A DNA stretch of 64,000 nt from Methanocaldococcus sp. 28A (GTDB lineage Archaea > AGJL01 > Methanococci > Methanococcales > Methanocaldococcaceae), in the NCBI GenBank assembly GCA_049852185.1, contig CP187540.1, one strand, 5' to 3'. Positions 1-64,000 of this stretch are shown here, piece by piece. The translations under genes and the position numbers were made by a program. Numbering within the stretch: the first letter of the stretch is position 1; each line of letters begins with the position of its first letter. Under the pieces are notes generated by a model. The model was not told where the DNA came from. It saw only the letters and a program-made list of their open reading frames with translations, and made no database searches.

Positions 1-42
1 AACAGTTGTTTTTGGTTCCCACTCGTCTATGTTGAATCTCAT
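1..42 (-). CDS. rps5: 30S ribosomal protein S5, N-terminus (runs off window edge)
   Basis: Manual translation MRFNIDEWEPKTTV after a GGTGA SD; follows rpl18 as in the conserved spc-like operon order. Confidence 0.85.
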   Translation of the reverse strand, partial: MRFNIDEWEPKTTV

Positions 43-51
43 CATCTCACC

Positions 52-639
52 TTAGAACATGCTGTCTATCTTTGCCTTTATTTCTTCAAAGTGTTCAGGT
101 AATTTTTCTGGCTCTAAACCTTTCTCTAAGTATTTTGAGAACTGTTTCTTGTATTTTTCTTCATCCTGTTCTTTTAACATTTCAGCATAAGCTTTTATGT
201 GTTCTCCCCTTATTCTATCTTCTGATGGCAATATCTCTTCTCCATGTGGAATTTCCATACCAGCATCTAAAGCTCCTTTTAATATTGCAAATACGGCTGC
301 TCCTTTTGTAGCTCTGTGCAATCCAATATCTAAAACTGCCTCAGTGTAGCCTTTAGCTAATGCCTTCTTCCCTAACAAATAACCTGTTAAGTAGGCTGAT
401 GGCAAGTTTCCAGTATGCCCTTTATAACCTAATTTAATTAACTCTCTTGAATGAGCTGAAACTACCGTTCTATCTCCTTTCTCATCATACAATATAATTT
501 GAGCAATGCAATGATTTAATGACTTTCTTGCTACCAATCTTGGTTTTCTTGATAATAGTAATCTTAATCTTTTTCTGTAATCAGTTTTTGCTTCTCTTCT
601 TCTTCTAAATTTAACTCTATAAGTTGGACCTGTTGCCAT
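52..639 (-). CDS. rpl18: 50S ribosomal protein L18
   Basis: [25 protein letters not shown] and [10 protein letters not shown] motifs; operon position. Confidence 0.97.
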
Positions 640-672
640 ACTTCCTCACCTTCCCACTAAAAATTGTTTTAA

Positions 673-1119
673 TTATTTTAAGAGTTCGTGTTCTTTTAAG
701 TATAGGAAGAGGTGGCTTCTACTTCTAAATGCTCCTCCTTTTGCCATTCTATAAAGCTTTCTGTAAACTATTCTATCAATTTTTCCAGTATCACTTAATT
801 GTTTGAGTGTTTTTCTTAAAGCTCTAATTGTAGCCATCCATTTTTCTTTTTGTGGAGTTCTTGCTCCAGCCGCTCCTCTTCTTGAACCTGGACCTCTTCT
901 TCTACCCTTCCTTCTTTGCTCCTTTAATTTTTTAACTCTTGCACTGCTAATTCCTTTTTTCTGTTTCTTCTGGATAACTCCTTCTTTAATTAAAGCTCTT
1001 ATGTCATCTTTTGACATAGCCATTTTAACTCTTTCTAATTGTGTTGGGTCTATCCAAACTCTCTCTATCCCGCATTTTAATATCTCAGCAGCCAATCTCC
1101 TTTGAACAGATACATCCAT
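673..1119 (-). CDS. rpl19e: 50S ribosomal protein L19e
   Basis: QRRLAAEILKCG, GRRRGPGSRRG, YRKLYRMAKGG motifs; start moved to ATG 1119 behind GGTGA SD. Confidence 0.96.
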   Translation of the reverse strand: MDVSVQRRLAAEILKCGIERVWIDPTQLERVKMAMSKDDIRALIKEGVIQKKQKKGISSARVKKLKEQRRKGRRRGPGSRRGAAGARTPQKEKWMATIRALRKTLKQLSDTGKIDRIVYRKLYRMAKGGAFRSRSHLFLYLKEHELLK

Positions 1120-1188
1120 AATTATCACCCATGATAAAAGCAAATTATCTTTAAAGAAACCTGCAATGATGAGAGAAAAGCAATTTAT

Positions 1189-1614
1189 TTATTCATTATT
1201 TTCATTATTTTTTTCAGCTAATTTTAATAACTCTTCCTGTTTTTCTTCTGAGATGTTTAATATTCTTATTCCTAATTCTCTTGCTCTTTTGATAATTTCA
1301 ATTTTCTTTCTTTTACCAACGGTTGAAGCAATTCTTGCTCCTTGTGTTTTTGGATTTAGCTTTTCTAAATCTTTTACATTATAAACTAAAACATCCTCTA
1401 ATCCACTTGGATGTAATCCTCTAACAGCCTTTGGCATTCTATATCCAATTTCAACAACAGGTGGTTTTTCTTTCCACTTTAATCTCATCTTGCTGTGTCT
1501 TCCTTTTGGTCTTCTCCATTTTTCTCCTAATCTCTTATGTCTGTGTGCCTCTTGTCTTATAAAGTCAGGCTTTTTCATTTTTAATTTAAATCTTAATCTT
1601 AATAGCCTATCCAT
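1189..1614 (-). CDS. rpl32e: 50S ribosomal protein L32e
   Basis: [27 protein letters not shown] motifs. Confidence 0.97.
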
Positions 1615-1653
1615 ATTTCATCCCTCTCGCTTAAATTTTTATTTAGTTTTTAT

Positions 1654-2202
1654 TTAGATAGCTTTTCCAGCTTTTTCTACAATGTAAATTCCATCTTGGA
1701 AGACTCTTGGGTCCCTATTTTTAATTCTTGTTGCCTGCTCTATGTTTGCAGCTGTTTGTCCTACCTTTTCTTTATCAATTCCAGTAACTATAACGTCCTC
1801 TCCGCTAATCTTAACGGTAACTCCTTCTAAAATTCTTGCTCTTCTTGGGTACTTCTCTCCTAAAAAGTTTTCAATTATCACTTCATTACCTTTAACACTA
1901 ACTTTCATTGGGAAGTGTGCATATCTAATCTTTAATTTATATGTAAATCCTTCAGTAACTCCTTTAATCATGTTGTTTATATGAGCCCTTATAGTTCCAA
2001 CCATTGCTTTATCTTTTCTTCTTGGATATTCACAAGATATAACAACTTCATCTTCTTCCTTTTTAATTACAATTTTTGGATGCTCAAATTTCCTTCTTAA
2101 CTCTTTTCCTCCACTTTTTACAACAACTTCATTGTTGTTTATCTCAACTTGAACATTTTCAGGGATTTTTACCCTTTCCTCAATATAGGCGGCAACTGGC
2201 AT
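1654..2202 (-). CDS. rpl6: 50S ribosomal protein L6
   Basis: [23 protein letters not shown] motifs. Confidence 0.97.
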
Positions 2203-2240
2203 AAACTCACCTCAAAATTTAAATTTAATTTAAAACGTGT

Positions 2241-2633
2241 TTAATAGACATAAGCTAATAATCTTCCTCCCAATCCTCTCTTCTTAGCTTCTTCGTGGCT
2301 CATAACTCCCTGTGTAGTTGAAACAATTAATATACCAAAATCTCTTGCTGGCAAGTATCTTTTTTCAAACTTTTCATATCCAAATTTTTTAACAGGGAAT
2401 CTTGGTTTTATAGCTCCACACTTGTTTATCTTCCCTATTAATTCAACTTTAAATATTCCCGCTCTACCATCCTCTATAAATTCAAATTCTCCTATATAGC
2501 CATTATCTTGCATAACTTTTAAAACTCTTCCAATCAATTTAGACGCTGGTTTTATATAAACTACCTTTTTACCCACTCTTTCACAGTTAGAAATATGGTT
2601 TAATGCATTTGCTAGTGGGTCCATTAAACTCAT
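2241..2633 (-). CDS. rps8: 30S ribosomal protein S8
   Basis: [27 protein letters not shown] motifs. Confidence 0.97.
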
Positions 2634-2679
2634 GTTTTCCCTCCATTAAGAATTTTTAATTTTGGCTGAGTGTTTTGGT

Positions 2680-2841
2680 TTAATCTAATTTTTTAAATCC
2701 TAATTTGTGAGCGATTTCTCTAAAACACTGTCTACAGAGGTTTAATCCATACTTTCTAATTAAACCTGGTCCTACATGTCCACATCTTTGACATGGTCTA
2801 ATTCCATAACCATACTTCTTTTTCCATGGTTTTTTTGCCAT
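2680..2841 (-). CDS. rps14: 30S ribosomal protein S14 (type Z, 53 aa; below ORF-track cutoff)
   Basis: Manual translation [53 protein letters not shown] with CxxC..CxxC; lies between rpl5 and rps8. Confidence 0.95.
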
Positions 2842-2854
2842 ATACATCACCTTT

Positions 2855-3427
2855 TTATTGTGTTTCTTCTTCCTCTTCTAACAATACTCTCTCAACTTTA
2901 AGTCCGAAGGTTTTTTCTATAAATTCAATTGCTTCTTCTCTTGTTAATCTATGTCTTCTTGGAATTTTAGCTCTACATCTCTTTCTTCTTTTAACTCTAA
3001 ATCCTGGCCTTTCTAAGGTAACACAAACGTCCATTCCAAAAATTCCAATCATTGGGTCGTATTTTTGCCCTGGAAAATCTATATGTTCATGAATACCAAA
3101 TGAGAAGTTTCCATAATCATCAAATGAATAATCATATAACTTCTTACCTTCTTTTTGGAATGCTTCAAATGCATTCTTTAAAAATTCCTCAGCTCTCTTC
3201 CCCCTTAATGTAACCTTTAATCCAATTGGTAATTTCTTTCTAATTCCAAATGATGGGTTTGTTTGCTTAGCTCTTGTTCTTATTGGTTTTTGTCCAGTCA
3301 ATTCTTCTATAACCTGAGCTCCTTTTGTTAATCTATCTCCGCTTTCTCCTACCCCAAAATTAACAACAACTTTTTCAATTCTTGGTTTTAACATCGGATT
3401 CTTTTGCCATAATTCTTCAAAGCTCAT
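2855..3427 (-). CDS. rpl5: 50S ribosomal protein L5
   Basis: [35 protein letters not shown] motifs. Confidence 0.97.
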
Positions 3428-3458
3428 GTTTCTCCCTCATTTATATCTTATAGAGAGT

Positions 3459-4193
3459 TTATAATTTAATAATTGGTTCTTCATCTCCTACAACGAAGAC
3501 ATAATCCTTAACTGTTTTAAATTTATCTCCTTCTAAGTTTTCTAATGTAACTATATCTGGATAAATTCCTCTTTTCTCTATTTCTACAATTCTTGCAAAA
3601 TCACCAACGTGTTTTCCTCCTGTAATATAAGCTAATTTACCTACTTCAAATGGAATGTGTGCTTTAATTTCTTGTTCAGGAATTGAGATTAATAAAGTAT
3701 CTCCTGTTTTATAAACATCTTCTTCAGCTTTTGTTGGGTCAGAAACTTTTATAACAATATTTCTTCCATCATGTAAGTTTAATTGAATATGCCCTCCTTT
3801 AACAACTGTCTTGTTTTTAATTTTACATAATTTAACATCCGGATTTTCTGTTGGTTTTAATTTAATTCTTCCTTTTCTATCAAAGAGAACTCTGTAATTT
3901 TCGTTTGCATCAGGTAATGAGACAACATCCATTAATCCAACAGGCAACTTTTCTTCTTTTCTAACTCTTCCATCAACTAAAACTTTACCCATCTTAATAA
4001 TTTTTTTAGCTTCTCTTGCATTATCAGCATATTTTAAAATATCCCTAATAACTAACAATAATGGTATTGACTCACTCATTGGGTGTGCTCCTGGTAATGG
4101 CCTAACTGTAAATTTAGCCACTTTTCTTGGTAACTCCCATCTAACTGGAGCTGCTAATCTTTTTAAATGTCTTTTTGGACCTTTTTTTGCCAT
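3459..4193 (-). CDS. rps4e: 30S ribosomal protein S4e
   Basis: HLKRLAAP, VDGRVRK, GLMDVVS, QLNLHDGRN motifs. Confidence 0.97.
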   Translation of the reverse strand: MAKKGPKRHLKRLAAPVRWELPRKVAKFTVRPLPGAHPMSESIPLLLVIRDILKYADNAREAKKIIKMGKVLVDGRVRKEEKLPVGLMDVVSLPDANENYRVLFDRKGRIKLKPTENPDVKLCKIKNKTVVKGGHIQLNLHDGRNIVIKVSDPTKAEEDVYKTGDTLLISIPEQEIKAHIPFEVGKLAYITGGKHVGDFARIVEIEKRGIYPDIVTLENLEGDKFKTVKDYVFVVGDEEPIIKL

Positions 4194-4202
4194 CCTTTCA
4201 CC

Positions 4203-4565
4203 TTATTTACTTTTAATATGTTTGAATCTTCTTTCATCTTTGTCATACAACTTAATAATCATAACATTTGAAGGGTGTATTGGATAAGGAACTTCTTTTC
4301 CATTCTGTCTTTTGTTGTTTGCTCCTTCAACATATATTCTGTATCTCTTTAAATCAACTTTAATTACTTCTCCTTCTAATCCTTTAAAGTCTCCTCTCAT
4401 TATTCTAACAACATCTCCCTTTCTAACAGGGATTGCATTTCTTCCCAATTTTTCCTTCAACTCTTTTGATAACATTGCAGACATAACTTTCCTTCTTAAG
4501 TGTAGAGGAGCATTAAATAATGCTTTCCTCTGTTTTCTTGGCTGTTTTGACTTTGTAAAAGCCAT
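4203..4565 (-). CDS. rpl24: 50S ribosomal protein L24
   Basis: [20 protein letters not shown] motif [18 protein letters not shown]; start set to ATG 4565 behind GGTGA. Confidence 0.96.
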
Positions 4566-4597
4566 ATTTTTCACCTTTAAGATTTGTTTAAATTGAT

Positions 4598-4996
4598 TTA
4601 TACAATTATCTTAGCGATTCTTGCAATACCTGGCCATCTTTCAGCTGCTTCTTTTGCTACAGGACCTTTAATATCTGAACCCTTTGGGTTTCCATCTGGT
4701 GTTACTATAACAACTGCATTATCTGCAAACTTAACTCTTGTTCCATCAGGTCTTCTAATTTCTTTTTTTTGTCTAATAACGATTGCTGGCAAAACCTGTT
4801 TTCTCATCTCTGGTGTTCCTTTTTTAACTGTAACTACAACCATATCTCCTACTCTTGCTGTTGGTAATCTTCTTGCAACCCCTTTGTAGTTTTTCACAGC
4901 TATGATTTCAACTTCTTTAGCTCCAGTGTTGTCAGCACAAATGCATCTTGCTCCAACAGGTAATCCTCTTACAGGTTTTGAACCAATTGCTTTCAT
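4598..4996 (-). CDS. rpl14: 50S ribosomal protein L14
   Basis: [29 protein letters not shown] motifs. Confidence 0.97.
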
Positions 4997-5018
4997 ATTT
5001 TTTCACCTTTAATCAAAT

Positions 5019-5372
5019 TTATTCTTCTCCTTTAATTTCATTAACGTTTCCTAATTTTTCAACGACAACGAATGCTTTTGTTTTACTTATAGGTCTACAT
5101 TCCATAACTCTTACAATATCTCCAACTTTTGCGTTTATGCATGGTGGATTGTGAGCTGCTAATTTTGATGTTCTTCTCTCATATCTTTCATATTTTTTGA
5201 GGTATTTTACAACTTCTCTCTTAATAATGACTGTTTTTTGTGGTTTATCGCTAACTACAACTCCAACAAAGCTTTGCCCTCTTACTGGTAAAGTTCCGTG
5301 GAATGGACAATTTTTATCATCACATTCTACTTCTGGAGCTTTAACTGGAATTCCAATATTTCTTGCTACCAT
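5019..5372 (-). CDS. rps17: 30S ribosomal protein S17
   Basis: [22 protein letters not shown] motifs. Confidence 0.97.
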
Positions 5373-5653
5373 GTTTTTACCTCCTATTTGCAGATTTTTA
5401 AGCTTTATTTTATTGAATTTTAGAGCTAAAGATGATTAAATAGGACAAAAATATAATATCTATTAAGGAAGTTTTAAAGTTAAAGCTTCATAATTTAATA
5501 AAAATATATTATTTTTGCATTCAAACAGTTACACTTTAATTGATATATAATGTGCGAAAGTCATATATAGAAACCCATATATTACTTTAACGGTTGGGGC
5601 AAAAATAAGCGTTATTATCTCTTTTTCTACAAAACACTTTTGAAAACCTACTG

Positions 5654-5941
5654 CTAATATGGATAAAGTATCTTTATCTTTTTCTTTAATCTCTCTTCTG
5701 GCCTCCCTATCAGCAATCTTCCATCGACTTTCACTTTACATCCATTTAATTCAAATAAGAATACTGCAATATCTTTTGGAATAGTCACTTCTTTGCCATT
5801 CTCTTTTTCTATCACTAATGTATTTCTTGTTTCATCCACTACTCTCCCTTTAATCCCTATCATCGCTTTGTTCTTTGCATCAACAATCTCTACTCTAAGC
5901 CCTATAAGTTCATGCCTAAGTATGTTGTATGGAGTTATCAT
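5654..5941 (-). CDS. rnp1: Ribonuclease P protein component 1 (Rpp29/Pop4)
   Basis: NILRHELIGL, GRVVDETRNTL, IGRPEERLKK; conserved position between SUI1 and rps17. Confidence 0.95.
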   Translation of the reverse strand: MITPYNILRHELIGLRVEIVDAKNKAMIGIKGRVVDETRNTLVIEKENGKEVTIPKDIAVFLFELNGCKVKVDGRLLIGRPEERLKKKIKILYPY

Positions 5942-5998
5942 GATGCCCCAACCATTTTATGGGGACGGGGTGTGCCCTTTCAGGGCATCCGCGTCCCC
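5942..5998 (-). promoter_or_regulatory. GC-rich hairpin in the rnp1 5' leader, overlapping the ribosome-binding region
   Basis: mRNA sense GGGGACG..UGCCCU-GAA-AGGGCA..CGUCCCC (5998-5961) in an otherwise very AT-rich spacer. Confidence 0.55.
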
Positions 5999-6046
5999 TC
6001 TATTTCATTTAATCCAAAATAAAATTAAAAAGTTAAAAGTTGAAAT

Positions 6047-6355
6047 TTATCTAATTTCAATTGAATCTCTTGAGAAACCCATTTTAACGAGTTCTTCAGC
6101 AACTTTTTTTCTATGATCACCCTGAAGTTCAATAGAATCTCCTTTAACAGTTCCTCCACAAGCACAAATATCTTTTAATTTCTTAGCAAGCTCTTTTAAG
6201 TCTATGACACTTGTATCAAAACCTTCAATTATGGTCATTAATTTACCAAATCTTCTTTTTGTAACATATATTTTTATTTTTTGTTCCTCTTTAGCTATTT
6301 CTTCACAAACACATAATTCTTTTGGTAATCCACATCTTGGACAAATTTCTGGCAT
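6047..6355 (-). CDS. Translation initiation factor SUI1 homolog (aIF1)
   Basis: [44 protein letters not shown]; start set to ATG 6355 behind GAGGTG. Confidence 0.95.
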
Positions 6356-6370
6356 CACTGCACCTCTATA

Positions 6371-6473
6371 TTTTATAGGACTTTCGTAGGGATAAATATT
6401 TTTATTGAACATGGACAACTTAAAGGTGTCTAAATTTCAACATTAGTATATAAAGTGCAAAACTCCTATAAAA
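6371..6473. repeat. Palindromic intergenic repeat, family B (MJRE/MITE-like)
   Basis: Imperfect terminal inverted repeats TTTTATAGGACTTTCGTA / TGCAAAACTCCTATAAAA with inner GACA..TAAAGGTGTC hairpin; similar to the 27877 copy. Confidence 0.75.
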
Positions 6474-6552
6474 GTATTAAGTAATATAGTAAATAATATT
6501 TAGATAAGGTATTTAAATTTTTCCGTAGATGTTTTGATTTAATTTTTGTTAA

Positions 6553-6765
6553 TTATTGTGAAGCCATTCTTTTCTTTTCATTCATTATTGTTAATATTCT
6601 TGCTATTGTTCTTCTAATTTCTCTCATTCTACCTGGATTTGAAGGAGCTCCAGCAACAGCTTTACTTGCTCTCTCTTTTAACAATTCCCTTTTCAATTCT
6701 ACGAGTTTTTCTTTTAATTCTTCTATTGACATTTCCCTTAACTCATTAGCTCTTAATATAGCCAT
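6553..6765 (-). CDS. rpl29: 50S ribosomal protein L29
   Basis: [27 protein letters not shown]. Confidence 0.96.
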
Positions 6766-6777
6766 GTTTATTCACCT

Positions 6778-7404
6778 TTATTGTTCTTCTTCAACTATAT
6801 GCTTAACTTCCATATCCTCTTTAATTATAATTTCATCTGGTAATAAGACATCTGGTCTCATGATTTTTACTGTAACTCCTATAACCCCTGGCTTTGTTTT
6901 TGCTATTGCTCTTCCCTTATCAACAAGTTCTTCAGCTGGTTCTCCACAGTGTTTCATGTATCCAGCCATGAACTTTTCAGTTCTTGCTCTCTCTCCAGTT
7001 AATTTACCTGAGATAATAACTATAACCCCTTTAGCTCCAGCGTTCATAACTCTTCTTACAGCTGTGTGCCCAACCCTTCTAAAGTGCAACCCTCTCTCTA
7101 ATGATTGAGCTACTTTTTGAGCAACAACTTGAGCATCTAAATCAGGATTTTCAACAGGTTTAACATCAATTTGTGGTTTTTCAACACCAAACTCCTTAGC
7201 TAATTTCTCTGTTAATTCTCTAATTCTACTACCTCTTCTACCAATAACAAAACCAGGTTTCTCAGCATAGATGATAATTTTTGTCCCTATAGGTGTTTTT
7301 CTTATATCGCAGTGGCTGTATCCTGCTCTACTTAACTCTCTCTTAAAATACTCATCAATTAACAATCTCTTAACATTTTCTTTAACAAATGTTCTCTCAA
7401 TCAT
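6778..7404 (-). CDS. rps3: 30S ribosomal protein S3
   Basis: KH domain [15 protein letters not shown]; GKLTGERAR. Confidence 0.97.
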
Positions 7405-7429
7405 CTATTCCACCTTTATATCTTATTTT

Positions 7430-7891
7430 TTATTGGTATTCTTCTAAGATGACTTGTATATGAACTGTTTCTTGGAACTTAGGTGTAGCTCTACCAAATG
7501 CTCTTGGCATATATCTTTTGATTGTTATTCCCTTGTTTGTTGAGATATGTTTTATTCTCAATTTTTCTACATTTAAACCTTTGTATTCAGCATTTGCCTT
7601 TGCATAGTTTAATATCTTTAAGATAGCCTTAGCTGCTTTAACTGGATACCTACCAGCAGGCCATCCTAATTTACCTTTTCTGTGCCCTACTTTCTTGCAG
7701 TGTCTTCTAAAGAGAACTGGTCTTTTCATTGCAATAACATCTTCTAAGAACCTTATAGCATCATCCAATTTCATTCCATTTATTGATTTACATATCTCCC
7801 TTGCATGTTTTCTTGATATTGGAATATTTCTCCCCATAGCCCTTGCTGTTTTTTCAGGATTGACTTGTATCTTATATTTTAATTTAGCCAT
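7430..7891 (-). CDS. rpl22: 50S ribosomal protein L22
   Basis: GRYPVKAAK, MPRAFGRAT; start set to ATG 7891 behind GGTGA. Confidence 0.96.
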   Translation of the reverse strand: MAKLKYKIQVNPEKTARAMGRNIPISRKHAREICKSINGMKLDDAIRFLEDVIAMKRPVLFRRHCKKVGHRKGKLGWPAGRYPVKAAKAILKILNYAKANAEYKGLNVEKLRIKHISTNKGITIKRYMPRAFGRATPKFQETVHIQVILEEYQ

Positions 7892-8398
7892 CAATATCAC
7901 CCTTAAGCTTACTTAACTGTAAGAAGTTTATATTACATTTATTTAGTGTTCAACCCTAACAACCCAGAATGCTATAAAATAATAAATATCAAATTGTGAG
8001 CATACTGGGATTTTTCTATTTTCTATATTTGTTTTTGTTATCATTTTCATTTGCCTGTTTATACAATTTAAAGTATAGGTATCTCATCAATGGCAAGAGA
8101 TTTTAGAATGTAAGAATATAAAATAAAAGTGTTATATATAATTTACGAATAAATAAAATAAATAGAGGTTGTTGAAAAATACTAAGCTAACATGATAGTA
8201 AATAATACTAAATATGAAGCGGGAAGAAAATAAGAAAAGGAAAGAGAAAAATAAAAGTTACACGAAACGGACTGGTCCCTAAATAGATATTATTGAATTA
8301 AATTAGGGGTTCTCCCAACGTGGTCATATATAGACAATTATAGACATTTAGGAAATTTTAATTAGATATTTTCCGTTATAATTGACTTTATAGACCAT

Positions 8399-8589
8399 CA
8401 GAGGGAAATCTGCGATTTGAACAAAATCCTTCGGATTTTGTAGCTCGAACCTTCGGTTCGATTCCCTTACTGGAAGCTTCGCTTCCACGTTGGGATTGAG
8501 CGTCATCAGTTTCCCAAGGAAAACCTCTGCCCCTGTCGTGGACATAAAAACCTTACGGTTTTTAAGTTCTCGTCGCTTCGCTCCGAGAT
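8399..8589. repeat. Multi-hairpin GC-rich structured element (REP-like; candidate ssDNA structure)
   Basis: At least seven short inverted repeats, e.g. ACAAAATCC-TTC-GGATTTTGT, TCGAACC-TTC-GGTTCGA, TGGAAGC-TTC-GCTTCCA, TAAAAACC-TTAC-GGTTTTTA; partial relative at ~28452-28506. Confidence 0.7.
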
Positions 8590-8730
8590 AACCCCAAGGC
8601 CACCAATAATTTCTTTAACTTTTCCCAAACCTTTTTTAACTGACAGTGTGAATTAACGATATGAGCTATAAAAGCAAAAAATAAAAATAGGATGAGGTTA
8701 AATAGTTTATTAAAAAAAGGTGATACCAGT

Positions 8731-9147
8731 ATGTTAGCAGCATTTAATGATATATTGGTTTATTCTATAAATAGTTTAGGGATATGTTCTTTGGAAGAGA
8801 TAGCGAAGTATGGGGTGACGAGGACATTAACGCCGATAAAGACGATTAAAGGGATATAAAAGAGTGTTTTAGAGATTGATAGAACGACAGTTATTAAATA
8901 TCTGCAAGAACTGTCAGAAGATGAGTATTGCCTATACAATCAGTTATCTAACCTTCCCGATATTTTAGATGACGATAGATACAAATTTGTTGCGATAGTT
9001 GATTCAATGTTGGGAAGGAAATTTATAGTAGTGTGCAAAACTATTATTCATAATTGTATAGAATATTTAAGCAATAAATATAATATATCATTTTATGAAG
9101 TAGTTAAAGAATGCAGTAAAGAACTAATAAAGAAAGGATTATCGTAA
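8731..9147 (+). pseudogene. Interrupted ORF with HTH-like segment (in-frame TAA at 8857-8859)
   Basis: GGTGA SD then MLAAFNDILVYS...KTIKGI*KSVLEIDRTTVIKYLQELSEDEY...ELIKKGLS; one internal stop in 139 codons. Confidence 0.55.
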
Positions 9148-9164
9148 TCACACCGTCAGTAATT

Positions 9165-9656
9165 TTAACTTCTTTTGTAAATTTTTTTAAAATATTTATA
9201 TACTATATTTAAAAATATCGGCATAATATAAAAAACACTAACAAAGCCTGCAATAAAGCCAGTTATAAATCTTAACTCATTAAAGCTTTCTCTCAATCCA
9301 ATTAGTTGAGTGGTTCCATCAATTGCCATGGGAGTTAAAGCAAATATTAAATACCATTTATTGGGAATTTTAAAATCATTTAGTTTTTTTATAAAGGGAT
9401 AAATCAGCATTCCTACTAAATATCCAGTATATATACCAAAACATCTTGCACAAACAGCCATTTTATATCCAAATATAAAATAGCTTCTTTTTGGAAGTTG
9501 GTGGCATATTAAAGAATATGCAGTATAGATATAAAAAGATATTAACTTAAAAATTTCTGAATGCTCACCTAAATATGCAGTATAAGGTGCTAAAAAAATT
9601 CCAATGTAAAAAATTATAAAAGAAATCAACATTAAGGCATAGAGCTTCTTTAACAT
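9165..9656 (-). CDS. DUF2085-type membrane protein
   Basis: ICHQLPKRS, VCARCFGIY, PMAIDGTTQ, LRFITG motifs; hydrophobic. Confidence 0.85.
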   Translation of the reverse strand: MLKKLYALMLISFIIFYIGIFLAPYTAYLGEHSEIFKLISFYIYTAYSLICHQLPKRSYFIFGYKMAVCARCFGIYTGYLVGMLIYPFIKKLNDFKIPNKWYLIFALTPMAIDGTTQLIGLRESFNELRFITGFIAGFVSVFYIMPIFLNIVYKYFKKIYKRS

Positions 9657-9680
9657 TAAAAGCCCCTATTGATTTATTTA

Positions 9681-10055
9681 TTACCTATTCTTTATAACAA
9701 CATATAGTACTCCTCCAACTGCTCCAAGGATTACCCCAAATATTACCCCACTAATCAATCCTACAATCAAAGAACCTCCAATTGCAAATGGTTCAAATCT
9801 TCCAAACATTGGCATAAGTGCTGTCATTATAATGAAATTTAATATTGCTGCTATAACACCCCCTATAACCCCACTAATTGCTCCTACAAGACCGCAATTT
9901 TCGTAATCTAACCTTCCCCCAGCTTCAACATAAAGATGAGCAGCTATAGCTCCACCAACAATATAACCTAAACAACAAATAATTCCTAATATTATATTAA
10001 TAACCCCCCCAATAATTGAAGGTTTTAACATTTTTTCTTTGTCAAAAGTTACCAT
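9681..10055 (-). CDS. Gly-rich small membrane protein (DUF5518-like)
   Basis: Several GxxxG-rich transmembrane segments; GAGGTG SD. Confidence 0.65.
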   Translation of the reverse strand: MVTFDKEKMLKPSIIGGVINIILGIICCLGYIVGGAIAAHLYVEAGGRLDYENCGLVGAISGVIGGVIAAILNFIIMTALMPMFGRFEPFAIGGSLIVGLISGVIFGVILGAVGGVLYVVIKNR

Positions 10056-10131
10056 TATTTACACCTCTCTAAAGATTAACGATATTATGTCTATGCGTTA
10101 TACTATATATATTTAATTATAATTAAATATA

Positions 10132-11400
10132 TTAAATTAAATTACCAATTGCTTCAAACAAAACTCCTTTAACTACTGTATATATTGGAAATCCTTTAAC
10201 TTCCCATTTATCAAAGGGGCTAAATTTTGCCTTTGATTTAAATAAATCAACATTAATTTTTCCTTCTTTTTTTAAATCAATAATTGTTAGATTTGCCAAA
10301 TCTCCTTCATCAATTTTGTTGTTTATATCAAATATTTTTGCTGGATTTTTTGATAAAATTCTTATAGCATCAAATAAAGTTATTAATCCTTTATTAACTA
10401 AATTTAAAGTTAAAGGAACTATTGTTTCAATTCCAGGAATCCCTGAAGGGCAGTTTTTGACATCTTTAAGTTTTTCTTCCAATAGATGAGGAGCATGGTC
10501 AGAGGCAATGATATCAACATCTTTGTTTATAATTCCCTTAATTAATGCAATGTTGTCTTCTTTTTCTCTTAAAGGTGGATTGAATTTTCCAAAACCTCTC
10601 AATTCCTCAGCCGTCTCTTTATTTAGATAAATGTGGTGAGGAGTAACTTCAACAGTAATTTTTACATTCTTTAATTCATATTTTGCTTTTTTTATTAAAT
10701 TTAATGCTTCTTTAGTTGAAATATGGCAAAAGTGAATGTGTGGTTTTTTATCATTTAATTTATCAATAATTTTTAAGTTTTTTATAATTTCTTTAACTGC
10801 CTCAACCTCTGATTTCTTATCTCTAATTTTACAGTAGTCTATCCAACTATCTAAGGAATATTTTTTTAAATTTTCCTCTATTATATCTTTGTGTTCAGCA
10901 TGAATGCAGAAAAGTTTATTTTGGTTTAATATATCCTTTAATTTATTATAATCCTCTATAAACAAATCTCCTACTGATTTAACCATAAATATTTTGTATG
11001 CTTTTGCTTCCTTTATATATTCAGTGTAATTTTTCTCTGTAATTCCAAAATTAAGGAATATATTTATCTTACTGCTTCTTTTACAATCTTCTAATTTTTT
11101 ATAAAAAAGCTCTTTTGTTGTTATTGGAGGTTTGTTATTTGGCATGTCTATAGCAAAACAAACTCCTCCATTTATCCCAGCTAAACTCCCACTTAAAAAG
11201 TCCTCTTTTTTTTCTTCTCCCCATCTAAAATGAACATGAGCATCTATAACCCCAGGAATAACAAGAGAGTTTTTTATATCTATCATTTCGTCATCTACTT
11301 TAATATCCTTACTAATTTTTTTTATTCTATTTTCTTCAATTAAAATATCACCTTCAATGATTTTATTGTCTTTTACTATTCTACAATTTTTTAAAATCAT
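10132..11400 (-). CDS. pyrC: Dihydroorotase
   Basis: [36 protein letters not shown] motifs. Confidence 0.93.
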
Positions 11401-11412
11401 AGTAGCACCACA

Positions 11413-13434
11413 TTATAGCAGTCTATACCTTCCTGGTTTTGGTTCATCAATATCCCCATACTTTATCAACTTCTTAATAATATTTTCCAACTCTTCCTCT
11501 TTAATACCTTTCTTTTTAGCTTCTTCGACAATATCTTCATACTCAACAAGCTCAGATTTTTCAGATAATTCTTTAATTATCTCATAAACAGTTGTTAATT
11601 TATCTCTCTCCTTCTTAGATACTCCTAAGATTTTGTCTACATCAAATATTCCAGTTTCTGGGTCATAGGCAATTTCTTTTAAGCATTCAGTGATTATATT
11701 TATTGCTTCTTTAGCATCTTCTTCATCAACAATATCCTTTAACTTTGCCTTTGCATGTGCCTCAGCTATTCTTATCGCCGCCTCTAACAGTCTTGCAGTT
11801 ATTTGATGCTTTTTTCTCATCTCCACATAATAATTAACAAAAATTTCTTTAGCTTTTTCACTAATAACTGGTTTTTTCTGTCTTGCGTAGTAGATATATT
11901 TTATTATAAACTCTTTGTCAATCTTAACTCCATCAACTTCAAAGTAATTTAGACCAATCTTTTTGTTTATCTCCTCATCCAAATAAGCCCTATGCAAATC
12001 TACAATGTATTCAGCAATATCTTTATCTTTATTTTTATCAGAAACATCTCTAATTGGGAATATCAAATCAAACCTACTCAATAAAGGGGCAGGAATATTT
12101 ATCTGTTCAGCTACAGAAACATCTGGGTTAAATCTTCCCCATCTTGGATTGCATGCTGCAAGGATAGCACATTCAGCTGGTAATTTAGCATTAATCCCCC
12201 CTTTACTAATATGAATTGTTTGGCTCTCCATAGCTTCCAAAACATAGCTTTGTAGTTCTTTATTAACAGTTAGCTCATCAATACATGCAGTACCTTTATG
12301 AGCTTTAACCAACAAACCAGGTTTAATAACCCATGTATCCTCACCAATCTCTGTTTTTTCTCTAACAACTGCAGCAGTTAAACCTACTCCAGTGGCAGTA
12401 GTAACAGAACCGTATAAATTACCTGGAATTTCTGCAATTTTTCTTAAAATAACAGTCTTCCCAATCCCAGGGTCTGTGATTAATAATATATGAATATCTG
12501 CCCTTTTTCCTGGTTTTTTAACACCTTTTATCTGTTGTAAGAAAACAGCTTTTTTTATTGCTGAATGTCCTTTAATCTCAGGAATTAATCTATCTGCCAA
12601 TAAATCAACAACATCTTTTCTCTTAGCTATTTTTTTAATCTTTTCAATATCAGAATTTGTTAAATCAATCTTCACTTCACCATCCAAAACTTCACAGTTT
12701 ATTGCCTTAACATAAATATCATAAATTGGCAGTTTTTTGCTCTTTTTAACTCTTATTGGAATACCAGTTATCTTTACCCTTCCAGCATATATTCCAGGGC
12801 TATTTTCTAAGAATGTTGTAATATACTTTGGAGGGTCGTCAGGATTTTCCATTAAATCTGGTGGTTGCTGAACTTTAATCTCTTGAAAATCTGTGTAACT
12901 GCATTTATCATCAATTAAATTTAATTCAGCTCCACATTCACATAAGGCTTTTTCAGGATTTGTTGTAAATATATCAATTTCTTTAACAACTTCTCTTCCA
13001 CATTTTGGACAAATATAATAAGCTTTTTTTAACATTGGCTTTATTTTTGATGCCTTAGCAATAATTCCCTCAAACTCTATCAATCTTCCTAAAGTATCAC
13101 TTTTAATGTCTTCTATTGTAAAAACTTTCCCTTTTTTTGTAGTTTTAAAGATTTCTGGAAGGTTTTTTACAGAAATTATTATATCTGACGGATATTCATT
13201 CCTTAATGTATAGTATGCTTCATTATAACATTCTTTTATAAAATCTATACCTTTTTGAGGATTGTTTATTAAAAATTCTACAAATTCCATCAGTCCAGAG
13301 TTATAAAGCTGATTTAAATCAATTACAACCCTTTCATTATCTAATATAATATCTTCTTGATGAATATTTCTTAGATAGGCAGTTAAATAATCCCTAACTT
13401 CTTCTAAAATTAAGTCTTCATCCCTCAATTCCAT
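11413..13434 (-). CDS. mcm: MCM replicative helicase
   Basis: Zn finger CPKC..CEC, Walker A DPGIGKT, Walker B IDE, LLSRFD arginine finger, C-terminal wHTH; start set to ATG 13434. Confidence 0.95.
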   Translation of the reverse strand: MELRDEDLILEEVRDYLTAYLRNIHQEDIILDNERVVIDLNQLYNSGLMEFVEFLINNPQKGIDFIKECYNEAYYTLRNEYPSDIIISVKNLPEIFKTTKKGKVFTIEDIKSDTLGRLIEFEGIIAKASKIKPMLKKAYYICPKCGREVVKEIDIFTTNPEKALCECGAELNLIDDKCSYTDFQEIKVQQPPDLMENPDDPPKYITTFLENSPGIYAGRVKITGIPIRVKKSKKLPIYDIYVKAINCEVLDGEVKIDLTNSDIEKIKKIAKRKDVVDLLADRLIPEIKGHSAIKKAVFLQQIKGVKKPGKRADIHILLITDPGIGKTVILRKIAEIPGNLYGSVTTATGVGLTAAVVREKTEIGEDTWVIKPGLLVKAHKGTACIDELTVNKELQSYVLEAMESQTIHISKGGINAKLPAECAILAACNPRWGRFNPDVSVAEQINIPAPLLSRFDLIFPIRDVSDKNKDKDIAEYIVDLHRAYLDEEINKKIGLNYFEVDGVKIDKEFIIKYIYYARQKKPVISEKAKEIFVNYYVEMRKKHQITARLLEAAIRIAEAHAKAKLKDIVDEEDAKEAINIITECLKEIAYDPETGIFDVDKILGVSKKERDKLTTVYEIIKELSEKSELVEYEDIVEEAKKKGIKEEELENIIKKLIKYGDIDEPKPGRYRLL

Positions 13435-13453
13435 ATTGACATCCCCATACAAA

Positions 13454-13564
13454 TATAGTTGTGTGTAAAACTATCTTAAAAATAAGGTATTAATGAATGC
13501 CTTTCTTATAGAAGGCATCCAAATTGCCATTATAAAAGTTTATTTTATTTTGCACACAACTATA
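13454..13564. repeat. Palindromic intergenic repeat, family A (MJRE/MITE-like)
   Basis: TIR TATAGTTGTGTGTAAAA / TTTTGCACACAACTATA with central ATGCCTT..AAGGCAT hairpin; near-identical copies at 24464, 33222, 36735. Confidence 0.9.
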
Positions 13565-13633
13565 AATCGTGTTTTAGAGAATTTTAAACAAAAAAAATAG
13601 ATAATTTTACTTTTTAATTATATTATTTCCTAT

Positions 13634-14830
13634 TTATCCATTTGCAGTATTTAAACTATTTATATAATCAACAACCTTTAAAACTCCCATGGCTATTCCC
13701 TCAACCTCTATTCCTCCTCTCCCTTTAGCTCCATCTCCAACTAAATAAAGCTTATCATTAACAATATTGTCAATATCAGTTCCATTAGATGCATGATTTA
13801 CAGGCCAATCATCCCTATATGACTGAATATGTAATATTTTGTAATCTTTTCCTTTAAAGAGATTTTCAATATCCTCTAATCCTAAATCAATTTCCTTTTT
13901 TACATTGTAGGTTAGTTGTGTTTGATGAGTCATAACTAAATGCCATCCTTCAGGGGCTAAGGATTTATCTACATTTGTTACTTGATTTAAACCATTTATT
14001 CTTTCACATTCTGGAGTAAAGAGAACTCCACTATGATTTATAATTCCTTCCTTTGTAGCTATGCTTATCTTTATTCCTTTAGAAGGTTTTGGTTTTGATT
14101 TTAAAAATTTTATGTTGCATATCTTTTGTGTTTCAATTGGAGATATGTTGCTTACAACTACATCAAATTCATAATCATCAATATATACTTTTTCATCAAT
14201 CTCAATGCTTTTAACTTCATATTCTTTAATAATTCTTCCATTGTTCTTTTCAATAATTTTTGAAAGTTCGTCAATAATAGCTTTACAACCCCCTATAGGA
14301 ATTCCAGGCCCTCCAAATTTGTAGTAGTTTTTAGCTATCTCTATGATTTCACTCATTGGTGTTTCATAAGCTGTTAAACTCAAAGCCCATCCAGTAAATG
14401 CATTTCCTACTTTTAGAGCTAAATCAACATCTTCTAAAAACTCTCCAAATGAAATATCTTCATCAACTTTTTCCAACTTTAATTTAGCTGCCATATTTAA
14501 TGCCTTAACTTTCTCTTTGAATCCTAAGAGTGAAAATAGCTCTCTATATAGATACTCTTTTCCATTAACTAAAAATGTCCCATCTGGTTCTGAATTTATA
14601 ATCTTTACTTTAGCTCCTGCTCTTTTTAGTAACTGAGCTAAATAACCATCATTTCCGTGCGGTATCATATGTAAAGCTCCAGTTGTTAGTTGAAATCCTT
14701 CATACTCTAAGTTTGTAAATCTTCCACCCAAAAATGGAAGTTTTTCAAAGATAACTACATCATGATTCTTAGATAACAATGCTCCAGCTAACAAGCCACC
14801 TAAGCCAGCCCCAACAATACCAATTTTCAT
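13634..14830 (-). CDS. FAD-dependent oxidoreductase (phytoene dehydrogenase/amine oxidase-like)
   Basis: N-terminal IGIVGAGLGGL Rossmann motif, FEK..LGGR, LYLVGDG. Confidence 0.85.
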   Translation of the reverse strand: MKIGIVGAGLGGLLAGALLSKNHDVVIFEKLPFLGGRFTNLEYEGFQLTTGALHMIPHGNDGYLAQLLKRAGAKVKIINSEPDGTFLVNGKEYLYRELFSLLGFKEKVKALNMAAKLKLEKVDEDISFGEFLEDVDLALKVGNAFTGWALSLTAYETPMSEIIEIAKNYYKFGGPGIPIGGCKAIIDELSKIIEKNNGRIIKEYEVKSIEIDEKVYIDDYEFDVVVSNISPIETQKICNIKFLKSKPKPSKGIKISIATKEGIINHSGVLFTPECERINGLNQVTNVDKSLAPEGWHLVMTHQTQLTYNVKKEIDLGLEDIENLFKGKDYKILHIQSYRDDWPVNHASNGTDIDNIVNDKLYLVGDGAKGRGGIEVEGIAMGVLKVVDYINSLNTANG

Positions 14831-14855
14831 AATATCAACCATTTTCATTTATATT

Positions 14856-16136
14856 TTATAATTCCCCAGTCTGTAAATATTTTGAAATTTTCTTAGCTAA
14901 TATCTCCTGGTTATGCCATGTTCCATAAAATATTCCTTTGGGAATCTCATGTCTCATAGCTCTTATTATTTTTTTATCAACTATTCCAGGATTTGCCTTT
15001 GCAAATGGGGTTTGAGGTAGAGGCATAAAGGTGTGTGCATGTATTTTAGCACCCATTTTTATTAAATCTTTCATAACCTTTATTGTTCTCTCAATATCTT
15101 CCTCAGTTTCTCCTGGAAGTCCAAAAATAAAATCTAAATTAACATTAATACCTTTTTTTATTGCAGTAGTTACTGCGTTATATATATCTTCAACTGTATG
15201 CCCTCTGTGACATAAATCTAATATTCTTTGACTTCCTGATTGTGCTCCAACAACTAAGCTTTTATTGTCAGCATATTTTAAAATTAAATCTATTGTCTCA
15301 TCATTAACATGTTCTGGTCTAACTTCTGAAGGGAATGTTCCAAAGAATATTCTCCCATCTTTATTTAAAATTTCTCTAATATTTTCCAACAACTTTTCAA
15401 TCTTATCAATATTTAATGTTTTCCCATCCTTAGAGCCATAGGCAAAAGCATTTGGGGTTATAAACCTAATGTCTTTCAAATCCCTTTCAGCCATTATTTC
15501 CACGTATTTGCAGATATTTTCAACACTTCTATGTCTAACATTCTTTCCAAAGATTCTTGGTGTTTGACAGAAGAAGCAACCATAAGGGCAACCTCTTGTT
15601 ATCTCTATATGTCCAAATTTATTATGCTTTACAGGAAATGGAGGATATTTATTCAAATCAATAGGTTTTCTTTTTCCAGTGTAAATAAATTTATCGTCAT
15701 CTAAGTATGCTATTCCTTTAACTTTTTTATAATCTTCATTTTCATTAATTGCTTTAATAAATTCAGGAAATGTCTCTTCTCCCTCTCCAATGCAAACTAC
15801 ATCAAATCCTAACTTTAACGTTCCTTTTGGGTCGCCTGTTGGATGTGGGCCTCCAGCTAAATAAATAATTTTCTTCCTATAATTTTGATATTTAGCTTTT
15901 AATTCATTAATTAATTCAAAAGTTTTCCATAACTCAGTTGTAAAGAAAGATATTGCAATAATAATTTTATCATAATTTTTTAAAACTCTCTCTAAATTAA
16001 AAATGTCTTTTTTATTGGCAAAATATATTGAAAAGTTATCAAAATATTCATCAACTTCCAAAGCTCCTATCAATGCGTTGAAACTATTTTTATGTAATTT
16101 TGTATAATAAACTACCAAAGCTGTGTTCTTTTCCAT
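14856..16136 (-). CDS. B12-binding domain radical SAM protein
   Basis: [25 protein letters not shown] (CxxxCxxC), FIFGLPGET. Confidence 0.9.
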
Positions 16137-16219
16137 ATCTTTCCCTAGAAATATTTATCCTCAAATAGGATAATTAACATAGAACTTTCGCAGAAATAAA
16201 TTTTTAAAGGTTAAATCAA

Positions 16220-16304
16220 ATGGGACTTTCGCACTTTATATAATTAATTAAGGAAAATATGCTACCAAAATCATCATTAATATTTACCTATACGAAAGTC
16301 CTAT
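16220..16304. repeat. Palindromic intergenic repeat, family B (partial second copy at ~16179-16200)
   Basis: GGACTTTCGCA ... TACGAAAGTCC termini; similar to the 30053 copy. Confidence 0.75.
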
Positions 16305-16374
16305 GACAAAAACTATATTAAAGCTAAAAATATAAAATAAAATTTTTAATGCTAAAAATTTTTTGGTGGAATTT

Positions 16375-17544
16375 ATGGCAATTGGGACACCTCTTTTGAG
16401 GGGTAGTGTAAAATTTTTGTTATTAGGTAGTGGTGAATTAGGAAAAGAAGTAGTTATTGAAGCTCAAAGATTAGGGATTGAGTGTATAGCAGTAGATAGA
16501 TACCAAAATGCCCCAGCTATGCAAGTAGCTCACAAAAGCTATGTTATTGATATGAAAGATTATGACGCGTTGATGGCAATTATTGAGAGAGAAGAGCCAG
16601 ATTACATTGTTCCTGAAATTGAAGCAATAAATACAGATGCATTAATAGATGCTGAAAAAATGGGTTATACCGTTATCCCAACAGCTGAAGCAACAAAAAT
16701 AACCATGAATAGAGAGTTAATAAGAAGATTAGCAGCTGAAAAATTGAAATTAAGAACTGCTAAATATGAATTTGCAGATTCCTTAGAAGAGTTGAAAGAG
16801 GCCGTAGAAAAACTTGGCTTGCCTTGTGTTGTAAAACCAATCATGTCTTCATCTGGAAAGGGGCAGAGTGTAATTAAAAAAGAAGAGGATATAGAAAAAG
16901 CTTGGATAATAGCAAAAGAAGGAGCAAGAGGGATAGGAAATAGAGTTATTGTAGAAGAGTTTATAAACTTTGATTATGAGATAACCTTATTAACTATAAG
17001 AACTAAGGAAGGAACTAAGTTTTGTGAGCCAATAGGGCATATTCAAATAGATGGAGACTATCACGAAAGTTGGCAACCTCACGATATGCTTGATGAATTA
17101 AAAGAACAAGCTCAAGATATAGCTAAGAAGGTTACTGATGCATTAGGAGGATATGGAATCTTTGGAGTTGAGTTGTTTGTTAAAGGAAATGAGGTTATAT
17201 TTAGCGAGGTTTCACCAAGACCTCATGATACAGGAATGGTTACAATGATTACCCAAGAGATGAGTGAATTCGAGATTCATGTTAGAGCTATATTAGGGTT
17301 GCCAGTATCAACAAATCTTATTCATCCAGGAGCTAGCCATGTAATAAAAGCTAATATTAACAAATACGCTCCAAAATATCATATAGAAGAAGCTTTAAAA
17401 GTGCCAAATACTAAATTAAGATTGTTTGGTAAACCAAATGCAAAAGTTGGTAGAAGGATGGGTGTTGCTTTAGCTTACGCTGATTCAGTAGAGAAAGCAA
17501 GAGCGTTAGCTGAAAAATGTGCCCATGCAGTTAGAATTGAATAA
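16375..17544 (+). CDS. purT: Formate-dependent phosphoribosylglycinamide formyltransferase
   Basis: [48 protein letters not shown]. Confidence 0.96.
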
Positions 17545-17559
17545 TTTAAATATTTAAGT

Positions 17560-17927
17560 GATATTTATCACGCTAAAAGTTTTTTATTTTTAATTTAGAA
17601 ATTTTTAAAGGAATATTTTTTGATTTTAAGGATTTTTAGCTAATTTCTAAGGGTAGTTTATTTTTAATATTTTATTTATTTGGATATATTAAATTAGTAA
17701 GATTTTTAAGAGATTTTAGATAATTATTTTCATATTTTGATTTCCCCGATATATAATTTGATTTTTTAGATTTAAGGGTTTTATTGTTTTAATTAACACA
17801 ATACCGTAAAGTATTTATATTAGTTAGGATATATAAAGAAACCAAGTAATTGGGGGGTCGTAATATACCCCCTATAAAATAAAGATTTAAAAATGCTTAA
17901 TTTCGTTTAATTCAAAAAATGCCTCCT
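17560..17927 (+). promoter_or_regulatory. CRISPR leader
   Basis: Long AT-rich non-coding stretch directly 5' of the first repeat, with a TTTATAT box near 17815; boundaries approximate. Confidence 0.6.
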
Positions 17928-18174
17928 ATTAAAATAAGACCGATTCGGTATGGAAACATATTTCATTTCTTCCTCTTCTTTTTTTTTTCTTTTATTAAAA
18001 TAAGACCGATTCGGTATGGAAACTTATTTCGTATGCCACATATAAGGCAATCAACCCGTTAATATTACATTAAAATAAGACCGATTCGGTATGGAAACAT
18101 CACAATATTCAACAATGCATACTTTTTAACAATAATGAACTACAATTAAAATAAGACCGATTCGGTATGGAAAC
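17928..18174 (+). CRISPR. CRISPR array, 4 repeats and 3 spacers, no cas genes in window
   Basis: Identical 30-bp repeat ATTAAAATAAGACCGATTCGGTATGGAAAC at 17928, 17994, 18069, 18145; spacers of 36, 45 and 46 bp; 3' GAAAC gives orientation. Confidence 0.97.
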
Positions 18175-18336
18175 TAAAAATCTTATCTATTTTTTCAAAA
18201 ACTATATATCAATTTTATTAATTTAAATATTTATTAAGTTTAATCTATTTTGGATAAAGGTCTTATATTCTGAAGTAATATACAATACTGAAATAAAATT
18301 TATCAATTTTTAAAAATATTCAACTAAGTGATTATT

Positions 18337-21300
18337 ATGGTTCATGTTGCATGCTCTGAAAACATGAAAAAATATTTTGAAAACATTGTTAGTGAGGTTA
18401 AAAAACTCTATAAAATAGCTGAAGAGTGTAGAAAAAAGGGATTTGACCCTGTAGATGAAGTTGAAATTCCTTTAGCTGCTGATATGGCTGATAGGGTTGA
18501 GGGATTGGTAGGACCTAAAGGTGTGGCTGAGAGAATTAGAGAATTGGTTAAGGAGTTAGGTAAAGAGCCAGCTGCATTGGAGATAGCTAAAGAAATTGTA
18601 GAAGGAAAATTTGGAAATTTTGATAAGGAAAAGAAAGCTGAACAGGCAGTTAGAACTGCATTGGCTGTATTAACTGAGGGGATTGTTGCTGCACCATTAG
18701 AAGGAATTGCAGATGTTAAAATAAAGAAAAACCCAGATGGAAGTGAATATTTAGCTATTTATTATGCAGGACCTATAAGAAGTGCGGGGGGAACAGCTCA
18801 AGCATTATCTGTTTTAGTTGGAGACTTTGTTAGAAAGGCAATGGGTTTGGATAGATATAAGCCAACAGAGGATGAAATTGAGAGATATGTTGAGGAAGTT
18901 GAGTTATACCAATCAGAAGTTGGTAGCTTCCAATACAACCCAACAGCTGATGAAATTAGAACAGCTATAAGAAATATACCAATTGAAATTACTGGAGAGG
19001 CAACTGATGATGTTGAAGTTTCTGGACATAGGGATTTGCCAAGAGTAGAGACAAATCAACTAAGGGGAGGGGCCTTATTAGTTTTGGTTGAGGGAGTTTT
19101 GTTAAAGGCACCAAAGATATTGAGGCACGTTGATAAATTGGGAATAGAGGGATGGGATTGGCTTAAAGATTTAATGAGTAAAAAAGAAGAAAAAAATGAA
19201 AAGAAAGAAGATGAAGAAGAAAATATAGAGGAAGATATAGAGGAAGAGGAGATAAGTGGATACTGGAGAGATGTTAAAATAGAAGCAAACAAAAAGTTTA
19301 TAAGTGAAGTTATCGCAGGAAGGCCGGTATTTGCCCATCCATCAAAGGTTGGAGGGTTTAGATTAAGATATGGTAGAAGTAGAAATACAGGTTTTGCAAC
19401 TCAAGGATTTCATCCAGCTTTAATGTATTTGGTAGATGAATTTATGGCTGTTGGAACTCAGTTAAAGACAGAAAGACCTGGAAAGGCAACATGTGTAGTT
19501 CCAGTTGATAGCATTGAGCCACCAATTGTTAAGCTAAAAAATGGAGACGTTATTAGAGTTGATACAATAGAGAAAGCTATAGAGGTTAGAGATAGAGTTG
19601 AAGAAATTCTATTCTTAGGAGATGTTTTAGTTAATTATGGGGATTTTTTAGAAAACAATCATCCTTTATTGCCAAGCTGTTGGTGTGAAGAGTGGTATGA
19701 AAAAATATTGATAGCTAATAATATAGAGTATGATAAAGAGTTTATAAAAAATCCAAAGCCAGAAGAGGCTGTTAAATTTGCTTTAAAAACAAAAACTCCT
19801 TTACATCCAAGATTTACATACCATTGGCATGATGTTGGCAAGGAAGATATAATCCTATTAAGAAATTGGATATTAAAAGGGAAAGAAGATAATTTTGAAG
19901 GAAAGAATGTTTGGATTGTTGATTTAAAAACAGAGGAAGATAAAAAAGCTAAGAGAATTTTAGAGTTAATTGGTTGCTGTCATTTGGTTAGAGGCAAAAA
20001 AGTTATAATTGAGGAGTATTATCCTTTACTTTACTCATTAGGCTTTGATGTTGAAAATAAAAAGGATTTAATTGATAATATAGACGAAATTTTAAAATCA
20101 GCCAAAAATAGCATGCATCTAATAAACCTATTAGCTCCATTTGAGGTTAGAAGAAACACCTATATATATGTTGGAGCAAGAATGGGAAGACCTGAGAAAG
20201 CTGCTCCAAGAAAGATGAAACCTCCAGTTAATGGTCTCTTTCCTATAGGAAATGCTGGAGGACAAGTTAGATTGATAAATAAGGCTGTTGAAGAAAACAA
20301 TACTGATGATATTGAAGTTTCTTACACAAGATGTCCATATTGTGGAAAAGTTTCATTATATAGAGTTTGTCCATTCTGTGGAAATAGAGTTGAATTAGAT
20401 GAATTTGGAAAAATTAAAGCTCCATTAAAAGATTATTGGTATTCTGCTCTAAAAAGATTGGGAATAAATAAGCCAGGAGATGTTAAGTGCATTAAAGGGA
20501 TGACATCAAAAGAGAAAATTGTTGAACCATTGGAAAAAGCCATATTAAGGGCTATGAATGAAGTTTATGTCTTTAAAGATGGAACATCAAGATTTGATTG
20601 CACAGATGTTCCTATAACTCATTTTAAACCAAACGAGATAAATGTCAGTGTTGAAAAGTTAAGAGAGCTTGGATATGATAAAGATATTTATGGTAATGAG
20701 TTAATTGACGGAGAGCAGGTTGTTGAGCTAAAACCTCAAGATGTAATTATTCCAGAGAGCTGTGCAGAGTATTTTGTCAGAGTAGCTAATTTTATAGATG
20801 AATTGTTAGAGAGATTTTATAAAGTTGAGAAATATTACAATGTAAAAAAGAAAGAGGATTTAATTGGACACTTAGTTATTGGTATGGCTCCACACACCTC
20901 AGCAGGAATGGTTGGAAGAATTATTGGCTATACTAAAGCAAATGTAGGTTATGCACATCCATATTTCCACGCTGCTAAGAGAAGAAATTGCTTCCCAGGA
21001 GATACAAGGATTTTGGTAAATATAGATGGAAATGTTGAGAGAATAACATTAGAGGAGCTATATGAATTGTTTAATGAAAATGATGAGGTATTTGAAAAAG
21101 ATGCATTCATCAGAAAGAAGCCAAAGAGAAATATTAAAGTTTATTCCTTCGATACAGAAAATAGAAAAGTTGTTTTAACAGATATTGAGGAGGTTTTAAA
21201 AATCCCTTCACCAAATCATTTAATAAAGATAACATTAGATGGTAACAGAGAATTTATAACCACCCATGACCATCCAGTTATGGTTTATGAAAATGGAGAG

Positions 21301-23202
21301 TTTATAAAAAAATTGGCAATGGATGTTAAAGAAGGAGATTTAATTCTTATCCCAAAGATTGATTTTGAAGAGAAAGATATAGAAGAGTTTGACTTATTAA
21401 AAGAGTTTTCAAAGGTAGAGTTTAAAGAGCTATGGAGCGTTTTAAGAGTTAGGGGCATTAAAGATTGGATTAAAGAGAATATAAGCAAAGAGTTAATTAG
21501 AGAGTTAAAATTGAATGATTATTTAAGGTATGATACAATACCGTTGGATAAACTAATGATATTATTGGAAAAATCAAATGTAACAATAGATGATGTTCCA
21601 AAGGATTGCTATATAGCAGTTAGAAGAGATAAGGTAAATATTAAAAGAATGATTAAAATTGAGCCGTTATTAAAGCTTATTGGCTACTATCTCTCTGAGG
21701 GATATGCAAGGGAATCAAAGAGTGTATATCAAATAAACTTCTCAGCCCATGAAGAGGAACTTAGAGAGAACATTAAAAAAGCAATAAAAGAGGCATTTGG
21801 AGATGTAAATATCTATGAAAATAAAGAAGATGGAAAAATAACATTATCATCAAGAGTTGTTTATTTATTCTTTACAAAGGTTTTAAAAATTGGTAAAAAG
21901 GCAAAATCAAAGAGAGTTCCAAGTTTTATCTTTAATTTACCAAAGGAAAAAGTAAGATTAATGCTATCAGCATATTTTGATGGAGATGGAACTGCGTTAA
22001 CAACTACTCCAAGAGTTGCAGTATATAGTGCTAATAAAAAATTGTTGGAAGATATAGATTTATTATTGAATAGATTTGGAATTAAAACATACTGGACTGT
22101 AGAAGAAAATGCAAATGAAAGAGATGAAAGCTGTGTAAAGAAATATTATGAAGAGAGAGGAAAAGAAGTTCCAAAATCCATTGTTTATGCTTTAAATATA
22201 GCAGGACATTATTATGACATATTCTTTAAAGAAATTGGTTTTTTCTTGAATAGAAAGCAGGAGATTTATAAATTACATAAAAATAGGATAATAAAAGATG
22301 ATGTGACAGCATATAAATTTGGTTGGATTGTAGGAGTCAAAAAAACTGAACTAATAAAATCTGAGGATAAATTTATCTATTCATTAAATGCGAAGAAGTA
22401 TCACAATGTAATAATAAATGAAAATATTCAAACATATCAATGTGATGGCGACGAAGATGCCTTCTTTTTGCTTTTAGACGCATTTTTGAACTTTTCTAAG
22501 AAATTCCTGCCTGATAAAAGAGGAGGGCAAATGGACGCTCCATTAGTATTAACAACCATATTGGACCCAAAGGAAGTGGATGGAGAAGTTCATAATATGG
22601 ATGTTGTTTGGAGTTATCCATTAGAGTTTTATGAAAAAACATTAGAAATGCCTTCACCAAAAGAAGTTAAAGAATTAATAGAGACAGTAGAGGATAGATT
22701 AGGAAAACCAGAGCAGTATGAGGGATTAGGCTATACTCATGAAACAAGTAGAATTGATTTAGGACCAAAAGTTTGTGCATATAAAACCTTAGGTTCAATG
22801 CTTGAAAAAACAAATGCTCAACTTTCAGTAGCTAAAAAGATTAGAGCAACAGATGAGAGAGATGTTGCTGAGAAGGTCATACAATCTCACTTCATACCAG
22901 ATTTAATTGGAAATTTAAGAGCTTTCTCAAGACAAGCGGTAAGATGTAAATGTGGGGCTAAGTATAGAAGAATTCCTTTAAGAGGAGTTTGTCCAAAGTG
23001 TGGTTCTAAGTTAATATTAACTGTATCAAAAGGAGCTGTTGAAAAGTATATGGATGTTGCAGAGAAGATGGCTGAGGAATACAATGTAAATGATTATATA
23101 AAACAAAGATTAAAAATTATTAGAGAGGGAATAAATTCAATATTTGAAAATGATAAAAGTAAGCAAGTTAAATTAAGTGATTTCTTTAAAATAAATTCTT
23201 AA
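18337..23202 (+). CDS. polC: DNA polymerase II (PolD) large subunit DP2, intein-containing
   Basis: [46 protein letters not shown]-terminal Zn finger. Confidence 0.97.
20989..22440 (+). mobile_element. Intein with LAGLIDADG homing endonuclease in DP2 (484 aa)
   Basis: Splits KRRN|CDGDED; starts CFPGDT, block B TTHDHP, LAGLIDADG blocks LIGYYLSEG and LSAYFDGDG, ends NENIQTYQ followed by Cys. Confidence 0.93.
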
Positions 23203-23243
23203 AGTTTATTTTATTTGCATAAAACTATATTTTGGGGATTATT

Positions 23244-24122
23244 ATGGAAGTAATTCCATTAGCATCTGAAAGCTTAGGAGTTAGGTCATTGGCAACCTAT
23301 GTTAAAACAAAGGATGTGGGGATTTTAATAGACCCTGGTGTTGCTTTAGCCCCAGATAGATTTGGTTTAAAACCAAATGATATAGAATTTAAAAAATTAA
23401 AAGAACTGAGAAATAAAATCAATGAGTATGCAAAAAAAAGTGATATTATAATTATTTCTCATTATCATTACGACCATTATACACCATTTTTTGATGACAT
23501 ATACTTAGAGTCAAAGGATTATGCCAAAGAACTATACAAGAACAAAATATTACTAATAAAGCATCCAACTGAATTTATAAATAAAAGTCAGATGGAGAGA
23601 GCAAAAAAATTTTTGGAACATGTTAAAAATATTGCAAAAAAGATAGAATTTGCAGACAACAAAACATTTAAATTTGGAAAGACAGAGATAAAATTTTCCC
23701 CACCATTTCCACATGGAAGAGATAACAAGTTAGGATATGTTTTAATAACAACAATTAAAGAAGGTAATTTTAAGTTTATGCACACTTCAGACACTCAAGG
23801 AATATTATTTGATGAGATTAGGGATTATATAATTAAAGAAAAACCAAATCTAATACTTATAGGAGGTCCTCCTACATATTTAATGCATAGATACGGAAAA
23901 AAGAACTTAGAAAAAACCAACGAAAATTTAAAATATATAGTGGAAAATACTGGAGCTGAGATTATAATTGACCATCACTTATTAAGAGATAAAAAGTTTA
24001 GAGAAAAGATAAATATTGATTTCAAAACAGTTGCTGAGTTTTTAGGAGAAAAGAATCTGTTATTGGAAGCATATAGAAAAGAGATTAAGCATGGAAAATG
24101 TTTAGAGGAATTATTTAAATAA
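23244..24122 (+). CDS. Metallo-beta-lactamase fold hydrolase (UPF0282-like)
   Basis: ESLGVRS, ISHYHYDH, HTSDTQG, IDHHLLRD. Confidence 0.85.
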   Translation: MEVIPLASESLGVRSLATYVKTKDVGILIDPGVALAPDRFGLKPNDIEFKKLKELRNKINEYAKKSDIIIISHYHYDHYTPFFDDIYLESKDYAKELYKNKILLIKHPTEFINKSQMERAKKFLEHVKNIAKKIEFADNKTFKFGKTEIKFSPPFPHGRDNKLGYVLITTIKEGNFKFMHTSDTQGILFDEIRDYIIKEKPNLILIGGPPTYLMHRYGKKNLEKTNENLKYIVENTGAEIIIDHHLLRDKKFREKINIDFKTVAEFLGEKNLLLEAYRKEIKHGKCLEELFK

Positions 24123-24156
24123 TTCATAAAAATATATAAAATTTTGAAGAAATAAA

Positions 24157-24345
24157 GCCTCAATGATGAAAGTTACCGTTCTGGTTATCCGCTACTTTTG
24201 GAACAATTGAAACAATTGTAGCAGATAACCTTCCAGCCTCCTAATTTCATCGGCTGGCAATCGGGGGGAACGGGAACTCCCCACATCTTCGGATTAATAG
24301 CAGTCCCATTCGGGCTTAGTTTCCCCCACATATCGGGACCGCTAT
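24157..24345 (-). ncRNA. Candidate structured ncRNA with K-loop and 3' tail antisense to the neighbouring C/D sRNA
   Basis: GC-rich island. Stems AUAGCGGUCCC/GGGACUGCUAU, CCAGCC-GAUGA..GA-GGCUGG and GGUUAUCUGCUAC/GUAGCGGAUAACC; mismatches resolve to G-U only on the minus strand; TTTAAATA box starts 29 nt upstream. Confidence 0.6.
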
Positions 24346-24387
24346 ATTACAATCTTGTGGTTGTAGTATTTAAAATTTGTTGTAATC

Positions 24388-24460
24388 AATGCCTCGATGA
24401 TGAAAGTTACCCCCACCGACCTTTTTGGGATGAAGAAATCGGCACTGACTGAGAGGCATT
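24388..24460 (+). ncRNA. Box C/D methylation guide sRNA
   Basis: 8-bp terminal stem AAUGCCUC/GAGGCAUU, box C AUGAUGA (24397), D' CCGA (24416), C'-like GGGAUGA (24427), box D CUGA (24449). Confidence 0.85.
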
Positions 24461-24463
24461 ATT

Positions 24464-24574
24464 TATAGTTGTGTGTAAAATAAAATAAACTTTTATAATG
24501 GCAATTTGAATGCCTTCCATAAGGAAGACATTCACTAATTCCTTATTTTTAAGATAGTTTTGCACACAACTATA
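24464..24574. repeat. Palindromic intergenic repeat, family A
   Basis: Same TIRs as the 13454 copy, opposite orientation. Confidence 0.9.
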
Positions 24575-24604
24575 GTCTATATTAATTCTATGTAAGTGAT
24601 TTTT

Positions 24605-25951
24605 ATGTTTGTAGATGAGATTATAAACAATTTAAAAGAAAATGAATTCCTAAATACTTCTCTTTTGACTAAAAGTAATAAAAATAGATTATACTATGCT
24701 GTAAAACAGCCAGATGGGAATATAAAAGTTGTTTTGCCTTTTGTTTTTGAAAATAAAAATTTTTTAAAACTTTCTGAATATGGAAATGGAATAGAAGGAG
24801 CTACGCAGAGGGTTATTGAAGAAATAAAAAAAGAAATAATTAATAAAAAGAGATTTTTACCATTAGCAGGATATTTTGGTAGAATATATAAAGCTTTGTA
24901 TGAACCATTAACTGTAGTGAATTGTGATTTAAATTTGGGATATGATTTGTGGAGAGCTGACAAATATAACTATATTAAAGGAAATAAGATGTATCTAATG
25001 CTCAGAATGATTTTTAAAGAAAAAGATGCTAAAGAAATTGCTAAACAAATCAATGCGCTTTGTAATAACTTAGATAAATTTATTAAAAACATTTCAATTG
25101 ATTTATTAATTGATGAAGCTAAAAATATAATAAATCAAAAATATCTTAGGGATAAATTGGATGAACTTGGTTTAGTTTGCTTTATTGCAAATAATTCAAA
25201 GCCAGCAAGAAAATATACTGATGTTAGAAGGCATTACAGAATAGCAGGACCTAAGGAAATAAATATTCCATTTGAATGCCCAGAAGAACTTGAACCAATA
25301 GAGATAAAGCTTAAATATGGTAAGAAAATTAAAGGATTGGGTATAAAAAAGAAAGAAATATTTATAATTACTGGAAGAAATGCTCAAGGAAAAACAACTC
25401 TTTTGCAGGCAATAGATAGTGGTAGAGATGACCACTTAATTGGAGATGGGAGAGAGTTCATTATAACTACTAAAAGCCTATCCAGGGCATCAACTGGGAG
25501 TATGGAAATGAATGGACAAGATATAAGTATGTTTTTCCAAAAACTACCTCCAGGAATTAAAGGAACTCCAAAAGCTGTTTATGGAACTGCCTCAGGCTCA
25601 ATGTATATGGCTTACCAAATACAAAGGTCTATAAAAAATAAAACTAAGCTTATTTTGATAGATGAAGACAACTCAGCTGTAAATTTATTAGTTAGTGGTG
25701 TTTTAAGTAAGTGGTTTGAGGGAGTTAAGTCACTATCTGAAATAATTATAGAAAATAGAGAAAAACTTGGAGATAGCTCTTTTATTATAGTAACAAGTTC
25801 GTTGGATTTATTAACTGCTTTGGGGGATAGGGCAATTTACTTAGAAAACCATAAAGCTAAATATCTTGATTTAAATTATTTTAGAAAAGAGCTTGGGAAA
25901 TATTACTTAGAGTTAGCATCTATGTTATTGTATGGAAAATTTTCTAAATAG
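24605..25951 (+). CDS. P-loop ATPase (ABC-class ATPase-like, uncharacterised)
   Basis: Walker A GRNAQGKTT, GDGREF, TASGS, Walker B ILIDED. Confidence 0.8.
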   Translation: MFVDEIINNLKENEFLNTSLLTKSNKNRLYYAVKQPDGNIKVVLPFVFENKNFLKLSEYGNGIEGATQRVIEEIKKEIINKKRFLPLAGYFGRIYKALYEPLTVVNCDLNLGYDLWRADKYNYIKGNKMYLMLRMIFKEKDAKEIAKQINALCNNLDKFIKNISIDLLIDEAKNIINQKYLRDKLDELGLVCFIANNSKPARKYTDVRRHYRIAGPKEINIPFECPEELEPIEIKLKYGKKIKGLGIKKKEIFIITGRNAQGKTTLLQAIDSGRDDHLIGDGREFIITTKSLSRASTGSMEMNGQDISMFFQKLPPGIKGTPKAVYGTASGSMYMAYQIQRSIKNKTKLILIDEDNSAVNLLVSGVLSKWFEGVKSLSEIIIENREKLGDSSFIIVTSSLDLLTALGDRAIYLENHKAKYLDLNYFRKELGKYYLELASMLLYGKFSK

Positions 25952-26382
25952 TTATACAGCACCTCCAAACATCATATAGTTATTAAAAAAATAAAATAGA
26001 GGATGATAGAATGAACGACATAAAATTGTTGGCTATAAAATCATTTAATAAATTTAACGAATTCATAAACAACACTCTATGAATTAATCCAAAGATTTAT
26101 CGAGTTGAAGATTATACAAGCCTTCCACAAGGAAAGTATTTGCTAATTCCTTATTTTAATTAAGATATAAATACTATCTTGAGGAGGAATATAAAAAAGA
26201 ATATAAAAAAAGAAGAAAAATGGGAATTCGATTTTAAATTCCAAACTAATACATAATGTGCGAAAGTCCTATTATTAGATGAGTTCGAATATTCAATCAT
26301 GGTTATGCGTAATACTCAGTCATGTATGTTTAATACATATTCGTAGATACTGTATTATTATTAAATTAAATCTGTATTATTA

Positions 26383-27390
26383 TTAAATTAAATCTAATTT
26401 ATATTTTTTTGCTAAGTCTAAAGCAATTACCATCTCCTCATATGTTAAAGTTCTATTTATGTCTGGATAATATTTAGCTTTATATTCTGGACGATATTGA
26501 AACATTACATTAACTACAGCATTGTCCAAATATTTAGAAATAAATTCAAATATTTTCTCTGTGCAACAATAAAGGTGGTTGGGCATTACTAAGTGCCTTA
26601 TAATAACTTCCTCATCTCTTATAAGTAAATGATTTCTACTAATTATATCAAAATAGTTCTCAATTTTTGATAATCTTTTTCCACATTCATTATTTCCAAA
26701 TTTAAAATCTGTTAAGAAAACATCAACGACACCTTTTAATAAACTTAGTCCCTCAACAGTCAGATACATATTTGAGTTCCAAACAATAGGAATATTTACA
26801 TTTAGATATTTTAATGTCTCTAAAATACTTAATAAATGAGGAGTAGGCTCTCCTCCAACAAAATTAACATTTTTTGAAATATTTCTTCTATATTCTATAA
26901 TTTTAGCCATTTCTTTTGGATTATAAGGGATGCATAAATTTGGTATAGAATCATCAAAATATATTTGAGATATGTCCCAATTTTGGCAGAAGACACATTT
27001 AAAATTACATCCACAGAAAAAAATTGTGTGTGATGGCACTAAAATATCTTCTTCACCATAATGTAAGAATTCTGATGAGTAATAGCTTTTTTTTATTTTA
27101 CAAAATCCTCTCTCATTTTCTCTATTTACATAACATCTGTGCTCACAAAAATAACAATTTCTAAAAATTCTTTTAGCAATTTCTATTTTTAAATCTAATA
27201 AGTTTGGTTTAACAAATTCCAAATCTTCAAAATTGATATTAAAGTCTAATTTTTTTATAAGTTTGTTATGTAAGTTCCATAATTCGTTTATTTCCAAACT
27301 ATCAAATTCTTCAACTTCTATACACTTAGTTATTATGAACTTTGCTGGGACTAAATCTTTTGACACAGCTAAATATCTTTCAAGTTTCAT
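26383..27390 (-). CDS. Radical SAM protein, PflX-like
   Basis: CYFCEHRCYVNR, HYGEE, GCNFKCVFCQNWDIS, GGEPTP, DFKFGN. Confidence 0.88.
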   Translation of the reverse strand: MKLERYLAVSKDLVPAKFIITKCIEVEEFDSLEINELWNLHNKLIKKLDFNINFEDLEFVKPNLLDLKIEIAKRIFRNCYFCEHRCYVNRENERGFCKIKKSYYSSEFLHYGEEDILVPSHTIFFCGCNFKCVFCQNWDISQIYFDDSIPNLCIPYNPKEMAKIIEYRRNISKNVNFVGGEPTPHLLSILETLKYLNVNIPIVWNSNMYLTVEGLSLLKGVVDVFLTDFKFGNNECGKRLSKIENYFDIISRNHLLIRDEEVIIRHLVMPNHLYCCTEKIFEFISKYLDNAVVNVMFQYRPEYKAKYYPDINRTLTYEEMVIALDLAKKYKLDLI

Positions 27391-27461
27391 AATCTCACAC
27401 ATTAATAGTTAATTTAAATAAATAAATATATGTAGGATATAAAAAATAAAAGATTAGAGAT

Positions 27462-27851
27462 TTACTCTTTAATTAATATTGCATTGACAGTTCCATCTTG
27501 CCCTGGTCTTGATGTAACTTTTGCCAAACCAAGCTCTGTTTCAATAATTGCTCCTTTTGTTATAACGTTTCTTCTAACGTAGTGGATGTTTGCAGTGTTT
27601 TCTCTAACTTTTATTATTTTAACTTTTTTACAGGTATTTGTTTCTGGGTCTAACACATTAGCAAAGCCTGTTCTAACAACTTTAACCTTTAAGTTTCCTC
27701 CTCTTGTTCTAACCTTCTTTACTTTGATAACATCTTCTACTACGTGTGTTTCAATTGGTTCTCTACCCATTTCATATTTTCTCTTTTTTCTTGCTGGTCT
27801 ATATAATCCTCCTGTTGGTTTTCTTCTACTTCGTCCTTGCCATACACTCAT
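27462..27851 (-). CDS. rps8e: 30S ribosomal protein S8e
   Basis: [23 protein letters not shown]. Confidence 0.97.
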
Positions 27852-27876
27852 ATTAACACCCGGTAATTGTTTTTAA

Positions 27877-27973
27877 TATAGGCCTTTCGCAGAATAAATA
27901 TTTTATTGACATGGAGACACCTTTAAGGTGCCTAAATTCCAAGATTAATATTATAAACTGCGAAAGGCCTATA
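27877..27973. repeat. Palindromic intergenic repeat, family B
   Basis: Perfect 16-bp TIR TATAGGCCTTTCGCAG / CTGCGAAAGGCCTATA; inner CACCT-TTA-AGGTG hairpin. Confidence 0.88.
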
Positions 27974-28169
27974 AATTTTCAATTAGATTTCTCTCTTATC
28001 CTAATCCTATAACTTCTTTGGAGAATTTATCCCAAATACTATTTATAATTTTATAATTTTTAATTTAAATTTTGTTTTGTAAAAGAGACACGGGTCAGCA
28101 TGCGAGTCTATAAATAATGAATAAATACATAGGATATATAAAAACTTAACTATTATATTATGAGGTTGA

Positions 28170-28402
28170 GGATGTCAAGATAAGATTAAATATATATGTG
28201 CAAATACAGGAAGATATGACACTTATGATAGAAACATTAAAGAAAAGGATTATTAAAGTCAATAAGAGATTAAAATTTTTAGCAGGAGAGTTTGTTTCTT
28301 TCACAGTTTGAGAGCATAAGTCATGAATCGGTTAGGACATATTAAACGAGCATGAAAGAAAGACAAGAAACATAATAGCAATCGATGAAACTAAACTAAA
28401 AT
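28170..28402 (+). mobile_element. Degraded IS6-family transposase remnant
   Basis: Fragments in different frames: MTLMIETLKKRIIKV..KFLAG, SLFLSQFESISHESVR, ERKTRNIIAIDETKLK (first DDE Asp motif of IS6 transposases). Confidence 0.7.
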
Positions 28403-28535
28403 ATAGTATACTGAAACAATTATAGTAAAATACATTCTAAAAAGAAAAAGATTGAACAAAATCCATTTTGGATTTTATAACTCTCCGCTCACTTTGTGAG
28501 CTCCGAAGCCAAAACGATTAATAAGAAAAAAGAGA

Positions 28536-29789
28536 TTAAACTTGTTGCCAGTTGATTTTTCCAGTGGTTGAGTCCCAGATTCCAACCAACTTCCAACCAT
28601 CTTTTGTTACTGAAAAGATTCCATAGTTTCCACTTGCTCTATCATTCCATTCATTTAATTTTATGTAGCCAGTTACTGATTTAACACCAAACTTACCCTC
28701 TGAATATTTAACTGCATTCTCTTTTATTAATTTAGCTAATAAATCAGCATCGTATTTTCCTTCTTTTTGTAACATTTCAGCATAAGAAATAGCTCCTACC
28801 CAAAACGCATCATAGACGTTTAACGCATACTGGTCAGGTTCTCCGTAACCTCTTTTCTTAAATTCTTCTTTTATCTTTTTAGCTTCATCAGTTTCTGAGT
28901 AGAACATTGTTGAATACAATCCAACTTTTTCAGCTTTATTCTTTACTTCTTCTATAACTTTTTTACTATTTGCTGTTCCATCACATCCTATCCACTTGTG
29001 GTTTAATAGTGGTGAGTTATCTGGAATTTGTGCCAATAGGGTTGCAACTTCTTCATAACCAATGAATATTATTCCTGTATTGTTTCCTTTTCCACTAATA
29101 TCATTTGTTGCAGTTTGAATTATTGGACTCCAATCTCCAATGTTAGGGTCATAAGGTATTTCATCTATTATATTTATTCCATTAGCTTTTAATTTCTCAA
29201 CTGTAGCTTTCTCTAAACCATCTCCCCATGCATCTTTTCTATAAATAATAACAACATTCTTTAAACCAAGTTCTTTAGCTAAATCACCTATAGCATTTCC
29301 TTGGAAGTTGTCTGTTGGGACGAATCTAAAGATGTACTTTTTATCTTCTGGCTTAGCACATCCAATCATTTCTGGTGGAGCTGTTGATGATGGAGATATT
29401 ATTACAAGTTTGTTTGAATTTACGAAACTTTTAATATTTTTAACTTCTCCACTAGACATTGGACCTAAAAAAAAGTTTATTCCCAGAGTATGAAGTGCTT
29501 GTATTTTATCTAAACAAACCTTTGGGTCTGCCTTTGTGTCTTCAACATAGAGCTTGACTTTATAAGGTATTCCTTTCTCTTCAAAGTATTTATTTATCTT
29601 CTCTTCAGCAATTTCACAGATATGCATTTCATTGTTTCCATAGGTTGCTAAACCACTGGATAAATCAACTAACAACCCAACCTTAATAACATTTTCTTGG
29701 GCTGTTGAAGATGTTTGTTGGGTACATCCTGCTAAAAATACTCCTCCAACGATTATTATCCCTAAAAATAGAGCAATTATCTTTCTAAT
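28536..29789 (-). CDS. Branched-chain amino acid-type ABC transporter substrate-binding lipoprotein (probable ATT start)
   Basis: Periplasmic-binding fold motifs (LGPMSS, ISPSSTAP, FRFVPTD, DAWGDGL). Frame stays open 38 codons upstream of the track start and encodes a signal peptide with lipobox LAGC. Confidence 0.85.
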   Translation of the reverse strand: MRKIIALFLGIIIVGGVFLAGCTQQTSSTAQENVIKVGLLVDLSSGLATYGNNEMHICEIAEEKINKYFEEKGIPYKVKLYVEDTKADPKVCLDKIQALHTLGINFFLGPMSSGEVKNIKSFVNSNKLVIISPSSTAPPEMIGCAKPEDKKYIFRFVPTDNFQGNAIGDLAKELGLKNVVIIYRKDAWGDGLEKATVEKLKANGINIIDEIPYDPNIGDWSPIIQTATNDISGKGNNTGIIFIGYEEVATLLAQIPDNSPLLNHKWIGCDGTANSKKVIEEVKNKAEKVGLYSTMFYSETDEAKKIKEEFKKRGYGEPDQYALNVYDAFWVGAISYAEMLQKEGKYDADLLAKLIKENAVKYSEGKFGVKSVTGYIKLNEWNDRASGNYGIFSVTKDGWKLVGIWDSTTGKINWQQV

Positions 29790-30052
29790 AATATCACCTC
29801 ATTAAAAGCTATAGCAATTTTATTTTTTATGAATATATAATATTTAAATTTTTCGAGATGAATTTTGAACTGTAATATCCTGAAATTATTTCGCAATTAT
29901 AATTCATGAAATCACCTAAATATTATTAACGGTATTTTCGAAATAAACCTCGTAAGGAGTTCTATAATCTAAAGAACGATGAGATTTTATTTTATTATGC
30001 TAATTAATCGATATTCAACTCTTCATTTATCCGTTCAACTTTTCCTATGGCA

Positions 30053-30145
30053 AGACTTTCGCACTTTATATAATTAAATTAAGGAAAAAATAATACCAAA
30101 GGCATCAAATTTCATTAATATTATTTATACCTGCGAAAGTCCTAT
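30053..30145. repeat. Palindromic intergenic repeat, family B
   Basis: GACTTTCGCA ... TGCGAAAGTC termini. Confidence 0.8.
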
Positions 30146-30156
30146 TGTAATAACAT

Positions 30157-31212
30157 TTAGATTTTCTTATAAACATGGATGTGTCTAATCAGCCCCTTAT
30201 GGACATATACTTTATAAAGTCCTTCTAATTCCATCTCAAGGTCAATCTTTTTTGGATATGCAAAAACAAAGTAGCCATTTTCTTTAATAACCTCTGGGAG
30301 AGTTTCTAATATCTTTTCAATTTCACCTTTTTTTGCTGTCGATATTCCATAAGGAGGGTCTGTTACAATGGCATCAACTTTTTCTATGTTTAATTCATTT
30401 AAAAACTCTTTTACATATTTGGCATCTAATTTTTTAACTTTTATTACTTTATCTAACAAGTTGTACTCTTCAAGATTGATTAAAGTTCCAGAAGCCATTC
30501 TCCAATCTATATCACAACCAATTAGCTTAGCCCCAATTAAACCAGCTTCAATTAAAAATCCACCAGTTCCACAAAATGGGTCTAAAACAATATCTTCTTC
30601 TTTAACTCTTGCTAAATTTACCATAGCTCTCGCAAGTTTTGGAAGCATACAACCTGGATGGAAGTATTTTCTTAAATGCGGTCTATTTTTTTGGAAATAT
30701 TCTCTGTCTCTCATATATAATACATTGGAAATAAAAAATGTATTTTCTAAGATAACCACTCTAACTAACACATTTGGTTTTGTTAAATTTACTTTTGCAC
30801 TAGTTTTTAATTTTATAATTCCCCCAATTTCTCTCTCAATTTTTAATGAGTCTATGGATTTTGTAAATTCATCTTTGTAGAGTTTTAAAACTCTAACAGC
30901 AAATGATTTGCTCTTATTAATGTCAGGATAATCAATATTTGCTATAAAATCTTTAAATGAGTTTATAAAATCATCAACAATTTTATCTACTAAATCTATA
31001 TTCCTTTCTTCTAAATTGTATTTGAATATTATCCTATGCCCTTCGTCTATATACCCACTTCTTCTAACAACATCTTTAGCTGGACTATCTTCAGTTACAA
31101 CGTATCTTTTTAATCTCTCAATATTTCCATTGTAGTTAAAAATCTCCAATAATGCCATGAGCTCTCCATAAGGGATTTCTTCATGCTCTCCATTTAAAAC
31201 ATATCCAATCAT
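30157..31212 (-). CDS. trm11: tRNA (guanine(10)-N2)-methyltransferase, THUMP plus MTase domains
   Basis: PKLARAMVNL, LDPFCGTGG, VTDPPYG. Confidence 0.88.
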   Translation of the reverse strand: MIGYVLNGEHEEIPYGELMALLEIFNYNGNIERLKRYVVTEDSPAKDVVRRSGYIDEGHRIIFKYNLEERNIDLVDKIVDDFINSFKDFIANIDYPDINKSKSFAVRVLKLYKDEFTKSIDSLKIEREIGGIIKLKTSAKVNLTKPNVLVRVVILENTFFISNVLYMRDREYFQKNRPHLRKYFHPGCMLPKLARAMVNLARVKEEDIVLDPFCGTGGFLIEAGLIGAKLIGCDIDWRMASGTLINLEEYNLLDKVIKVKKLDAKYVKEFLNELNIEKVDAIVTDPPYGISTAKKGEIEKILETLPEVIKENGYFVFAYPKKIDLEMELEGLYKVYVHKGLIRHIHVYKKI

Positions 31213-31249
31213 AATTATACCTCAAAAATATTTTTTAGTTTTAATTCTA

Positions 31250-32605
31250 TTATTTAGAATATTTGATTAATGTTTTTATTGTTAAAATTCCAAATAGAAA
31301 TGCAAAAATTCCGGATGTGAATTCTCCAGTCACTAAACCTCCATATATTCCAAACATTCCTAACCCTAAAATTATAGCAAATAAATAAGCATATCCTATA
31401 TGACATACTAAAGACCTAAATATAGCTATTATCAAGGATTTCTCTCCCTTTCCAATTCCTTGAAACATTGCAGATGTTGTTAAAATAAATGGAGTAAATA
31501 GTAAATATAATGAAACGATTCTTAAAGCTTTAACAAGTTCTTCATGAAGTCTCATAGAAACTTCAGTGTAAGTAAATAGATAAGACAAAACTGGGGCTAA
31601 GAGCAATATTAAAGCAACTATAACAATTTCCATTAAAATTCCAATTTTTATTGTATAAAAATAAGCTATTTTTAATTTTTCAAAACTCTTTGCTCCATAA
31701 GCGGCTCCTATAACTGATGTAGCTCCACTTGCCAAACCTAACATTGGAATAAAACCAAACTCTGTTATCCTTAAAGCTCCAGTATAGACAGCTAATCCTT
31801 CGCTACCTCCAACAATCATAATTATTGATGTCATTATAAAAAATGATACTGCAACGGTCATTTCCATTAGTGCTGAAGGAATTCCTACTCTAATTAAATC
31901 AACAAAAATATTTAAGTTAGGTTTAAATTTTGATAACTTAACAGTAACATAACATGCCTTTTTTATAAATAAATTGTAAGCTAAAATTAAGAGGGATATA
32001 GTTATGGCTATTAAAGTAGCATAACTTGCCCCACTTATCCCTAAGTTTAACATATAGATGAATACTGGGTCTAAAATGATGTTTGTTAAGGTTCCTACAA
32101 CACTTGCTATCATAACAATTTTTGTATTCCCCTCACCTCTAAATATTCCATACAACGCATCGCAAATTGTAAATATAACAGTCCCTAAAACTAATATACT
32201 TGAATATTTTATAGCCAAGGATTTACAAGCCCCATAAGTTCCCATTAGGCTAAATAGGGTATCAAGATTTGGATATACTGCTAAGATATACAAAATTCCA
32301 GCAATCAATGCTAATATAATTGCATGATTTGCCACTTTATCAGATTCTTCTTTATTTTTTGCTCCAACTCTCCTTGCTATTCCTGAACTAATTCCAATAC
32401 TCAAACCCCAACTAACTGCATATATGCTAATTAATATGGGAAAACTCGCTCCCACAGCTGCTAAGGCATCAGCTCCCAATCCAGAGACCCAGATGCTATC
32501 AACTAAGCTATAGATTGATTCAATAAATGTAGCAATAATTATAGGTTTTGATACTTCAATTACAGCTTTTTTTGGATTATTTAGGAGAATTTCAACATTT
32601 TTCAT
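31250..32605 (-). CDS. MATE family efflux transporter
   Basis: Multiple TM segments, [27 protein letters not shown]. Confidence 0.92.
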
Positions 32606-32689
32606 TCTCTATCACCACAATAACAGTAAAAAATAAATACTACTTATACAACTTAATTTTCTTTACAATTTTACAAAATTGTGATAACA

Positions 32690-33199
32690 ATGCCGAAGCT
32701 TTTCATATATCATGCAAATCAATGCAACCCAAAAAAATGCACATCCTTAAAAATGGCTAAGATGAATAAAGCCATTTTGTTAAAAAACCCATACAAAGTT
32801 CCAAAAAACTCAATAATTCTAAATCCTTACGCTGAAAAAGCTTTATCTCCAGAAGATAAAAAAATAGTGGAAAAGTTTGGCATAACAGCTCTGGACTGTT
32901 CATGGAAAGAAGCAGAGTTGATGTTTAAGAAATTTAAATTTAAAAACCAAAGGTCTTTACCGTTTTTAGTTGCCTGTAATCCAATAAATTATGGAAAGCC
33001 TTGCATGCTTTCAACATTAGAAGCTTTTATTGCTGCTTTATATATAACTAACTTTAAAGATGAAGCATTAAATTTAACCTCTTGCTTTAAGTGGGCAGAA
33101 ACATTTATAAATGTTAATAATGAATTATTAGAGAGATACTCAAATGCTGAAAATTCAGCAGAAGTTGTTGAAATTCAACAAGAGTATTTGCAAAGATAA
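32690..33199 (+). CDS. tsr3: 16S rRNA aminocarboxypropyltransferase
   Basis: CNPKKCT, LDCSW, RSLPFLVACNPINYGK, LSTLEA. Confidence 0.93.
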   Translation: MPKLFIYHANQCNPKKCTSLKMAKMNKAILLKNPYKVPKNSIILNPYAEKALSPEDKKIVEKFGITALDCSWKEAELMFKKFKFKNQRSLPFLVACNPINYGKPCMLSTLEAFIAALYITNFKDEALNLTSCFKWAETFINVNNELLERYSNAENSAEVVEIQQEYLQR

Positions 33200-33221
33200 A
33201 AAATTTCATAATGAAGTTTAT

Positions 33222-33335
33222 TATAGTTGTGTGCAAAATAAAATAAACTTTTATAAGGACAATTTGAATGCCTTCCTTATGGAAGGCATTCTTTAGTTCC
33301 TTATTTTATTTAAGATAGTTTTGCACACAACTATA
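33222..33335. repeat. Palindromic intergenic repeat, family A
   Basis: TIR TATAGTTGTGTGCAAAA / TTTTGCACACAACTATA; inner GAATGCCTTCC-TTAT-GGAAGGCATTC. Confidence 0.92.
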
Positions 33336-33373
33336 AATAAGACGTGTCCTATTAAAAATCTACAGGTGAGAAA

Positions 33374-33517
33374 ATGCCATTTGAAGAAGCAATAAAAAGA
33401 TTATTTATGAAAAAGATTTGCATGAGGTGTAATGCAAGAAATCCATGGAAAGCTACAAAATGTAGAAAGTGTGGATACAAAGGTTTAAGGCCAAAAGCAA
33501 AAGAACCAAGAGGATAA
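33374..33517 (+). CDS. rpl40e: 50S ribosomal protein L40e (47 aa; below ORF-track cutoff)
   Basis: Manual translation [47 protein letters not shown]; GGTGA SD. Confidence 0.95.
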
Positions 33518-33581
33518 ACGAGCTATTGTTTTTCTATTTTATTATTTCTCATTAATAGGCTTTGATTTTTTCTTTTTATCT

Positions 33582-34226
33582 TTAAGAAAACATGATTTTG
33601 GCTATTTTAAATGTTATAGTTCCTTCAATAATTCCAGCAACTATAAATAGTATTATAGAAAGGATTAACAACTTTAAAGATTCTTTTATATAATATAAAA
33701 CGTCTCTTTTAGTCCCAAATTTGAAGTTTATTAAAAAATTAATCAATCCGATGTTAAATAAAACTCCACTTGATGCTGAAAGTATTAGAGCTGGGATTTC
33801 AATAATTCCATGTGGTAAAACTAAGTAGATAAAGCTTTTAATTCCAAATTTATAAAGCACATATGATAATATATAAGAATTAACTGCAATGACAAATAAG
33901 GACAAAACTCCAAGAATATAATCCAACATACAAACAGTTAGGTTATTTTCCCAAATAGCTAATATTATTGTTATACTGCTATCATTTAATGAAATTTTTA
34001 GATTTTCAACATGTTTTTGAAAATTTTGAAATATTATATATCCTAAATATGAGAAATATTTTACATTAGCAATCAAAATATACGATATTGCAAAAGATAA
34101 AATAAAAATTACACTGACAAATAAAACAACTTTTTTATTTCTTATAGGGCTTTTTAGAATTTCTTTTAAATCAAATATCTCCTTCAATGCATCTATTAAT
34201 ACCATCATTAAATAAGCATCTCTCAT
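33582..34226 (-). CDS. SpoIIM/DUF95-family membrane protein
   Basis: IWENN, LPHGIIEIPA, AGIIEG motifs. Confidence 0.85.
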   Translation of the reverse strand: MRDAYLMMVLIDALKEIFDLKEILKSPIRNKKVVLFVSVIFILSFAISYILIANVKYFSYLGYIIFQNFQKHVENLKISLNDSSITIILAIWENNLTVCMLDYILGVLSLFVIAVNSYILSYVLYKFGIKSFIYLVLPHGIIEIPALILSASSGVLFNIGLINFLINFKFGTKRDVLYYIKESLKLLILSIILFIVAGIIEGTITFKIAKIMFS

Positions 34227-34228
34227 AA

Positions 34229-35446
34229 TTATCTCCCGAGCTCCTGGTGAGCTTTTCCTAAATGACCTGCCGCTAAAGCACCTAATAAAGATAACTCTCC
34301 TGCTAACACAGCCCCTCCAATAATTTCAGCAAATTTTAAAGCTTTATTATCTCCATAACACCCAAGCATCTCTAAGCACTCTTTCTGTGTCTCAACCCTT
34401 GTCCCTCCACCAACAGTTCCTATTGGAACATCTGGTAATGTTACAGAGAAGTATAATCCATCATCTTCGACCTCTGCCATAGTAATTCCTAAACTACCCT
34501 CAACTATTTGAGCTTCGTCTTGTCCAGTAGCTAAGAATATAGCTCCAATAATATTTGCATAATGAGCATTGAAGCCCATGCTGTTGCTTATTGCTGAGCC
34601 TATATAATTTTTTAATCTATTTACTTCAGCAATTGCTTCAGAAGTGGTTTTTAAATATTTATTAACCTCTTTTTCCTCTAAATAAATCTCTGCTATAATT
34701 GATTTTCCTCTTCCATTAATTAGATTCATCCCACTTGGTTTTTTGTCAACGCAGGCGTTTCCACTAACAGCAACGGTTTTAACAAATATACCTTCTTTTT
34801 TTAATTCTTCCTCTATAAAATTGCAAGCCTTTTCTGTAGCAATTGTAACCATATTCATGCCCATAGCATCTCCAGTCTTAAATACAAATCTTGGATATAA
34901 GTTTCTTCCAACGATTAAAATAGGCTCTATTTTTATTAATTTTCCATGCCTTGTTGTTGATTCAGCAACTTCCTTTATCTTTTCAAAGTTTTCTTTAATC
35001 CAATCTCTAACTTTTATTGCATCTACAACACTTTTTGTTTTTAAGCAAGGGGCTCTTGTCATCTTATCATCTATAACCCTAACAGTAGCTCCCCCACATT
35101 TTGTTATTATTGAGCAACCTCTATTTACTGAAGCTACTAAAGCCCCTTCAGTTGTAGCCAATGGAATATAAAACTCTCCTTTAGCATATTCTCCATTAAT
35201 TTTTAAAGGCCCTGCAAATCCAAGAGGGATTTGTATTGCTCCAATCATATTTTCTATATTCTTTTTCATAGCCATTTCTTCATCTATTGAGTAATTGCAA
35301 ATATGTTTAAACTCTATCCCTATTTTTTTTTCAATAAATTTTTTCCTAATTTCAGTGGCTATTTTTGAATTATATAGTTTATCTAATTGATAGGGCTTTA
35401 TTTCTCCATTTATCATTTTTTCAATTATTTCATTATAATTTTCCAT
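34229..35446 (-). CDS. hmgA: HMG-CoA reductase (NADPH, class I)
   Basis: ENMIG, ATTEGALVAS, GDAMGMNM, GNACVDKK, GTVGGGT. Confidence 0.96.
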   Translation of the reverse strand: MENYNEIIEKMINGEIKPYQLDKLYNSKIATEIRKKFIEKKIGIEFKHICNYSIDEEMAMKKNIENMIGAIQIPLGFAGPLKINGEYAKGEFYIPLATTEGALVASVNRGCSIITKCGGATVRVIDDKMTRAPCLKTKSVVDAIKVRDWIKENFEKIKEVAESTTRHGKLIKIEPILIVGRNLYPRFVFKTGDAMGMNMVTIATEKACNFIEEELKKEGIFVKTVAVSGNACVDKKPSGMNLINGRGKSIIAEIYLEEKEVNKYLKTTSEAIAEVNRLKNYIGSAISNSMGFNAHYANIIGAIFLATGQDEAQIVEGSLGITMAEVEDDGLYFSVTLPDVPIGTVGGGTRVETQKECLEMLGCYGDNKALKFAEIIGGAVLAGELSLLGALAAGHLGKAHQELGR

Positions 35447-35477
35447 TATACCACCAAAAAATTTATTTAATTGTTAT

Positions 35478-36158
35478 TTAGCCACCAAATTTATTAATAA
35501 TCTCTTCCAAATCTAAAACTCCTTTATGTATTGCCGTTGCTATTAAAACTCCATCAACTCCTAATTTATAGCATAGCTCAATATCATTAATATCTTTAAT
35601 TCCGCCACCAACATACACTGGATTATTTGTTTTCTCTAAAATACATTTTATAAGTTCTACATTAACACCTTTTTGAGTTCCAACTGAAGAGATATCTAAG
35701 ATTATTAATGGTGTGTCTTTTTTAACATAAGTTAAAATCTCATCTAATGAATAATTTAAGAGTTCTCCATTTTTAAAATCTAAACTAACAACTATATCTT
35801 TTTCTTTAAGTAATTCAATATCCTTTAAGGTTTCTGTTGCCACTATTGCTTTATCATCTTTATTTAAAAATTTTTTGATATTCTCTAAGTCCTCTTTTTT
35901 CTTTATCCCAATATCAACAATTTTATTTACAAAATCTATTTTTTTTATAATTTCAAAATTATTCCCATTTCCCATTATAGAGTTTAAGTCAGCAATATAG
36001 ATAGTTTCAGCCCCTCTTTCTTTATAAGCCATTACTACATCAAATGGATTTGATGAATTGCAAATAACGGATTTTAATGGCTTATATTCCTCTCTATTCC
36101 CACTCTTTCCATGCACAGCTATTTTATCTTTTAAATCAATAACTGGAATTATTCTCAT
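35478..36158 (-). CDS. HisA/HisF-related TIM-barrel protein
   Basis: IIPVIDLK, YIADLNSI, VSLDFK, YVGGGI, ATAIHKG. Confidence 0.82.
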   Translation of the reverse strand: MRIIPVIDLKDKIAVHGKSGNREEYKPLKSVICNSSNPFDVVMAYKERGAETIYIADLNSIMGNGNNFEIIKKIDFVNKIVDIGIKKKEDLENIKKFLNKDDKAIVATETLKDIELLKEKDIVVSLDFKNGELLNYSLDEILTYVKKDTPLIILDISSVGTQKGVNVELIKCILEKTNNPVYVGGGIKDINDIELCYKLGVDGVLIATAIHKGVLDLEEIINKFGG

Positions 36159-36233
36159 ATTTTCACCAATATGAAAGATTTAAATCCAAGATAATGGTTT
36201 AAATTTAAATAAAATTCAAAATGGTGAAGACAA

Positions 36234-36713
36234 ATGAATATTAGTTTTATAGGCTTAACTGCCTTAGTATTAATTTTTGGATGCATATTTATCTTTTTTT
36301 TAAATATACTATTTAAAAAAATGGTTGGTGTTGATAATGGATTTAAAGAATTGTTTGGTTTATATAAAGCCATTAAAGAGATTGAAATTAGGAGAGTTGT
36401 TATAACATTGGTTAGTTTAGTTATAACAATACTTTTTATTAAACTTTTAAACATAAAATTAACTGTAATTAATGTTTTTATTTTATTTTTAGTTATTAAA
36501 ACTCTCATTGAGGTTATCATTTATAAAAAACTACCTTTTGATAAACATAACTGGTTATTTTTGTTAACATTTGGTTTTATTATAGTTTGGATGTATTTTG
36601 CTGGATATATTTTAGGTTATTTAGGAGTAGATTCAGTAAATGTTGTAAATGTTTTAGTATTTCTTATGCCAATAATCTTATTGCTTTTTATCGCTGTATT
36701 TGTTGAGTTTTAA
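36234..36713 (+). CDS. Hypothetical membrane protein
   Basis: 159 aa with several hydrophobic segments; GGTGA SD. Confidence 0.65.
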   Translation: MNISFIGLTALVLIFGCIFIFFLNILFKKMVGVDNGFKELFGLYKAIKEIEIRRVVITLVSLVITILFIKLLNIKLTVINVFILFLVIKTLIEVIIYKKLPFDKHNWLFLLTFGFIIVWMYFAGYILGYLGVDSVNVVNVLVFLMPIILLLFIAVFVEF

Positions 36714-36734
36714 ATATTTATCATAAACTAAAAA

Positions 36735-36848
36735 TATAGTTGTGTGCAAAACTATCTTAAATAAAATAAGGAATTAGTGAATGCCTTCCATAAGGAAGGC
36801 ATTCAAATTGTCCTTATAAAAGTTTATTTTATTTTGCACACAACTATA
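36735..36848. repeat. Palindromic intergenic repeat, family A
   Basis: Near reverse complement of the 33222 copy. Confidence 0.92.
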
Positions 36849-36882
36849 AAAAACCTTCATCGTGATATATAAAAAATAATAT

Positions 36883-38664
36883 TTAATATCTAACTTCTAA
36901 AATTCCTCTATCCCATTCTAAATAATGCCCCTTCTCTCCAACCTTAGCCATGTTTATTATTGGAACTATTGCAGGAGTTGGAGAAATCCCCATCCTCTTC
37001 TGGAAATCTGTTTGCTCTTGGAATGTTCCACTATTTACTAAAATAACTCCTCTATAAATCCCATAACCATTGATGTGTATATGTCCAGTGTGTAAAATAT
37101 CAATATCTCTATCTATAACTAAGTAATCTTTATGTTCTGGAGCTATTGGACATCTTCCTCCATAAGTTGGACATAACAACCTCCTTTTTATTAACTCTCT
37201 CATAATAGTTACTGGATTTTCATAATTTGCAGTTCTAATTTGCCCAACTAAGTCGTCAAAGCTTCTACCGTGATATAATAAAGTATCAAAGCCATGAATA
37301 TTAACAACACACGGATTTCCAACGAAGTAAATATTATCTCTATTAAATAGTTTTATTATTTTCTCTGGCAGTTTTGGTTGAGGTTCTGCAGGTCTGACAG
37401 CATCGTGGTTGCCAGGTGAGATTATTATATGTATATGCTCTGGAATCTGCTCTAAATACATAGCTATCTCTCTATACTGCTCAATAACATCTACTTCATA
37501 TAAATCCTCTTCTTGTCCAGGATAAACTCCTACACCATCAACCAAATCTCCAGCAATGCAAATATATTTTAATCTACTAACTACTCTTTCCTCTAATTCA
37601 TTATCAACATCTCCATTTAAAAATCTAACAAACTTCTCAAACTCTTTATGTAAAAACTCCTTACTTCCAACGTGAATATCTGATAAAAATGCCATGTATA
37701 TTTCTTCATCTATTCTTCTCGGTTCTTTTGGTGAAAATGCAGGTCTTATAATTTCATCAACGTATATTGAGCTTCCAGATTTGCTAACAACTCCAATAGC
37801 TCCAATAACTTCATCCAATAATATATCATCTGGCAACTCTCTACTGTCTATTTTTTCTTTTGGTAAAATTAATGTTATCTCATCTTCAGTATCTTCAATT
37901 CTAACTATTAAATTACCATTTTTTGAGGTATCAACATCACTAACAATTCCAACAACAAAAATATCTTTCTGTCCTTTCATTTTCTTTATATCTTTTAAAG
38001 GATATCCCTTTCTTTGAGCCTTTCTTTCAATAAATACTCTTAATCTCTCAAATCTGTCTCTAAAGTATTTAACAAAATCCTCAATAGTACCAGTGCATGT
38101 AGATTTTCCAGAAACATCTGAATCGTCATATATCTCTATTATAGCGTCAATATCCTTGGCTATCCATTTTATTCTGCTATTTACACTTTCTCTTATTTTT
38201 GTTATGTGTTCATATCTTTTAGCTCTCTCAGCATTAAAATCTTCTTTTTTCTCTTCTTTGGAAATTAGTTGTTTTAATTTCTCTTCAACATCTTCCTCAG
38301 ATTTTTTTACAAATTGTTCTTTTTCTTCTTTCTTAACAAATTCTATTTTTTCTACGTCTTCTTTAATTTTTTCTCCAATTTTTTCTTCTACTTCTTCAAC
38401 TTTTTCTACTTTTTCTTCTTCTCCAGTGTAGTAAAATATGAAGTCAAAATCCTTGTATTCATCTATTATTTTATTTAAATCTTTTTGTAAAAAAATTTCT
38501 AAGAACTTCTCATCCAACAAAATAAAGCTATTATTATATTTTTTAAATTCTCTAATTTTTTCAATTAAATTGTTAATTTCACTTTCATTAAAATTTTTCA
38601 ACTTTTCATAAACCGTTGGGGATAATAAAACTTCAATATCTAAAAATTTATTTATTATTTCCAT
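36883..38664 (-). CDS. polB: DNA polymerase II (PolD) small subunit DP1, proofreading exonuclease
   Basis: SDIHVGS, GDLVDGVGVYPGQ, PGNHD, YHGRS, HTGHIH, NSGTFQ. Confidence 0.96.
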   Translation of the reverse strand: MEIINKFLDIEVLLSPTVYEKLKNFNESEINNLIEKIREFKKYNNSFILLDEKFLEIFLQKDLNKIIDEYKDFDFIFYYTGEEEKVEKVEEVEEKIGEKIKEDVEKIEFVKKEEKEQFVKKSEEDVEEKLKQLISKEEKKEDFNAERAKRYEHITKIRESVNSRIKWIAKDIDAIIEIYDDSDVSGKSTCTGTIEDFVKYFRDRFERLRVFIERKAQRKGYPLKDIKKMKGQKDIFVVGIVSDVDTSKNGNLIVRIEDTEDEITLILPKEKIDSRELPDDILLDEVIGAIGVVSKSGSSIYVDEIIRPAFSPKEPRRIDEEIYMAFLSDIHVGSKEFLHKEFEKFVRFLNGDVDNELEERVVSRLKYICIAGDLVDGVGVYPGQEEDLYEVDVIEQYREIAMYLEQIPEHIHIIISPGNHDAVRPAEPQPKLPEKIIKLFNRDNIYFVGNPCVVNIHGFDTLLYHGRSFDDLVGQIRTANYENPVTIMRELIKRRLLCPTYGGRCPIAPEHKDYLVIDRDIDILHTGHIHINGYGIYRGVILVNSGTFQEQTDFQKRMGISPTPAIVPIINMAKVGEKGHYLEWDRGILEVRY

Positions 38665-39748
38665 TTTTATCCTCCTTCTTCACCTTCTTAAATCTCTCCT
38701 TTTTTAAATTTTTATTTATATTATAGCAAAGATAATCTAAAGGATGTATGATAAATTTTTTCTTACAAATCTCATCTGGTTTGCAGTAATAACTTAGTCC
38801 CTTCCCTCCATCAGATTGCCAGTTTTTGCAGTATTCACAGTGTGTCAACCTTTTATGTCCTACTTTATAACCAATATTGTGCATAATATAATACCTTGTC
38901 TTCTTCTCATCAAAATCCTCAACATTTTTAAAAATCATCTCAATAAGTTCATCTATAAATCTCTCAATTTCTTCTTCACTTGCTATATCTGTAGCTGAGA
39001 TATTTACCAAATTTCCATTTTTATCTAAAGGTCTTAGATTAGGATTAAATTTAGCACAGAACCAATAAACTACAAAGCTCCTCCTTGCATAATGTGATGG
39101 AGAGCCTCCACTCAAAATATCATTTAAAATTCCTCTTATACATGGTGGATGCCATTCTAACGGGATGTTTCCTTTATAGTTTAATGCTTTAATTCCCTCT
39201 ATTTGTTCATATTTAACCTTATCTTTTAGGTAGTTGTTAATCTCATTTAGTAAGTTCTCTATAATTTCTTCTTCAGGAAGTTTTGCTTTTTTAGCTAAAT
39301 CTCCGAGATGTTTTAATTCAACTCTAATAAATTCTCTTGCGTAAATTTCTTTAATTTCAGTTATATCAACATATCCATTTTTTAGGTCTAATCTCTCTAA
39401 GTGTAAATCATTATTTCTTGCCTTTGAAGCTGTTTTTATAAATTCCCAGACAGAAATTTTGTTTGGCAGCTCTTTCAATATATCAGATTTTTTTATTTCG
39501 GAATATTTTTTTATAAACGAGTTAAAATAATTAGTATGAGATAGTAAAATTATTAAAAGATAATCAATTAAGGCGTCTAACTTTTTTTTATCTATATTAA
39601 CCAATTTTGAATATTCCCCTAAATCTTTCTCATACTCTTTATTTTTTTCATAGATATATCTTAACTTTGATAGTATTAAATTTCTATATCTTTTTAAAGA
39701 TTCCAAAAAATCAATATACTTAAATTCATCTAAATATTCTAAAAGCAT
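38648..39748 (-). CDS. priL: DNA primase large subunit
   Basis: HPPCI, PSHYAR, DFDEKKTRY, C-terminal Cys cluster and HPLDY; overlaps the DP1 start. Confidence 0.8.
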   Translation of the reverse strand: MLLEYLDEFKYIDFLESLKRYRNLILSKLRYIYEKNKEYEKDLGEYSKLVNIDKKKLDALIDYLLIILLSHTNYFNSFIKKYSEIKKSDILKELPNKISVWEFIKTASKARNNDLHLERLDLKNGYVDITEIKEIYAREFIRVELKHLGDLAKKAKLPEEEIIENLLNEINNYLKDKVKYEQIEGIKALNYKGNIPLEWHPPCIRGILNDILSGGSPSHYARRSFVVYWFCAKFNPNLRPLDKNGNLVNISATDIASEEEIERFIDELIEMIFKNVEDFDEKKTRYYIMHNIGYKVGHKRLTHCEYCKNWQSDGGKGLSYYCKPDEICKKKFIIHPLDYLCYNINKNLKKERFKKVKKEDKNGNNK

Positions 39749-39753
39749 AATAA

Positions 39754-40728
39754 TCACGTGTTTTTAAAGTTGTTTTCTGATTCAATAACAGCTTTAATGT
39801 GAGGATATGCCAATTTTACATCATTTTCTCTATTAACATTTTCTAAGATTCTTTTATAAATTTCAGTTTTTACTACTGCTTTATCATAAACGTTTACCAA
39901 ATAATGAGCATTTACATAAAAAGAACTTCTTGTTATACCTATTCTAATTAATGGCTTATCAAATAATCTTTTTGAAGTTAGATACTTCCTCTTAGACCAT
40001 TTTTCATAAAGCTTTCTCATCAAATCTCCAACAACTTCACTAACAGATTCAAAAACTATTTTTTCAGCTTTATTTACATTACTGTTTAGTGTGAAATGCA
40101 CAGTAACAGTGTCCCAAATGTATGGTGTTCCTTTTGTAAGGTTTTTTATTGAGGATGTAAATATATATGAATTTGGAAGAATTAATACACTTCCCGTAGG
40201 ATTAAAATTTTCAGGAGTTAATTCACTTAAGTAGATGTGCTGAGTGTCAATATCAAATACATCACCAGCTCCAACACCTTTAATAAAAATTATATCCCCA
40301 ATTTTTATTGTTCTTGTATATAAGATGATAATCCATCCAGCAAAGTTTAAAATGGGTCTTTGTAAAGCGTAAGTTATTGCCGCCCCAATTAAACCTACTG
40401 AGACTACTAAAGAGGAAACATTTTGATAGAGAACTCCAAAAATCATCAAAGCTACACAAACATAGACGAGATATTTAAAGATATAGTTTAGAGTTAAATA
40501 TTCACCAGCTTTTTCTTCCCTTTCCCCAGCATATTTTCTAAATATTTCAGAAGCAATATCGACAATAATAAGCCCAGATAAAATAATAATAGCAATAATC
40601 ATTATTTGATTTTGGTATTTGGTAAGTAGTTCAATATATGTTTCTAAATTAAAAACTGATATAAGGCTGTGTAATAAAATTATTAATAATACAATCTTTA
40701 TTCCTAATTTTATTCTGTTATCAATCAT
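39754..40728 (-). CDS. MscS-family mechanosensitive channel
   Basis: [31 protein letters not shown]; start set to ATG 40728 (MIDNRIK) behind AGAGGT. Confidence 0.88.
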
Positions 40729-40750
40729 AAATAAACCTCTATTGGTGATT

Positions 40751-41866
40751 TTGTTGTTACTAAAAGGTAAATTTTTATATGGGGAAGATTTTGAGCTGAG
40801 AGAGGGAGTTTTGGCTATTGAAGATGGCATTATTAAAGGCTTTACAAATGAGCATAGTGGTGAGATTGTTGAGTTTAAAGGATTAATTATACCTCCCTTA
40901 ATAAATGCCCATACACACATAGCGGATAATAGTATAAAGGATATTGGCATTAATAAAACTTTGGATGAGTTAGTTAAACCTCCAAATGGTTTAAAGCATA
41001 GATATTTGGCTGAATGTGATGATGAAATTTTAATTGAGGGCATGAAACTTGGTTTAGAAGATATGGGAGAGCATGGAATAAAATTTTTTTGTGATTTTAG
41101 GGAAAATGGGGTTAAAGGAATTAATTTATTAAATAAAGCTTTAGAATCTTATGATTATCCAAAAGCTATAATTTTAGGAAGACCTACAAAAATTAACAAA
41201 AATGAAATAAAAGAGGTTTTAAAAATATCTAATGGTTTAGGATTAAGTGGGGCTAATGAATTTGAAGATGATGAACTAAAATTAATTTTTAAAATCTTTA
41301 AGAGATTTAAAGAAAAAGATGATAAGAAATTATTTGCCATACACGCAGCTGAGCATAAAGGGGCTTTAAAATATAGTTTAAACAAATATGGCATGACAGA
41401 GGTTGAGAGATTAATAGATTTAGGAATAAAGCTAAATTTTATTGTTCATGGGACCCATCTCACAAATAATGATATAGAATTATTGAAGGAAAATAAGATT
41501 CCAGTTATTGCTTGTGTAAGAGCTAACTTATCATTTAATGTAGGTATGCCAAAATTAAATGAACTTAATGATAATTTATTGGTAGGAATTGGGACAGATA
41601 ACTTTATGACAAACTCTCCTTCAATATTTAAGGAAATGGATTTTATATATAAATTGTATCACATAGAGCCAAAGGATATTTTGAGAATGGCAACAATAAA
41701 CAATGCAAAGATTTTAAAGCTTGAGAATGTTGGTTTGATAGAGGAAGGTTTTAAGGCTACTTTTACTTTTATAAAACCAACAAATGCTATACTATTTTCT
41801 AAGAATATCGTTGCTTCAGTAGTTACAAGATGTGAGAAAGGGGATGTAATAAATTTTACTTTTTAA
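40751..41866 (+). CDS. Amidohydrolase family protein
   Basis: [27 protein letters not shown]; start set to TTG (40751 or 40754) behind GGTGA. Confidence 0.88.
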
Positions 41867-42441
41867 ATCTTTACTTCTCCTTTAGTACTTACAATTCCCT
41901 TTCTCTCATCAAATTTTGTAGCTAAATCTAAAGCAACACCAAACGCTTTAAATAAAGCTTCAGCTTTGTGATGTTCATTCTTACCAACAACTTCATAATG
42001 GATATTTAGCATTCCATAGCTTGCCACTGATTCAAAAAAGTGATTTATATTCTCTGTTGCCAAATCTCCAACATATTCTCTCTCTGGTTTATAATTTCCC
42101 ACACAATAACATCTCCCACTTAAATCTATTGAAACCATTGCCCTTGCATCGTCCATTGGAATTATTGCCCATCCAAATCTAAAAATATTTTTTCTCTCTA
42201 TTTGGTTTAGAGCTAAGCCTAAGCAAATTCCCACATCTTCAACTGTATGGTGGTCGTCAATCTCTAAATCTCCTCTTGCTTTAACAATTAAATCAAAACA
42301 TCCATGTTTAGCAAAAGATGCTAATAAATGGTCAAAAAATGGAATTCCAGTATCTATTTTATACTTTCCAGTTCCGTCAATATTTATTTTTAAATAAACA
42401 TTTGTCTCCTTTGTTTCTCTCATTACTTCAAAAACTCTCAT
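41863..42441 (-). CDS. hisB: Imidazoleglycerol-phosphate dehydratase
   Basis: [32 protein letters not shown]; start ATG 42441. Confidence 0.96.
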
Positions 42442-42451
42442 ACTTTCACCT

Positions 42452-43141
42452 TTAACCTTCCCAGAGACAGACAAACATGATATGGTCTTTTTCAAAAGGT
42501 TCTATATCAACTTCATCAACTACTTTAAAACCATTTTTCTCTAAAATTTCTTTTTGTTCTTTAAAAATCTCCTTAGGATTTTTTGTGACATCTATACTTC
42601 TTGCCTTTATTGCAATCATCCCATAACCTCCTTTCTTTAAAAACCATTTGGCATTTTTAATCAATATCTCTGCTTGATTAGGCTGAGCAACATCCTCATA
42701 TATAACATCTACCTTTTCAACAATATTTGCATACTCTTGAGGTTTATTAGCATCTCCTAAAATTGGGATTATGTTTTCTCTCTCAGCGCATGCATCTAAG
42801 AGCTCTCTCATAATTCTTGGAGCATATTCTACAGCATAAACAATACCTTTATCAGCAATATCTGCAACGTGAGATGGTGTTGTACCAGCTGAAGCTCCTA
42901 AGTATAGAATTTTTGAGTCTCTCTTTATTGGCATAACTTTTAAACCTTTAATTATTGCAGCAGCCAATTTACTTTTATTTGGATTCCAAATTCTGTATTC
43001 TTCATCATTAATTTTTACTATTTTTTCATCATAAACCTTCTTTCCCTTAACAATAGATCTTGTAGCTATTCTTTTTACACCATCTTCTAAATCAATCTCA
43101 TAAATGTTTTCAAAAATCTCTATAGTTTTTATATTTTCCAT
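42452..43141 (-). CDS. flpA: Fibrillarin-like rRNA/tRNA 2'-O-methyltransferase
   Basis: [39 protein letters not shown]; start ATG 43141. Confidence 0.96.
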
Positions 43142-43234
43142 TTTATCACCAAAAAATAGATAATAATGCAAATATATATAATTCTGCTTCTAAACAATAG
43201 CAAAGAGTATAATAGTATAAAAGACTTTTTAATT

Positions 43235-43318
43235 GTTGTGTGCAAAACTATATTTAAATAAAATAATAAGGTATTAATGAATGCCTTCCTCATGGAAGGC
43301 ATCCAAATTATCATTATA
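43235..43318. repeat. Truncated palindromic repeat, family A
   Basis: One end GTTGTGTGCAAAACTAT plus central ATGCCTTCC-TCAT-GGAAGGCAT; second TIR missing. Confidence 0.75.
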
Positions 43319-43328
43319 TTTTTAGGAG

Positions 43329-44201
43329 ATGTTTATGGTGAATATAACAATTTTATCTCCAGAAGGTAAAAGTTGTAGTGTTTGGAATATAAAGAGAGAG
43401 ATTGAGAAATTAGGGGCTAATTGTGAAATATTTTTATTATCAAACCCAGAAACTTTAATGAGTTATGATTTTGAATTAGAGACTGATTTAATTCACTCAA
43501 GATGTGGAATAGGAGATTATGAAAATAAATTAACTCTATACTCTTGGCAATTCATAAATGCATTGGAAGTTGAGAACTGTAGATTTATAAATTCAATTAA
43601 AACACTCTACCTCACATCGGATAAATTTAAATGTATAAAATTACTTGCAAAAAATAAAATAAAAACACCAAAAACAGCGTTAATTAGAGATTATGAAGAT
43701 GCTATAAAATTCATAAAAAAATACAATTTAAAATTTCCAGTAGTTATAAAAAATTCCTTCTCAAAGTGTGGTTTGAAGGTATTTATGGCAAAAAATTTTG
43801 AAGAATTGAAAGAACTTACAAAAAATGCAATATGGGAAGGGAAGATTATTCAAGAATTTATTGATTTTAGAGAAAATGGCTTATATAAGGATATGAGAAT
43901 ATTAGTTGTTGATGGAGAGGTTGTAGGTGGATATAGGAGAGTTAGTAAAGATTTTAGAACAAACCTTTATTTGGGAAATGTCGTTGAAAGATTAAATATA
44001 GATGAAGAAGTTAAGGAGTTAGCTTTAAAATGTGCTGATTTATCTGAGGCGGTAATTTTAGGAGTAGATATTCTACCAACAAAAGATAGCTATTACGTTA
44101 TTGAGCTCAACTCTGCTCCAGGAACTAAGGGCTTTAGAGATATAGGAATAAATGCAGACAAAAAAATAGCTGAAGCTTTAGTTAGATATGCAAAATCTTA
44201 A
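43329..44201 (+). CDS. cofF: RimK-family ATP-grasp ligase, probably coenzyme F420:alpha-L-glutamate ligase
   Basis: IIQEFI, DMRILVV, FRTN, GVDIL, IELNSAPG; position before a DAC gene and hacA matches recalled MJ1001-1003 order. Confidence 0.75.
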   Translation: MFMVNITILSPEGKSCSVWNIKREIEKLGANCEIFLLSNPETLMSYDFELETDLIHSRCGIGDYENKLTLYSWQFINALEVENCRFINSIKTLYLTSDKFKCIKLLAKNKIKTPKTALIRDYEDAIKFIKKYNLKFPVVIKNSFSKCGLKVFMAKNFEELKELTKNAIWEGKIIQEFIDFRENGLYKDMRILVVDGEVVGGYRRVSKDFRTNLYLGNVVERLNIDEEVKELALKCADLSEAVILGVDILPTKDSYYVIELNSAPGTKGFRDIGINADKKIAEALVRYAKS

Positions 44202-44280
44202 AGAGATATTAAAAAATTGGATGGATTTTTAGAAATTTTGGATTATTTAAAACCAACACTATAAATTCTCATTTCCACTG

Positions 44281-45219
44281 GTGGAGTTAATGATAGCAAA
44301 GTATATAATAAAGCATGGATTGGAATTAGCTTATGATATTAAGGCAGATGCATTTATGATTTTTACGGAGACAGGAAAATCTTATGAATTATTAAAATCA
44401 TTAAAAAAAGATAACAACTCAAAAATCTTGAAGATATTTAATAAAATAGTACATAATAAAAACTTAAAGATAATTGTTGCCACACCAAATGAGATAACTT
44501 ATAAAAAAATTACTCATGAAAATGAAGAAAATATTTATCCAGTGTTTATTAAGCATAGAGAAGATAATAGATGCATGATAATAAGTAGTGGTATTGTTCA
44601 TGCTTTACAAAGAAAGATATTAAAAGAAAATCATAGAATTGTTGCAGTAGTTGGAGAACCAAAAACCCCCGGGAAGTTGGATACAATAATGGTTGTTAAT
44701 GTAAAAGACTATGTAAAGACCTTAACTTTATATAAGCTCTTTGAAACATTAGATGAAAAACAGAGAAAAACTTTAAAAGAGGTTATAAAATTAGCCATGG
44801 AGATTGGGAGAGAGGGAAGAGAAGGAGAATATGTTGGAACAATATTTGTAGTTGGAGATACACTAAATGTTATGAACATGTCAAAACCTTTAATATTAAA
44901 TCCATTTGCTGGACACAATGCGAGCATATTTGATGAAAATGTAAAAGGAACTATAAAGGAACTTTCATCTATAGATGGGGCATTTATAGTTACTGATGAA
45001 GGAAAAGTAGTTTCAGCAGGTAGATTCTTAGAGACTAAAGGAGATGTTGATATACCAAAAGGTTTAGGAGCAAGGCACATGGCTGCTGCAAGTATAACAA
45101 AAAATACGAATGCCATAGCTGTAACTGTTTCACAAAGTGGTGGAACTGTTAGAGTATTTAAAGATGGGAAAATAGTGTTTGAAACTGACCCAAGAGCAAA
45201 TATAATATTCTTTGATTAG
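44281..45219 (+). CDS. dacZ: Diadenylate cyclase (DacZ-type, N-terminal pyruvate kinase C-like domain)
   Basis: EGREG, SIDGAF and GARHMAA DAC motifs, VSQSGG. Confidence 0.85.
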   Translation: MELMIAKYIIKHGLELAYDIKADAFMIFTETGKSYELLKSLKKDNNSKILKIFNKIVHNKNLKIIVATPNEITYKKITHENEENIYPVFIKHREDNRCMIISSGIVHALQRKILKENHRIVAVVGEPKTPGKLDTIMVVNVKDYVKTLTLYKLFETLDEKQRKTLKEVIKLAMEIGREGREGEYVGTIFVVGDTLNVMNMSKPLILNPFAGHNASIFDENVKGTIKELSSIDGAFIVTDEGKVVSAGRFLETKGDVDIPKGLGARHMAAASITKNTNAIAVTVSQSGGTVRVFKDGKIVFETDPRANIIFFD

Positions 45220-45227
45220 GTGATAAA

Positions 45228-46490
45228 TTGACATTGGTAGAGAAGATATTATCAAAAAAAGTTGGTTATAATGTCTATGAAGGAGATAGCATAGAGGTTG
45301 AAGTTGATTTGGCAATGACGCATGATGGAACTACTCCATTAGCTTATAAAGCTTTAAAAGAGATGAGTAATAGTGTTTGGAATCCTAATAAAATAGTTGT
45401 TGCCTTTGACCACAATGTTCCAGCAAATACAGTTAAAGCTGCTGAAATGCAAAAATTTGCTTTAGAGTTTGTTAAGAGATTTGGCATAAAAAATTTCCAT
45501 AAAGGAGGGGAAGGTATTTGTCATCAAATCTTAGCTGAGAATTATGTTCTTCCTAATATGTTTGTAGCTGGTGGAGACAGCCATACATGCACTCATGGAG
45601 CTTTTGGAGCTTTTGCAACAGGCTTTGGGGCTACAGACATGGCTTATATTTATGCAACAGGGGAAACATGGATTAAAGTGCCAAAAACTATTAGAGTTGA
45701 TATTGTTGGAAAAAATGAAAATATTTCTGCTAAAGATATTGTTCTGAGAGTTTGTAAGGAGATAGGGAGGAGAGGAGCTACATACATGGCTATTGAATAT
45801 GGCGGAGAAGTTGTAAAAAATATGGATATGGATGGAAGATTAACATTATGTAATATGGCAATAGAAATGGGAGGAAAAACAGGAGTTATAGAGGCAGATG
45901 AAATAACTTACAACTATTTAAAGAAAGAAAGGAATCTAAGTGATGAAGAAATTGCAAAATTAAAAAAAGAAAGAATAACAGTAAATAGAGAAGAGGAGAG
46001 TTATTATAAAGAAATTGAGATTGATATAACAGATATGGAAGAGCAAATAGCAGTTCCACACCATCCAGATAATGTAAAGCCAGTAAGTGAAGTTGAAGGA
46101 GTTGAAATTAATCAAGTTTTTATAGGTAGTTGTACAAATGGAAGATTGAGTGATTTAAGGGAAGCGGCTAAATACTTAAAGGGCAGAGAGGTTCATAAGG
46201 ATGTTAAATTAATTATCATCCCTGCATCAAAAAAGGTTTTTATGCAAGCGTTAAAAGAGGGGCTTATTGATATATTTGTTAAAGCTGGGGCAATGATATG
46301 CACACCTGGATGCGGTCCTTGTTTGGGAGCTCATCAAGGAGTTTTAGCTGAGGGAGAAATTTGTTTATCGACAACAAACAGAAACTTTAGGGGAAGAATG
46401 GGACATATAAATAGCTATATTTATTTGGCATCACCAAAAGTTGCTGCAATTAGTGCAATTAAAGGATACATAACTAATAAAATAAATTAG
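45228..46490 (+). CDS. hacA: Homoaconitase large subunit (LeuC family)
   Basis: HDGT, GICHQ, DSHTCTHG, IGSCTNGR, PGCGPCLG, STTNRNF; paralog assignment from gene context. Confidence 0.8.
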   Translation: MTLVEKILSKKVGYNVYEGDSIEVEVDLAMTHDGTTPLAYKALKEMSNSVWNPNKIVVAFDHNVPANTVKAAEMQKFALEFVKRFGIKNFHKGGEGICHQILAENYVLPNMFVAGGDSHTCTHGAFGAFATGFGATDMAYIYATGETWIKVPKTIRVDIVGKNENISAKDIVLRVCKEIGRRGATYMAIEYGGEVVKNMDMDGRLTLCNMAIEMGGKTGVIEADEITYNYLKKERNLSDEEIAKLKKERITVNREEESYYKEIEIDITDMEEQIAVPHHPDNVKPVSEVEGVEINQVFIGSCTNGRLSDLREAAKYLKGREVHKDVKLIIIPASKKVFMQALKEGLIDIFVKAGAMICTPGCGPCLGAHQGVLAEGEICLSTTNRNFRGRMGHINSYIYLASPKVAAISAIKGYITNKIN

Positions 46491-46574
46491 ATTTCAGTTA
46501 AAATCAATTTTAAAAAGATAAAGATAAAAAGTTCAAATGCTATAATTATTTTACATAAATTTTTCAGTGATACT

Positions 46575-47219
46575 ATGAAAGTTAGAGACTTAATGGACAA
46601 GAATTTTGCTAAAGTATATATAGATGAGACTGTTGAAAATGCTATAAACTTACTAAAAAAGAAAAAGAGATTTTCTGCTCCTATAGTTGATAAAGAGGAT
46701 AAGTTAGTTGGTTGGATTACAGCTTTGGAGTTGTTAGGGATTTCAGAGAAAGATTTCAAAAAACCAATAACTGAGTTTATGCGTAATAAAGAAGAAGTTA
46801 TTACTGTTTATGAAGATGATGAGGCAAGAGATGTAGTTCTAAAATTCGTTAAATATAAGGTTGTTAGTATTCCAGTTTTAACAAGAGATGGTAGAGTTGT
46901 GGGGATGGTTAGAAACTGTGATGTTGTTAAAACCTTAGCTAAGTTATATGAAATTCCAGTATATAAGATATTTAAGGAATTACACAATCATATTGGAGAT
47001 ATAAGCTGGGAAGAGTTGATGGAAGCAGCAGCAGTTGTAACAAAAAGAATGACTGGAGAGGATATAACGCCAAAAGAGTATGAAGAGAGAATTAAAAAAA
47101 CAACATTTGGGAAGGCTATCTGGGCTTGTGGAGGTTTGGAAAAGTTTTTTGTAGGACTTATTGAGATAGGAATGGTTGCATTAGCGAGAAGATTGGCAAA
47201 GATAAGGGGGGCTAAATGA
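46575..47219 (+). CDS. CBS-pair domain protein
   Basis: KVRDLM, APIVD..LVGWIT, IPVL..VVGMV plus C-terminal extension. Confidence 0.88.
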   Translation: MKVRDLMDKNFAKVYIDETVENAINLLKKKKRFSAPIVDKEDKLVGWITALELLGISEKDFKKPITEFMRNKEEVITVYEDDEARDVVLKFVKYKVVSIPVLTRDGRVVGMVRNCDVVKTLAKLYEIPVYKIFKELHNHIGDISWEELMEAAAVVTKRMTGEDITPKEYEERIKKTTFGKAIWACGGLEKFFVGLIEIGMVALARRLAKIRGAK

Positions 47220-47611
47220 GGATAGAGGACGAGATAAAAAATATAGTTGAGAGAAAAGATTATGATTTTTGGGAATTTTTAAAAAGGGCTTATGAAAATA
47301 ACATCAAATTGGATATTGGGCATTTCATTCTTTTAAATATTCTTATTGGTGTAAATGATTTATACAAAAAATTAGCAGAAAAGTTTGGAGAAGAAGAGGC
47401 AAGAAAAATATTGGAGAGGAATAAAATATTTGCAAAAAACTCTGATTTTATATCTGGTGAGTTTTTAAAGGATTATATTGATAGAAAAAGTAGAGTGGCA
47501 GTTCATAATAGGATAAAAGATTTAAAAACTATTGGATTTAAAATAGAGAGTAAGTCAGGACCTTTTGGTGGGTATAAAATAGTTGGTTATCCAGAATGGT
47601 TTAAGAAATAA
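47216..47611 (+). CDS. Hypothetical protein with C-terminal winged HTH
   Basis: ISGEFL..SRVAVHNRIKDLKTIGFKIESKSG..GGYK resembles a BirA/HTH_11-type wHTH; overlaps the CBS gene stop. Confidence 0.7.
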   Translation: MRIEDEIKNIVERKDYDFWEFLKRAYENNIKLDIGHFILLNILIGVNDLYKKLAEKFGEEEARKILERNKIFAKNSDFISGEFLKDYIDRKSRVAVHNRIKDLKTIGFKIESKSGPFGGYKIVGYPEWFKK

Positions 47612-47615
47612 TTAA

Positions 47616-47693
47616 TATGGGACTTTTACATTATATATAATTCTATTAATGAAAAAATTATGCCAAAAAATTTATTCCTGCGAAAGTCCCATA
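47616..47693. repeat. Palindromic intergenic repeat, family B (degenerate)
   Basis: TATGGGACTTT ... AAAGTCCCATA termini. Confidence 0.7.
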
Positions 47694-47808
47694 ATAGGTC
47701 TTTTTTTATATACAACTATAACAACTTAAACAGTAAATATTTTATACTCTAAGCTTTTTCAAAAAAATTATTATCTTAAATAATAAAAAAGTATGTCTGG
47801 TGATTTGA

Positions 47809-50445
47809 ATGGAGATGCCAAAGGATTACAATATAGAGATTGAGAAACAGATACAAAAAAAGTGGGAAGAAAATAAAATTTACAAATTTGATGAAGAGAG
47901 CAAAAAACCACCATATATTATTGATACTCCTCCCCCATACCCAACTGGTAGATTACACTTAGGACATGCTTTAAACTGGACTTACATGGATATAATAGCG
48001 AGATACAAGAGAATGAAAGGATTTAATGTTTTATTCCCACAAGGATGGGATTGTCATGGATTGCCAACAGAGGTTAAGGTTGAAGAGATACATGGCATAA
48101 CAAAGTCAGATATTGATAGACACAAATTTAGAGAGTTATGTATTGAATTAACAAAGGAAAATATTGAAAAAATGAGAAGACAGATAAAATCTTTAGGAAT
48201 TTCAATTGATTGGGATAGAGAATATATAACAATGACTCCTGAGTATATTAAAAAGTCTCAAACTGCCTTTGTTAGAATGTATAAAGATGGTTTAATTTAT
48301 AGAGGTAAGTTCCCAGTAAATTGGTGTCCAAGATGTCAAACAGCTATTGCGTTTGCTGAAGTTGAATATAAAGAGAGAGAGAGTAAGCTAAACTATATAA
48401 AATTCCCTGCTGCTGATGGAGAAGGGCATTTGTTGATAGCTACAACAAGACCCGAACTTATGGCTGCGTGTGTAGCTATATTAGTTCATCCAGAGGATGA
48501 GAGATATAAGAACTTAATTGGAAAAGAGTTTATAGTTCCGTTATTTGGGCATAAGGTTAAGTTATTGGCTGATGAAGATGTAGAGAAGGAGTTTGGGACA
48601 GGAGCGGTTATGGTCTGTACATTTGGGGATAAGACAGACGTTTTGTGGGTAAATAGGCACAAATTAGAGATTAAGAAAGCAATTGATGAGAAAGGAGAAT
48701 TAACAGAAATAGCTGGTAAATATAAAGGATTAAAGACAGAGATAGCAAGGGAGAAGATTATTGAAGATTTAAAGAAAGAAGGTTATTTAATTAAGCAAGA
48801 GCCTATAAAACAGAATGTTGGAGTTTGTTGGAGATGTAAAACTCCAATTGAAATTATTGTTACTGAGCAGTGGTTCGTTAATGTAAAAAAATTAATTCCA
48901 AAGATTAGAGAGGTAGCTGATGAAATTAAATGGGTTCCAGAGCACATGAAAATTAGATTGCTAAATTGGATTGAAGACATGGATTGGGATTGGGTTATAA
49001 GTAGGCAGAGAATATTTGCTACACCAATACCAGTTTGGTATTGCAAAAAATGTGGAAATGTAGTGGTTGCTAAAGAAGAGGATTTACCAATAGACCCAAC
49101 TAAAACAGGTTATATTTGTGAGAGGTGTGGAAACACTGACTTAATTCCAGAAACTGATGTTTTAGATACATGGATGGACTCATCTATAACTCCGATGGTT
49201 ATAACTAAGTGGTTAGATGATGATGAATTCTTTGAGAAGCATTATCCTGTCCAACTAAGACCACAGGGGCATGATATAATTAGAACTTGGGCTTTCTATA
49301 CTATAGTTAAGTCAATAGCTTTAACTGGCAAAAAGCCATGGGATGAGATAGTTATAAACGGAATGGTGTTTGGAGAAGATGGGCATAAGATGAGTAAGAG
49401 TAGAGGAAATGTTGTAGAGCCAGATGAAATTATAGCAAAGTATGGAGCAGATGCTTTAAGATTGTGGGCAAGTAATAGTGTTGTTGGAGATGATGTCCAA
49501 TTCTTATGGAAAGAGGTTGATTACGGTTATAGATTCTTAAGGAAGTTTTGGAATGCTTGTAGATTTGCTAAGATGCATATATCTGATGACATAATAGATG
49601 AGCTAAAAAAACCTTTAGATATAAAGAACCCAATAGATTTATGGATTTTAAGTAAGTTGCAGAAATTAATTGAGAGAGTTGATAGAGATTTAGAGAATTA
49701 TAGATTCAATACAATAGTAGAGATTTATAAGTTTGTATGGCATGAGTTCTGTGACAATTACATAGAGATGGTTAAATATAGGTTGTATGGAGATGATGAA
49801 AAAGCAAAAAAAGAAGCAAGATGGACATTATACTATGCAATAGATAAATTGATAAGATTGTTAGCTCCATTTGCTCCACACTTCGCTGACTATGTAGCTG
49901 ATATCTATAAGATAGATAACTTGCATTTTTCATTCCCAGAGGTAGATGAGAAATTTATAAATGAAGAGGCAGAGAGATTTGGAGAGGTAGCTAAAAATAC
50001 TGTCATTTCAATTAGAAGATTTAAATCAAATAAAGGAATGCCTTTAAATGCTCCATTAAAGTATGTTGAGATTTATACAGAGGATGAAGAGGCATACAAT
50101 GCATTAATTAAAACATCAAAAGATATAAAAGGAACATTAAAAATTAATGAGCTTAAAATCATTAAAGGAAAACCAGCTTTAGAATCAAAGATAATTGAAG
50201 TTATTCCAGACAAATCAAAGATAGGGCCAGAATTTAAAAAGAATGCAAAATACGTTATGGATTTAATTAAGAATGCTGATGAGGAGACATTAAATAAGAT
50301 AATCAATGAAGGTCTAAAAACAGAATATGGGGTTATTAGGAAAGAGCATATAAAAGATGTCAAAAGAGCTTTATTCTGTGAAGGAGAAGAAGTAGATTCA
50401 GTTGATATTGAAGGAGTTTTAGCAGTAGCAATAATTAGAAAATAA
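47809..50445 (+). CDS. valS: Valine--tRNA ligase
   Basis: DTPPPY, HLGH, DWVISRQ, LDTWMDS, KMSKS. Confidence 0.97.
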
Positions 50446-50491
50446 AAATAGAAAAATAACAATAAATTTTTAACTTTTTTATTTTTATTCA

Positions 50492-51367
50492 TCATAAACA
50501 TTTATTCCCATTTATTTTTATTCCCCATTTTGTTCTAATCTCTTTAAATCTCTCTTTTAATTTCTTAGTAATTTCTCCAACTTTTTTATCGTTTATAATT
50601 CTTCCATCAATTTCAAAGACAGGCACTATCTCAGCTGCTGTTCCTGTGATAAAGAGCTCATCAGCTGTATATAAATCATGTAAAGTTAATGGTTCTTCAA
50701 CAACTTTAATACCTTCTTCTTTTGCCAATTTTATAACAACATCCCTTGTAATTCCTTTTAATATACTTGCATAGACTGGAGGAGTTTTTAAAACACCATT
50801 TTTAACTATAAATATGTTATCTCCAGTTCCTTCAACAACAAACCCTTTATCATCCAATAAAAATGCCTCATCAACTCCAGCATAATTAGCTTGAATCTTT
50901 GCTAATATACTGTTTAAATAATTTAGAGATTTAACAGCTGGATTTAAAACATCTACTGGCAATCTTCTAACTGAGACAGTTATGACTCTAATCCCATTCT
51001 CTCCTAATAAAGGTGGCATAGGAATTGCTATACAGAAAATAGTTGGTTCTTTACATTTTCTGGGGTCTAAACCTAAATCACCTATCCCTCTTGTAACAAC
51101 TAATCTTATATAGGCATCCCTCAAATTATTAACTCTCAAGGTCTCTAAAACAACATCAATCATCTCTTCTTTTGTTAATGGAATATCTATACAGAGAGAT
51201 TTTGCTGAATCATACAACCTATCTATATGCTCCTTCAACATGAAAACAATGCCATCATAAGCTCTAATTCCTTCAAAAACTCCATCTCCATATAATAAAC
51301 CATGGTCAAACACAGAAACCTTTGCATCCTTTTCATCAACAAATTTTCCATTTAAGTAGATTTTCAT
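50492..51367 (-). CDS. ilvE: Branched-chain amino acid aminotransferase (PLP class IV)
   Basis: [37 protein letters not shown]; start ATG 51367 behind GGTGAGGGT. Confidence 0.94.
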
Positions 51368-51989
51368 ACCCTCACCTTTGATAGTAATAATAAAGAATAT
51401 AAAGTTAGGATGTAGATATGACGACATTCTGCCTAAATCAGAAGTTTCTTTAGGAGAGCGGGAGTTAACAATCTCTCTATGGGTTGATTCACAGTATTTT
51501 CCTTTTTTAGCCTTATGTATTAACTTCCCAAATGAATTTGAAAAATTATTTGTTGACATCTTTTTATAGATATAGCCATTAATATAATTCCTTTTATACA
51601 TAAAGTCCTTACCCACCTCTTCCTATACATCACCGCTCCTAAGCACTTAGCAACAATTTATGGTAAAAATAACTATATATAAAACTTTTTGTTTTTGAGT
51701 TTGGGAGTAGTATCTTGAAATTACTTTACATCTATTAATAACAACACATTGTTAATTAGTTTCCAGCTATAAAATAAATTAAATCAATTTAATTTAGTAT
51801 AATAAATTAATTTAATTTACCGTAAATTTTAAATATCAGAACTCACTATGATAATAATCCCTAAAACCTTTTTTAAATAATAGCCATAATTTGGTAAACT
51901 AGAATAAGAGTTACAATATGATTGACAAGATTTAGAGCTAAATTTACAAACCATATATAAAATATACCCCTATTATAGGGGTGATAGAT

Positions 51990-52568
51990 ATGGAGGTGTA
52001 TACCATAAGCGCACAGGCAAAAGATTTATTAAAAAAATTTAATAATAATAGGTGGAGAAATATGGATAGAGTTATACCCTTAATGAATGCAGTGGTAACA
52101 GGTTACGTTATAGCAGTTTCAAAAGTTTTGGGTAGAGGGGCTACAGCAATGAGTCAGATGTTAATTAGAGAAATTGGAGATGTAGTTGCTGAAATGGTTG
52201 ACCAAATAATAGGCGATGAACAACTTAAATATAACGCTGAAAATAGAACAGAGTTAATAAAATCAGCTTTACTGGAAATGGGTATTAGTAAGGACGTTGA
52301 GGTAATATCTGAAGGTAAAGAAAATGAAAAAATATATAAAATTAAAATTACTAATTCTATATTTCATCCAACACACATGGTTTTAGTTCATCAGGGTTAT
52401 AAAGAATTTCCCTTAAGTCCAGAAGGGTTAATATGTGCCGCTATTGTAAGAAAAGTTTTAAGGAGTAAGGAGGGAGGAAATTCTGAAGCACAAGTTAGAG
52501 TTAATACTAAACTTCCAACAGATGGTAAAACTCTAATTGTAGAAATTAAAGAAATAAATGCAAAATAA
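51990..52568 (+). CDS. Hypothetical protein (start uncertain: 51990 or 52062)
   Basis: Long open frame with SD-like sites before both ATGs; no family recognised with confidence. Confidence 0.65.
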   Translation: MEVYTISAQAKDLLKKFNNNRWRNMDRVIPLMNAVVTGYVIAVSKVLGRGATAMSQMLIREIGDVVAEMVDQIIGDEQLKYNAENRTELIKSALLEMGISKDVEVISEGKENEKIYKIKITNSIFHPTHMVLVHQGYKEFPLSPEGLICAAIVRKVLRSKEGGNSEAQVRVNTKLPTDGKTLIVEIKEINAK

Positions 52569-52827
52569 ATTAACACATTTAATATCCTAACAGTTTCACC
52601 GAATATTATGTCATAAATACAAAAAATAATATTTCATAATAGCAGTTTTAAATTAAATACTTGTTAAAGATAGGAGATAATAAATCCATAAACGACATAA
52701 GATCTTCGGAATATAAAATCATTTAATGAATTTATCAATTTATAAACAGTAATTTTTTAAATTTGTTCAAGGTTTTATCAAGTCTAAGATTATATTAAGA
52801 GGATTTATAGATGTGATGTCGAACAAT

Positions 52828-52976
52828 GCCCCAGATGCTCCAGTCATTGTTGCATATTGCACATTCGGTAGTTTTTTAAGTTGTTGCAGTATCGTGCATT
52901 TACCAACTCCTGGGTCGGTGATTAGGAGAATGTTTATATTCCTTCTTTTACCCTCTTTTTCTACACCTTTAACTTG
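52828..52976 (-). pseudogene. MCM helicase paralog fragment (Walker A region)
   Basis: QVKGVEKEGKRRNINILLITDPGVGKCTILQQLKKLPNVQYATMTGASG aligns by eye with QIKGVKKPGKRADIHILLITDPGIGKTVILRKIAEIPG of the intact MCM in this window; preceded by an in-frame TAA. Confidence 0.8.
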
Positions 52977-53029
52977 TTAAACTTCATTACAGCGCTATAA
53001 AAAGAGAATTAAAAATTTATGATAAATTA

Positions 53030-53232
53030 CTAAATAATTCATTAGATGAGTTAATGCAGGATTTATTAAAAAAGAGATAGAAGACCCAAAAAAAAGGACA
53101 TCAAAAGTATATTATTCACTTACAGAGTTGGGAAAGAAAGCAGTAAAAATATATGATTATGCTGAGCGGTTGAAGAAGGAACTGGAAAGCAAACAATCAA
53201 TAATGGCAATGTTGGAGACAACAACTTCATAG
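53030..53232 (+). pseudogene. Winged-HTH regulator fragment
   Basis: NSLDELM then frameshift to AGFIKKEIEDPKKRTSKVYYSLTELGKKAVKIY (HxlR/MarR-like wing); no start codon. Confidence 0.6.
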
Positions 53233-53486
53233 CCAGCAACATCGAAAATTCGAAAATCTATTTTTAAAAAATAATTATCCCTAAACACTAAATTTATTAC
53301 TCCACCTACTTTTTTTGCTTCTGTTCCAAATTTTACCATCTCATCGCAAAATTCTTCATGACTCATTTTATTTAACTTATCTTCTACTTTTCTAATCCAT
53401 GCTGGAAGCTCGTTATAATCTATATATTTTGTTCTTCTTATTCTATTCTGTTTTTTAAGGAACATAGCTCTAATGACTTTTTTCAT
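53157..53486 (-). CDS. Hypothetical protein, probably from an integrated element
   Basis: AGGTGG SD and 109-aa ORF; the C-terminal part overlaps the wHTH fragment and may be read-through. Confidence 0.5.
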   Translation of the reverse strand: MKKVIRAMFLKKQNRIRRTKYIDYNELPAWIRKVEDKLNKMSHEEFCDEMVKFGTEAKKVGGVINLVFRDNYFLKIDFRIFDVAGYEVVVSNIAIIDCLLSSSFFNRSA

Positions 53487-53564
53487 AATTCCACCTTATA
53501 TTAAAGTAGAAATTAAATAGTTTGATGTTTTTAAATCACAATAGCCTCTCTTAAGCCTCCTTTT

Positions 53565-53873
53565 TTAATTTTTTACCACTCGTGAAATAAATTTTCCTTT
53601 ATACGGATGAATTCCATGAACATGCTTAGTTCTTTCCTTTTCAGATAATAAATCAAATGCTAAATCTCAATCCAATTTAAGTCCTAATTTTTCTCCCAAT
53701 TCTTTTCTTTTTTCAAAAAATAATTTTTTGTAATAGTTTTCAATCTCATCAATAACCACATAAACTCTATTTTTGATTTTATACTTAGTAATTCTTCCAT
53801 ATTGCACTAAATAGGAAATATTATGCTCTTTAATTTCCTTACCAAACTTTTTTGTTAATATTTTTTTAGCCAT
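53565..53873 (-). pseudogene. Truncated DNA methyltransferase (M.MjaII-like N-terminus)
   Basis: ORF continues past TGA (53667-53669) as DLAFDLLSEKERTKHVHGIHPYKGKFI, then breaks off; HPYxGKF is typical of N4-C MTases; position after fae-hps matches recalled MJ1448. Confidence 0.72.
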
Positions 53874-53889
53874 ACATCTAAATTCATAA

Positions 53890-55029
53890 TTACTCCTCTA
53901 CATCTTCATCTTCATCAAAATAAAGCCTATAAGTGTCTATATCATAGCCCATCTTATTTATAAACATTCTAATTACTCTTCCAGGGTCTCTTGATTTTGT
54001 AATCGCTCTACCAACAATTAATATTTGATATTCTTTCAATAGCTCTTCAACATTTTCTACTCCAATACCTCCAGCAATTGCTAATAGGCAGTTTCCTTTA
54101 AACCTCCACTCTTTTTTAATCCCAAAAGTCTCTTCATCAATTCCTCTATGTAAAATAACTACATCTGGCTTTAATTTTAAAGAATTGTATAATTTTTGAG
54201 GTTCAGAGACATTCATCATATCTAAGTAGCTAATTAAACCACATTTTTGGCATTCGTGAATAGCTTTAATTATTGTTGATTTTGGTGCTACTCCACTTAT
54301 TGCTACTGCATTTGCTGTAGCTTCAAAAGCTAATCTAACCTCAACCCTTCCAGTATCTAATGTTTTTAAATCAGCAACAATAAAGCCATCAAAATACTCT
54401 CTCATTATCTCAATAACTTCCAAGCCAAATTTTTTAATTAATGGAGTTCCTGCCTCTAAGATTATATGGTCGCTCTTTGGAATTGTTTGTAATAAAAACT
54501 CCAAATTCTCCATTGTTGGAACATCCAAAGCAATTTGTAGATATGGAGGATACTCTAATCTAACATCTCTAAACCCAACTAATGGATGCAAAGCTCTATA
54601 CTTCTCTTTCTTTACCTTTTCTTTTGATGGATATTCATTTAAAGCTCTGTTTATAGCTAACTTTGTTGAAGCATAAAAGTATTGGAAGAGTTTTCTTTTT
54701 GTTAAGTTTGTTATTGGAATCTCTGGGACATTAACACTAACAACAACCTTTAAATCCTCATCTAAATCTAAATCAGCAACAGCCTTAGCAACAGCATATT
54801 GAATAACTCCATGAAATAGCTCATCTTGTATATTGTTCTCAATATTATGTCTTGGAACTACTAAGGTCATTGGCTTAACTATTAAATTAGGTCTTAAGTT
54901 TGCAAAAACACAGTTACCTCTTGTTAAGGCATTTGTGAAAACACTTTCCATTTCTTTACCTTTTCCTAATGCAACATTAACAATAGCTTTAACATCATTT
55001 CCCAAAACAGCTTCTCCAAATTTTATCAT
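53890..55029 (-). CDS. fae-hps: Bifunctional formaldehyde-activating enzyme / 3-hexulose-6-phosphate synthase
   Basis: N-terminal Fae-like domain (FGEAVLG, LRPNL, QYAVAKAV) fused to HPS (LQIALD, EAGTPLIK, ADLKTLD, HRGIDE, VGRAIT). Confidence 0.9.
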   Translation of the reverse strand: MIKFGEAVLGNDVKAIVNVALGKGKEMESVFTNALTRGNCVFANLRPNLIVKPMTLVVPRHNIENNIQDELFHGVIQYAVAKAVADLDLDEDLKVVVSVNVPEIPITNLTKRKLFQYFYASTKLAINRALNEYPSKEKVKKEKYRALHPLVGFRDVRLEYPPYLQIALDVPTMENLEFLLQTIPKSDHIILEAGTPLIKKFGLEVIEIMREYFDGFIVADLKTLDTGRVEVRLAFEATANAVAISGVAPKSTIIKAIHECQKCGLISYLDMMNVSEPQKLYNSLKLKPDVVILHRGIDEETFGIKKEWRFKGNCLLAIAGGIGVENVEELLKEYQILIVGRAITKSRDPGRVIRMFINKMGYDIDTYRLYFDEDEDVEE

Positions 55030-55051
55030 GTCACTCCCTTTAATTTATTAT

Positions 55052-55825
55052 TTAAAATTTAACAATTTTTCCACTAGCATCTCTCTTATACTTCCCAAAT
55101 TCTTTAATAAATCTCAACTTATCTCCCCAAAATACTGGACCATCCTTACAAACACAAAGCCCTTCATTATCTAAACAACACTGCCCACAGATGCCAATAC
55201 CACACTTCATGTATCTTTCCATTGAAACTTGAATTGGAATATTATATTCATTGGCGATATCAACAACCTTCTTCATCATTATTTCTGGTCCGCAAGTTAT
55301 AATTAAATCAAATTTCTCTTCTTTAAGAACTTCTTTCATTTTTTCAGTTGTAAAGCCTTTAAATCCAAAACTACCATCATCTGTGCAAATCTCTAATTTC
55401 CCCGCTTTTTCAAATTTATCTAAAAATAACAATTCTTCTTTAGTCCTTGCTCCCAATATAGTTGTTATTTCAATCCCTTGCTTTGAAAATTCTTCAACTG
55501 CTGTTATAATTGGTGCAGCTCCAATACCTCCAGCAACAGCTAAGATTTTATCTCCCAACGGCTCAAAATATGTTCCATAAGGTCCTCTAACTCCTATTAT
55601 ATCTCCTTCTTTTAATTCATGCATTTTTTTAGTAAATTCTCCAACTCTCGCAACGCTAAAACTGTTTTTGGAAGAGAAACCAAATGGTTTTTCATCAATT
55701 CCTGGAATCCAAAGCATTGCAAACTGTCCTGGCTTAAAATCAAAATCTCTATCTATTACAAATGTTTTTACTGTAGGACTTTCTACTATTATCTCTTCTA
55801 TTCTACAAATAATTGGTTTCTCCAT
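55052..55825 (-). CDS. pyrK: Dihydroorotate dehydrogenase electron transfer subunit
   Basis: PGQF, RGPYG, AGGIG, CGPEIMM, MKCGIGICGQC, CKDGPVF. Confidence 0.92.
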   Translation of the reverse strand: MEKPIICRIEEIIVESPTVKTFVIDRDFDFKPGQFAMLWIPGIDEKPFGFSSKNSFSVARVGEFTKKMHELKEGDIIGVRGPYGTYFEPLGDKILAVAGGIGAAPIITAVEEFSKQGIEITTILGARTKEELLFLDKFEKAGKLEICTDDGSFGFKGFTTEKMKEVLKEEKFDLIITCGPEIMMKKVVDIANEYNIPIQVSMERYMKCGIGICGQCCLDNEGLCVCKDGPVFWGDKLRFIKEFGKYKRDASGKIVKF

Positions 55826-55858
55826 TATATCACCTATATTTTAATAATAATTTAAATT

Positions 55859-56400
55859 TTACAAATCATTTATTGTTCTAACAACTTTTCCTTTCTCTAT
55901 CAACTTTATAATCAAATCCAAACTAACTGGCTTATACCCTAAAACCTCAACAGAAACATTAACTCTATTTTTTTTAGGATTTATAAATGGATATTCATCT
56001 AAGTGATTTGCATGGTGATGCCCATGAATAACCCAACCTTCGAAGTTTAAAGCATAAGAGCTATCTGGATTATGAACTAACATGAATTTATAGCCATCAT
56101 ATTCAATTATTTTAAATTTTTCACCAAATTTGTCATGATTTCCTTTTATAAAGATTATTTCACCATTTAGTAATCCCATAAGCTCTTTAGCTCTTTTAGC
56201 TTTATTTTTACTTAAAATAAAATCACCTAAGAAATAAACAACATCTTTATCTCTAACAATATTATTCCAATTTTTTATTAGAGCTTTGTTCATTTCTTCA
56301 ACACTTGAAAATGGTCTATTCTTGAAAATGGTCTATTGCAGTATTTTATAATGTTTGCATGGTTAAAATGTGTATCAGAGATTAGATAAATTTTTCTCAT
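55859..56400 (-). pseudogene. Calcineurin-like metallophosphoesterase frameshifted by a 17-bp tandem duplication
   Basis: MRKIYLISDTHFNH from ATG 56400; CTTGAAAATGGTCTATT duplicated at 56304-56320 and 56321-56337. Removing one copy restores a 175-codon frame with GD, GNHD and HGHHH motifs. Confidence 0.88.
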
Positions 56401-56421
56401 AATTATCCCAAAAGTATAAAA

Positions 56422-57402
56422 TTATTTAAACCATGCATCTAATGTTTTTTGCTTTGTTTTATTTGCAATTAAATTATAGAGCTTATCAACATGCTTCTTA
56501 ACTCTATCATAGTTAAAATCATTTTCATCAACTAAAAATTTAATTATTCCTTCTTTGTTGGGCAATTTTAAATTTAATGTGTAATCATCAGTAACCTTTG
56601 GTTTTTTAAATATTTCTCTAATTTCTTCATAGTTTTCAACTTCTTTTTTCAAAACATCTTTAGCTACTCCACTTCTAACTAATTCATAAGCTCTTTTAAA
56701 TCCAATCCCCTTAACACCTCCTGGATTGTAATCAGTTCCCATAAATATGGCTATATCAATCAAATCATCTAAAGAGATTCTTAAATCTTCTAAAACCTCA
56801 TTTAATTCAATGAGTTCTGGCATCTCTTTTGTAGTTGTTAAATTTCTAACAACCCTTGGTGAGCCATACAACAAAGCATCATAATCTTGACTTACAACTG
56901 CCCAAACATCCCCTTTCTTTGCCATGTAGCTTGCTTGTGCTTCTCCCTCAGAAGGAGCTTCAACATAAGGGATTCCCATTAAACTTAATAAATATTTGCA
57001 ATTCTCAACAATTTTTGGAGTTAGATAACTAACTCTCTTTGCATATTTAGCCGCTTCTTCAAAATTTTCTTTTTTAATTGCTTCTTTCATCTTAATCTCA
57101 GCTTTCTCCTTCATCTCTCTTCTAAATTTTCGTGTTTTTTCCTTTAACTTTGGTGGCTCTCCATCAAAAACCCAGATTGGTGTTATGTCATTCTCTAACA
57201 AATGAATAGTTTTATAAAAAACTCCGTTATAAGCGGAGGTTATCTCTCCCTTTCTATTTCTTAATGGTGAGCCATCTTTTAACCTTATAGAAGTCAAAAA
57301 TTGATATAAAGCATTCATTCCATCAATAGCAACCTTTTTTCCTTTTAAATCTTCAAAAGAAATAATTTTTTTTGGTATAAAATCACCAAACTGCACTCCC
57401 AT
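56422..57402 (-). CDS. fen: Flap endonuclease 1
   Basis: MGVQ, IDGMNALYQFL, VFDG, EGEAQA, GTDYN, PIP box QKTLDAWF. Confidence 0.97.
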   Translation of the reverse strand: MGVQFGDFIPKKIISFEDLKGKKVAIDGMNALYQFLTSIRLKDGSPLRNRKGEITSAYNGVFYKTIHLLENDITPIWVFDGEPPKLKEKTRKFRREMKEKAEIKMKEAIKKENFEEAAKYAKRVSYLTPKIVENCKYLLSLMGIPYVEAPSEGEAQASYMAKKGDVWAVVSQDYDALLYGSPRVVRNLTTTKEMPELIELNEVLEDLRISLDDLIDIAIFMGTDYNPGGVKGIGFKRAYELVRSGVAKDVLKKEVENYEEIREIFKKPKVTDDYTLNLKLPNKEGIIKFLVDENDFNYDRVKKHVDKLYNLIANKTKQKTLDAWFK

Positions 57403-57558
57403 GCTATCCCTCATAGTAATCTTAACCATAGCATAGTTTAGATTTTACTGTATTTATTTAAAAAATTTGAATGTCATTAAAAATTTATTCTTGAAAATCT
57501 TTTTATTTAAAAATTAATATAATAATAATTTAATAAAAATAGCTAAGGGCTTAAATCT

Positions 57559-60500
57559 TTAAAGTTTTTCCTTCCAAGTCATATCTATGCTAATACTCCC
57601 TCCCTGGAATTCACCAATGTCTGATATATTGCTATAGCTTTCTTCAATGTCTCCTTCAATCTCTAAATAAATCATTTTAAGTTCATCAATGTTTTCTTCA
57701 CTTGTCTTCCATAGTCCTCTTTGATAAGCTTCTAATAACCTTCTTGCAATCTCTTCCAAGGCGTATATATTGTGTTCTTTAAAGAACTTCCTATTGTTTT
57801 CATTTTTTATAAAAGTATTAAAGATTTCATCAAATATCCAATTATCAACCTCTTTAGTTGTAGCACTCCAGCCATAAACCCTTCCTATTCTCTTTGCTAT
57901 ATCCCCAGCCCCTTTATATCCATGCTTTTTCATACCTTCAATCCATCTTGGATTTAGAAGCTTCGTTAATGTAACTCTCTCAATCTCCTCTTTTAACGTT
58001 CTTACCTCAACATTATTTGGATTTCTTGTGTCTCCATAATAGGCTTTAATATCTTTACCTTTTAAAACTTTTGCAGCATTTGTTAAACCTCCATGAGTTC
58101 CAAAGTAGCAACAACAGCCAAATAAGTCATATTCATCAGTAACAACTTTATTGAATGTTAAATCAACTGTCTTTAATATATTCTCAAAGGCATTAATTGC
58201 CTTTTTTCCATAAACTCCCTTTCCATAGGCATAAGAATTCCAGTAGATGAATGCATCTTTCAAATCTTCTTCATCTTCCCAAGCACTTGCATATACGGCA
58301 TATTTAACCCCATTTCCATAAGTTCCTGGAGCAGAGCTGAAAATTCTAAACGTTGATTCTCTAAATGATAATCCTTTATTTAAATTCTCAACAACATGTT
58401 TCTTTACAAAATTCATCTCCAATGGTTCATCTAATTTAGCAACTTTCATAATTGCTTCATCAATAAGCTCTATACAGTTTGGAAACATATCTCTTGTTAT
58501 AGCACTAACTCTTATAGTAACATCAATTCTTGGTCTTCCCAATTCTTCTAATGGAATTATCTCTAACCCAACAACTTTTCCTCCTTTATAAACTGGTTTA
58601 ACTCCTAAAAGGTAAAGAATCATTCCCATTCCTTCTCCATCAGCCCACATTATGTCAGATGCCATCCAATATAGAGCAATATTTTCAGGATATTTATTTT
58701 CTTCTTCTAAGTATCTGTTGATTAATTTCTCAGCTAATAAAACCCCAACTCTGTAGGCAGATTTTGTAGGAACTCTGTATGGGTCTAATGAATAAAAGTT
58801 TCTCCCAGTTGGTAGAATATCATAATTTCCTCTTGTTATCAATCCAGAAGGACCAGGTTCAATATATTTAGCCTCAATGCCTCTCAATAAATATCCAATT
58901 TCATCAGATTTTTCAATTCTTTGATTTATATCCTTGATTTTTTCTTCTAATTTTTTATCTTCTATACTTTCTCCTCTCAGCACATTATGAATTTTTTTCT
59001 TTAAATCTTTGTCTTTATATTCAAATTCCAAAATACTCTTTATAAACTCAACTCTCTTCTCTCCATTTGGAATTTCTCCAAAGATGTGCATTCCATCGTT
59101 GCATTTTGAGTTCTTTATCAACTCTAAAGTATTTCTTATTTCATCAAATATTTCTTTAAATTTCTCATGTATTTTTCTATCTTTTTCCAATTTTTCAATT
59201 TTTTCTTTTATTTTTAATAAATTGGTTTTTTTAACTTCCTCAATTATCAAATGCTCTAACTGATGCCTTCTTGAAGCATCCATCTCCTTTAAATATTCTT
59301 CTATATAACTATTTAGAGTCTCTAACTCTTCATAAAAGGCATCAGTCATAACTGTTTGCATGTGGTCTATAATGGTTGCATAGCTCCTTCTTTTAGCTAT
59401 TGTTCCCTCTGGTGGATTATCTGAGTTGTAAATATATAAGTGGGGAATATCTCCAATGCAAATATCTGGATAACACTCATTAGATAAACCAACATTCTTT
59501 CCTGGCAGAAATTCTAAAGTTCCATGCGTTCCAACGTGGATTATAATATCTCCAATATCATTAAAGTATTTATAACTTGCAAGATATTGATGAGTTGGTG
59601 GGCAATATGGGTCGTGCAAAATTTTACAAACTCTTCCATCACATCTTGCCCCTGCACAACCTCTCTTTGGTTGAACACAAACATAGACATTTCCAAACTT
59701 TAAACCCGTTATAACTATTTTATTCTTTCCATTTACCTTATAAACCATTCCAGCTGGGATATCTTTTCCTTCTAAATTGCCCCATATCTCTAAAACCTTA
59801 TTTTTTACATTTTCTGGCAGTTTGTTGAAGTATTCATAATATTCATCTTCATCCATTAAATATAGATAACCTCCTTTAGCAATAATCTCATTTACTGTAG
59901 TCCATCTAAACTCTGAAATTGCCTTTTTTTGTAAAATTAGTTGAGCCAATTCTTCTCCATTTTTTGGGATATTTTCTACAAAATAACCCTCATCCTTTAA
60001 CTTTTTCATAATATTTACAACACTCTGAAAACTGTCTAAATGAGCAGCACTACCTACAGTTGCTTCAACAGAAGCACATGCATTGTTGTGCAAGATAAAT
60101 ATAACTTTTCTATCTTTTTTTGGTTTGTATTTTAGTTCAATCCATCTCTTTATTCTTCTAATAACTTTGTCAATTCTCTCCTCAATACCAAACTTCTTCT
60201 CTAAACCATTTTCATTTTCAGTAGTTCCAATGATAATTGGCTCTATAACCCCCTCAAACTCTGGTAAAGCAATAGTCCAACCAATATCTGCCGATAAACC
60301 CTGCTCATCTTCTTTCCAATCATTATAGCTTTTATAATAACTCATTATTGGATGGAATACTGGGATATCTAATTTTTTAAGAATCTCAACCCCAGAGATT
60401 TTATTTAAATCTCCTCCATCTTTTACAGTTCCCAATGGAAATGATAATAAATTAATTAATCCATCTATTATTGGCATATCATCCTTAAAGAAGTATTTTA

Positions 60501-61116
60501 AAATGCTCTCTCCACCACCTAAGGCGTTTAGCTCCTCAAACTTAGCTCCATAAGAGAATACAGGGATTATGTTAAATTCTTTTTCTAATTTATTTAACAG
60601 CTTATCAATTACATCCATATCTTCATTAACTAAATAATGCCTTGAAAATAAAACTCCAACTGTGTATTTTTTATTAAACTCTACATTTTTCAAAAACTCA
60701 TCCAATTCATCATAAATCTTTCCTTTATAGTAAATACCTTGGAGAGGATGCTTTATAACATCTTTATCTTCACCCATCAAATAAAGAACCATATTTTTAA
60801 AGTTATCTAAACCTCCATATGTTGTAAATAAATAACATTTAGCAGATTTTTCAGAATTCCAAAAACTTGGGTCTTGGGCAACAACTAAAATATTTTCATT
60901 TAATTTTTTTATTTTTTCTAAATCAATATCATCTGATGATGTTTTATATATAAAAACTAAATCAGAGTTTTTAACATCTTCTAAAAAGCTATTATCGATT
61001 GGATTTCTATTAGAATATATTTTATATTCAACATTAACTCCCTCTTTTTTTAACTCATCAAGAGCTTTTTTTAAGATTGAGCAATAAGATGCCCACATAT
61101 AAAATGTGATTTTCAT
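57559..61116 (-). CDS. cobN: CobN/magnesium chelatase H-family subunit
   Basis: LPEFEG, HVGTHGTLEFLPGK, LPTGRN, GRPRIDV, LLNPRWIEGM; metal specificity not determinable. Confidence 0.85.
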   Translation of the reverse strand: MKITFYMWASYCSILKKALDELKKEGVNVEYKIYSNRNPIDNSFLEDVKNSDLVFIYKTSSDDIDLEKIKKLNENILVVAQDPSFWNSEKSAKCYLFTTYGGLDNFKNMVLYLMGEDKDVIKHPLQGIYYKGKIYDELDEFLKNVEFNKKYTVGVLFSRHYLVNEDMDVIDKLLNKLEKEFNIIPVFSYGAKFEELNALGGGESILKYFFKDDMPIIDGLINLLSFPLGTVKDGGDLNKISGVEILKKLDIPVFHPIMSYYKSYNDWKEDEQGLSADIGWTIALPEFEGVIEPIIIGTTENENGLEKKFGIEERIDKVIRRIKRWIELKYKPKKDRKVIFILHNNACASVEATVGSAAHLDSFQSVVNIMKKLKDEGYFVENIPKNGEELAQLILQKKAISEFRWTTVNEIIAKGGYLYLMDEDEYYEYFNKLPENVKNKVLEIWGNLEGKDIPAGMVYKVNGKNKIVITGLKFGNVYVCVQPKRGCAGARCDGRVCKILHDPYCPPTHQYLASYKYFNDIGDIIIHVGTHGTLEFLPGKNVGLSNECYPDICIGDIPHLYIYNSDNPPEGTIAKRRSYATIIDHMQTVMTDAFYEELETLNSYIEEYLKEMDASRRHQLEHLIIEEVKKTNLLKIKEKIEKLEKDRKIHEKFKEIFDEIRNTLELIKNSKCNDGMHIFGEIPNGEKRVEFIKSILEFEYKDKDLKKKIHNVLRGESIEDKKLEEKIKDINQRIEKSDEIGYLLRGIEAKYIEPGPSGLITRGNYDILPTGRNFYSLDPYRVPTKSAYRVGVLLAEKLINRYLEEENKYPENIALYWMASDIMWADGEGMGMILYLLGVKPVYKGGKVVGLEIIPLEELGRPRIDVTIRVSAITRDMFPNCIELIDEAIMKVAKLDEPLEMNFVKKHVVENLNKGLSFRESTFRIFSSAPGTYGNGVKYAVYASAWEDEEDLKDAFIYWNSYAYGKGVYGKKAINAFENILKTVDLTFNKVVTDEYDLFGCCCYFGTHGGLTNAAKVLKGKDIKAYYGDTRNPNNVEVRTLKEEIERVTLTKLLNPRWIEGMKKHGYKGAGDIAKRIGRVYGWSATTKEVDNWIFDEIFNTFIKNENNRKFFKEHNIYALEEIARRLLEAYQRGLWKTSEENIDELKMIYLEIEGDIEESYSNISDIGEFQGGSISIDMTWKEKL

Positions 61117-61240
61117 AATACCACCATAATAATAAGAATTTATAATCACTACTATAGTGTTGATTTTTTATAGATTTTATTACTATTTATAATTTATCAT
61201 TAAAAATCATGATAGATTTCATAAAAAATAAAAAATAGAA

Positions 61241-62089
61241 TTAGCAAATAGAAGCCCCATCATTGTTTGGTTTGGTTAAAATAACACTTCCATATTTTAT
61301 TAATTTCTCTTTTACCTTCTCAACATTTTCATCTTCAACTATAGCTATATAACTCGGTCCAGTTCCAGATAAGCCAGCTGTTATAGCTCCTGCTTCTAAG
61401 GCATCTATAGTTATATTTGTTGGAAAGTTTAAAGCTGATGCATAAAGAATACCATTCAAAAACAAAGCTTTGAAATAGTTTCCATTAATAGCTTCATTAA
61501 AGGCAATTTCAATATAATCCTTTATTAATTTCATTCTATGGACATCAACATTTTTTTCTAAGTTTGGAATTAAAACTAAGATATTTAAATCCTCTGGCAT
61601 TTTATCTCTTTTTAAGATTTTTCTTTCTATGTTATCAGTTATTGTTATTCCTCCATAGTATGAGGCAGTGGCATCATCATAAGCTCCAGTAACAGTTAAT
61701 TTCTCATCAAAACTTGACTTTATACCTAAATTTAATATAAGCTCATCATCTATTTTTTCTCCCAATGCGTCAAACGTCGCTAAAACAACAGCGTTAGATG
61801 TAGCTGAACTACTGCTCAAACCTGATTTTATAGGAATTTCTGTTTTTGTTTCAACATAGGCTGAGTAATTCAAATTAAAATAATCCAATGTATTTTTAAC
61901 ACATCTAATTATTAAATTTGGATTAATATTTGGATTATCTAACACTCTCCCTTCAATTTTATTTTTTCCATCGTCTATTAACTTAACTCTTGCATAGACT
62001 TTTAAATCTATTCCAAATGCAGAACCTTTACCCGTTGCTATTGCATTTATTATTGTTCCTGAGGCTAATGCGTATGCGCTTCCTTCCAT
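61241..62089 (-). CDS. aroK: Archaeal shikimate kinase (GHMP family)
   Basis: [36 protein letters not shown]. Confidence 0.95.
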
Positions 62090-62130
62090 AATATCACATT
62101 TAAAAATTTTGATGAAACTTTCTTAAAGTT

Positions 62131-62205
62131 TCAGGTGGAACCTTTACCCGTTGCTATTGCATTTATTATTGTCCCTGACGCTAACGCATAAGCATTACCT
62201 TCCAT
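62131..62205 (-). repeat. Duplicated, diverged 5' end of aroK (24-codon mini-ORF)
   Basis: [24 protein letters not shown]; 35-bp exact repeat at 62138-62172 and 62022-62056. Confidence 0.85.
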
Positions 62206-62243
62206 TAAAATCAACCTTCAATAATTATTGTTTAAATTATTGT

Positions 62244-62828
62244 TTAATTATAACTCCAATTCCATAAACCAATTCTATGTTCTTTTGCATTTTTCTCAAC
62301 TTCTAAGAATTCATTTTTTAACTCAAAATTACTTATATAAACTCTTGCATAACCATATTTTAAAAGCTCTTCATTGAAGTTTATCAAATTATTACTATTA
62401 TTTATAAAGATATAGGCTAAATATCTTCCATATTTGTCTTTTTTTGGAGCTTCATTATCAAAGACTATAATAACTGTTTTATGGTCTAATTGCTTCTTTG
62501 CAAAGTTTTTAGCTTTAATTCCCCAGATTTTTAGATAGGTTGTATTTGTTATTGGCTTCCCATTTGATAAATAATACTCATAGGGATTGTTTTTTTTGTA
62601 TGTTTCTGGTGTGTCTACCCCTAACAACCTGATTTTCCATAATTTTCCATTAACATTTACATAAACGGTGTCTCCATCAACAACTTTAACAACCTTTCCG
62701 TAATAATGCTCATGAGTATTTACAAAATTGGAATTATTATAAAAATTATCTTGACTAAATTCAATACAACCTCCTAAAAAAACAAAAATAAGTAACATTA
62801 AAATTATTGGAGATATTTTAAACGTCAT
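62244..62828 (-). CDS. Thermonuclease (SNase) family lipoprotein
   Basis: Lipobox LGGC, VVDGDT, IRLLGVDTPE, DKYGRYLA, GYARV, GLW. Confidence 0.92.
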   Translation of the reverse strand: MTFKISPIILMLLIFVFLGGCIEFSQDNFYNNSNFVNTHEHYYGKVVKVVDGDTVYVNVNGKLWKIRLLGVDTPETYKKNNPYEYYLSNGKPITNTTYLKIWGIKAKNFAKKQLDHKTVIIVFDNEAPKKDKYGRYLAYIFINNSNNLINFNEELLKYGYARVYISNFELKNEFLEVEKNAKEHRIGLWNWSYN

Positions 62829-63258
62829 AATTTCACCATAATAAGAGTATAGTAGCTAATATTATTAGAGAAAAGGTTTTATAGAGACAATATCGAATAA
62901 CACATACTTAAAGAAAGTTAGCAAGCTAAATTGTCTATTAACGGACTTTTACTCTCGATATATTAATAAGGCAGACGATATTATGTTTAAAGAAGTTTAT
63001 AAATCTTTCGTTAAAAATCGTATTCAATTTAAAAAAACTATAAAAAATTTTACGCATTTTAGGTCAGAGTTATATAATCACGAGGTTTAAATACTTTAAA
63101 AATACGTTAAAAGAGATAAATGACAATATTTTTTAAGGTTTGATGTAATCTTAAAAACATTAAAAAAAGAAAACAAATACAAAAGATTTGTAATGGATAG
63201 TAAAATCGTCTCTATATGCGGAATTTTAAACTATGCAAAGGAAAATGGATGTATATAT

Positions 63259-64000
63259 TTATTTGATTATTCTTGCATCACCAATGCATCCTCCTTCTTT
63301 ATCATTAAAGACAAATACTGGGTTTAAATCCATTTCTTTAATATTTTTGTGGATATCCATAAATACTCCAATCTTTATTAGAGTATCTATAATAAAATTA
63401 ATATCTTTCTTAGCTCTTCCCCTAACACCCTCTAAAACTTTATATGATTTCAATTCTTTTAACATATTGAGTGCAAAGTCTCTTGTTATTGGTGAAATTC
63501 CAAAGCTAACATCTTTTAAAACTTCAACGAACACTCCTCCTAATCCAACCATCACAACAGAGCCAAAAATATCATCCCTCTTAGCTCCTATTATAATTTC
63601 CATCTTGTCCTTTTCAATAAATTCTTCAACTAAAACTCCTTCTATAATTAAATTATCTATTCCATTTCTTTTTGCATATTCCTTAGCATTTTCAATTAAT
63701 TTTTTAAAAGCCTCTTTAGGATTTTTTGGATTTATTATAACTCCTCCTGCCTCTGTCTTATGTATTATTTGTGGTGAGACAATTTTCATTACACATTTAC
63801 CTAATTTTTTGCAATATTCTAAAGCTTCATCTTCATTTTTAGCTAAATAGCCTTTAGGAACTGGAAGACCATAGATGCTTAATAATTTTTTTGCTTTATA
63901 CTCGTTTGGATTTTGTAGTAATTTTTTAATAATATCTTTATTTTCTTCAGTAATTTTTAAGAACTCTTCTTTAACATGTTCTAAGTATTCATCATAGTCT
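63259..64000 (-). CDS. ADP-forming acetate/acyl-CoA ligase, C-terminal ATP-grasp part (runs off window edge)
   Basis: Frame open to the window end; NEYKAKKLL, MKIVSPQIIHKTEAGGV, GLGGVFVE, DLNPV, DAR. Confidence 0.88.
   Translation of the reverse strand, partial: DYDEYLEHVKEEFLKITEENKDIIKKLLQNPNEYKAKKLLSIYGLPVPKGYLAKNEDEALEYCKKLGKCVMKIVSPQIIHKTEAGGVIINPKNPKEAFKKLIENAKEYAKRNGIDNLIIEGVLVEEFIEKDKMEIIIGAKRDDIFGSVVMVGLGGVFVEVLKDVSFGISPITRDFALNMLKELKSYKVLEGVRGRAKKDINFIIDTLIKIGVFMDIHKNIKEMDLNPVFVFNDKEGGCIGDARIIK

Follow-up and report, generated by a model that had tools for sequence, protein, structure and literature searches.

The box C/D sRNA gene at 24391-24457 in Methanocaldococcus sp. 28A is accompanied on its upstream side by a second copy of its own first 21 nt, and a candidate structured RNA, read from the opposite strand between the two copies, would end in a tail antisense to the sRNA. 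The question raised by this locus is whether such a tail represents a dedicated regulator of the sRNA or whether it could have arisen in some other way. The first-pass annotation had proposed a candidate anti-guide RNA system, in an arrangement that it did not recognize as described. We addressed this question in the window (the whole stretch of 64,000 nt that was analyzed) and by comparison with other Methanococcales genomes. The 21-mer occurs twice on the plus strand, at 24157-24177 and 24391-24411, with 20 of 21 positions identical. When up to three mismatches were allowed, a search of the whole window returned only those two sites, and a two-match outcome was obtained in 0 of 100 dinucleotide-preserving shuffles, which confirmed the repeat. 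The sole difference is an A in the 24157-24177 copy and a G in the 24391-24411 copy, and, as the annotation had also read from the sequence, it becomes a G-U pair in the proposed duplex of the minus-strand tail with the sRNA. The features of the locus are as follows.

24133-24141, plus strand: ancestral sRNA TATA box, identified by comparison with the closest relative (G011); it now lies 5′ of the displaced fragment only
24157-24177, plus strand: displaced sRNA 5′ fragment, with one half of the stem, box C and 8 nt from the start of the D′ guide
24176-24290, minus strand: core omega-RNA-like scaffold; the RNA 3′ end ...CCAGAACGG at 24176 is the transposon right end
24297-24345, minus strand: 5′ hairpin of the element RNA, a predicted fold, with a homologous hairpin in the L034 tnpB ORF
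24376-24368, minus strand: TATA box TTTTAAATA, common to other family copies, with a structured GC-rich stretch downstream
24379-24390, no strand: 12-nt spacer from the element remnant to the intact sRNA, unlike the ancestral spacer at 24145-24156
24391-24457, plus strand: intact box C/D sRNA, its boxes and stems read from the sequence
24466-24574, no strand: unrelated 109-bp MITE, bounded by 15-nt terminal inverted repeats and flanked by a duplicated TA target

We assigned boxes C, D′, C′ and D in 24391-24457 by the box consensus sequences, which gave the following plus-strand layout.

24391-24395, plus strand: 5′ stem
24397-24403, plus strand: box C
24404-24415, plus strand: D′ guide, 12 nt
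24416-24419, plus strand: box D′ (CCGA)
approximately 24427-24433, plus strand: C′-like box, a 6-of-7 match
24437-24448, plus strand: D guide, 12 nt
24449-24452, plus strand: box D (CUGA)
24453-24457, plus strand: 3′ stem

The gene resembles archaeal box C/D sRNAs in the order of its boxes, its terminal stem, its guides of 12 nt and its two closely spaced targets in 23S rRNA, and it differs in that no Rfam family was reached at cut-off (the best was sR12, at 20.3 bits vs 38). By DNA search, the sRNA is a single copy in 16 of 16 same-genus genomes and is found in 8 of the 14 genomes of the sister family, and a 15-mer comprising box C and the start of the guide is present, with no more than one mismatch, in all 31 Methanococcales genomes searched. 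To place the targets, which are given in gene numbering, the rRNA genes were located first. The D′ guide forms 10 Watson-Crick pairs with 23S rRNA 2012-2021, and the D guide is paired at 10 of 11 positions near 23S 1958-1968; perfect guide matches of 11-12 nt to rRNA were not found, and targets emerged only when the length was lowered to 10 nt or G-U pairs were accepted. Archaeal C/D sRNAs can be circularly permuted, and this is how a relative's ortholog of the sRNA appears in two vent metatranscriptome assemblies, the only ones with sequence in common with the region, where it covers 24394-24458 with a wrap-around joint. That joint fits a circular or permuted RNA with its 5′ end corresponding to 24391; the contigs belong to another organism and are uninformative on the element. 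The layout, the presence of box C and the guide start in 31 of 31 genomes, and the pairing of both guides with 23S rRNA bear out the box C/D assignment made in the first-pass annotation, and we conclude that 24391-24457 is a real, conserved box C/D sRNA of the usual archaeal layout.

The opposite strand carries a conserved fold. Positions 24150-24350 form a GC-rich island, reaching 54% G+C in surrounding DNA of approximately 20-30% G+C. Predicted folding energies for 24157-24350 are -74.1 kcal/mol (z = -4.77) on the minus strand and -60.3 kcal/mol (z = -3.20) on the plus strand, and three helices could be followed through the alignment of the core.

24262-24283, minus strand: helix 1, a G-rich hairpin, with covariation
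24233-24257, minus strand: K-loop-like hairpin, whose stem covaries and whose loop has a G-A/G-A arrangement
24183-24230, minus strand: long subterminal right-end hairpin, with covariation

Across 23 aligned cores, the 22 pairs of these helices are paired in 97.3% of cells, vs 26-55% in slid controls with partners shifted by 1-3 columns. Seven pairs changed on both sides in a compensatory manner, and the observed values were reached by 0-2 of 500 shuffles, although the aligned core sequences are related, so that the shuffle figures overstate the case and more weight belongs to the slid controls. In 22 of the 23 sequences, one pair is U-G, which would become a C-A mismatch on the opposite strand. 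These data support the assignment of the conserved fold to the minus strand of the window. The candidate minus-strand structured RNA with its own TATA box, another element of the earlier reading, is supported by a TATA box shared among copies, three helices with compensatory changes and a strand-specific U-G pair. The G-A/G-A loop of the 24233-24257 hairpin has the arrangement of a K-loop; in 4 of the 23 sequences its 3′ GA is replaced by AA. Among the papers listed by a literature search on TnpB and L7Ae, none was seen to describe a K-loop in TnpB RNAs, and transposase terms are absent from an L7Ae RIP-seq paper (PMC5539422). Should the K-loop prove real, it would connect the guide RNAs of TnpB with the L7Ae machinery of archaea.

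The sequence that bears this fold is one member of a dispersed repeat family. When the window's own genome (G000) was searched with 24140-24470, seven further places matched 24172-24378 (E <= 7e-8, 69-92% identity), and each of the eight copies in that genome falls in a gap separating listed long reading frames. A DNA search recovered the family from 10 of 31 genomes. R1, a covariance model built on the 115-nt core, recovered it from 13 of 40 Methanococcales genomes (52 hits, at most 8 per genome) and gave the window copy (G000:C1:216176-216290, minus strand) 139.7 bits. The family is spread over Methanocaldococcus, Methanotorris and a third genus (g2). In alignments, all copies break off at one point, which in RNA sense reads ...CCAGAACGG and corresponds to 24176, and they are unrelated past there; the 25 nt past the right end are different in all 27 copies carrying one. 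The TATA box TTTTAAATA lies 14-29 nt before the RNA start or first hairpin in the window copy, L002, L004, L030, L032 and L049. Short copies measure approximately 160-190 nt plus the left end, and retain the left-end block, the promoter, a tnpB 3′ coding piece and the right end. The left-end block (GCTGTTTCC...) is found in at least 16 of the 26 listed copies and is missing from the window copy, whose resemblance to the family extends a little beyond the TATA box and ends at 24378. The window copy is also the only one with a repeat of its own flank, the other 26 of the 27 showing none. Rfam at gathering thresholds returned just four CRISPR repeats in the window; at E <= 10 on 24000-24650 there were weak C/D-box matches on the sRNA and none on the element, and the seven other copies gave no matches. 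Related families may be listed in the supplementary tables of PMC3119063 and PMC4615843.

Full-length members identify the family. At L034 (genome G019), a TnpB ORF of 404 aa occupies 403-1617, the core at 1513-1626 overlaps its 3′ end, and the family end ...CCAGAACGG follows 9 nt after the TnpB stop codon. The protein contains the Cas12f1-like TNB domain PF07282 (E = 1.2e-21), together with a weak OrfB_IS605 match below cut-off (25.3 vs 30.5 bits). L037, in a genome of the window's own genus (G001), has the same overlap arrangement, with an ORF of 408 aa at 1437-2663 on the minus strand (84% identical to the L034 TnpB; PF07282, E = 4.5e-22) and its right end at 1406. The hairpin homologous to 24297-24345 lies inside the L034 tnpB ORF at 1373-1420, across the zinc-finger codons of the first CxxC, and the window hairpin is what is left of the stretch that encodes the TnpB zinc finger in full-length elements. 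Minus-strand translation of 24188-24304 is 67% identical to TnpB residues 366-404 (39 aa). Comparison of the G001 element with G015, G006, G008 and G000 showed that the flanks are homologous up to a GG immediately preceding GCTGTTTCC; at the other border, homology picks up again within the final one or two bases of ...AACGG. With both borders mapped, the element is 1319 bp, and approximately 90 nt of target are missing at its site. One mapped border, taken with conservation, suggests that the TAM is a 3′ GG. For the Methanotorris copies, whose flanks are too diverged, two further attempts at empty sites gave none.

The TnpB omega-RNA of ISDra2-type systems is the right-end guide RNA of IS200/IS605 elements. 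In the two full-length members, the family core shares sequence with the tail of the tnpB gene and extends no further than the right end, and this argues for a PATE-like derivative with an omega-RNA scaffold. In that overlap and that end point it is like TnpB omega-RNAs and the sotRNAs, the 3′-end ncRNAs that IS1341-type tnpB genes carry in archaea (PMC4615843). It is also like TnpB omega-RNA in the variable flank that comes next and in a conserved fold with a subterminal right-end hairpin. The window copy differs in that it stands alone with its own TATA box and no cognate tnpB in the genome, and the family differs in its K-loop-like hairpin and in matching no Rfam family. The structured RNA is thus of a class already described, TnpB omega-RNA or right-end RNA, although no Rfam model matched this family, and this counts against the anti-guide reading. 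Haloarchaeal PATEs (PMC3119063) are similarly short, multi-copy and transposase-free, derive from IS605-type elements by internal deletion, have a near-terminal palindrome and sometimes keep tnpB C-terminal coding remains, as one of them does. The window family differs from them in its thermophilic Methanococcales lineage and its unrelated sequence, and, whereas PATEs are reported to produce no target duplications, the window copy is without a left end and is flanked by a 19-21-nt repeat.

The history of the locus can be read from G011, the closest relative, whose flanks are 93-96% identical to G000. At the corresponding site (L010), the stop of the MBL-fold gene is followed by the TATA box and the 21-mer (A variant), which runs straight into an uninterrupted sRNA body. 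From the MBL-fold gene stop to 24177, the window matches G011 save one base in an A-run. The 24157-24177 copy has the A variant, as in G011, and directly adjoins the conserved right end of the element family; its minus strand occupies the flank, or "guide," position of the element RNA. Two bases at this junction, 24176-24177 (CC), are assignable either to the sRNA fragment or to the element right end. Relative to G011, the window has 234 extra bases, 24178-24411, which comprise the element remnant, the 12-nt spacer and the second 21-mer (G variant). The right-end junction is exact, and it is preceded, in RNA sense, by an ancestral G-run like the GG before the G001 element. Neither DNA search nor the covariance model found a copy of the repeat family in G011, and no element copy was found near the sRNA in any other genome searched. 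These comparisons show an insertion into the 5′ part of the conserved sRNA gene in this lineage only, where the right end adjoins a displaced copy of the opening 19-21 nt of that gene, and a second copy of those 19-21 nt, joined to the remainder of the gene, leaves the sRNA intact. They also bear on the anti-guide claim, which had looked to conservation of the upstream 21-mer. None of the relatives examined has that 21-mer beside its sRNA, G000 alone of 31 genomes contains the exact 15-nt core of the 21-mer twice, and the G011 site is empty. The anatomy given in the first-pass annotation (repeat, sRNA and structured minus strand) was thus retained, and its anti-guide function gave way to a strain-specific insertion.

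We conclude that the minus strand of 24176-24378 is very probably what remains of a TnpB-only IS200/IS605 element in a non-autonomous, PATE-like form, and that its tail is antisense to the sRNA through insertion. Such a remnant would retain the TATA box, the tnpB 3′ coding relic, the omega-RNA scaffold and the right end, the left end having been lost; with its left end missing, the window copy is most likely immobile. Insertion just 3′ of the GG in the D′ guide would have split the gene, with a target choice like that of the mapped full-length copy. By analogy with known TnpB systems, the element RNA would start approximately 25 nt past the TATA box (near 24345-24354), cross the scaffold, which may act as an omega-RNA, and enter the flanking DNA, which would form its "guide." In TnpB systems, the guide is transcribed from the DNA just past the right end (PMC10055086). 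Because a guide copied from the right-end flank would here be copied from the displaced sRNA 5′ end, the 3′ tail would be antisense to the sRNA, and we infer that the complementarity is a consequence of the landing site and not an evolved regulatory design.

The repeat itself requires a further step. As described in PMC10055086, IS200/IS605 insertion produces no target duplication, and the donor joint consists of the TAM and the right-end flank, so an extra rearrangement must be assumed for the window. A flank repeat is present in 1 of 27 copies, and therefore the transposition mechanism does not explain the duplication. In a later rearrangement, the left part of the element would have been replaced by an intact sRNA 5′ end 23 nt from the TATA box. 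Read on the plus strand, the element TATA box (TATTTAAAA) does lie 23 nt before the sRNA 5′ end, in agreement with the 24-nt spacing of the ancestral promoter. We favor a second event in which recombination made the gene whole again; the incoming DNA may have come from a different strain, and the resemblance between the two TATA boxes may have provided the site of exchange. Alternatives are an unequal exchange between two nearby insertions, or loss of the insert from G011 by recombination between the repeats. A search of 31 genomes for the source of the 12-nt spacer and second promoter returned nothing above chance.

We considered whether the element RNA could still be an active guide, with which a paralogous TnpB would cut flank-matching DNA in homing or exclusion; the targets would be 19-nt flank matches, including the working copy of the sRNA gene or an incoming uninterrupted allele. 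G000 does contain one Y1 TnpA frame and several long open TnpB-like frames, the 3′ region of one TnpB paralog has short motifs in common with the scaffold, and the working sRNA copy matches the flank with one mismatch and has a G-run before it, like the GG suggested as the target. However, no cognate TnpB was found in G000, where the best homolog is only 36% identical, BLAST of the scaffold against the 3′ regions of the G000 tnpB loci gave no similarity at E < 0.05, and self-targeting of the chromosome would be harmful. We therefore regard an active guide as improbable. Since G000 has no cognate TnpB, the element RNA is most likely an orphan; the missing TnpB means an orphan copy and not an RNA of another kind. 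As a remnant of the insertion, the window copy is most likely an immobile, orphan RNA gene or relic. If its RNA does pair with the sRNA or with an sRNA precursor, this would be incidental.

An orphan transcript could nevertheless have been co-opted. It might bind L7Ae via the K-loop-like hairpin while its tail pairs with the 5′ 21 nt of the sRNA or with a read-through precursor, and the relic would then modulate sRNP assembly and the two 23S methylations. We consider this a long shot; if true, archaeal TnpB guide RNAs may more broadly use the host K-turn protein as a cofactor.

The first-pass annotation had offered an alternative on the plus strand, in which a precursor from the TATA box at 24133 carries two box C/stem halves that compete for one box D. 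Depending on which half is used, the product would be the sRNA in its usual form or a longer C/D RNA containing 234 inserted nt. In support, the ancestral promoter is still intact, identical to that of G011 save one base in the A-run, and the element plus strand has no T-run longer than 4, making read-through plausible. The arrangement is strain-specific, however, so any competition would be incidental, and the element TATA box 23 nt before 24391 could start the sRNA directly. Competition between the halves is thus very improbable as an account of the locus. Equally doubtful is an order of events in which the sRNA 5′ end and its promoter were duplicated first, or independently, and the element was inserted between the copies later. 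In its favor, 24133-24177 and 24367-24411 are 82.6% identical over 46 columns, including the TATA-like sequence. Yet G000 and G011 are 93-96% identical elsewhere, so the second 21-mer region is too diverged from the first to be a recent in situ duplication; the similarity outside the 21-mer is mostly the TATA box, which the element family carries too. The right end, moreover, meets the displaced copy exactly at the family boundary, and no relative has a doubled 5′ end without the element. Least probable of all, and in our judgment highly so, is the reading of the minus-strand RNA as a dedicated anti-guide or chaperone that controls sRNP assembly and specific 23S methylations: the 21-nt pairing is real, with one G-U, and covers the sRNA terminal stem, box C and D′ guide, the promoter is plausible and the predicted fold stable, and the K-loop-like hairpin could bring L7Ae to the same particle, but the arrangement occurs in 1 of 31 genomes against 31 of 31 for the sRNA, the site is empty in the closest relative, eight dispersed copies of the RNA exist and no two tails agree, and its tail is perfect against the displaced fragment and G-U against the working sRNA, as expected of an insertion by-product.

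TnpB 3′-end RNAs and PATEs are already in print, and the residual interest of this locus is the duplication that rescued the sRNA, a scaffold family that Rfam does not match and a possible K-loop. The locus is an example of a mobile element splitting a methylation-guide gene that survives via a short duplication, and of an orphan guide-RNA scaffold family spanning three genera and without an Rfam match. It is above all a caution and an aid to annotation: GC-rich "mystery RNAs" with their own TATA box in AT-rich hyperthermophiles can be the tails of TnpB insertion sequences, and the 3′ ends of such tails always look antisense to the landing site.

Several other identities and origins were tried and rejected. 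A CRISPR leader was discarded, there being no CRISPR repeats near other copies, as was an integrase or attachment-site origin of the duplication, the scanned neighbors of the copies being housekeeping genes with no integrase. Long duplications are not a general feature of the family, having been seen in 1 of 27 copies; a 55-bp duplication at L002 is part of a different small hairpin element that hosts that copy. An IS607-type origin, hinted at by a MerR-like start fused to copy L054, was set aside, and a Y1 TnpA is present in G000, G001 and G019. HgcC (RF00062, Methanocaldococcus jannaschii) is likewise a GC-rich small RNA family in an AT-rich hyperthermophile, and PMC4615843 notes a right-end-like tetraloop in it. 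It was rejected as the identity of the element, with no match at E <= 10 in 24000-24650 and six weak matches genome-wide (at most 24.8 bits vs a cut-off of 50), none of them at a family copy. In G000, a tnpB-like frame is followed closely by the weakest listed HgcC match (14.1 bits, E 0.59).

The spacer downstream of the sRNA has a mobile element of its own. Matches to the MITE at 24466-24574 occur at 124 genomic sites, and in 84 of these they span 95 or more of its 109 nt; the MITE is missing from G011 at this position and represents a second strain-specific insertion in the same spacer.

The omega-RNA-like scaffold of the TnpB-only IS200/IS605 element, of which the window carries a remnant, contains a K-loop-like hairpin with a 6-bp stem followed by RAU-GA...GA.

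24233-24257, minus strand: K-loop-like hairpin, with the same hairpin in 22 other family copies

The stem shows covariation (at one pair, five cells have both sides changed), and the 3' GA is replaced by AA in 4/23 family copies. Conservation of this hairpin may derive partly from coding, because the K-loop-like stretch doubles as coding sequence for the TnpB tail in full-length elements. A limited literature search found no paper tying TnpB RNAs to L7Ae. Among the Rfam HgcC matches listed, the weakest (G000:C1:829308-829377, minus strand; 14.1 bits, E 0.59) lies directly downstream of a tnpB-like frame, which fits the published hint (PMC4615843) that HgcC RNAs are relatives of TnpB right-end RNAs.

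In the family copy L054 (G020:C1, about 200499-200611), the start of an ORF, which by eye reads like a MerR-type helix-turn-helix, runs straight into the family core. This copy seems to derive by deletion from an element that had another transposase gene as well. The DNA past the right end of the L053 copy (G016:C1, about 124800) is similar to L067:2700-2800, the 3' region of a different tnpB gene in G000, the genome of the window, and both contain the motifs ..CCGTTCAGCC..GAAGTCCAATGAAC.. in common. One element seems to have inserted into the RNA region of another TnpB element at L053. The TnpB proteins of L034 (genome G019) and L037 (G001) are 84% identical and a genome search assigned their hosts to different families (f1 and f2), so the comparison points to recent horizontal spread of the element. 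The G001 element is located inside a reading frame whose G000 counterpart resembles, by eye, a nucleotidyltransferase motif, and ~90 nt of the target are absent at this site.

The spacer next to the conserved box C/D sRNA is occupied by a MITE, which has further copies in the window.

24466-24574: 109-bp MITE bounded by terminal inverted repeats of 15 nt, with TA duplicated at the target
13454-13562, 33222-33335 and 36735-36848: further MITE copies

Locus comparison showed that G011, the closest relative, has no MITE at the site corresponding to 24466-24574, and a search of G000 placed the MITE at 124 sites, in 84 of them near full length. Another element, of ~75 nt, is made up of two hairpins, the first of them CCATAGGGC..CCCTATTGG.

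L002:1669-1725; directly 3' of the sRNA at loci L012 and L014; 13 places in G000: ~75-nt hairpin element

Where it has inserted, it lies between long, imperfect duplicates of gene ends. At one insertion these are 55 bp from the 3' end of a POR-family gene, and the two copies differ at several third-codon positions and in one amino acid. At another insertion, in G010 and G008, ~31 bp of the box C/D sRNA 3' end are duplicated, and the insert together with the duplicated box D end could constitute a new C/D-like gene.

Two metatranscriptome runs contain contigs of a relative's ortholog of the sRNA, matching window positions 24394-24458. Since these contigs wrap around, with the 3' end joined to the 5' end via six letters, and reach a depth of 447 in one run, they suggest that the sRNA is abundant in vent communities in a circular or permuted form.

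Elsewhere in the window, a CRISPR array lies directly upstream of an intein-containing gene.

17928-18174: CRISPR array, four repeats (Rfam CRISPR-DR13)
18328-23202: DNA polymerase D large subunit gene, whose intein has a LAGLIDADG domain
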